DNA from: Candidatus Atelocyanobacterium thalassa isolate ALOHA
Lineage (GTDB): Bacteria; Cyanobacteriota; Cyanobacteriia; Cyanobacteriales; Microcystaceae
Length of the DNA: 32,000 nucleotides
Assembly (NCBI RefSeq): GCF_000025125.1
Contig: NC_013771.1
Span: 900,001-932,000 of the forward strand
Direction of reading: 5' to 3'
The notes under the pieces are model-generated. The model was not told the origin of the DNA, did not search any database, and saw only the letters and a list, made by a program, of their open reading frames with translations. Numbering within the stretch: the first letter of the stretch is position 1; each line of letters starts with the position of its first letter. Position numbers and translations under genes: made by a program. Below are positions 1-32,000 of the stretch, piece by piece.

Positions 1-1742
1 CGAGTGCGAATATTCAAGGAGTTAGTTTCCATTTCTTTTGATCCTATAATTGCCATAACAGGAATCTTTTCTTTTTCTCCTTTTCGAATCATCTTCCCAA
101 GCCTTTCTCCCGAAGTATCAACTTCTGCCCTTATTTTTGACATAAGCATTGTTTGCATTACACCCTTAGCATAGTCAAGATATAAATCACTTACAGGTAA
201 AATACGAACCTGAACTGGAGATAACCATAAAGGAAAGTCACCAACGTATTCTTCAATTAGAATGCCAATCAGACGTTCTAAAGAACCAAAAGGAGCTCTG
301 TGAATCATGATGGGTCTATGTTTATCACCCTTTTCTCCTATATACTCTAAATTAAATCTTTCCGGTAAGTTGTAATCCACTTGAACGGTTCCTAGTTGCC
401 ATTCTCTATCTAAGGCATCTTGGAAAATAAAATCTAGTTTTGGACCATAAAATGCTGCCTCTCCTTCTGCCTCAAAATAGTCAATATTTAACATCTTAAC
501 TGCGCGATATATAGCATTCTGTGACTTTTCCCATACTTCGTCACTGCCAATATATTTATTAGAACTAGGATCTCGAAAACTTAATCTTGCCTTAAAATTC
601 TTAAGTTGTAAATTCTCAAAAACTGAAAGAATTAAATTTACAACATTAAGAAATTCATCATCTAATTGATCGGGGGTAACAAATAAATGAGAATCATCAA
701 CAGTAAAACCTCTTACACGAGTTAAACCACCTAGTTCACCTGATTTTTCATAGCGATAGACAGTACCAAATTCTGCTAATCGAACAGGTAAATCGCGATA
801 AGATTTTAAGTCACTTTTATAAATTTGAATATGGAAAGGACAATTCATAGGTTTTAAAACAAATCCTATTTCTTCACCTCTAGCGACTTCGTTGTCACTC
901 ATTAAAGGAAACATGTCTTCCTTATAGTTCTGCCAATGGCCAGAAGTTTTAAATAAGTCTACTTTACCAATGTGAGGAGTTACCACTGGAAGATATCCTC
1001 GTTTCAATTGTTCTTCTCTTAAAAAATTTTCTAAAACAGATCTTATTATAGTTCCTTTTGGAGTCCATAATGGTAATCCAGGTCCTACAGAATTCGAAAA
1101 AATAAACAAACCTAATTCTTTACCTAATTTGCGATGATCCCTTTTCAAAGCTTCTTCTTTGCGCTTTTTATACTCTACTAATTGCGCAGGGGTTTCCCAA
1201 GCAGTTCCATAAATGCGTTGTAATTGAGCTTTAGTCTCATCTCCTCTCCAGTATGCCCCAGCAACTGATTCTATTTCAAACGCTTTAGGATGCAAATTTG
1301 CAGTACTTTCTAAGTGAGGACCGCTACACAAGTCCCACCATTCCGATCCTAAATGATACAGAGTAATAGGTGGTTGAAGATTTTCAAGTATTTCTAATTT
1401 ATAGGGTTCCTGAATTTGAGCAATACGCTTTTTAGCTTCTTCTAGTGTAATTTCTTCTTTTATAACTGGAAGTTTAGATTTAATGATTTTAATCATTTCT
1501 TTTTTAATATTCTTTAAATCTTGATCTAAAAAAGGTTTGGAAATATCAAAATCATAATAAAATCCTGTCTCTGTCCATGGGCCAATTGTAACTTTAGCTT
1601 GAGGAAAAAGTCTCTGTACAGCCATAGCCATAACATGGGAAGCAGTATGACGAATACATTTTAGTTTATGAGATTCACTAGTACGTAGTAGCTTTATATC
1701 TTGCTGTTCTGATACTTCAGTTAATGTAGATTTTTTAACCAT
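1..1742 (-). CDS. thrS: Threonyl-tRNA synthetase, 3'-partial (C-terminal ~25-30 aa lie beyond the window start). It is the short cyanobacterial type that begins at the editing/SAD domain and has no TGS domain.
   Basis: Not in the ORF track because it runs off the edge, so I translated it by hand. ATG is the reverse complement of 1742..1740. Translation reads MVKKSTLTEVSEQQDIKLLRTSESHKLKCIRHTASHVMAMAVQRLFPQAKVTIGPWTETGFYYDFD...WWDLCSGPHLE...DHRKLGKELGLFIFS...MNCPFHIQIY...RVRGFTVDDSHLF...HRAPFGSLERLIGILIEEY...IPVMAIIGSKEMETNSLNIRT. The frame is open to position 1. The HxxxH/CxxxH editing motifs and class II motifs are present. Confidence 0.95.
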   Translation of the reverse strand, partial: MVKKSTLTEVSEQQDIKLLRTSESHKLKCIRHTASHVMAMAVQRLFPQAKVTIGPWTETGFYYDFDISKPFLDQDLKNIKKEMIKIIKSKLPVIKEEITLEEAKKRIAQIQEPYKLEILENLQPPITLYHLGSEWWDLCSGPHLESTANLHPKAFEIESVAGAYWRGDETKAQLQRIYGTAWETPAQLVEYKKRKEEALKRDHRKLGKELGLFIFSNSVGPGLPLWTPKGTIIRSVLENFLREEQLKRGYLPVVTPHIGKVDLFKTSGHWQNYKEDMFPLMSDNEVARGEEIGFVLKPMNCPFHIQIYKSDLKSYRDLPVRLAEFGTVYRYEKSGELGGLTRVRGFTVDDSHLFVTPDQLDDEFLNVVNLILSVFENLQLKNFKARLSFRDPSSNKYIGSDEVWEKSQNAIYRAVKMLNIDYFEAEGEAAFYGPKLDFIFQDALDREWQLGTVQVDYNLPERFNLEYIGEKGDKHRPIMIHRAPFGSLERLIGILIEEYVGDFPLWLSPVQVRILPVSDLYLDYAKGVMQTMLMSKIRAEVDTSGERLGKMIRKGEKEKIPVMAIIGSKEMETNSLNIRT

Positions 1743-1945
1743 TCACACCTGTTATTTAAATTTTTTATTCGGTTTATTATTTAGTAGAAGAGTAAAGAGA
1801 AGATTCTGACATAATCGGTATAGTAATTAACTATAGTTTAAGTATAAAAAATAGATTTTTTTAAATATAGAAATTTTTTATACTTTATGCCATAAAATCA
1901 GCTATTCTAGCAGGAAGAGTTTTTATAATTAGAATTATACTATCC

Positions 1946-3229
1946 GTGTTAGATCTTAAAAAAATACGAGAAAATCCAGAAATCATACAAACACTGCTTA
2001 ATAGTCGGGAGCCTTACCCGAAACATGATCTTAAACCTATTTTAAATTATGACAGACAACAAAGAGAATTAGAAGTTCTTCGCACTGAACTACAAACAAA
2101 AAGTAATGAGATTAGTAAATTAATTGGACAAAAAATAAAGAATGGACTGGATCCAACAGTAAAAGAAATTAGTAATCTTAGAGAACAAGGAAATAGCCTA
2201 AAGAAAAAGCTTTTTGAGCTAGAGCCAGAAGAAAAAAAGATAAAAGAAAAACTCGAAAATTTACTATTACAACTTCCTAACTTACCTGTTTCTTCTGCAC
2301 CTATTGGAAAAGATGAAACAGAAAATATAGAGGTAAAATCCTGGGGAGAAGAATATTTACCCAAAATAGAAGTATTACCTCATTGGGAAATCGCTGAAAA
2401 ACTTGGTATTTTAGAGGTAGAAAAGGCTGTTAAAATAGCACGGAGTCGTTTTGTAGCACTATTTGGAGTAGGAGCTGCTTTAGAAAGAGCTCTAATCAGT
2501 TATATGCTTGATCAGCATATAGCTTCAGGATATATAGAAGTTATGCCTCCTATCTTAGTTAATAGTAATGCTTTAAGGGGAACAGGACAGTTGCCTAAAT
2601 TTGCTGAAGAGAGTTTTTTTTGTCGTGAAGACGATTTATGGTTATCGCCTACCGCAGAAGTTCCTGTGATGAACCTCTACAGTAATGAAATTTTAGAAAA
2701 AGAAGCATTATCTATCAGACACTGTGCTTTTACTCCTTGTTTCCGTAGAGAAGCAGGAAGTTATGGAAAAGATACAAGAGGTCTTATCAGGCTTCATCAA
2801 TTTAATAAAGTTGAACTAGTAAAAATTGTTCATCCTCAAGACTCAGAGATAGAACATCAACGGCTAGTAGAAAATGTTGAATCTATTTTACAAAATTTAA
2901 AACTTCCGTATCGAATCTTAGAGTTATGTACAGGAGATTTAGGCTTCGGTGCGGCAAAATGTTATGATTTGGAGGTGTGGCTTCCTTCTTCTAATTCTTA
3001 TAGAGAAATTTCAAGCTGCTCTAACTGTTGGGACTTTCAAGCAAGACGAGCGAACATACGCTTTAGGGAAAAAGGACAAAAAGGTACTAAATATGTACAT
3101 TCCCTAAATGGTTCAGGACTAGCTGTAGGAAGGACTATGGCAGCTATTCTGGAGAATTACCAACAAGCTGATGGAACAATTAAGGTGCCTGAAGTTTTGC
3201 AACCATATCTAAAGCAAGATACTCTATAA
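1946..3229 (+). CDS. serS: Seryl-tRNA synthetase
   Basis: 427-aa ORF with a GTG start at 1946. It has an N-terminal coiled-coil arm ([12 protein letters not shown]...) and the class II core motifs ([53 protein letters not shown]). Confidence 0.96.
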
Positions 3230-3395
3230 AAACTAAATTATTTGATTTGATTAACACATGTCTTAAAAATTAGTTGCAAAAATATACATGGTTTAAGTAC
3301 TAATTGCTTATTAATTTTTTGAAAAAATTATCTTTTAAGATAAGTATATTGGCTTAATTCTACATATTTAATAAGTAAAGTCTCAATTTTAGTAG

Positions 3396-3875
3396 CTATT
3401 TCACAGAAAGTTCTTGTAATTTTTCTAAAACAATTTCACCGTGGTTTTTAACTTTTACATTAAACCAAATGAAACTAATACTCTTGCTTAAATTAATTAA
3501 AAAAGTAGAACGAACAATGCCCATATATTCCCTTCCCATAAATTTTTTCAATTTCCAAACATCATACTTCTTTGCGACTTCATGATTGTGATCAGATAAT
3601 AACTCTATAGTTAGATCATGTTTGTTAATAAATTTAATATGTGACTTTTCAGAATCTGGGCTAATGCCAATAATTTTAGCCCCAAAAGATTCAAATTGAG
3701 GCATTAGTTCTGTAAACTCTTTAGCTTCTTTTGTACAACCAGATGTATTGTCTTTAGGATAAAAATATACAATTAACCATTTATTGGATATGCTCCCTAA
3801 ACAAAATTCTTTACCATCTTGGTTGTTAATTTTAAAATCAGGAGCAGGATCTCCAATGCTTAATAAATTTTCCAT
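3396..3875 (-). CDS. bcp: Thioredoxin-dependent peroxiredoxin, BCP/PrxQ type
   Basis: 159-aa ORF. The peroxidatic Cys sits in YFYPKDNTSGCTKEAKEF. The AhpC/TSA fold length is typical. There is no second Cys five residues downstream, so it is the 1-Cys-like PrxQ variant. Confidence 0.88.
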   Translation of the reverse strand: MENLLSIGDPAPDFKINNQDGKEFCLGSISNKWLIVYFYPKDNTSGCTKEAKEFTELMPQFESFGAKIIGISPDSEKSHIKFINKHDLTIELLSDHNHEVAKKYDVWKLKKFMGREYMGIVRSTFLINLSKSISFIWFNVKVKNHGEIVLEKLQELSVK

Positions 3876-4031
3876 ACAAAAAAATAAATGTATTAATAAA
3901 TAATACTTAAGAATATTACATAAATATGCCTTTGCATAATAATCTTATTAAAATATCACTTTTTAATTTTATTTAAGGAATAACACAATCTCATAATGAC
4001 TTAGTTTTATAAAAAATTTTAATAAAGCACA

Positions 4032-5303
4032 CTATAGTCTTTTTCTTTGTCTATGTTTAGATACTGATTCTACTAATCCTAATGCTATAAAATTAGTTAA
4101 TAGAGCTGATTTTCCATAGCTAAGCCAAGGCAGAGGAATTCCCGTAATAGGTGCCAACCCTACTGTCATACAAATATTAATAATTACCTGAAAGGATGTC
4201 ATTGATAAGACCCCTATAACTAATAAAGAGCCAAAATTTTCTTTTGCTTTAGATGCGACTACAACATATCTAAAACATATTAACCAAAATATTATCAGAA
4301 TTACTATGGAGCCAATAAATCCAAATTCCTCGCCTATCACTGAAAAGATAAAGTCTGTATGCTGTTCCGGAACAAAGTCTAACTGAGTTTGAGTTCCTTG
4401 AAATAAGCCTCTTCCCCATAGTTCACCTGAGCCAATTGCAATACGGGATTGTATTAATTGGTAGCCACCGCCTAAAGGATTTTTTTCAGGTTCTAAAAAT
4501 AAAGTCAAACGATCTTTTTGATAATCTCTTAATAATTCCCAAAAAATATTACTTAGTTTGCCTACTGTAAAATTTATAGTCATAATCCCTATTGTAGAGA
4601 TAAAACGATAAGGTAAAGTAACCCAAGAAATAATACCCATCACTATTGTCCAAACAATCCAGGCAATAAAAAAAATGTTGAATAGAATAGTTGAAATAAT
4701 AGGAGAAACCAGTAAAATTAACAAACCTGTATGTATGTTTGCCCAATAAAGCATTCCTAGTGTAATTGCTCCAAACACAAGTCCTGTACCCAAATCAGGC
4801 TGACACATTATTAAAACCCAAGGGATAAATGTTATTCCTAAAATTTGTAATACTGATACGATTTTAGTTCCATCGTTCTTATGTAACAACGCTGCTAAAG
4901 TAATTATTAATCCAATTTTTGCAAATTCTGAAGGTTGTATATTAAACCCCCAAATTTCGATCCAACTTTGAGCTCCATTAGCAGTTACTCCAAAAACAAT
5001 AACTGCTATTAATACAACATTTGTCAGACAGTAAATTAGCCAATGCCATATCATTAAATTTTTATAATTAAATCTAGCTATTGAAAGCATTATGACAAAA
5101 CCAATACTTCCTGATAACAAGTGCTGTAGATAGTTAGTAGAAGTTTCATTGATCTCTGTACTTTTAATAGTTAGTCCTCCTAAACTAGTTAAACTAACTA
5201 TAAGTATTAATAATAACCAATCAATTTCAAAAAAAATAGATAAACATGAAGAAAGAAAGTGTTTATATTTTTTTTGAAAATTGTATCTTTGTGGCCTTGG
5301 CAT
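4032..5303 (-). CDS. rodA: SEDS-family peptidoglycan glycosyltransferase, RodA type
   Basis: 423-aa polytopic membrane ORF. The segment DYQKDRLTLFLEPEKNPLGGGYQLIQSRIAIGSGELWGRGLFQGTQTQLDFVPEQHTDFIFSVIGEEFGFIG closely matches the E. coli RodA periplasmic loop (YQRQR..DPLGAGY.IIQSKIAIGSGG..GKG...GTQSQLEFLPERHTDFIF) and matches FtsW less well. Confidence 0.88.
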   Translation of the reverse strand: MPRPQRYNFQKKYKHFLSSCLSIFFEIDWLLLILIVSLTSLGGLTIKSTEINETSTNYLQHLLSGSIGFVIMLSIARFNYKNLMIWHWLIYCLTNVVLIAVIVFGVTANGAQSWIEIWGFNIQPSEFAKIGLIITLAALLHKNDGTKIVSVLQILGITFIPWVLIMCQPDLGTGLVFGAITLGMLYWANIHTGLLILLVSPIISTILFNIFFIAWIVWTIVMGIISWVTLPYRFISTIGIMTINFTVGKLSNIFWELLRDYQKDRLTLFLEPEKNPLGGGYQLIQSRIAIGSGELWGRGLFQGTQTQLDFVPEQHTDFIFSVIGEEFGFIGSIVILIIFWLICFRYVVVASKAKENFGSLLVIGVLSMTSFQVIINICMTVGLAPITGIPLPWLSYGKSALLTNFIALGLVESVSKHRQRKRL

Positions 5304-5392
5304 AATAATTACAATAATTACTTACATAAATAATATATTTTTCTAAGTCAAAAATTTGAAAGTTCAGATAGAATAAAATATTGTTATTTAAT

Positions 5393-6454
5393 TTACGCTA
5401 AAGCCATCATTGATACTTTGCCAGCAATTTTTTGAGCAATAAGTTTCAAAGCTTTGGCCGACGCTGATTGTGGATGTGATATTAAAATAGGTACTCCATT
5501 ATCTCCACCTTGTCTAAGAGAAATTTCTAAGGGGATAAGTCCTAACAAAGGAATTTGTAGTTCCTGTGATGCTTTCATCCCTCCACCAGATCCAAAAATA
5601 TCATAAGAATGATCAGGTAAATCTGGAGGGATAAAATAACTCATGTTTTCTACAATACCTAAAATATTGGTTTTAAGCTGTTCAAACATTTTAATTCCAC
5701 GATATGCATCTATCAAAGAGACATTTTGTGGTGTAGTAACAATAACGACCCCAGCCATAGGAACTGATTGTGCTAAAGTTAATTGAACATCTCCTGTTCC
5801 AGGAGGCATATCAACAATTAAGTAGTCAAGTGATCCCCAATTGACTTGATGTAAAAATTGACGAATAATTCCGGTTAACATAGGACCACGCCAGATTACT
5901 GGCTGACCAGGATTAATTAAAAAACCCATTGATACCATTTTTATGCCATTACTTAAAACAGGTTCTAAGATATCCCCTTCTGGTCTCTTTTCAACTGTAA
6001 CCTGATAGTCTTCTACTCCGAGCATAGTAGGTGCATTAGGTCCATAAATATCAGCATCAAGTAAGCCAACTTTAGCTCCCATTTGCGCTAAAGCAACTGC
6101 AGTGTTAACAGCTACAGTACTTTTGCCAACACCTCCTTTCCCACTAGAAACAGCAATTATATTTTTTACATTTGGTATAGACTGTTGGGTAGGCAAAGCT
6201 TTTTGCACTGGAGTTTCTGATGTTACGTTTATTTTAACCTCTTGAACTTCTGGTAATTCTTTTAATGCTTTTTCACAATCTTGAATAATTAGTTCTTTTA
6301 AAGGGCACGCTGGAGTGGTTAATACTAAGGTAAATTCAACCGTACTATCTTTTATTGAGACATTGCGAATCATATTAAGAGTTACTAAACTCTTTTTTAA
6401 CTCCGGATCTTGAACAGGTTGTAAAGCATTTAAAATTGATTGATGGTCAAGCAT
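5393..6454 (-). CDS. mrp: Mrp/ApbC/NBP35-family Fe-S cluster carrier ATPase, HCF101-like (N-terminal DUF59/MIP18 domain plus P-loop)
   Basis: 353-aa ORF with a DUF59-like N-terminus (TTPACPLKE) and a deviant Walker A (SGKGGVGKST). It has ENMSYFIPPD...IFGSGGG in place of the CxxC-containing ENMS.F.C..C motif, as in the plastid/cyanobacterial HCF101 clade. Confidence 0.9.
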   Translation of the reverse strand: MLDHQSILNALQPVQDPELKKSLVTLNMIRNVSIKDSTVEFTLVLTTPACPLKELIIQDCEKALKELPEVQEVKINVTSETPVQKALPTQQSIPNVKNIIAVSSGKGGVGKSTVAVNTAVALAQMGAKVGLLDADIYGPNAPTMLGVEDYQVTVEKRPEGDILEPVLSNGIKMVSMGFLINPGQPVIWRGPMLTGIIRQFLHQVNWGSLDYLIVDMPPGTGDVQLTLAQSVPMAGVVIVTTPQNVSLIDAYRGIKMFEQLKTNILGIVENMSYFIPPDLPDHSYDIFGSGGGMKASQELQIPLLGLIPLEISLRQGGDNGVPILISHPQSASAKALKLIAQKIAGKVSMMALA

Positions 6455-6951
6455 AATGATTCATTAATTTTTTATAAATTAAAAGCTAGTTGTTGCATTT
6501 ATTTATTAAATGTTAACTGGTTTCTATTTTATATGTTATTTTCCATGTTTTTGGAAACGATAATATACTTGGAACATATAAAGTCGATAAAAATATAAGC
6601 AACAGTAACTATTGTTATTAATATTTATCTGTCTAGCCGCTGTAACTATTTGGTCCTAAATTAGATAACTACTTGACAATTAGATATATTTTTATTCTCA
6701 TCTTTTTTAAATAGGAATATTTAAAAAATCTATTAAAAATAATAATATAAGATTCACTTAGTAAAAGTCTAAAACTTCATTAACAAGTCATTGTTTTTCA
6801 ATAACAGAGATAATAAATATATTCAAAAAATATATTATGTTAAATAGATTACTCTCTATTTTGAAGTCAGCTATCAAAAAAATGATAACTGACAGAATTT
6901 CAATAACCAGGATATAATTTAATGTGAAGCCATTATTAAAAAATTTATCAA

Positions 6952-7257
6952 ATGAATAATTCTGTTCTTAATGCCTTTTTCCTAGGTCGAGCATTTGCTG
7001 AAGTACTTAGTGAAAAAATTGAAGAATCTTTAACTAATACGCTTAGTGAGCTAAGCAAATTAAATGCTGAACAAAAAGAGATTTTAAATGATTTTGTTCA
7101 AGAAGTACAAACTCGTGCAAAAACAAATTTCACGCAAGATGATTTTAGTAATGCCACTGTAAATGATTTTTCATCAATAGATCTTCAAGAAACTATTGAT
7201 GATCTAAGGGCAGAAATTGCTCGTCTTAAAGTTGAATTAAAAAATTATCAAAATTAA
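6952..7257 (+). CDS. Small conserved hypothetical protein, predicted coiled coil
   Basis: 101-aa ORF with an ATG start. It has an amphipathic N-terminus ([21 protein letters not shown]) and a heptad-like C-terminus ([20 protein letters not shown]). It lies 53 nt upstream of the ABC1 kinase gene on the same strand. I recognise no family with certainty. Confidence 0.6.
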
Positions 7258-7310
7258 AAACTTTAATTTTCAGAATTCTTACATGTAAAACTAAATATAA
7301 AATAAATTGA

Positions 7311-9032
7311 GTGTCTGCCTTACCTACAAAAGCTAGTTCTATACATATAAAGTTATCTACGAAAAGAAAAAAATACCATTGGAATAGTAATAATTATTCT
7401 AGTAACCGCCGTCGTTTAGATATTTGGTTATTTTTCTTATCTTTCATGTTTAAACTGTGGCTTAATAAGAAAAAAATTAGCTATAGAGGAGGATGGACCC
7501 AAGAAAAATTAATTAAGAGAAAAAAAATATTAGCAATTTGGATACGAGAAAAATTACTAGATCTAGGTCCAACTTTTATTAAAATCGGACAGCTTTTTTC
7601 AACGCGTGCTGATCTCTTTTCTTCTGAATATGTAGAAGAATTATCAAAGCTCCAAGATGAAGTTCCTGCTTTTGACTATGATGAAGTAAAAAAAATTATT
7701 GAAAATGATCTAGGAAAGCCTTTATCTCAGATCTTTTATTACTTTGATGCTCTTCCTATAGCAGCTGCAAGCCTTGGACAAGTTCATAAAGCCATATTAT
7801 ATTCAGGAGAAGAAGTTGTTGTTAAAGTACAACGTCCTGGTCTTACAAAGTTATTTACTATTGATTTAGCAATCCTTAAAAAAATTACCTATTATTTTCA
7901 AAATCATCCTAGCTGGGGTCGAGGAAGAGATTGGATTGGTATTTATAATGAATGTTATAAAATTCTTTGGCTAGAAACAGAATATCTTAAGGAAGGAAGA
8001 AATGCAGACACTTTTCGACGTAACTTTCGTAATAGAAATTGGGTAAAAGTACCACGAGTTTATTGGAGATACACTGCTTCTCGTGTTTTAACATTAGAGT
8101 ATCTTCCTGGAATCAAAATTAATAACTATAAAGAATTAGAAGCTTTAAGGTTGGAGCGCAAAATATTAGCTAGATTAAATGCAGAAGCTTATTTATATCA
8201 GATACTTAAGGATGGATTTTTTCATGCCGATCCTCATCCTGGAAATATTGCAATTAGTAAAGACGGAGCCTTAATCTTCTATGATTTTGGAATGATGGGG
8301 ACTATTGAGCCTGATCTTAATAAAAAATTAATGAATACGTTTATTGCTATCACTCAAAAAAATAGTGACAAAATAATCTTTTCTTTAATTGAATTAAATA
8401 TATTAGACCCCAAAGTTGATATTGGTCCAATTCGCCGCTCTATACAGTTCATGCTAGATAATTTCATGAATAAATCTATGCAAGAACAATCTATCAGTGC
8501 TATAGGTGACGACTTGTATGAAATTGCTTATAACCAATCTTTAAGATTTCCTGCTACATTTACTTTTGTTATCCGAGCTTTTTCCATGTTAGAAGGTGTT
8601 GGGAAAGGATTAGACCCTGACTTTGACTTTATGGAAATTGCCAAGCCCTTTATTTTAGATTTGATAAATTCTTCTAGTCAAAACACTAATAATCACTTAC
8701 TAAATCAATTTTCTAGCCAAATGATAGAACTTGGTAACGAGACTTTAGGTTTACCAAATCATATTAATACTACACTTAAAAAGTTAGATCAAGGTGATAT
8801 AAAATTAGAAGTTCGTTCAGCTGAATCAAATAGAATTTTGCGTCAACTTAAGATGATACAAATTGCAACTATTTTTGGAATTTTTACTAGTTCATTATTA
8901 ATTTGCACGACTCTCTTGTTTATTAATAATTATTTTAATCTAGCCTTGGCAACTATACTAATAGCATTGATACCACTATGGGTGGTGATTAGGATTGTAT
9001 ATAGAACTAAACGCTTTGACAAGCATTTTTAA
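7311..9032 (+). CDS. ABC1/UbiB (AarF-domain) atypical protein kinase with a C-terminal membrane anchor
   Basis: 573-aa ORF with a GTG start. ABC1 signatures are present: LGPTFIKIGQLFSTRADLF, AAASLGQVHKA, VVVKVQRPG, HADPHPGNI and IFYDFGMMG. There are two hydrophobic helices at the C-terminus. Confidence 0.92.
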   Translation: MSALPTKASSIHIKLSTKRKKYHWNSNNYSSNRRRLDIWLFFLSFMFKLWLNKKKISYRGGWTQEKLIKRKKILAIWIREKLLDLGPTFIKIGQLFSTRADLFSSEYVEELSKLQDEVPAFDYDEVKKIIENDLGKPLSQIFYYFDALPIAAASLGQVHKAILYSGEEVVVKVQRPGLTKLFTIDLAILKKITYYFQNHPSWGRGRDWIGIYNECYKILWLETEYLKEGRNADTFRRNFRNRNWVKVPRVYWRYTASRVLTLEYLPGIKINNYKELEALRLERKILARLNAEAYLYQILKDGFFHADPHPGNIAISKDGALIFYDFGMMGTIEPDLNKKLMNTFIAITQKNSDKIIFSLIELNILDPKVDIGPIRRSIQFMLDNFMNKSMQEQSISAIGDDLYEIAYNQSLRFPATFTFVIRAFSMLEGVGKGLDPDFDFMEIAKPFILDLINSSSQNTNNHLLNQFSSQMIELGNETLGLPNHINTTLKKLDQGDIKLEVRSAESNRILRQLKMIQIATIFGIFTSSLLICTTLLFINNYFNLALATILIALIPLWVVIRIVYRTKRFDKHF

Positions 9033-9281
9033 ATATTAGATATTCGTTCAAGACATAGTACTTAGAAAAATTAATCATATATGCTTTTTACTGGATGTAT
9101 ATAAGTGAAAATATATTAATAATAAAAAATTAATTCATAAAGAATTTACTCTTTAATTTTTTATTATTAAATTAAATGAGACTTTATAATATATTTTAAA
9201 TTTAAGGTAAGATTACATGTTAAGAACATTAACTTAGGTTAAAGCAGATTGTTTTTTAATTAATAATACTTAGAATAAACT

Positions 9282-9971
9282 ATGAAGATCAATACCGATG
9301 ATAAAACTATTGTTAAAAACTATTTTAACGCTATAGGATTTGACAGATGGCAGAATATTTACGGCAATGGGAAGGTCAATAAAGTCCAAGAAGACATTCG
9401 CTTTGGACATCAACAAACTATTGACACAGTATTAAAATGGCTAAAATCGGATGGTGATTTATCTGGACTAGTAATTTGTGATGCTGGATGTGGTGTAGGT
9501 AGTTTAAGTATACCTTTAGTAAAAGAAGGTGCGATAGTTAGTGCTAGTGATATTTCAGAAAAAATGGTTACGGAAGCGAGAAAAAGAGCAAATGATATAT
9601 TAGAAAACACTGATACCATTAACTTTTATGTTCAAGATTTAGAAACATTAAAGGGCAACTTTCATACAACAATTTGTCTTGATGTTCTAATTCATTATCC
9701 TTCTGATAATGCAGCTAAAATGATTAATCACCTAGCTTCGCTAACTAATTCTAGAATAATTTTAAGTTTTGCTCCTAAAACTTTTTACTTAACTGTTCTT
9801 AAAAAAATTGGTGAGTTTTTTCCTGGCCCTAGTAAAACAACTCGTGCATACCAGCACAATAAAGATATGATAATACAGACTTTAAAACAAAACGGTTTTA
9901 AGATTCAACGAACAGGAATGACTAGTACTAAATTTTATTATTCTCAAATTATTGAAGCAATAAAAGAATAA
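9282..9971 (+). CDS. chlM: Magnesium-protoporphyrin IX O-methyltransferase
   Basis: 229-aa ORF. The ChlM-specific N-terminus is present (VKNYFNAIGFDRWQNIYGNGKVNKVQEDIRFGHQQTID), as is SAM-binding motif I (VICDAGCGVGSLSIPL). The length is typical of ChlM. Confidence 0.93.
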   Translation: MKINTDDKTIVKNYFNAIGFDRWQNIYGNGKVNKVQEDIRFGHQQTIDTVLKWLKSDGDLSGLVICDAGCGVGSLSIPLVKEGAIVSASDISEKMVTEARKRANDILENTDTINFYVQDLETLKGNFHTTICLDVLIHYPSDNAAKMINHLASLTNSRIILSFAPKTFYLTVLKKIGEFFPGPSKTTRAYQHNKDMIIQTLKQNGFKIQRTGMTSTKFYYSQIIEAIKE

Positions 9972-10233
9972 ATATAATATGTTTATTTTATTTAATTCTT
10001 TGAGAAAGATATAAGTATTCTGCATCAACGAATTATTGGTAATAATTGATATAACAAAAAAATTAAGATGATTTTTGTATAAAAATAAGCTATGTAACTT
10101 TATTCTCAATAAATGTAAGTAAAATTTTTTAGATCAGTTATCATAGTATTTCATATTGTAAAAATTGAATATATTAAAAGTAACCTTACAAAATAATTTA
10201 AAATACTACAAGTTATATTAATTACTTATTTTG

Positions 10234-11529
10234 TTATATCACTGTTCCACTTTGAATAACTGCATTTTTAATAATTACAACAATTCCGTCACAAATATAA
10301 AATCCTTCATCTTCACGACTAGACTCTTGTATATCATTTTTATTTAAAATAATTACATTCTCACCAATACGTGCATTTTTATCAATAATTGCATGTTTAA
10401 TCAAACTATTTTTACCTATACCTATAGGAATTTCCTTAGGACTACTATACGAACTATTAACAGTTGAAGATTCATAAAAATCTGCTCCCATTATCATCGT
10501 GTCTTCAATATGGCAATTCATTTCGATACGACTTCTAATTCCTAATATGGAATTATGAATACGACATTTTTTGATAATACATCCCTCGCTAATCATTGAC
10601 TTTGTAATATGAGAATCAAAAACTTTAGTAGGAGGTAGGTAACGTGCATGGGTATATATAGGAGATTGTTCGTTATAAAAACTAAACGCAGGATTTGGCT
10701 GATGATTAAGAGCTAAATTAGCTTCATAAAAAGCTTGGACAGTTCCGATATCTTCCCAGTACCCATCAAATAAGTACGCTTGAAGATTGTATTGTACTGC
10801 GGCATTCGGAATAACTTCTTTTCCAAAATCAGTTTGTTCTGGATTATTTTCAAGAAGCTGTGTTAACACCTTTTTATTAAATACATAAATTCCCATTGAT
10901 GCCATGTAAGGTTTTTTTATTGCTTGCTCTTTACTTAGACCTAAAATTGAAGATTTACATTGCATTTGATTTAATTCATTTTCCGAAGGTTTTTCAAAAA
11001 AACGAATGACTTTACCTTGATTGTTAATTTTTGTCAGGCCAAGACAAGAAGCTCTTGTTTTATTTACAGGAACTACAGCTAAAGTAATATCAGCGCCAGT
11101 GATTCTATGCTGTTTGATGAAATCATCATAATCCATACGATAAAGATGATCTCCAGATAATATTAAATATTCATCGACATCCCATTCATTAAATAACCAA
11201 AGATATTGACGTACAGCATCAGCTGTTCCTTGAAACCAACTTGGATTTTCTTTTGTTTGTTGTGCTGCTAAGACTTCTACAAATCCACCACTAAAAGGAC
11301 CAAAGTTATATGTATGGGTTAAATGATGATTTAATGAAGCAGAATTAAACTGAGTTAGAACGTAAATTTTTTGTATTTTTGCATTAATACAATTGCTAAT
11401 TGGTATATCAATTAAACGATATTTTCCTGCAAGAGGAACAGCTGGTTTTGCTCTTAACTTAGTCAAAGGATATAGACGAGTACCTGCACCACCTCCTAAT
11501 ATAATTGCCAATACTTTCTTCACACACAC
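10234..11529 (-). CDS. glgC: Glucose-1-phosphate adenylyltransferase (ADP-glucose pyrophosphorylase)
   Basis: 431-aa ORF with a GTG start. It contains [58 protein letters not shown], a [13 protein letters not shown] motif and a C-terminal left-handed beta-helix region. Confidence 0.96.
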
Positions 11530-11789
11530 CTCACAATCATCTCTTAAATAAAGTGTAGAGCTAAGGAGGAAATCTGAAAAGTGATATAAAAAAGTATAAG
11601 ATTAAATTATCTCTAGATATTAATTTTAATTATATAAATAATAAAAACTAAATATCTTCTCACAATCTTTATTCTTACAATAAAAAAAGAAAATTTTTTT
11701 ATCAAAAAAGAGTATTAAAAAATATTAACAATAGTTATAATAGATTAGTGGCTATTCAATAATTAGTAGATTACGATATTAATGTTTCT

Positions 11790-13784
11790 ATGTTTCAGTT
11801 AAAGGCACCTTTTAAGCCAACAGGAGATCAGCCTAGGGCTATTGAAGAATTAATATTATCCTTAAAGGAAGGAAATAAATTTCAGACCTTGCTAGGAGCA
11901 ACTGGAACAGGTAAAACATTTTCCATTGCTTCAGTAATCGACAAAATCAAAAAACCGACCTTGATCCTAGCTCATAATAAAACCTTGGCTGCCCAATTAT
12001 GTAATGAATTAAGAAATTTTTTCCCTAATAATGCTGTGGAATATTTTATTAGTTATTATGACTATTATCAACCTGAAGCTTATATTCCTCTCAGTGACAC
12101 TTATATTGAAAAAAGTGCCTCAATTAATGACGAGATAGATATGTTAAGACATTCAGCTACTCGCTCATTATTTGAGCGACAAGATGTCATTATTATCGCA
12201 TCTATTAGTTGTATTTATGGATTAGGAATGCCCTCTGAATATCTAAAAGCCTCTATTCCCCTAGAAGTAGGAAGAGAGATTAATCAACGTCAACTTCTCA
12301 GAGACTTGGTTAATGTTCAATATTCCAGAAATGACATGGAGTTGAAAAGAGGACGATTTAGAGTTAAAGGAGATATTTTGGAAATTGTTCCTGCTTATGA
12401 AGATCGAGTTATTAGAATCGAATTTTTCGGAGATGAAGTTGATAGTATTCGATACTTACATCCAGTTTCAGGAGATATTTTAGAAGATCTTAAAAAGATT
12501 AATATTTATCCGGCACGTCATTTTGTTACGCGAAAAGATAGACTAGATGCCTCTTGTAAAGCTATTGCTGAAGAATTAGAACAACAAATTGTTAATTTTG
12601 AACAAGCCGGGAAATTATTAGAATCACAACGTATAAGTCAAAGAACACGCTATGACTTAGAACTTTTACGTGAAGTAGGATATTGTAATGGTGTTGAAAA
12701 TTATTCTCGCCACTTAGCAGGAAGAGAATCGGGAGAATCTCCAGAATGTTTAATTGATTATTTACCCAAAGATTGGTTATTAGTCGTAGATGAATCTCAT
12801 GTAACAATACCGCAAATTAGAGGGATGTATAATGGCGATCAAGCAAGAAAAAAAGTTTTAATAGATCATGGTTTTCGTCTTCCAAGTGCAGCTGACAATC
12901 GCCCTCTTAAATCAGATGAATTTTGGAGTAAAGTTAATCAGTGTATTTTTGTCTCTGCTACCCCTGGTGAATGGGAGCTTGAAAAGTCAGAGGATAAAGT
13001 CATTCAACAGGTAATTAGACCAACAGGTATACTTGATCCAAAGATATCTGTAAGACCTACAAAAAATCAAGTGGATGATTTATTAGGAGAAATTAAAGAT
13101 AGAGTACAGAGACAGGAAAGAATTCTAGTTACCACTTTAACAAAACGTATGGCAGAAGACCTAACTGAATATTTTCAAGAAAGAGAAGTTAAAGTTAGAT
13201 ATCTACACTCTGAAATCAAATCTATTGAACGTATTGAAATTTTACAAGATTTAAGAAACGGAGAATTTGATGTTTTAATTGGGGTTAATTTGCTTAGGGA
13301 AGGGCTAGATTTACCAGAAGTTTCTTTAGTAGCTATATTAGATGCAGATAAGGAAGGCTTTTTAAGAGGTGAAAAATCTTTAATCCAGATTATTGGACGT
13401 GCAGCTCGACATATTAATGGTCAAGCTATTTTATACGGGGACAAACTTACAGATAGTATGATTAAAGCTATAGAAGAAACGGAAAGAAGAAGACACATAC
13501 AATCATCATACAATGATAAAAATAATATTATCCCTAAATCTATAATTAGCGAGCGCAATAATTCTATCTTAAACTACCTTGATATTTCTCGCAGTTTAGA
13601 TACCGAGAAACTTGAAGAAATCTGTGATCATATAGAAGAAATATCTTTAGATAAAATACCTGAGTTAATCAAACAGTTAGAATCTAAAATGGAAAAATCT
13701 GCAAATCAATTAGACTTTGAATTAGCAGCAAAATACAGAGATCAGATTAAACATTTTAGAGATAAGATGTTAGGACGCCTATAA
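11790..13784 (+). CDS. uvrB: Excinuclease ABC subunit B
   Basis: 664-aa ORF. It has the [12 protein letters not shown] motif, Walker A (GATGTGKTF), a DESH box ([16 protein letters not shown]), helicase motifs ([32 protein letters not shown]) and a C-terminal UVR domain ([17 protein letters not shown]). Confidence 0.97.
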
Positions 13785-13878
13785 GTTGACTCATAAGTCT
13801 ATATTTATAATCTCTGAATGTTTGAATTTGTTGAATTCTTTTAATGTATTCTTAGTACTAGAATATTGAAAAGCTTTA

Positions 13879-13959
13879 TGCGGATAGCGAGATTTGAACT
13901 CGCATGGCCTAAGCCACACGCCCCTCAAGCGTGCGTGTCTACCGTTCCACCATATCCGC
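13879..13959 (-). tRNA. tRNA-Leu, anticodon GAG, with a long variable arm and no encoded CCA
   Basis: The reverse complement folds by hand as a cloverleaf: acceptor GCGGATA/TATCCGC, D-arm GTG-GAACGGTAGA-CAC, anticodon stem CACGC/GCGTG with loop TTGAGGG (anticodon GAG), a 13-nt variable arm TGGCTTAGGCCAT, T-arm GCGAG-TTCAAAT-CTCGC and discriminator A. Total length is 81 nt. Confidence 0.93.
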
Positions 13960-14173
13960 AGAGATTTCATCGTAGCACAAATAACAGAAAAAGGGCTATG
14001 GTTTATAGTGCGTTGATAATTATTTGTCTTTAGACTACTTAATAAAGTCAGTATATCAAGTAATTAAATTGTAAAGAAGTCTATAATCAAAGCAAAGCCA
14101 TGAGATTTTGTTAAACTTTCTTTGCTATTAAATAGTTTAGAATATTTGAAATTATAACTTCTTCTTTAACAGG

Positions 14174-14860
14174 TTAAATTCTACCGTAGTAAGCAATTTT
14201 TCTATTAGATTGCCAGGCCCACATCTGATCTCCAAGAGAAAAATGCCACCATTCATTCGGATGTCGTACAAATCCATAATTACTCATAATCTTGTTTAAT
14301 ATTTCTCTTCTCTCGTTATAAGCTATTTCCATAGAACTTTTACTGTGAAAATAATAGAAAGGATGTGATTTTTTAGATAAATCATCAATTTCACACCCCA
14401 TATCTAGTAAACATCCTTTAGAATTAACTAAGGTTAAATCGATTGCTGCTCCAGTACTGTGCGGTGGTGGAGAAGTATATTTTTTAGAGGGAACAGCCCA
14501 AATTTTATAAACTTGGTTAAGAAGATTTCTTTTTTCTAAAATAGATAGTTTCTTGGAATTTAGTCCTTGTTCTCTTGTTAAGTGAGAAAAAGTATAATCC
14601 ACCATAAACTGTTGTACGTTTATGGGGCGATAAGCATCAAAAATGTGAAGCTTCCATCCTTCATACTTATTTTGTAAATAGTTTTGTGCACTTTTTAAAG
14701 ATTCTAAAACCATGGAGCGCAAATAATAAGGTGATTTACCTCCATATATGGCTCCTAATTTTTTGTAAGGATGTGGATCTTGGACGGAAAAATACTCTAA
14801 AGGAATGGGAACAAGCTCATCCTTACAATCTTGGATTACAATTTTGCTATAGTTTTTCAT
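14174..14860 (-). CDS. ddpX: D-alanyl-D-alanine dipeptidase (peptidase M15D, VanX/DdpX family)
   Basis: 228-aa ORF with the VanX-type zinc and catalytic motifs: FDAYRP, PPHSTGAAIDLTL (the SxHxxGxAxD type) and NEWWHFS (the ExxH type). Confidence 0.88.
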   Translation of the reverse strand: MKNYSKIVIQDCKDELVPIPLEYFSVQDPHPYKKLGAIYGGKSPYYLRSMVLESLKSAQNYLQNKYEGWKLHIFDAYRPINVQQFMVDYTFSHLTREQGLNSKKLSILEKRNLLNQVYKIWAVPSKKYTSPPPHSTGAAIDLTLVNSKGCLLDMGCEIDDLSKKSHPFYYFHSKSSMEIAYNERREILNKIMSNYGFVRHPNEWWHFSLGDQMWAWQSNRKIAYYGRI

Positions 14861-15009
14861 TAATTTTATATTTTATATAAGTCGATATATACACAGTAAA
14901 GTAAAACTGAAATAATTTAAATTATGGTCAAAAGTTAATTACTTTTTTAGAATATGGTCCTGTAAAAAACAATCAAATATTACTTATATATTAGCTTGCG
15001 AATGAAAAA

Positions 15010-16674
15010 TCATTTCACCACTTTTTCAATCTTAGAGCGAGTAATTTTCCAAAATGGAAATGTTTGATTCAAATTAAAAATTGTTCCATTAATATCATTT
15101 TGAATAAATGCATATTCTTTAGTTTGCCAAAGAGGTATGTAAGGAACGTCTTCTGCTAGGATTTTTTGAATTTTAACAAAAATTTCTTCTCTTTCTGTCG
15201 AGTTTAACGTTTTTCTTTGCTGAGTAATTAATTGGTTAATTTTTTCATTATGATAAAAAGAGCCTTGGACTTGAGAACTCCCTTCTATGCAATTTTGCGT
15301 TGCTGTACCTTTAATGCAATTTAAAAACGGATAAATATAGTTATCTGCATCTAAAAAGTCTGGGTACCAATTAGAGAGAATTGATTGGTAAGAACCTAAA
15401 CTTAAGTTTTTAAAGAAAGCTACTGAAGATATATTGTTAGGAATAAATTTTAGCAATCCTCCAAAATCTCTTTTAGCTAAGCTCTTTAGAATAGCAGCTG
15501 CTTGGCTCATTTCTGCTGAATCAGAAGAATACCATATTTCAATGGTGGCAGGATTTTTCCTAGAGAATCCTGCTTCAATCAAAAGTTGTTTTGCTTCAGC
15601 TACATTATTATATATATCTTTAAAGACAGGTCGGGAAACATTAAAAGATTTTGGTATCATGGTGTATGAAAGTTCGCTTTGTCCTTTGAAAATACGTTCA
15701 TTAAATAGCTCGCGATCTATCAATGTTGCAATTGCCTTTCTAATAACCTTTTGACTAGTAAATTCTGAGTTAACGTTTAGGGCCATAAAAGTAATATTTG
15801 TACTTATATTTTCGATAACTTTACCCTTTCCAGCACGAGATTCCTTTATTAAATTTTCAACTTGTTCTGGAGTTAAAGACTGATAAGCAATATCAATACT
15901 TTTAGTACGAAAAGCATTAAAAAGATTCGCTGCATTATTAGAATATATTTGTAAATTAATACCTTGATTTTTAGGCTTTTCTCCCCAGTAGTTATCAAAA
16001 GTATCTAATTGTAATAAACCAGTATGAAATTTTTTTAATTTATATGGCCCCGTTCCAACAAAATTGTTTGGAACAAATTTTCCTTTACCTATTTGATAAG
16101 CTTGTGGAGATACTGCGCAAATTCCAGGAAAAGCCAAAAGAGCAGGAAAAGCAGAAAAAGGCTCTTTTAATGTAATGATCAATTCATACTTTCCATTAGT
16201 TTCTATTTTTTCAATAGTATTAGTTAATAAAAAAGAAGGTTTTCCTCCATTAGCCATAAACCTTTCCAGTGAAAAAGCCATTGCTTCTGAATTAAAGGCT
16301 GTACCATCATGAAATTTAACTCCTTTCCTGAGGCGGATAGTATAAACAAGACCATTTTTACTTATAGTGGGCATCTTTGTAGCTAATTGCGGCTTTAACT
16401 TAGTAGTGCCTACTTCATAAGTATAAAGAGTATCACTTAGATTATAGATAATCATCATTCCAGATAATTCATAATTATCTGCTGGATCTATTGTACGAGG
16501 CTGGGAAATTGTGCCAATAGTTATACGATCACTATTATTTTCAGATGCAGAAGAAGATGTTAATTCTGATTGTTTATTACAACCTGTGATTAATACCAAA
16601 TAAGTACTGAGAAATGATAGGGTTATTAGCTTTCTTGCTTGATATGACCTTTTCCAAAACCCTTGTATAATCAT
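15010..16674 (-). CDS. ABC transporter substrate-binding lipoprotein, family 5 (peptide/nickel, DppA/OppA/DdpA-like)
   Basis: 554-aa ORF. A signal peptide with lipobox (LVLITGC) is followed by a Ser-rich linker. Family-5 SBP hallmarks are present (TIDPADNYELSG, LRKGVKFHDGTAFNSEAMAFSLER, GTGPYKLKKF). No permease or ATPase genes are adjacent. Confidence 0.88.
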   Translation of the reverse strand: MIIQGFWKRSYQARKLITLSFLSTYLVLITGCNKQSELTSSSASENNSDRITIGTISQPRTIDPADNYELSGMMIIYNLSDTLYTYEVGTTKLKPQLATKMPTISKNGLVYTIRLRKGVKFHDGTAFNSEAMAFSLERFMANGGKPSFLLTNTIEKIETNGKYELIITLKEPFSAFPALLAFPGICAVSPQAYQIGKGKFVPNNFVGTGPYKLKKFHTGLLQLDTFDNYWGEKPKNQGINLQIYSNNAANLFNAFRTKSIDIAYQSLTPEQVENLIKESRAGKGKVIENISTNITFMALNVNSEFTSQKVIRKAIATLIDRELFNERIFKGQSELSYTMIPKSFNVSRPVFKDIYNNVAEAKQLLIEAGFSRKNPATIEIWYSSDSAEMSQAAAILKSLAKRDFGGLLKFIPNNISSVAFFKNLSLGSYQSILSNWYPDFLDADNYIYPFLNCIKGTATQNCIEGSSQVQGSFYHNEKINQLITQQRKTLNSTEREEIFVKIQKILAEDVPYIPLWQTKEYAFIQNDINGTIFNLNQTFPFWKITRSKIEKVVK

Positions 16675-16851
16675 ATTCTATATTTTTTGTAGGTAGATTT
16701 ATCTTCTTTATACTAAAGAGAAACACTTTTTTTAAATCTTCAATGATAAAGCCTGATGTTTTAATTATAAATATTTAATATTAGTTTGAACAAGGTTTTA
16801 ATAAATTTTTAAAAAGTAAAAATCAACAACATTATGAAGTTAGAAACTTAT

Positions 16852-16911
16852 TTATATCAGCTAAATAAAGTAATATAATTTTCACTATATTACTTTATTT
16901 AGCTGATATAA
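16852..16911. repeat. Perfect 26-bp inverted repeat with an 8-nt spacer, lying between the divergent SBP and sat genes
   Basis: The left arm, 16852-16877 (TTATATCAGCTAAATAAAGTAATATA), is the exact reverse complement of the right arm, 16886-16911 (TATATTACTTTATTTAGCTGATATAA). The spacer is ATTTTCAC. A TATAAT hexamer (16874-16879) straddles the arm/loop boundary. Confidence 0.9.
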
Positions 16912-16964
16912 GCCAAAGATTCTCAGAGCCTGTTAGGATAGACTTTGTAAGTTAAATTCTAATT

Positions 16965-18134
16965 TTGAAAATGACACAAGTAAGCATTATTTTACCTCAT
17001 GGTGGTCAATTAATTGATTGCATTGCACCTTTAAACAAAAGAGAAGAGTTTTTATCCCAACAAAATAACTTACCAAAACTACTATTAGATGAGCGTGCTG
17101 TCTCTGATCTCGTTATGATAGCAATTGGAGGATTTAGCCCTCTCACAGGTTTCATGGAAGAAGAAGATTATCGATCAGTAGTTGAAAATATGCATTTAAG
17201 TAACGGAACTCCTTGGTCAATTCCAATCACTTTACCTGTTAAAGAAGAAGTTGCAAATTGTTTTAGAGAAGGAGACCTGATTAGATTAGATAATTCAGAT
17301 GGTGAATTTATTGGAGTTTTAGAATTAACTCAAAAATATAAATATCAGAAAAGTAAAGAAGCAATAAAAGTTTATAAAACTGAAGACGAGAAACATCCTG
17401 GAGTTCAGGTATTATATGGACAAGGAGAAATTAATTTAGCTGGACCTGTATGGTTATTAAAAAGAAATAGCCATAAACTTTTTCCAAAGTATCAGATCGA
17501 TCCTAAAGAATCTAGAAAATTATTCCAAGAAAAAAAATGGTCTACTATCGTTGGATTTCAAACACGTAATCCAATTCATCGAGCTCATGAATATATTCAA
17601 AAATGTGCTTTAGAAGTAGTGGATGGTTTGTTTTTACATCCTCTGGTTGGTGCTACAAAGAGTGATGATATTCCTGCAGATGTACGAATGAAATGTTATG
17701 AAATCATGATAGATAATTATTTCCCTCAAGAAAGAGTTACTTTAGCTATTAATCCATCAGCTATGCGATATGCAGGACCTAGAGAAGCTATATTTCACGC
17801 AATTATACGCAAAAATTATGGTTGTACTCACTTTATAGTAGGTCGAGACCATGCAGGTGTTGGTGATTACTATGGTACTTATGATGCTCAAGAGATTTTC
17901 AACGAGTTTGATTCAAGCGCCTTAGGTATTCTTCCTATGAAATTCGAACATGCTTTTTATTGTAAAAAGACTCAACAAATGGCTACTAGCAAGACAAGTC
18001 CAAGTAAAGAAGAAGATCGAGTTCATTTATCAGGAACTAAAGTTAGAGAAATGTTAAGGAAAGGAAATATGCCACCTATAGAGTTTTCCCGTCCTGAAGT
18101 TGCTAAAGAACTTATAAAAGCAATGAAAAATTAA
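16965..18134 (+). CDS. sat: Sulfate adenylyltransferase (ATP sulfurylase)
   Basis: 389-aa ORF. The track starts at TTG 16965, but ATG at 16971 ([15 protein letters not shown]) is the more likely start. Signatures present are [24 protein letters not shown] and GRDHAGVG. Confidence 0.95.
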
Positions 18135-18283
18135 TATGAGTAGTTTAAGGAAATTAAAATAAAGATTATTATTAATTTTTCAATTGATTCCTTAAAAACG
18201 CTATAATTACAATATGTAATTCAATCCATACATTTTAGAGTAATTTTTATAGCATTATTTCCCCAAGAGAGCAAATAGAAACC

Positions 18284-20518
18284 ATGAAATGGGATCGACG
18301 AACTTTTTTACAGACCTTACTCACCTGGGGAATTGCTCAGGGAAGTATTATATGGCCAAGCTACAATAGTAGACTTTATAAGTACCACAAGGTACTGGCA
18401 GAACCCACAGATCGTAAGTTAGCTTTATTAATAGGTATTAATACTTATACTAAAAATCTTGGATTAAAAGGTTGTTTAACTGATATTGAAAGGCAAAAAG
18501 ATTTGTTGATTAATCGCTTTGGCTTTCATCCAAAAAACATTCTTATCCTATCTAATGAACAAGCAACCCGCCAAGGTATTAAAAATGCTTTCCTAGAACA
18601 TCTAGTAAATCAAGCTAAGCCAGGTGATGTTGCTTTAGTTCATTTTAGTGGCTATGGTGCACAAGTTAAAATTCCTTCAAATTCCCCTAATACGATACCT
18701 GGTGTTGCCAACTATCCAATTTTAGCTCAAGGAATTATTCCTAGTGAAGATAATCAATCAAATAAAAATATAACTATCACAAATAATATTCTTGAAGAAA
18801 CATTATTTTTACTAGGAAAACTGATAGATACAGAAAAACTAACTATGGTTTTTGATACTAGTTACTGTAGTACTGGAGAGATTAATCAAGGAAGTTTAAG
18901 AGTACGTTCTCTGCCATATAAGTTTCCGGAAGCCAATATAGATGAGTTAGTTTGGCAAGCAGAATTAAAAAATAAAATTCAAAATAGTAAAATTTCAGCT
19001 AATTATGGAACTATTTTGTCTGCTGCTAGGAAGGGGCAAATTGCTACAGAAATTAAAGGGGGAAATTTTAGCGTAGGACTTTTTACGTACGCATTGACTC
19101 AATATTTGTGGTCAGTTACCCCCGCTAGTCGGATTAATATAGTTTTAAATAAAGCTACAGAGGAAATTCTTCCAATTATGGGAGAAAATCAGCAGCCAGA
19201 ACAACAAAGTAATATTAAGCAATCTCTATTTGCATATTATCTTTTGCCAACCAACCTTCAAGGAGCAGAGGTTCTGGTTAGTTCCGCTGAAGATCTTGAT
19301 AATATTCAAGTTATTTTTACTGGATTCTCAGTAAACATCTTGAGGCATTATGGATTAAATTCTATTTTTCATAATATTTCTTCCACTTCATCGTCTTTTT
19401 TTCAACTACATTCTCGTGATGGTTTGAAAGGAAAAGTACGGCAGATCTTTAAAGGAACAACAAGTCGTCAAACTGACTTAACAGGTAAATTCCTACAGGA
19501 ATCAGTTCGTTGCTTACCAAAAATAATAGGATTAACTGTTGCCCTTGATCCAAAGTTACAAAGAATTGAAAGAGTAGATGCCACTAGTGCTTTTTCTGCA
19601 ATTGACACAGTTGCAGGCATAGCCAGTGATGAGGAGCCAGTTGATTGTATTTTAGGATTACTGGCTTCATTTACTTCTTCATCTTCTAATCTAACTACTT
19701 TAAATTCATCAGAAAAGTCAAAGTATGGACTTTTCTTACCAGGTGGTGTTCAGATACCTAATACTTCAGGAAAGACTGGAGAAGCTATAAAATCTTCTGT
19801 TGAAAGGCTACGTCCAAATTTAGAAAATCTTCTAGCAGTTAAGCTACTAAGATTGACTGTTAATGAAAACTCTTCAAAGTTACTTTTTTCTATTAATCTC
19901 GAGGGACTTAATCCTGATCCTTATCCAATAGATAGACGAGAAACCAATAGAAATAAAACGTTTACTTCTCAAATAGACAAAATTGAGAACAATTCTCATG
20001 AGGTATATAATCTCCAAGGGCTGCCTAAAATTGCTAGAGGTACTCGTTTACGTTGTTGTATACAAAACCAAGGCAATAAGACTCTTGACTTTATAATTAT
20101 CGGAATTAGTAGTAATGGTAAAGTAACCGCTTATATTCCTGCCCATGAAAAAGAAATAGAATGCGATACTCAAGATGCAAGTTTTTTAGAACCTGGAATG
20201 AAAAATATTATTCCTTCTAGTTCTAGCGGTCTAACCTGGACAACTTCTAGTACTAGAGGATGGGAACAAATTTTATCAATTTCTTCAATATATCCTTTCT
20301 ATAATACTTGGCAAGCTTTAAAAAAAATACCAGAATTTAAAAGCCAAAAAGATCAAATGATTATTCTTGATGATCCACTAAGCATAGCCAAAGCACTTTT
20401 AGAGGATTTGAATACAGCTAGCTTGAAAATAAATAAGATGATCACGTCAAATTCTGATACCTATAATCTTGATGTCCAAGTCTGGTCTACTTTAAGTTTT
20501 ACTTATCAAATTATTTAA
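18284..20518 (+). CDS. Caspase-fold (peptidase C14, orthocaspase-like) protein with a substituted catalytic dyad, a twin-arginine signal and a long C-terminal extension (DUF4384-like region near the end)
   Basis: 744-aa ORF. It has an N-terminal Tat-like motif (MKWDRRTFLQTLL) and p20-like region (RKLALLIGINTYTKNLGLKGCLTDIERQKDLLINRFGF...ATRQGIKNAF). Tyr occupies the catalytic His site in VHFSGYG (TAT 18653-18655). In FDTSYCSTG, Ser appears to occupy the catalytic Cys position (AGT 18860-18862). Confidence 0.8.
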   Translation: MKWDRRTFLQTLLTWGIAQGSIIWPSYNSRLYKYHKVLAEPTDRKLALLIGINTYTKNLGLKGCLTDIERQKDLLINRFGFHPKNILILSNEQATRQGIKNAFLEHLVNQAKPGDVALVHFSGYGAQVKIPSNSPNTIPGVANYPILAQGIIPSEDNQSNKNITITNNILEETLFLLGKLIDTEKLTMVFDTSYCSTGEINQGSLRVRSLPYKFPEANIDELVWQAELKNKIQNSKISANYGTILSAARKGQIATEIKGGNFSVGLFTYALTQYLWSVTPASRINIVLNKATEEILPIMGENQQPEQQSNIKQSLFAYYLLPTNLQGAEVLVSSAEDLDNIQVIFTGFSVNILRHYGLNSIFHNISSTSSSFFQLHSRDGLKGKVRQIFKGTTSRQTDLTGKFLQESVRCLPKIIGLTVALDPKLQRIERVDATSAFSAIDTVAGIASDEEPVDCILGLLASFTSSSSNLTTLNSSEKSKYGLFLPGGVQIPNTSGKTGEAIKSSVERLRPNLENLLAVKLLRLTVNENSSKLLFSINLEGLNPDPYPIDRRETNRNKTFTSQIDKIENNSHEVYNLQGLPKIARGTRLRCCIQNQGNKTLDFIIIGISSNGKVTAYIPAHEKEIECDTQDASFLEPGMKNIIPSSSSGLTWTTSSTRGWEQILSISSIYPFYNTWQALKKIPEFKSQKDQMIILDDPLSIAKALLEDLNTASLKINKMITSNSDTYNLDVQVWSTLSFTYQII

Positions 20519-20871
20519 ATTTTTTATATTTAGAAGTTTTAAGATATGTTAAGGTCAGAAATTTCAATTTTTTAAAAAATACAACCGTACCGTTTTACTG
20601 AAAATTTTATAAGGCAATTATTTGTTTTACAAATATTAAAAAAGTTGACTATACGTATACTATTTTCACAAGAATGAATACTATATTCATTTTTTAAGTA
20701 ACTAATTTTGTCCATTTTGTTACTTAATTTCCTTTTTTAACTGAAAAGACTTTGAATAAGATCTGATTTTAGGTTAGTTTAAACAAGGTTGTGTTAACTT
20801 AGATGGGTAAAACGTATAAGAATGAGACATAGTCTGCTCCTACTCATCTCCTCTTATCACGCTGCAAGTAC

Positions 20872-23355
20872 TTGGTTCCTAAACCCTTGAGCTTGATATT
20901 ATCAATTAAGATGCTTTCATTTGTTCCACCACCTAATCTACCAATCCAATCCCAATCAATTGTTACTCATGCAGAGAAGCAATTCGAGCCATTTTTGAAT
21001 ATCGACCCACTGTTAATTGATTCAAAAAAATATAGCTCTAAGCCAGTTAATTTAAATGGTTTAGAGGGTACAACGGTTTTTGAAACGGACTTTAATGGCT
21101 TTAGAAGTCAATCGTTCGATCTGCAAAACTTTTCTGATTCAAAAAATTCTTTATTATCCTTATCAATAGAAAAAGATATTGACAATTTAGATAAAATTAC
21201 TCAAAGAAAAAAAATTATCCCTCCACAATCACTTAGAAAGAGTGCTGATGGATTACGGAAAAAACAAACTTTTAATGTAAATAAAAATCTTGATGAACAA
21301 GAAAAATTTCCATTTTTAAATTTTCGTTCAAAAAATTATCAATCAGAGCAGTTAAATCTTAATTCGCCTATAAAAAATAAATTATATATAGCCCAACAAA
21401 TTAAAACTATATCTAAACCTGTTCCCCAAAAAATAATTGGAGTAATAGAACTAATCGCAGATCGGCAGGAATATGACTCTGAGAAAGAAGTAGTATATGC
21501 AGAAGGGAAAGTCATCATGCGCTTTACCAATGGAGTCTTGTTGGCTGATAGGTTGTGGATAAATCTTCCTAACAGGTTTGCCGTGGCTGAAGGCAATGTA
21601 GTACTAGATCGAGGGGAGCAGACATTAAGAGGAGAAAGGTTTGAATATTATTTTGTTCAAGATAGTGGAGTCGTTATTAATGCGAGTGGCCAAATATATC
21701 AACCTACTACAGGGCAAGATTTCACTCCTACTTTACCTACTGCCGCTGATAGTAATTTAATTCCTAATCAAATTCTGAATGAAAGATTAGCCCTCGAACA
21801 ACCGTTGCAAAAAATTACCAGAGCAGAAGGAATAAGTTATTCGTTCGGATTATCATTAGAAGAAGATAATATTCAAAATATGGGGGCTAATGTAGGACGT
21901 CGGAATGGAGGACAAGTTAATAGAATCCGTTTTCAAGCAGAACGAATAGAATTTGATGCTGATGGCTGGCAAGCTATGAATGCTAGATTAACTAATGACC
22001 CATTTTCTCCTCCTGAAGTTGAAGTCCGTGCTGAAACGGCTACTTATAGAAACATAGCTCCTCTGGTAGATGAAGTAAAACTTACTAATTCAAGAGTTGT
22101 TCTTGATCAAACCAACTCTTTTCCAACTCAAGACCGTCTCATATTTGATCATAGAGATCGCCAACCAGGAGTTCTCTCTTTTGGTTTTGATGACCGGGAT
22201 AGAGGAGGACTATTCGTAGAGAGAGGATTTAATATTATCGATACAGATACAGTAAACTGGGAAGTGACACCTCAATACTATATTCAAAAAGGAGCTTTTC
22301 CTAGAGGATTAACTGTTGATGATCAGAACACAGATTTATTTCAGGAAGATAAAGATGATATTGATATAGTAAGTCCTCCTGCTTTCGGTTTTGTTAATGA
22401 AATTAATGCTAATTTAAATGAAAAAACTACATTCTTTGCCAGAACTTCTCTTACAAGCCTAGAGTTTGATGATATAGAGGATCGCCTAAGAGTTAAAAGT
22501 TTTGCACAATATAGGATTGGCAATCAAAATAGTCCTCATGATTTGAGGTTTGAATATAATTATCGTGAACGTCTCTTTAATGGATCTTTAGGATTTCAAA
22601 CAGTTAGAAGTAGTGCTGGAATCCTTCTCGTTTCCCCTGATATTGCTTTAGATAGTTCAGGCCTGAGGTTAAGCTATCAAGGATCATTTCAAACTGTTAA
22701 CGCCGATACAGATAGATTTAGTTTGTTAGGGCATAATTCTAGTGACAATCGAATTAGCTTAACTCGACTCCAAGGAGCTGTATCTTTAAATCGTCCATTT
22801 CTGTTATGGTATGGAAAAGCTCTTCCGCCTGATCCAGAACAAGGTTTGAAATATACTTCAACTCCAGTATTACCTTTTCTAGTATTATCAACTGGAGTTA
22901 CGGGAGTAACAAGTCTGTATGGTAATGGAGATTCTCAACCCTCTATTCTGGGAAATATTAGATTATCTGGGCAAGTTGGTAATTTTTCTAAACCATTTCT
23001 AGACTATACTGGGTTTAATATTAGTTTTAGTCAAGCACTTAGAGGAGATCCTTCTCCTTTTATGTTTGATCGTTTCGCGGACTTAAAAACTTTATCTTGG
23101 GGAATAAGTCAACAATTGTATGGTCCAGTTCGTCTTGGCGTACAAAGCTCGTATAATATAGATAGAGATCGTGAGATCAATACTGATCTATTCATTGAAT
23201 ATAGTCGCCGTACATATAGTATATTATTGCGATATAATTCAGTGTTAAAGGTTGGTTCTCTTTCTTTACGGATTAGTGACTTTAACTGGGGAGGGAATCC
23301 AGGACCATTTGATGGTACAGGTATTAGACCTGTTATTCAAGGTATGCCTCGTTAG
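20872..23355 (+). CDS. lptD: LptD/OstA-like outer-membrane LPS-assembly protein (cyanobacterial type). The 5' end is uncertain.
   Basis: 827-aa ORF. It has an OstA/LptA-like beta-jellyroll N-domain (IELIADRQEYDSEKEVVYAEGKVIMRFTNGVLLADRLWINLPNRFAVAEGNVVLDRGEQTLRGERFEYYF), followed by roughly 550 aa with the alternating pattern typical of a beta-barrel. The first possible start is TTG 20872, and an internal ATG lies at 20911. Confidence 0.72.
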   Translation: MVPKPLSLILSIKMLSFVPPPNLPIQSQSIVTHAEKQFEPFLNIDPLLIDSKKYSSKPVNLNGLEGTTVFETDFNGFRSQSFDLQNFSDSKNSLLSLSIEKDIDNLDKITQRKKIIPPQSLRKSADGLRKKQTFNVNKNLDEQEKFPFLNFRSKNYQSEQLNLNSPIKNKLYIAQQIKTISKPVPQKIIGVIELIADRQEYDSEKEVVYAEGKVIMRFTNGVLLADRLWINLPNRFAVAEGNVVLDRGEQTLRGERFEYYFVQDSGVVINASGQIYQPTTGQDFTPTLPTAADSNLIPNQILNERLALEQPLQKITRAEGISYSFGLSLEEDNIQNMGANVGRRNGGQVNRIRFQAERIEFDADGWQAMNARLTNDPFSPPEVEVRAETATYRNIAPLVDEVKLTNSRVVLDQTNSFPTQDRLIFDHRDRQPGVLSFGFDDRDRGGLFVERGFNIIDTDTVNWEVTPQYYIQKGAFPRGLTVDDQNTDLFQEDKDDIDIVSPPAFGFVNEINANLNEKTTFFARTSLTSLEFDDIEDRLRVKSFAQYRIGNQNSPHDLRFEYNYRERLFNGSLGFQTVRSSAGILLVSPDIALDSSGLRLSYQGSFQTVNADTDRFSLLGHNSSDNRISLTRLQGAVSLNRPFLLWYGKALPPDPEQGLKYTSTPVLPFLVLSTGVTGVTSLYGNGDSQPSILGNIRLSGQVGNFSKPFLDYTGFNISFSQALRGDPSPFMFDRFADLKTLSWGISQQLYGPVRLGVQSSYNIDRDREINTDLFIEYSRRTYSILLRYNSVLKVGSLSLRISDFNWGGNPGPFDGTGIRPVIQGMPR

Positions 23356-23434
23356 ATAAAATATCATGATATAATGATTAACTTGAGTTAAAAACTTACC
23401 AATACAATTCAAAACACAGGGACATAAAATTAAG

Positions 23435-23683
23435 ATGATTAAATTAAGATTGAAAAAATTTGGGAAAAAACGAGAAGCTAGTTATAGAATAGTTGCAATA
23501 AAAAGCCAGGCTCGTAGAGATGGACGTCCTATCGAAGAACTAGGATTTTATAATCCTAGAACTAATGAAACACGATTGGATATTCCTTCTATTGTTAATC
23601 GTTTAAATCAAGGCGCTCAACCAAGCGATACTGTAAGAGCCATTCTTAAAAAAGAAAAAGTTTTTGAACAAACTAATGTTTAA
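23435..23683 (+). CDS. rpsP: 30S ribosomal protein S16
   Basis: 82-aa ORF reading [45 protein letters not shown], which is the canonical S16 N-terminus. Confidence 0.97.
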
Positions 23684-23987
23684 CATTAGTGATGTAGTCA
23701 ATTTTCATAATTATAAAATTCCTAACTATTCTAAACTGGTGGAATTTCTAGTAGAGCCTTTACTAGAATCTCCGAAATCTTTGAGTGTTGATTGCGAAAA
23801 GATTAAGAGTAGTCAAAAGGTTTGGGTAAGGTTAGCTATCAATGAAGTAGATAAAGGCCGAGTTTATGGGAAAGGAGGGCGTAACATTCAGGCAATTAGA
23901 ACTATTCTAATAACAGCGGCGAGTACTGTAGGCCAATCACTTTATCTCGATATCTATAATAAGCTGAATAAAAATACTTATTCTTAG
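23664..23987 (+). CDS. KH-domain RNA-binding protein (UPF0109/YlqC family)
   Basis: The ORF overlaps the end of rpsP. The track start is TTG 23664, but ATG at 23676 is more likely. The KH GxxG core is present ([20 protein letters not shown]). A KH protein immediately downstream of rpsP is conserved synteny in bacteria. Confidence 0.88.
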
Positions 23988-24063
23988 GTTCTTAAATGGA
24001 ATGAAGTAAGCTGTAATTTTATTCGGAAATGCCCTTGTTTTTAAAGAGAAGATACGTTAAGAA

Positions 24064-25350
24064 TTGCTCTTAAAATCGTTAATAAGAAAAATGAAACCGA
24101 TTGACATTCTAATACTTTCAAACGGCCCAGGAGAAATAACTACTTGGGTTAGACCTGTTGTGGTTTCTTTGCGTAATCTCTTTGGGAATGATTCTTCTCA
24201 AGTCAGAATTTCAGTAATGTTATCTCCATGTCCTCATAGTACAGGGCAAGAATATAATATTGTTAAAAATTATATTGGGGTAGATCGAGTTCAATCTAGT
24301 GAGTTCTTTTTCCCTTTTTTATTATTTGGCAAAACATCTGATAACTGGGATTGGAGAGAAAAAGGGATTGTCCTATTTTTGGGTGGTGATCAGTTTTATA
24401 CTCTACTTATTAGTAAAAGGTTAGGATACAAGTCAGTAACTTATGCAGAATGGGAAGCTAGATGGTATCGCTGGCTTGATAAATTCGCTGTAATGAATCA
24501 ATCTGTTATCAAAAAGGTTCCACAAACATATCAAAACAAATGTGTAGTTGTTGGGGATTTGATGGCAGATTTTACTTCAACTCCATTAGATATATTGAAA
24601 ATGGTTGATAGTCCTGTTATTGCTCTCTTGCCCGGCTCTAAATCAGGTAAATTAACTCAAGGTGTTCCGCTCTGCTTAGCGATCGCTGATTATATTTACA
24701 AAAAACGACCTAATATTCATTTTATTCTTCCAGTTGCCCCTACTTTAAATATTCAAGATTTGGTTTATTACTCACAATCCAAGTCCAATCCTCTCGTAAA
24801 AGAAATGGGAGGAGTAGAAGCTAATCTAATAGTTAAAAATTTTAATAAGACCGAAAAATACTTTTTACAAACTAACAATGGAGCTGAAGTAGAGTTAATC
24901 AATGATTTTCCAGTACATTCTCATTTACGTAAATGTTGTCTCGCACTCACAACTGTAGGAGCTAATACTGCGGAATTAGGGGCTTTAGGCGTTCCGATGA
25001 TTGTTTTACTTCCAACACAAAAATTAGATGCTATGAGGACATGGGATGGTGTTCCAGGAATTTTATCTAATCTACCATTTATCGGAAGTAAGTTCGCAAA
25101 ATTTATAAACAAGCAAGTTATTAAAGAAGGTCGCTTATTTGCATGGCCCAATATATGGGCAAAAGAAAAAATTGTCCCTGAGCTAGTTGGAGAATTACAA
25201 CCTGATCAAGTGGCTCAAAAAGTTTTAGACTTTATAAATAATCCCTCAAAATTACAACAAATTCATTGTAATTTACTAAAAATCAGAGGAGAATCTGGAG
25301 CAGCTTCTAAAATTGCCAAGGTTATTAAGGATCAGTTGGATTTAATTTAA
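24064..25350 (+). CDS. LpxB-related glycosyltransferase (lipid-A-disaccharide-synthase-related protein, not canonical LpxB)
   Basis: 428-aa ORF. The track start is TTG 24064, and ATG at 24091 (MKPIDILILSNGPGE) is more plausible. Segments align by eye with E. coli LpxB: IALLPGSKSGKL vs LALLPGSRGAEV, LTTVGANTAELGALGVPMIVL vs [20 protein letters not shown], and WPNIWAKEKIVPELVGE vs LPNLLAGRELVKELLQE. The N-terminal GE(T/A)SGD motif is replaced by SNGPGEITT. Confidence 0.7.
   Translation: MLLKSLIRKMKPIDILILSNGPGEITTWVRPVVVSLRNLFGNDSSQVRISVMLSPCPHSTGQEYNIVKNYIGVDRVQSSEFFFPFLLFGKTSDNWDWREKGIVLFLGGDQFYTLLISKRLGYKSVTYAEWEARWYRWLDKFAVMNQSVIKKVPQTYQNKCVVVGDLMADFTSTPLDILKMVDSPVIALLPGSKSGKLTQGVPLCLAIADYIYKKRPNIHFILPVAPTLNIQDLVYYSQSKSNPLVKEMGGVEANLIVKNFNKTEKYFLQTNNGAEVELINDFPVHSHLRKCCLALTTVGANTAELGALGVPMIVLLPTQKLDAMRTWDGVPGILSNLPFIGSKFAKFINKQVIKEGRLFAWPNIWAKEKIVPELVGELQPDQVAQKVLDFINNPSKLQQIHCNLLKIRGESGAASKIAKVIKDQLDLI
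24679..24686. repeat. Single HIP1 octamer (GCGATCGC) inside the LpxB-related CDS
   Basis: This is the only perfect GCGATCGC I found while reading the window. Several degraded copies are visible, for example AGATCGCC at about 22167 and GGATCGCC at about 22489. Confidence 0.6.
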
Positions 25351-25540
25351 TGCTTAATTATTATTATTAAAATATACCAATAGCTTTATATATTTATGGT
25401 AGAAAGACTTAATTAAATTAGACTTAATAATTTATAAACAAATTATCCTTAGAAAATTATTTTTTCAAATAGGAACATAACTTACTATATAAATGGTAAG
25501 ATCTTTTTGTCTGGCACAGTCACAATATTAAGGAAAAGCC

Positions 25541-25954
25541 ATGGTAGAAGAGACACAGCCTAAAGAAAAAAAAGAGAAAAAGGAAAAACCTCCTGCTCTT
25601 GAAGATAAACCATTTACTGAATTTATAGAGCAGCATTTTGTACCTACTCTTAAAGAAAGTTTAAATAAAGAAGGGTTAACTGATATAGAATTATCTTTTA
25701 CAAAAGCTCCGATTTCTATTGTTGGAGCAAGTACAGATCAATCTTGCTCACAAATTATCGGTACTTGGAGTAATAGTCAACGTCAGTTCATAATTTATTT
25801 TCCTGAAGAAAGTATTAATGGCCAAAAAGCCTTTTCCTTCGGCCATAATAATAAATTTCTTAGCACTCTTGAATCTTTTATGATAGACGAAAGAAAAGTT
25901 ACGTTAAATCTTTTAGTACTGTATACTTTACAACGTATTACTAGACAGAAGTAA
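25541..25954 (+). CDS. Small conserved cyanobacterial hypothetical protein with a Lys/Glu-rich N-terminus (possibly DUF2996-like)
   Basis: 137-aa ORF with an ATG start. The N-terminus is charged and low-complexity (PKEKKEKKEKPPALEDKPFTEFIEQHF), followed by a globular part (GTWSNSQRQFIIYFPEE...ESFMIDERKVTLNLLV). The family assignment is from memory only. Confidence 0.6.
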   Translation: MVEETQPKEKKEKKEKPPALEDKPFTEFIEQHFVPTLKESLNKEGLTDIELSFTKAPISIVGASTDQSCSQIIGTWSNSQRQFIIYFPEESINGQKAFSFGHNNKFLSTLESFMIDERKVTLNLLVLYTLQRITRQK

Positions 25955-26145
25955 TTTGCTAAATAATTTAAACTGAAATTGAAAAAGATAACTCTTATTG
26001 TGAGGGTTAGCTCTTCAAGAGAGAAATATATTGATCCTCACATAAGTTATATAATTTCTAGAAGATCCTAGTTACATTAAATGGGTTACCAATAATCTTC
26101 ATATTGCATATAGTTACAATTTTTCTATTCTTTTACTTATCAAGA

Positions 26146-27081
26146 CTAAAGAGTGGAAAACTCTCCTAAGATTTTTACTTCTGGTTCAAGTATTAATGAC
26201 CAGCGATCTTGCACTTTTTCCTGAACATGATGAATTAACCGAAAAATATCTTCTGCTTTAGCTTGTCCGCAATTTAAAATAAAATTAGCATGACAATGAG
26301 ATATTTCAGCATCACCCACTCGATATCCTTTTAGACCCAACTGCTCAATCAACCATCCCGCAGAGTGCGATGATGGATTGCGAAATACGCTTCCACAACT
26401 AGGCTTATCATAAGGTTGAGAACTCCTTCTTTTTTGAAGATTTTGTTGTGTTTTTCTCGTTACATCTTCTTTTGTAAATCCTTGCTGTAATTGAAAAGTT
26501 GCTTCAAGAACTAAATGTTTTCCATTTTGTAAAGAAGAAGTTCTATAGCCATAGTCTAAATCTTTAGGTGTTAAAGTTTTAACTTTACCATCGTAAGATA
26601 GGATGACTACATTAACTAGTAAATCAGCAATACACTGATTGTGAGCTCCTGCATTCATAACAACGGCTCCTCCGACTGTTCCAGGGATGCCAACAGCCCA
26701 TTCCAAACCTGACCAACCTTTTTTAGCTGCTTGCCAAGCAACGCTTACAATTGGTCTTCCTGCAGCTACTGTGACACATCCTATATCGTTATTAAACTGA
26801 TAGTGACGAAAATTACGTGTGCTTAGCACTAATCCTTTAATCCCTTTGTCGCTTATTAAAAGATTAGATCCAGCTCCGAGTAATGTTAATGATAAATTTT
26901 TATTTGAGAACCATTCGAAAGTTGCTTGTAATTCTTGCCAATTATGAGGAGCTGCATACCATTGAGCTTCTCCACCTACTTTGTAAGAAGTGTAGGGAGC
27001 TAAAGATATATTACTATGAATCTTCCCTATGGCACTATGTGATTTAATATATCCAGACAAAGAAGGAAATGGATGAGTCAT
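26146..27081 (-). CDS. murB: UDP-N-acetylenolpyruvoylglucosamine reductase
   Basis: 311-aa ORF with an FAD-binding PCMH domain (LLGAGSNLLISDKGIKGLV, GIPGTVGGAVVMNAGA) and the MurB C-terminal motif (PSCGSVFRNP...AGWLIEQLGLKGYRVGDAEIS..HANFILN). Confidence 0.95.
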   Translation of the reverse strand: MTHPFPSLSGYIKSHSAIGKIHSNISLAPYTSYKVGGEAQWYAAPHNWQELQATFEWFSNKNLSLTLLGAGSNLLISDKGIKGLVLSTRNFRHYQFNNDIGCVTVAAGRPIVSVAWQAAKKGWSGLEWAVGIPGTVGGAVVMNAGAHNQCIADLLVNVVILSYDGKVKTLTPKDLDYGYRTSSLQNGKHLVLEATFQLQQGFTKEDVTRKTQQNLQKRRSSQPYDKPSCGSVFRNPSSHSAGWLIEQLGLKGYRVGDAEISHCHANFILNCGQAKAEDIFRLIHHVQEKVQDRWSLILEPEVKILGEFSTL

Positions 27082-27179
27082 AAACTATTTAAATTAATTA
27101 GATTATATGAGAAACACGACTGCTAACTCAAAAAATTGTTCCGTTCTAAAGACATATAATATGACCTAACTAATTTTAA

Positions 27180-28685
27180 CTATTTACTAGTTCGACAAAG
27201 ATCAATGATATGAGGAATGATTTGATTTAAATTACCTGCACCTAGAAATAAAACCAAATCTTTAGGTTGTAATAATTCAGGAAGTTTTTGAGGTAAATCT
27301 TCTAAAGATGGAAAATAGAGTACTTTAGGATGATTTTTGCTAACTTCCTTCGCTAAATCTTCTCCATATATATTATTGGTATTAATTTCTCCAGCACTAT
27401 AGATATCTGTTAAAACAACTAAATCTGCTTCATTAAAACAAGTGGCAAACTTTTCCAATAAAGCAAAAGTACGACTATAACGGTGAGGTTGAAAGATAAC
27501 AACTATACGATTAGCTAGTTTATTATCGATTTTAGAGCGAGCCGCTGACAGAGTTGCTTTGATTTCACTAGGATGATGGGCATAGTCATCGATAAAAGTA
27601 ATTTCGTTACAATAACCACGTTTTTCAAAACGTCTTTTTGGACTTTGAAAATTTAATAGAGAATCTACAATCACAGAAAACTCTAGACCTATCTTTCTAC
27701 CTACAGCGATAGCTGCAAGGGTATTACTAACATTATGATTACCAAGAACAGTTAAATTTATTTTTCCTAAATATATTCCTCTTTCCCAAACTTCAGCCCT
27801 AGCCCCTTTATTATCATTAACAAGATTCTTAACTGTATAATCTGCTTGTTTATTAAAATCTAGACTATAAGTAATATGAGGTGAAAGGTATGAAGAAATA
27901 ATTTCACAATCAAGGGAGCCAACTAAAATGTCACATTGTGCTGCAAAAATTTGAAATGTATTGATTACATCATCTAAATTTTGATAATGGTCTGGATGAT
28001 CTAGCTCAATATTTGTTATGACACCGATATGAGGATGATGTTTAATTAACGAGCCGTCAGATTCGTCTACTTCAGCCACAAGATATCCTTTTTCTGCACC
28101 TATTCTAGCATTACCATCCCAGGCATCTACTTCACCTCCGATAATTATCGTAGGATCAATACCTGCTTCAAGCAACATATAACCAATTAAACTACTAGTC
28201 GTTGTTTTACCATGAGTCCCCGCTACACCAATACTTTTATAATCACTAATCAAGGCTGCTAAGATATCAGAACGATGAAAAACAGGACAACCTTTCTTTT
28301 TTGCTGCAAGATATTCAGAATTATCATTAGTAATAGCTGTGGAACAAATAACCTGAGGTAAGTATTTTTGTTCTAATGATAATTCGTCTTCACTAACAAC
28401 TAAACTTTCGTTTTGAAAAGTTTTATTCTCATGATTAGAGGCAGGAATTTCTTTTAAAGCTTGCTTTTGATTACAGCTAAATAGTTCCAAATTTGTCGCT
28501 TCTTGATGATTAAAAATATGAACGCCAACTTTTTGTAATCTTTCAATAATATGAGTTGAACGTAAATCAGAACCAGAGACAGGAAGCTCACGCTTGGCCA
28601 AGATATGCGCTAAAGCAGACATTCCAATTCCGCCAATACCAATAAAATGAAAGGGCCGCCCACTAAAGTCTATAGTTTTTCCCAT
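27180..28685 (-). CDS. murC: UDP-N-acetylmuramate--L-alanine ligase
   Basis: 501-aa ORF with a Rossmann N-terminus (HFIGIGGIGMSALAHILAKRELPVSGSD), the Mur ligase P-loop (GVAGTHGKTTTSSL), the DESDGS motif and DDYAHHPSE. Confidence 0.95.
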   Translation of the reverse strand: MGKTIDFSGRPFHFIGIGGIGMSALAHILAKRELPVSGSDLRSTHIIERLQKVGVHIFNHQEATNLELFSCNQKQALKEIPASNHENKTFQNESLVVSEDELSLEQKYLPQVICSTAITNDNSEYLAAKKKGCPVFHRSDILAALISDYKSIGVAGTHGKTTTSSLIGYMLLEAGIDPTIIIGGEVDAWDGNARIGAEKGYLVAEVDESDGSLIKHHPHIGVITNIELDHPDHYQNLDDVINTFQIFAAQCDILVGSLDCEIISSYLSPHITYSLDFNKQADYTVKNLVNDNKGARAEVWERGIYLGKINLTVLGNHNVSNTLAAIAVGRKIGLEFSVIVDSLLNFQSPKRRFEKRGYCNEITFIDDYAHHPSEIKATLSAARSKIDNKLANRIVVIFQPHRYSRTFALLEKFATCFNEADLVVLTDIYSAGEINTNNIYGEDLAKEVSKNHPKVLYFPSLEDLPQKLPELLQPKDLVLFLGAGNLNQIIPHIIDLCRTSK

Positions 28686-28957
28686 TATCTCTCCTTACAA
28701 ACCACACAACTAGAACAAAATTAATAGATTACAGATTTATAGCCACTACATAAAAAGCTAATTTGTTGGTTATAAAGCAGACCACGCTTAATAATAACTA
28801 TATTTGATTTAAAGGTAAAGGCATTACATTTATCAAAGAGTGATGAAAGAACAATACCATAACTTTTGAATACTAAAATATTTATTTTTAATCATTTGTT
28901 AATTTAAATGATTTATATATTTAGTTGATTCTATTATTCTGTCTGGAAAAACTTAAA

Positions 28958-29713
28958 TTAATTCATTACCATTCCACCATCTATGTTGATTACTTGTCCT
29001 GTGATATAAGCTGCAGAGGGATCAACTGCCAAAAATCTTGTAAGCCCTGCTACTTCTTCTGGAGTTCCCAACCTTTTTAAAGGAATAGATTGTAAAACGT
29101 TTTCTTTTTCTAGATCTTTCGTCATATTAGTTTTAATAAAACCAGGAGCAATCGCATTAACTGTTATGCCACGGCTAGCTACTTCTTTCGCAACTGATTT
29201 GGTAAAGCCTAATATACCTGCCTTTGCTGCACTATAATTGGCTTGTCCAGGATTACCTACTTCACCTACTATGGAAGAAACATTAATAATACGTCCGTTT
29301 TTTTGTTTAAGCATAGTTTTTATAACAGCTTGAGTACAAAGAAAAACTCCTGTGAGATTTAAATCAATAACTGTTTGCCAGTCATCAAGCTTCATTCTTA
29401 ACAGTAATTTATCACGTGTGATCCCTGCATTGTTGACTAGAATATCAATTCTTCCAAATTTATTTAATGTATTATCAATTAATTTTTTTACATCTTCTAA
29501 GTTAGCAATATTAGCTTGAACAGCAATAGCTTCTCCTCCATTCCGTATTATATCTTTTACTACCTCTTCTGCTGCTGCTTTAGAATTAGCATAGTTAACA
29601 ACGACTTTTAAGCCTAAGCTAGCTAACTCTATCGCAATTGCACGGCCAATACCTTGAGAGGAACCGGTAACTATAGCAACTTTTGAATCCAACGACGAAA
29701 TTGACGTTAACAT
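28958..29713 (-). CDS. fabG: 3-oxoacyl-[acyl-carrier-protein] reductase
   Basis: 251-aa SDR ORF with the cofactor motif (VTGSSQGIGRAIA), NNAGI and the catalytic SSIVGEVGNPGQANYSAAKAG (S...YxxxK). The C-terminus ITGQVINIDGGMVM is typical of FabG. Confidence 0.92.
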   Translation of the reverse strand: MLTSISSLDSKVAIVTGSSQGIGRAIAIELASLGLKVVVNYANSKAAAEEVVKDIIRNGGEAIAVQANIANLEDVKKLIDNTLNKFGRIDILVNNAGITRDKLLLRMKLDDWQTVIDLNLTGVFLCTQAVIKTMLKQKNGRIINVSSIVGEVGNPGQANYSAAKAGILGFTKSVAKEVASRGITVNAIAPGFIKTNMTKDLEKENVLQSIPLKRLGTPEEVAGLTRFLAVDPSAAYITGQVINIDGGMVMN

Positions 29714-29810
29714 TTTTTATAGGACCTTATTATCTTGACTACTTAAATTTTAGCTGTATAAATTAAGATAATATAAGAATTTTATAGATTTTTTGTTAAA
29801 TTACCATCAT

Positions 29811-32000
29811 ATGGATACTGGTCAAATTACATGGCAATCTCCATCTCTTGTAGATTTACCTCCCTCATTTACTAATATACTCAGCTCTTTCAACATTTCT
29901 CCTCAAGAAAATTTCATATCTCAAATTCTATGGAATAGGAATATTAGAACTGTTGATCAACTTAAGATTTTTTTGGATTGTGATTCTTATGAATCTCTAA
30001 GTATATTTGAAGGTTGGAGTGAGGTGATACCTTCTGTTTATAGATTAAAAGCAGCAGTTCAAAATAAAGAGAAGGTTATTATCTGCGGGAAAGAAGGTCT
30101 TAACAGCATCATAAGTACAAGTTTATTGTGGGAAGGGCTGGGAAATTTTTTGATACCTTACACTCAGCTTAATTATTATATTCCTAGCTATAGCACTAGA
30201 TGCCATGGTTTTAATACTGCATCGATAAAACAATTCGCTATTGAAGAAGTAAATTTAATTATTACTTGTGGCATAAAAGATTTTAGTCTGCAAGATCTTA
30301 GTCTTGCCAAATCTTTTGGTATTGATATTATTGCAATAGGCAGAAACATTAACCCCGTTAATTTAAAGGATCTTATATATACTATTGATTCTTATTCTTT
30401 ATCTGTAGATCATCCTTTCTTTGATCTTTCAGAAACTTCATTAGCATATAAATTAATTGAATCTCTTCACACCGAAATTCCTAAGACACCAAGCGATAAT
30501 TTAGATAATTTACTAGACTTAGTAGCCATTAATTCAATTTCTACTTTATTGAAATTAAATATAGAGTTGAGATATTTAACTAAAAAAGGTATTCAAAATT
30601 TACAAAAGCAACTAAAAAATCCTAGTAGGCCTGGAATAGCTTATTTACTCTATCTGTGTAAACTATCTGGAAACCGCCCAACTGATATTTGTTTTGGGAT
30701 TGGTTCTAGGATTAATTCTGTTTGTTGTGTCAATAAAAGTTCTAGTTTTCTGATAGAGTTACTGACTAACAAAGATAAAGATTATTCTGAAAAACTTGCT
30801 CTTGAAGCTGAATTAGCTAACATTCGATGTAATAACCTACAGCAATATATTATTAGAAATATTAGGCAAACTTTAAAAGCTATTGATTTATCTATAACTC
30901 AGGTTATTGTTCTAGAAAATCCTGAATGGGAGAGTGAAATATTGAAATTAATTGTTCAAGAAGTTTCATGTGAATATAATAAGCCAACAATTTTATTGAC
31001 AACCGTGGAATGTAAAGAAAATGAACAACAAAATTTAAATTTTTCCAAAGGATATGCATATTCTTCTAATAATATCAGTTCCTATGAATTGATATCTTCT
31101 CAACATGATCTACTGTATTCATTTTATGGAGAAGAATACTCAGATTTAGTTGATTTAAGTTTAAGTAATGAAAATATTCCTTTATTTAGAGAAAGAGCCA
31201 ATCAATACTTACGACAAAAATATGTTGAAATTGATACCTCAAAGTCTATAGTTGAGACTGATTTGACAGTTACAGTTTCTCAACTCGGACAATCTTTATT
31301 TCGAGAATTAAAAATTTTAGAGCCTTACGGTATAGGTAACCTGGTTCCTAAATTACTTATTAAAAATTGTTATCTTAAAATTTCTAAAAATAATAACGGC
31401 AAAACTTTTAAAAATCATAATTTAAAATATGTAAAAACTGAGTTTACTCTTTATGACTCTTCTACTAAAAAAGGATTTCCTGGAGTTTGGTGGGGGCACT
31501 CTAAGGGGGAACTACAGAATAAAGAGGATATAAAATATGATGTTATCGTCGAGCTAGGTTATAGCAACTTACAACCTGGAAATTATGAAGTGCGCTTAAT
31601 CGAAATTCAAGAAATTTCACATCATCTTGACTCCAAAAAGACAAGAATCAATTTATTAGATTATAGAAATGATAAAATTACTTTTAACAATATAAACAAT
31701 GGATCTTTTGAGCTTTTTAAGTTCTGTCCTGTTGATTGGTCAGAATTATTAAATATATATGAAAAAAGCTGTAAGAATTTTCAAGATCTAGCTTTATCGT
31801 ACTCATTCAACGTTGATTCAAGTTCTATCGATACAATTCAAAAAGCTATTGACATTGCTAATTTTTTATCTTCTAATAATCAAAAAATTACAAGGAAAAA
31901 ATTGCGAAAAGTCTTATCTCTAAGTGATTTTAGCTTAGATTTAATGTTAGATTTTTTAGGGAAATTTGGATTTTTAATTAATAAAGATAATAAAAAATTA
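29811..32000 (+). CDS. recJ: RecJ-like protein (DHH/DHHA1 fold) with substituted catalytic motifs. It is 3'-partial and continues beyond the window end.
   Basis: Not in the ORF track because it runs off the edge. I translated it by hand from ATG 29811, and 730 codons are open to position 32000. RecJ scaffold segments are conserved: IISTSLL, YIPSYS..HGF, NLIIT, SFGIDIIA, LLDLVA, RPGIAYLL, GSRIN and LEPYGIGNLVPKLLI (compare RecJ P(F/Y)G.GNP.P). At the catalytic positions it reads CGKEGLN, GRN and YGEE instead of GD.DADG, DHH and GGH. Confidence 0.8.
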   Translation, partial: MDTGQITWQSPSLVDLPPSFTNILSSFNISPQENFISQILWNRNIRTVDQLKIFLDCDSYESLSIFEGWSEVIPSVYRLKAAVQNKEKVIICGKEGLNSIISTSLLWEGLGNFLIPYTQLNYYIPSYSTRCHGFNTASIKQFAIEEVNLIITCGIKDFSLQDLSLAKSFGIDIIAIGRNINPVNLKDLIYTIDSYSLSVDHPFFDLSETSLAYKLIESLHTEIPKTPSDNLDNLLDLVAINSISTLLKLNIELRYLTKKGIQNLQKQLKNPSRPGIAYLLYLCKLSGNRPTDICFGIGSRINSVCCVNKSSSFLIELLTNKDKDYSEKLALEAELANIRCNNLQQYIIRNIRQTLKAIDLSITQVIVLENPEWESEILKLIVQEVSCEYNKPTILLTTVECKENEQQNLNFSKGYAYSSNNISSYELISSQHDLLYSFYGEEYSDLVDLSLSNENIPLFRERANQYLRQKYVEIDTSKSIVETDLTVTVSQLGQSLFRELKILEPYGIGNLVPKLLIKNCYLKISKNNNGKTFKNHNLKYVKTEFTLYDSSTKKGFPGVWWGHSKGELQNKEDIKYDVIVELGYSNLQPGNYEVRLIEIQEISHHLDSKKTRINLLDYRNDKITFNNINNGSFELFKFCPVDWSELLNIYEKSCKNFQDLALSYSFNVDSSSIDTIQKAIDIANFLSSNNQKITRKKLRKVLSLSDFSLDLMLDFLGKFGFLINKDNKKL

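What the first reader, a model, noticed from the sequence alone, without database searches (positions are those of the whole stretch)
29811..32000. RecJ-like gene stays open for at least 730 codons although every catalytic DHH/DHHA1 motif residue appears substituted
I aligned this ORF by eye to E. coli RecJ from memory.

The scaffold lines up well, but the metal-binding and catalytic positions do not.
- Motif I, G-D-F-D-A-D-G, reads G-K-E-G-L-N-S (aa 93-99, nt 30087-30107).
- Motif II, TVDNGI, reads TCGIKD.
- The family-defining T-D-H-H reads I-G-R-N (aa 176-179; GRN is at nt 30339-30347).
- GT(V/I)ADvvPL reads NSISTLLKL.
- GPRLNAAGR reads GSRINSVCC.
- The DHHA1 FGGHxMAAG reads FYGEEYSDL.

Flanking non-catalytic segments are retained: STSLL, LIIT, GIDIIA, LLDLVA and LEPYGIGN-VPK.

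In DNA this AT-rich, roughly one random codon in 12 should be a stop (assuming about 30% G+C). A 2.19-kb open frame is therefore not a recently dead pseudogene. It looks like a selected, non-catalytic RecJ derivative (a pseudo-nuclease), or a RecJ paralogue with another role such as scaffold or ssDNA/SSB binding.

In a genome-reduced symbiont this bears on how recombination and repair are maintained, given that uvrB in the same window is fully intact.
Basis: partly seen in the sequence, partly recalled or inferred. Interest (0 to 1): 0.7.

Follow-up and report, generated by a model that had tools for sequence, protein, structure and literature searches.

The report
Conserved catalytically dead RecJ in UCYN-A
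The nitrogen-fixing marine symbiont/organelle UCYN-A keeps, transcribes and conserves a full-length copy of the DNA-repair nuclease RecJ in which every residue needed to cut DNA has been replaced, so this copy has most likely become a non-cutting (structural or binding) protein, although genome surveys still count it as a working RecJ.

Summary
Window 29811-32000 (+) holds the first 730 of 780 codons of UCYN_08160 from Candidatus Atelocyanobacterium thalassa (UCYN-A1). It is the orthologue of the long cyanobacterial RecJ paralogue (recJcy, sll1354 type).

- **Catalytic residues:** at 11 catalytic/signature positions, 112 of 112 other orthologues are canonical and 0 of 3 UCYN-A sublineages (A1, A2, A4) are. 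The metal ligands, DHH, the 5'-phosphate pocket, the gateway arginine and GGH are all replaced, mostly by the same residues in all three.
- **Not a pseudogene:** it is 780-781 codons in all three sublineages. dN/dS is 0.17-0.18, against 0.13-0.14 for intact Crocosphaera orthologues and 0.04-0.30 for neighbouring genes. The former motif segments are tighter still (0.11-0.13).
- **Transcription:** published microarray tables list it among detected transcripts.
- **Internal control:** an adjacent ahpC shows real decay, intact in A2, fragmented in A4 and deleted in A1.
- **Fold:** the predicted fold is full-length RecJ.
- **Second RecJ:** the literature reports another RecJ, UCYN_05290. I could not retrieve its sequence.
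- **Other lineages:** degenerate full-length recJcy also occurs independently in Geminocystis (dN/dS 0.22-0.31) and other cyanobacteria.

The best reading is a selected pseudo-nuclease, comparable to Cdc45 or Haloferax RecJ4.

The parts
29811..32000 (+). CDS of the RecJ-like protein UCYN_08160 (WP_012954194.1-type): codons 1-730 of 780. The stop codon lies 150 nt beyond the window end.
   Evidence: Open frame. Full-length 780-aa protein P0001 and locus L004. Identified through the cluster names and the murC/fabG/methyltransferase synteny.
29714..29810 (.). 97-bp AT-rich intergenic region shared with the divergently transcribed fabG (28958-29713, -); presumed promoter region. A TTG 18 nt upstream of the ATG is an alternative in-frame start.
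   Evidence: Sequence. ORF list. The promoter consensus scan was not above the shuffle expectation, so no specific promoter is claimed.
30084..30113 (+). Former motif I (aa 92-101, CGKEGLNSII). The equivalents of metal ligands D79/D81/D83 of DrRecJ are K94/G96/N98, and base-stacking Y80 is E95.
30264..30287 (+). Former motif II (aa 152-159, TCGIKDFS). The bridging metal ligand Asp (D135 of DrRecJ) is G154.
   Evidence: (8y30 alignment).
30330..30353 (+). Former motif III, DHH (aa 174-181, IAIGRNIN). D158/H159/H160 equivalents are G177/R178/N179, identical in all three UCYN-A sublineages.
30525..30557 (+). Former motif IV (aa 239-249, AINSISTLLKL). Metal ligand D223 equivalent is T245.
30696..30737 (+). 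Former motif V (aa 296-309, GIGSRINSVCCVNK). R300 and N302 are kept. The phosphate-pocket/gateway Arg (R280 of DrRecJ) is C306, and S305 is also Cys.
30777..30875 (+). Long linker helix between the DHH and DHHA1 domains (aa 323-355). It contains R340C and K341N (gateway R313/R314 equivalents). It is the most constrained segment, with dN/dS 0.01-0.04.
   Evidence: AF2 helix 323-355. dN/dS. Residue roles.
31044..31067 (+). Former motif VI (aa 412-419, SKGYAYSS). The 5'-phosphate pocket residues S371/R373 equivalents are Y415/Y417. The same Tyr/Phe replacements occur in other degenerate lineages.
31110..31160 (+). Former motif VII of DHHA1 (aa 434-450, LLYSFYGEEYSDLVDLS). The GGH is Y439-G440-E441 (H397 equivalent to E). 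There is a 2-residue insertion relative to intact orthologues.
31227..31616 (+). OB-fold domain (aa 473-602). Pfam RecJ_OB passes its gathering score. Only one highly conserved column in this domain is lost.
31617..32000 (+). C-terminal domain typical of the long RecJcy type (aa 603-780; the window holds aa 603-730). It shows the least acceleration relative to Crocosphaera, and its dN/dS is unchanged compared with intact orthologues.

Best explanation
The gene is UCYN_08160 of Ca. Atelocyanobacterium thalassa (UCYN-A1). It is the orthologue of the long cyanobacterial RecJ paralogue (recJcy, the sll1354 type, about 780 aa: DHH, linker helix, DHHA1, OB fold and a C-terminal domain).

**Shown here**
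- In the common ancestor of sublineages A1, A2 and A4 it lost all six two-metal ligands, the DHH general base, the 5'-phosphate-binding pocket, a gateway arginine and the DHHA1 GGH histidine. It cannot carry out the known RecJ 5'-3' exonuclease chemistry.
- Since then it has been kept as a full-length ORF under purifying selection almost as strong as that on the active orthologue of free-living relatives.
- The former active-site segments and the inter-domain helix are the most constrained parts.

**From the literature:** it is transcribed, and a second RecJ (recJec, UCYN_05290) exists in the genome.

**Inferred**
- It works as a pseudo-nuclease: a non-catalytic RecJ-fold protein that acts by binding. 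The binding surfaces would be its retained OB fold, its C-terminal domain and a remodelled, conserved cleft.
- Its partners are most likely in DNA metabolism: SSB, ssDNA in a non-canonical mode, or another nuclease such as the second RecJ.
- The recJec paralogue supplies the actual exonuclease activity.

The precedents are Cdc45 in the eukaryotic CMG helicase and the non-catalytic RecJ4, which scaffolds active RecJ3 in Haloferax.
For: **Loss of chemistry**
- At 11 catalytic/signature positions, 112/112 other orthologues are canonical and 0/3 UCYN-A proteins are.
- At 16 positions with experimentally defined roles in DrRecJ (PMC4846377), UCYN-A has 15-16 replaced, including 8/8 metal-ligand and DHH positions.
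- TIGR00644 scores below its cutoff and there is no DHHA1 Pfam hit.

**Selection**
- dN/dS is 0.17-0.18 in all three pairwise comparisons, with bootstrap limits 0.13-0.23 and dS 0.84-0.89.
- The 13 flanking genes range from 0.04 to 0.30. Intact Crocosphaera recJcy gives 0.13-0.14.
- The former motif segments give 0.11-0.13 and the linker helix 0.01-0.04.
- 51 of the 74 conserved columns lost in all three sublineages carry the same replacement residue in all three.
- A neutral simulation gives 25-39 premature stops, and 0 of 2000 replicates stay open.

**Internal control:** the neighbouring ahpC is intact in A2, fragmented in A4 and deleted in A1.

**Fold:** AF2 mean pLDDT is 85.7. Foldseek's top hits are S. 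aureus, D. radiodurans and T. thermophilus RecJ, with E = 4e-41 and TM 0.63-0.65 for the best.

**Transcription:** UCYN_08160 is in the table of detected transcripts (only 365 of 1,194 A1 genes were detected). Its signal is like that of recA. It is also in the table of genes whose transcript levels differ between light and dark (PMC6315102).

**Second RecJ:**

**Acceleration is targeted**
- UCYN-A has 4-6 times more lineage-specific substitutions than Crocosphaera. The DHH domain shows 93 against 9, the C-terminal domain 23 against 12.
- The Rhopalodia/Epithemia endosymbionts show no acceleration.

**Generality:** the Geminocystis clade independently lost 10 of the 16 positions yet keeps a full-length gene with dN/dS 0.22-0.31.

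**Precedents:**
Against: - No biochemical or protein-level evidence exists. Transcription is known only from microarrays.
- The partner and the binding function are purely inferred. The canonical ssDNA 5'-end pocket and the gateway arginine are also gone, so even DNA binding is uncertain.
- The strong conservation of the remodelled cleft fits a new ligand site or a rewired catalytic site as well as it fits a scaffold.
- I could not retrieve the sequence of the second RecJ. That it is catalytically intact rests on published identity values and annotation, not on motifs I inspected.
- The AF2 model was driven by an alignment made mostly of intact orthologues, so 'fold retained' is partly inherited from them.
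- dN/dS used the simple Nei-Gojobori method on three sequences.
- sll1354 can be deleted in Synechocystis, so the family has no known essential non-catalytic role.
Confidence: 0.6

Rival explanations
1. Rewired enzyme. The protein still catalyses a reaction, either hydrolysis of another phosphoester or something different. It would use a new set of residues in the remodelled cleft: new acidic residues E95, D157, E208, E376, E441/E442 and D448, or the new cysteines C92, C131, C305, C306 and C340. It would then be a neo-enzyme rather than a pseudo-enzyme.
For: The former active-site segments are the most constrained part of the protein (dN/dS 0.11-0.13), which a purely passive scaffold does not require. 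Five cysteines that are absent from 112/112 other orthologues are fixed at positions that flank or replace active-site residues. Many replacements introduce charged residues. The pseudoenzyme literature notes cases where catalytic residues have migrated (abstract of PMC10211241).
Against: All six metal ligands, the general base, the general acid and all four phosphate-pocket residues are gone at once, and no known DHH-family chemistry survives that. The Cys replacements are all reachable by single AT-enriching mutations, so mutation bias may have created them. I could not obtain model coordinates to test whether the new residues cluster.
Confidence: 0.12
2. Non-catalytic protein recruited to a role unrelated to DNA repair. 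Only the stable RecJ fold would be reused, for example as a binding module in the symbiont/organelle context.
For: UCYN-A lacks RecQ and RecBCD, and A2 lacks RecO and XerD, so the classical RecJ pathway context is eroded. The DNA 5'-end recognition residues are lost. The gene's neighbourhood in UCYN-A (fabG, murC, methyltransferases) gives no repair context.
Against: The OB fold and the C-terminal domain are the best-preserved regions, and in RecJ these contact DNA and SSB (PMC4846377). The independent Geminocystis degenerate copy sits in a conserved FHA / recJcy-like / HhH-GPD glycosylase arrangement, which is still a repair context. The known dead RecJ homologues (Cdc45, RecJ4) all stayed in DNA/RNA metabolism.
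Confidence: 0.2
3. Slowly eroding pseudogene that happens still to be open, or an ORF kept open for reasons other than its protein, such as an embedded regulatory element or polar effects.
For: Complete loss of catalytic motifs is what relaxed selection produces. Amino-acid divergence between A1 and A2 is 27%, against a genome average of 14%. PGAP no longer names it RecJ.
Against: It is full length (780/781/781 codons) with almost no indels in three sublineages separated by dS of about 0.85. dN/dS is 0.17-0.18. Simulated neutral evolution gives 25-39 stops and never an open frame. A real pseudogene next door (ahpC) is already fragmented or deleted. The opposite strand has no long ORF. Constraint acts on amino-acid replacements across all domains.
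Confidence: 0.03

Closest known systems
Cyanobacterial long RecJ paralogue 'recJcy' (Synechocystis sll1354 type; Crocosphaera/Cyanothece orthologues such as P0020)
   Same: Orthologous. The best hits are Crocosphaera proteins at 43-46% identity over 100% of the length. The length is the same (780 against 781 aa). The domain order is the same, including the family-specific C-terminal domain. 138 of 239 highly conserved family columns are kept.
   Different: All catalytic and 5'-phosphate-pocket residues are replaced. It scores below the TIGR00644 cutoff. It has evolved 4-6 times faster since the split from Crocosphaera. The canonical member behaves as an exonuclease in vivo: deleting sll1354 raises transformation about 100-fold (PMC3766872).
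Bacterial RecJ 5'-3' ssDNA exonuclease (TIGR00644; solved: S. aureus 8y30, D. radiodurans 5f54-5f56, T. thermophilus 2zxo)
   Same: Predicted four-domain architecture and fold (Foldseek E = 4e-41, TM 0.63-0.65). Sequence homology E = 2e-23.
   Different: None of the residues shown by mutagenesis to be required for DrRecJ activity is present: D79, D81, D83, D135, D158, H159, H160, D223, R109, R280, S371, R373, H397.
Eukaryotic Cdc45 and archaeal inactivated RecJ homologues (arCOG00428, arCOG00432, Sulfolobus RecJdbh)
   Same: RecJ-fold proteins that lost metal-binding residues and the 5'-phosphate pocket but are retained as structural subunits of DNA-replication machinery (PMC4846377 discussion, PMC3307487). 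They appear as weaker Foldseek hits.
   Different: These are a different, archaeo-eukaryotic branch of the family that works with MCM and GINS, which bacteria lack. Here the loss is recent, lineage-specific and inside a bacterial RecJ orthologous group, and no partner is known.
Haloferax volcanii RecJ4
   Same: A RecJ paralogue without active-site residues that coexists with an active paralogue (RecJ3) and is needed as a scaffold for a nuclease complex (PMC10470531). This matches the UCYN-A situation of one dead and one presumably live RecJ.
   Different: It is archaeal (arCOG00429), with S1/OB domains and a long disordered region. Complex formation there is shown experimentally; here it is only a hypothesis.
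Degenerate recJcy of the Geminocystis clade ('DHH family phosphoesterase', e.g. WP_066120768.1) and of scattered other cyanobacteria (e.g. Lyngbya confervoides WP_166276848.1)
   Same: The same orthologous family, full length, and with loss of GGH, the phosphate pocket and the gateway Arg. They show the same Ser-to-Tyr/Phe and Arg-to-Tyr/Phe replacements in motif VI. They are under purifying selection, with dN/dS 0.22-0.31.
   Different: These are independent events: 24-35% identity to UCYN-A, while UCYN-A is 43-45% identical to intact Crocosphaera. Geminocystis keeps DHH, the motif II Asp and part of motif I (10 of 16 positions changed, against 15-16 of 16). These are free-living organisms.

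Membership tests
RecJ exonuclease (NCBIfam TIGR00644 equivalog) | Whole-protein score at or above the curated cutoff (396.9 bits) | tested here: not met
   258.8 bits, aligned over model positions 3-542 of 546. PGAP accordingly names it 'DHH family phosphoesterase'.
RecJ exonuclease (NCBIfam TIGR00644 equivalog) | Motif I DxDxDG and motif II Asp: ligands of the two catalytic metal ions | tested here: not met
   K94/G96/N98 and G154. 112/112 other orthologues have Asp at these positions. Roles are from PMC4846377.
RecJ exonuclease (NCBIfam TIGR00644 equivalog) | Motif III DHH (metal ligand and general base) and motif IV Asp | tested here: not met
   G177-R178-N179 and T245, in all three UCYN-A sublineages.
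RecJ exonuclease (NCBIfam TIGR00644 equivalog) | 5'-phosphate-binding pocket (R109, R280, S371, R373 of DrRecJ) and DHHA1 GGH (H397) | tested here: not met
   Y127, C306, Y415, Y417 (F in A2 and A4), and Y439-G440-E441. There is no Pfam DHHA1 hit.
RecJ exonuclease (NCBIfam TIGR00644 equivalog) | Domain architecture DHH - linker helix - DHHA1 - OB fold | tested here: met
   AF2 mean pLDDT 85.7. Foldseek top hits are full-length bacterial RecJ structures. Pfam RecJ_OB passes its cutoff. Caveat: the model used an alignment dominated by intact orthologues.
RecJ exonuclease (NCBIfam TIGR00644 equivalog) | Mn2+/Mg2+-dependent 5'-3' ssDNA exonuclease activity | not testable with these tools
   Needs recombinant protein. 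Predicted absent from the residue pattern.
Cyanobacterial recJcy orthologous group (sll1354 type) | Closest relatives are recJcy proteins, collinear over the full length including the family-specific C-terminal domain | tested here: met
   Top non-UCYN-A hits are Crocosphaera recJcy at 45-46% identity and 100% coverage, 780-781 aa. Conserved C-terminal columns such as E755, F758 and F763 are kept.
Cyanobacterial recJcy orthologous group (sll1354 type) | Conserved gene neighbourhood with relatives | tested here: not met
   Synteny is conserved among UCYN-A1, A2 and A4. It is not conserved with Crocosphaera subtropica, where the gene lies between an ECF sigma factor gene and a YkuD gene. This is weak evidence because these genomes are heavily rearranged.
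Pseudoenzyme / non-catalytic RecJ homologue (Cdc45, RecJ4 kind) | Catalytic residues absent while the fold is kept | tested here: met
Pseudoenzyme / non-catalytic RecJ homologue (Cdc45, RecJ4 kind) | Maintained by purifying selection after the loss of catalysis | tested here: met
   dN/dS 0.17-0.18 among three sublineages that all share the loss. 51 of 74 replacements are identical in all three. Neutral simulation never keeps the frame open.
Pseudoenzyme / non-catalytic RecJ homologue (Cdc45, RecJ4 kind) | Expressed | tested here: inconclusive
   Transcript detected in natural populations according to the supplementary tables of PMC6315102. No protein-level data found.
Pseudoenzyme / non-catalytic RecJ homologue (Cdc45, RecJ4 kind) | Defined binding partner or structural role | not testable with these tools
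   Needs pull-down or co-purification with SSB, UCYN_05290, RecFOR and similar proteins.

The most novel reading that the evidence does not exclude
The long cyanobacterial RecJ (recJcy) has a second, nuclease-independent function carried by its scaffold: the OB fold, the C-terminal domain and the inter-domain cleft. That function, not DNA degradation, would be what selection preserves. This would explain why catalysis has been lost repeatedly (UCYN-A, the Geminocystis clade, scattered others) while the full-length protein persists, even in a 1.4-Mb organelle-like genome. It would also explain why independent lineages converge on the same aromatic replacements in the former 5'-phosphate pocket (Ser to Tyr/Phe, Arg to Tyr/Phe). 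UCYN-A would then be a natural separation-of-function mutant, a bacterial counterpart of the RecJ-to-Cdc45 transition. Its remodelled cleft, with five new conserved cysteines, might form a new ligand-binding or metal-binding site.
Probability: 0.3. Interest if true: 0.75.

Novelty: new variant of a known kind. Interest (0 to 1): 0.6.

Why it matters
**DNA-repair inventories.** UCYN-A is a globally important marine nitrogen fixer and is now treated as an early-stage organelle (nitroplast). Inventories of its DNA-repair capacity count this gene as a working RecJ (Supplementary Table 1 of PMC5101192; supplementary table of PMC12903740, which lists ucynA-08160 as the 'Core' recJ). If it cannot cut DNA, those inventories overstate the repair capacity, and any RecJ activity rests on the other paralogue.

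**A bacterial example.** Catalytically dead RecJ-fold proteins with structural roles are known from eukaryotes (Cdc45) and archaea. I found no bacterial example in the library I could search.

**Retention in a shrinking genome.** A 2.3-kb dead-enzyme gene held under purifying selection in a genome that is visibly deleting its neighbours (ahpC, a TPR gene) argues for a real non-catalytic function.

**Testable hypothesis.** The independent Geminocystis case suggests the function belongs to the recJcy family in general. That can be tested in Synechocystis or Synechococcus by comparing a catalytic-dead point mutant of recJcy with a deletion.

Tried and rejected
1. **Sequence of the second RecJ (UCYN_05290 / ucyna2_00982).** I wanted to inspect its motifs but had no cyanobacterial recJec sequence to use as a query. 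The paralogue's status therefore rests on the literature.
2. **One search is invalid.** A column offset caused by hmmalign --trim made even the control P0020 read as non-canonical. It was redone correctly and cross-checked with an independent L-INS-i alignment.
3. **Cysteine clustering.** I wanted to test whether the five new cysteines cluster in space, but model coordinates are not exposed to scripts.
4. **Synteny with Crocosphaera** as support for orthology: not conserved.
5. **Promoter/terminator scan:** 22 promoter-like sites against 18.8 expected and one internal terminator-like site, so uninformative.
6. **Stem-branch dN/dS against Crocosphaera:** dS is saturated at 1.3-1.7, so the apparent 0.27-0.35 shows only that omega was elevated on that path. 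It cannot separate relaxation from positive selection.
7. **Literature searches** for an earlier report of the missing catalytic residues in UCYN-A, and for protein-level evidence, found nothing. The library is incomplete; for example, the Science 2024 nitroplast proteome is not held.
8. **Pseudogene reading:** rejected on dN/dS, conserved length, neutral simulation and the ahpC contrast.


Full report
**What is in the window**

Positions 29811-32000 (+) are open for all 730 codons. The other five frames of the same stretch contain 38-108 stops. At the local composition (28.7% G+C) one random codon in 11.9 is a stop, so the open frame is not chance (P = 2e-28).

The same protein occurs in public assemblies as a 780-aa product (P0001). 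Locus L004 differs from the window at 2 of 2190 nt and shows the stop 150 nt beyond the window end.

Cluster membership names the organism: Candidatus Atelocyanobacterium thalassa, UCYN-A1 (ADB95507.1 / WP_012954194.1, called 'DHH family phosphoesterase' by PGAP). The synteny murC - fabG - this gene - methyltransferase identifies it as UCYN_08160.

TIGR00644 (recJ) aligns over nearly its whole length (model positions 3-542 of 546) but scores 258.8 bits against a cutoff of 396.9. Pfam DHH is below threshold, DHHA1 is not detected, and RecJ_OB passes.

- GDFDADG reads GKEGLNS.
- TCDTGS reads TCGIKD.
- TDHH reads IGRN.
- GLIADL reads NSISTL.
- GPRINAISR reads GSRINSVCC.
- FGGHPFAAG reads FYGEEYSDL.

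In a 115-sequence alignment, 112 of 112 other orthologues carry the canonical residue at each of 11 catalytic/signature positions. None of the three UCYN-A proteins does.

I then used the experimentally defined residue roles of D. radiodurans RecJ (PMC4846377). The losses cover:
- all six ligands of the two metal ions (D79, D81, D83, D135, H159, D223 become K94, G96, N98, G154, R178, T245);
- the general base H160 (N179) and its partner D158 (G177);
- the probable general acid H397 (E441);
- the whole 5'-phosphate pocket (R109, R280, S371, R373 become Y127, C306, Y415, Y417);
- the gateway arginine R313 (C340).

Alanine substitutions of the metal ligands, or of D158 or H160, (almost) completely inactivate DrRecJ. 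Known RecJ chemistry is therefore excluded.

**It is not a pseudogene**

Two further sublineages carry the same gene at 73% amino-acid identity. One is UCYN-A2, the Braarudosphaera bigelowii endosymbiont/nitroplast type (P0003 cluster). The other is UCYN-A4, named by the record title (P0002).

All three genes are 780-781 codons, collinear and in conserved synteny. All three share the motif losses. Of the 74 highly conserved family columns lost in all three, 51 carry the identical replacement in all three. The inactivation therefore predates their divergence and the new residues have been conserved since.

Selection measurements:
- Nei-Gojobori dN/dS is 0.17-0.18 for all three pairs (dS 0.84-0.89; bootstrap limits 0.13-0.23).
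- This lies within the range of 13 flanking genes (0.04-0.30).
- It is only about 1.3 times the value for the catalytically intact orthologue among three free-living Crocosphaera species (0.13-0.14).
- Every domain is constrained. The former motif segments (0.11-0.13) and the DHH-DHHA1 linker helix (0.01-0.04) are tighter than the gene average.
- Simulated neutral substitution at 0.2-0.4 per site produces 25-39 premature stops and never leaves the frame open.

The same neighbourhood holds a positive control for real decay. A peroxiredoxin (ahpC) between murC and fabG is intact in the A2-type contig, broken into out-of-frame fragments in A4 and absent in A1. A TPR-like gene just downstream of the RecJ-like gene is present in A2 and A4 and gone from A1.

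**Expression**

In the supplementary tables of Munoz-Marin et al. 2019 (PMC6315102), UCYN_08160 appears in Table S5. That table lists detected transcripts only; 365 of 1,194 UCYN-A1 genes were detected. Its log2 signal is 4.6-6.3 (mean 5.7), like recA. It also appears in Table S2, which lists genes whose transcript levels differ between light and dark. I found no protein-level evidence.

**Fold**

An AlphaFold2 model built on the 115-sequence alignment has mean pLDDT 85.7 and pTM 0.73. Foldseek against the PDB returns full-length bacterial RecJ first (S. aureus 8y30, E = 4e-41, TM 0.63-0.65), followed by D. radiodurans and T. thermophilus RecJ. Archaeal RecJ/Cdc45 and eukaryotic Cdc45 come further down the list. 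The model leans on intact homologues in the alignment, so this supports a retained fold but does not prove it.

**Evolutionary pattern**

The nearest relatives are Crocosphaera recJcy proteins at 43-46% identity.

Tajima relative-rate tests show 187-231 UCYN-A-specific changes against 35-46 Crocosphaera-specific changes. That is a ratio of 4.2-6.0, with p between 1e-21 and 1e-29.

The other genome-reduced diazotrophic endosymbionts (Rhopalodia, Epithemia) show no acceleration (ratio 1.0-1.4) and keep all motifs.

The excess is concentrated in the DHH domain (93 against 9) and is least in the C-terminal domain (23 against 12). Of 239 columns that are at least 95% conserved in the family, UCYN-A keeps 138, and only three of the losses lie beyond residue 450.

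Published orthologue tables put typical UCYN-A proteins at about 67-84% identity to Cyanothece/Crocosphaera. They skip UCYN_08160 altogether.

**A second RecJ**

Cassier-Chauvat et al. 2016 (PMC5101192, Supplementary Table 1) score UCYN-A as recJec = 1, recJcy = 1, recQ = 0 and recBCD = 0.

Munoz-Marin et al. list UCYN_05290, 'exonuclease RecJ', 650 aa, aligned end to end at 66.9% and 67.6% identity to CwatDRAFT_2612 and cce_0484. Its A2 counterpart is ucyna2_00982.

I could not obtain its sequence, so its motifs are unchecked. Its ordinary level of conservation suggests an intact enzyme. The window gene is thus the paralogue that was free to lose catalysis.

The canonical recJcy is a real nuclease genetically. 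Deleting sll1354 raises Synechocystis transformation efficiency about 100-fold (PMC3766872), and a recJ deletion mutant has been constructed for transformation studies (PMC10667661).

**Not unique to UCYN-A**

I aligned the 150 closest 50%-identity representatives of Crocosphaera recJcy to an HMM of intact members. Of the 126 that cover all ten key positions, 112 are canonical. About a dozen other full-length proteins are not (independent alignment).

Two carry names: Lyngbya confervoides (still annotated RecJ) and Geminocystis sp. NIES-3709 ('DHH family phosphoesterase').

A search with the Geminocystis protein shows a whole clade: G. herdmanii, NIES-3708, NIES-3709, CENA526, GBBB08 and metagenomic relatives. 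It comprises 17 clusters at 46-60% identity, all 712-778 aa and all lacking the DHHA1 Pfam signature.

At 16 functional positions the Geminocystis clade has 10 changed. It keeps DHH but has lost GGH, the phosphate pocket and the gateway Arg. UCYN-A has 15-16 changed.

UCYN-A is 24-35% identical to all of these and 43-45% identical to intact Crocosphaera, so the events are independent.

Two Geminocystis pairs give dN/dS of 0.22 and 0.31, with upper bootstrap limits of 0.29 and 0.41. There the gene sits in a conserved FHA-domain / recJcy-like / HhH-GPD arrangement.

The former phosphate-pocket residues have changed the same way in several lineages. Ser became Tyr/Phe and Arg became Tyr/Phe in UCYN-A, Geminocystis, P0180, P0196, P0197, P0212 and P0236.

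**Interpretation**

Shown:
- the gene is real and orthologous to recJcy;
- it is incapable of known RecJ chemistry;
- it has been kept by purifying selection since before A1, A2 and A4 split.

Its transcription rests on published microarray tables.

Inferred: it acts without catalysis, as a binding or scaffolding protein. The precedents are all in the RecJ family.
- Cdc45 lost the same classes of residues (metal ligands and 5'-phosphate pocket) and serves in the CMG helicase (PMC4846377 discussion).
- Several archaeal lineages independently inactivated RecJ homologues that are thought to be structural replisome parts (PMC3307487).
- Haloferax RecJ4 lacks active-site residues and scaffolds active RecJ3 with aRNase J (PMC10470531).
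- In DrRecJ the C-terminal domain binds the SSB C-terminus and the OB fold binds downstream ssDNA. These are the best-kept parts here.

I therefore favour a DNA-metabolism scaffold, possibly working with SSB or with the second RecJ (overall confidence 0.6).

Tight constraint on the remodelled cleft, five new conserved cysteines (W92C, S131C, S305C, R306C, R340C; absent from 112/112 other orthologues) and many new charged residues keep alive a rewired-site reading (0.12). A role outside DNA metabolism is also possible (0.2). An eroding pseudogene is essentially excluded (0.03).

**Novelty**

None of the papers I could search mentions that this RecJ lacks its catalytic residues. Two comparative surveys count it as a functional RecJ.

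Non-catalytic RecJ-fold proteins are a known kind in archaea and eukaryotes. A conserved one inside a bacterial RecJ orthologous group, in an organelle-like genome, with independent parallels in free-living cyanobacteria, is a new variant of that kind.

**Limits**
- dN/dS used a simple counting method on three sequences per group.
- The stem-branch regime cannot be resolved because dS to Crocosphaera is saturated.
- The second RecJ's motifs were not inspected.
- One search contained a column-offset bug and should be ignored in favour.

Noticed in passing
window 28686-28957 (murC-fabG intergenic); L003 8331-8930; L001 about 8354-8920: A 2-Cys peroxiredoxin (AhpC-TSA) lies between murC and fabG in the UCYN-A2-type contig. 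In UCYN-A4 it is reduced to out-of-frame fragments, and in UCYN-A1 (this window) it is completely deleted. This is a three-stage series of gene decay right next to the conserved RecJ-like gene. The window keeps a different peroxiredoxin-like paralogue at 3396-3875 (-).
   Followed up: partly
L001 12434-13240 and L003 12435-13268; absent from L004 12344-12682 (just beyond the window end): A 268-277-aa TPR-like protein with an N-terminal hydrophobic segment is encoded immediately downstream of the RecJ-like gene in UCYN-A4 and UCYN-A2 (77% identical). UCYN-A1 has no trace of it; only a 340-bp AT-rich spacer remains.
   Followed up: partly
L011 5488-9302 and L012 5327-8948 (Geminocystis): In Geminocystis the degenerate recJcy-like gene is preceded, with a 3-nt gap, by a 169-aa FHA-domain gene and followed by an HhH-GPD (DNA glycosylase family) gene. 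The arrangement is conserved between two genomes. This looks like a possible operon linking the dead RecJ to phospho-dependent signalling and base-excision repair.
   Followed up: no
window 31044-31067 (aa 412-419) and the equivalent positions in P0178, P0298-P0312, P0180, P0196, P0197, P0212, P0236: The former 5'-phosphate pocket motif RGSARS has changed the same way in lineages that appear independent: Ser to Tyr/Phe and Arg to Tyr/Phe (KGYAYS, HGFAYC, FGYVYS, LGYFYC and others). Arg to Tyr needs two nucleotide changes, so this may be convergent filling or remodelling of the pocket. No formal test for convergence was done.
   Followed up: partly
window 30084, 30201, 30723-30728, 30828 (codons 92, 131, 305, 306, 340): Five cysteines are fixed in all three UCYN-A sublineages at positions where 112/112 other orthologues have W, S, S, R and R. 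All of these positions flank or replace active-site or gateway residues. Total Cys count is 13-15, against 8-9 in intact orthologues. Whether they cluster in space could not be tested.
   Followed up: partly
window 18284-20518 (+): A 744-aa protein with a caspase (Peptidase_C14) domain, UCYN_08070 in published tables, is retained in this very small genome. A pseudo-orthocaspase is described in Synechocystis (PMC7889975). I did not check whether the His-Cys dyad is intact here.
   Followed up: no
window 29793-29810 (L004 9983-10000): An in-frame TTG six codons upstream of the ATG would give a 786-aa product. The RefSeq A2 protein WP_229637187.1 is 787 aa, against 781 aa for the other models, so the annotated start differs between records.
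   Followed up: no
P0176 (Lyngbya confervoides WP_166276848.1), P0198, P0212, P0236, P0185, P0189: Further full-length recJcy-like proteins have 9-15 of 16 functional positions replaced. [quoted passage not shown] Neither their selection regime nor whether an intact copy coexists in the same genomes was examined.
   Followed up: partly
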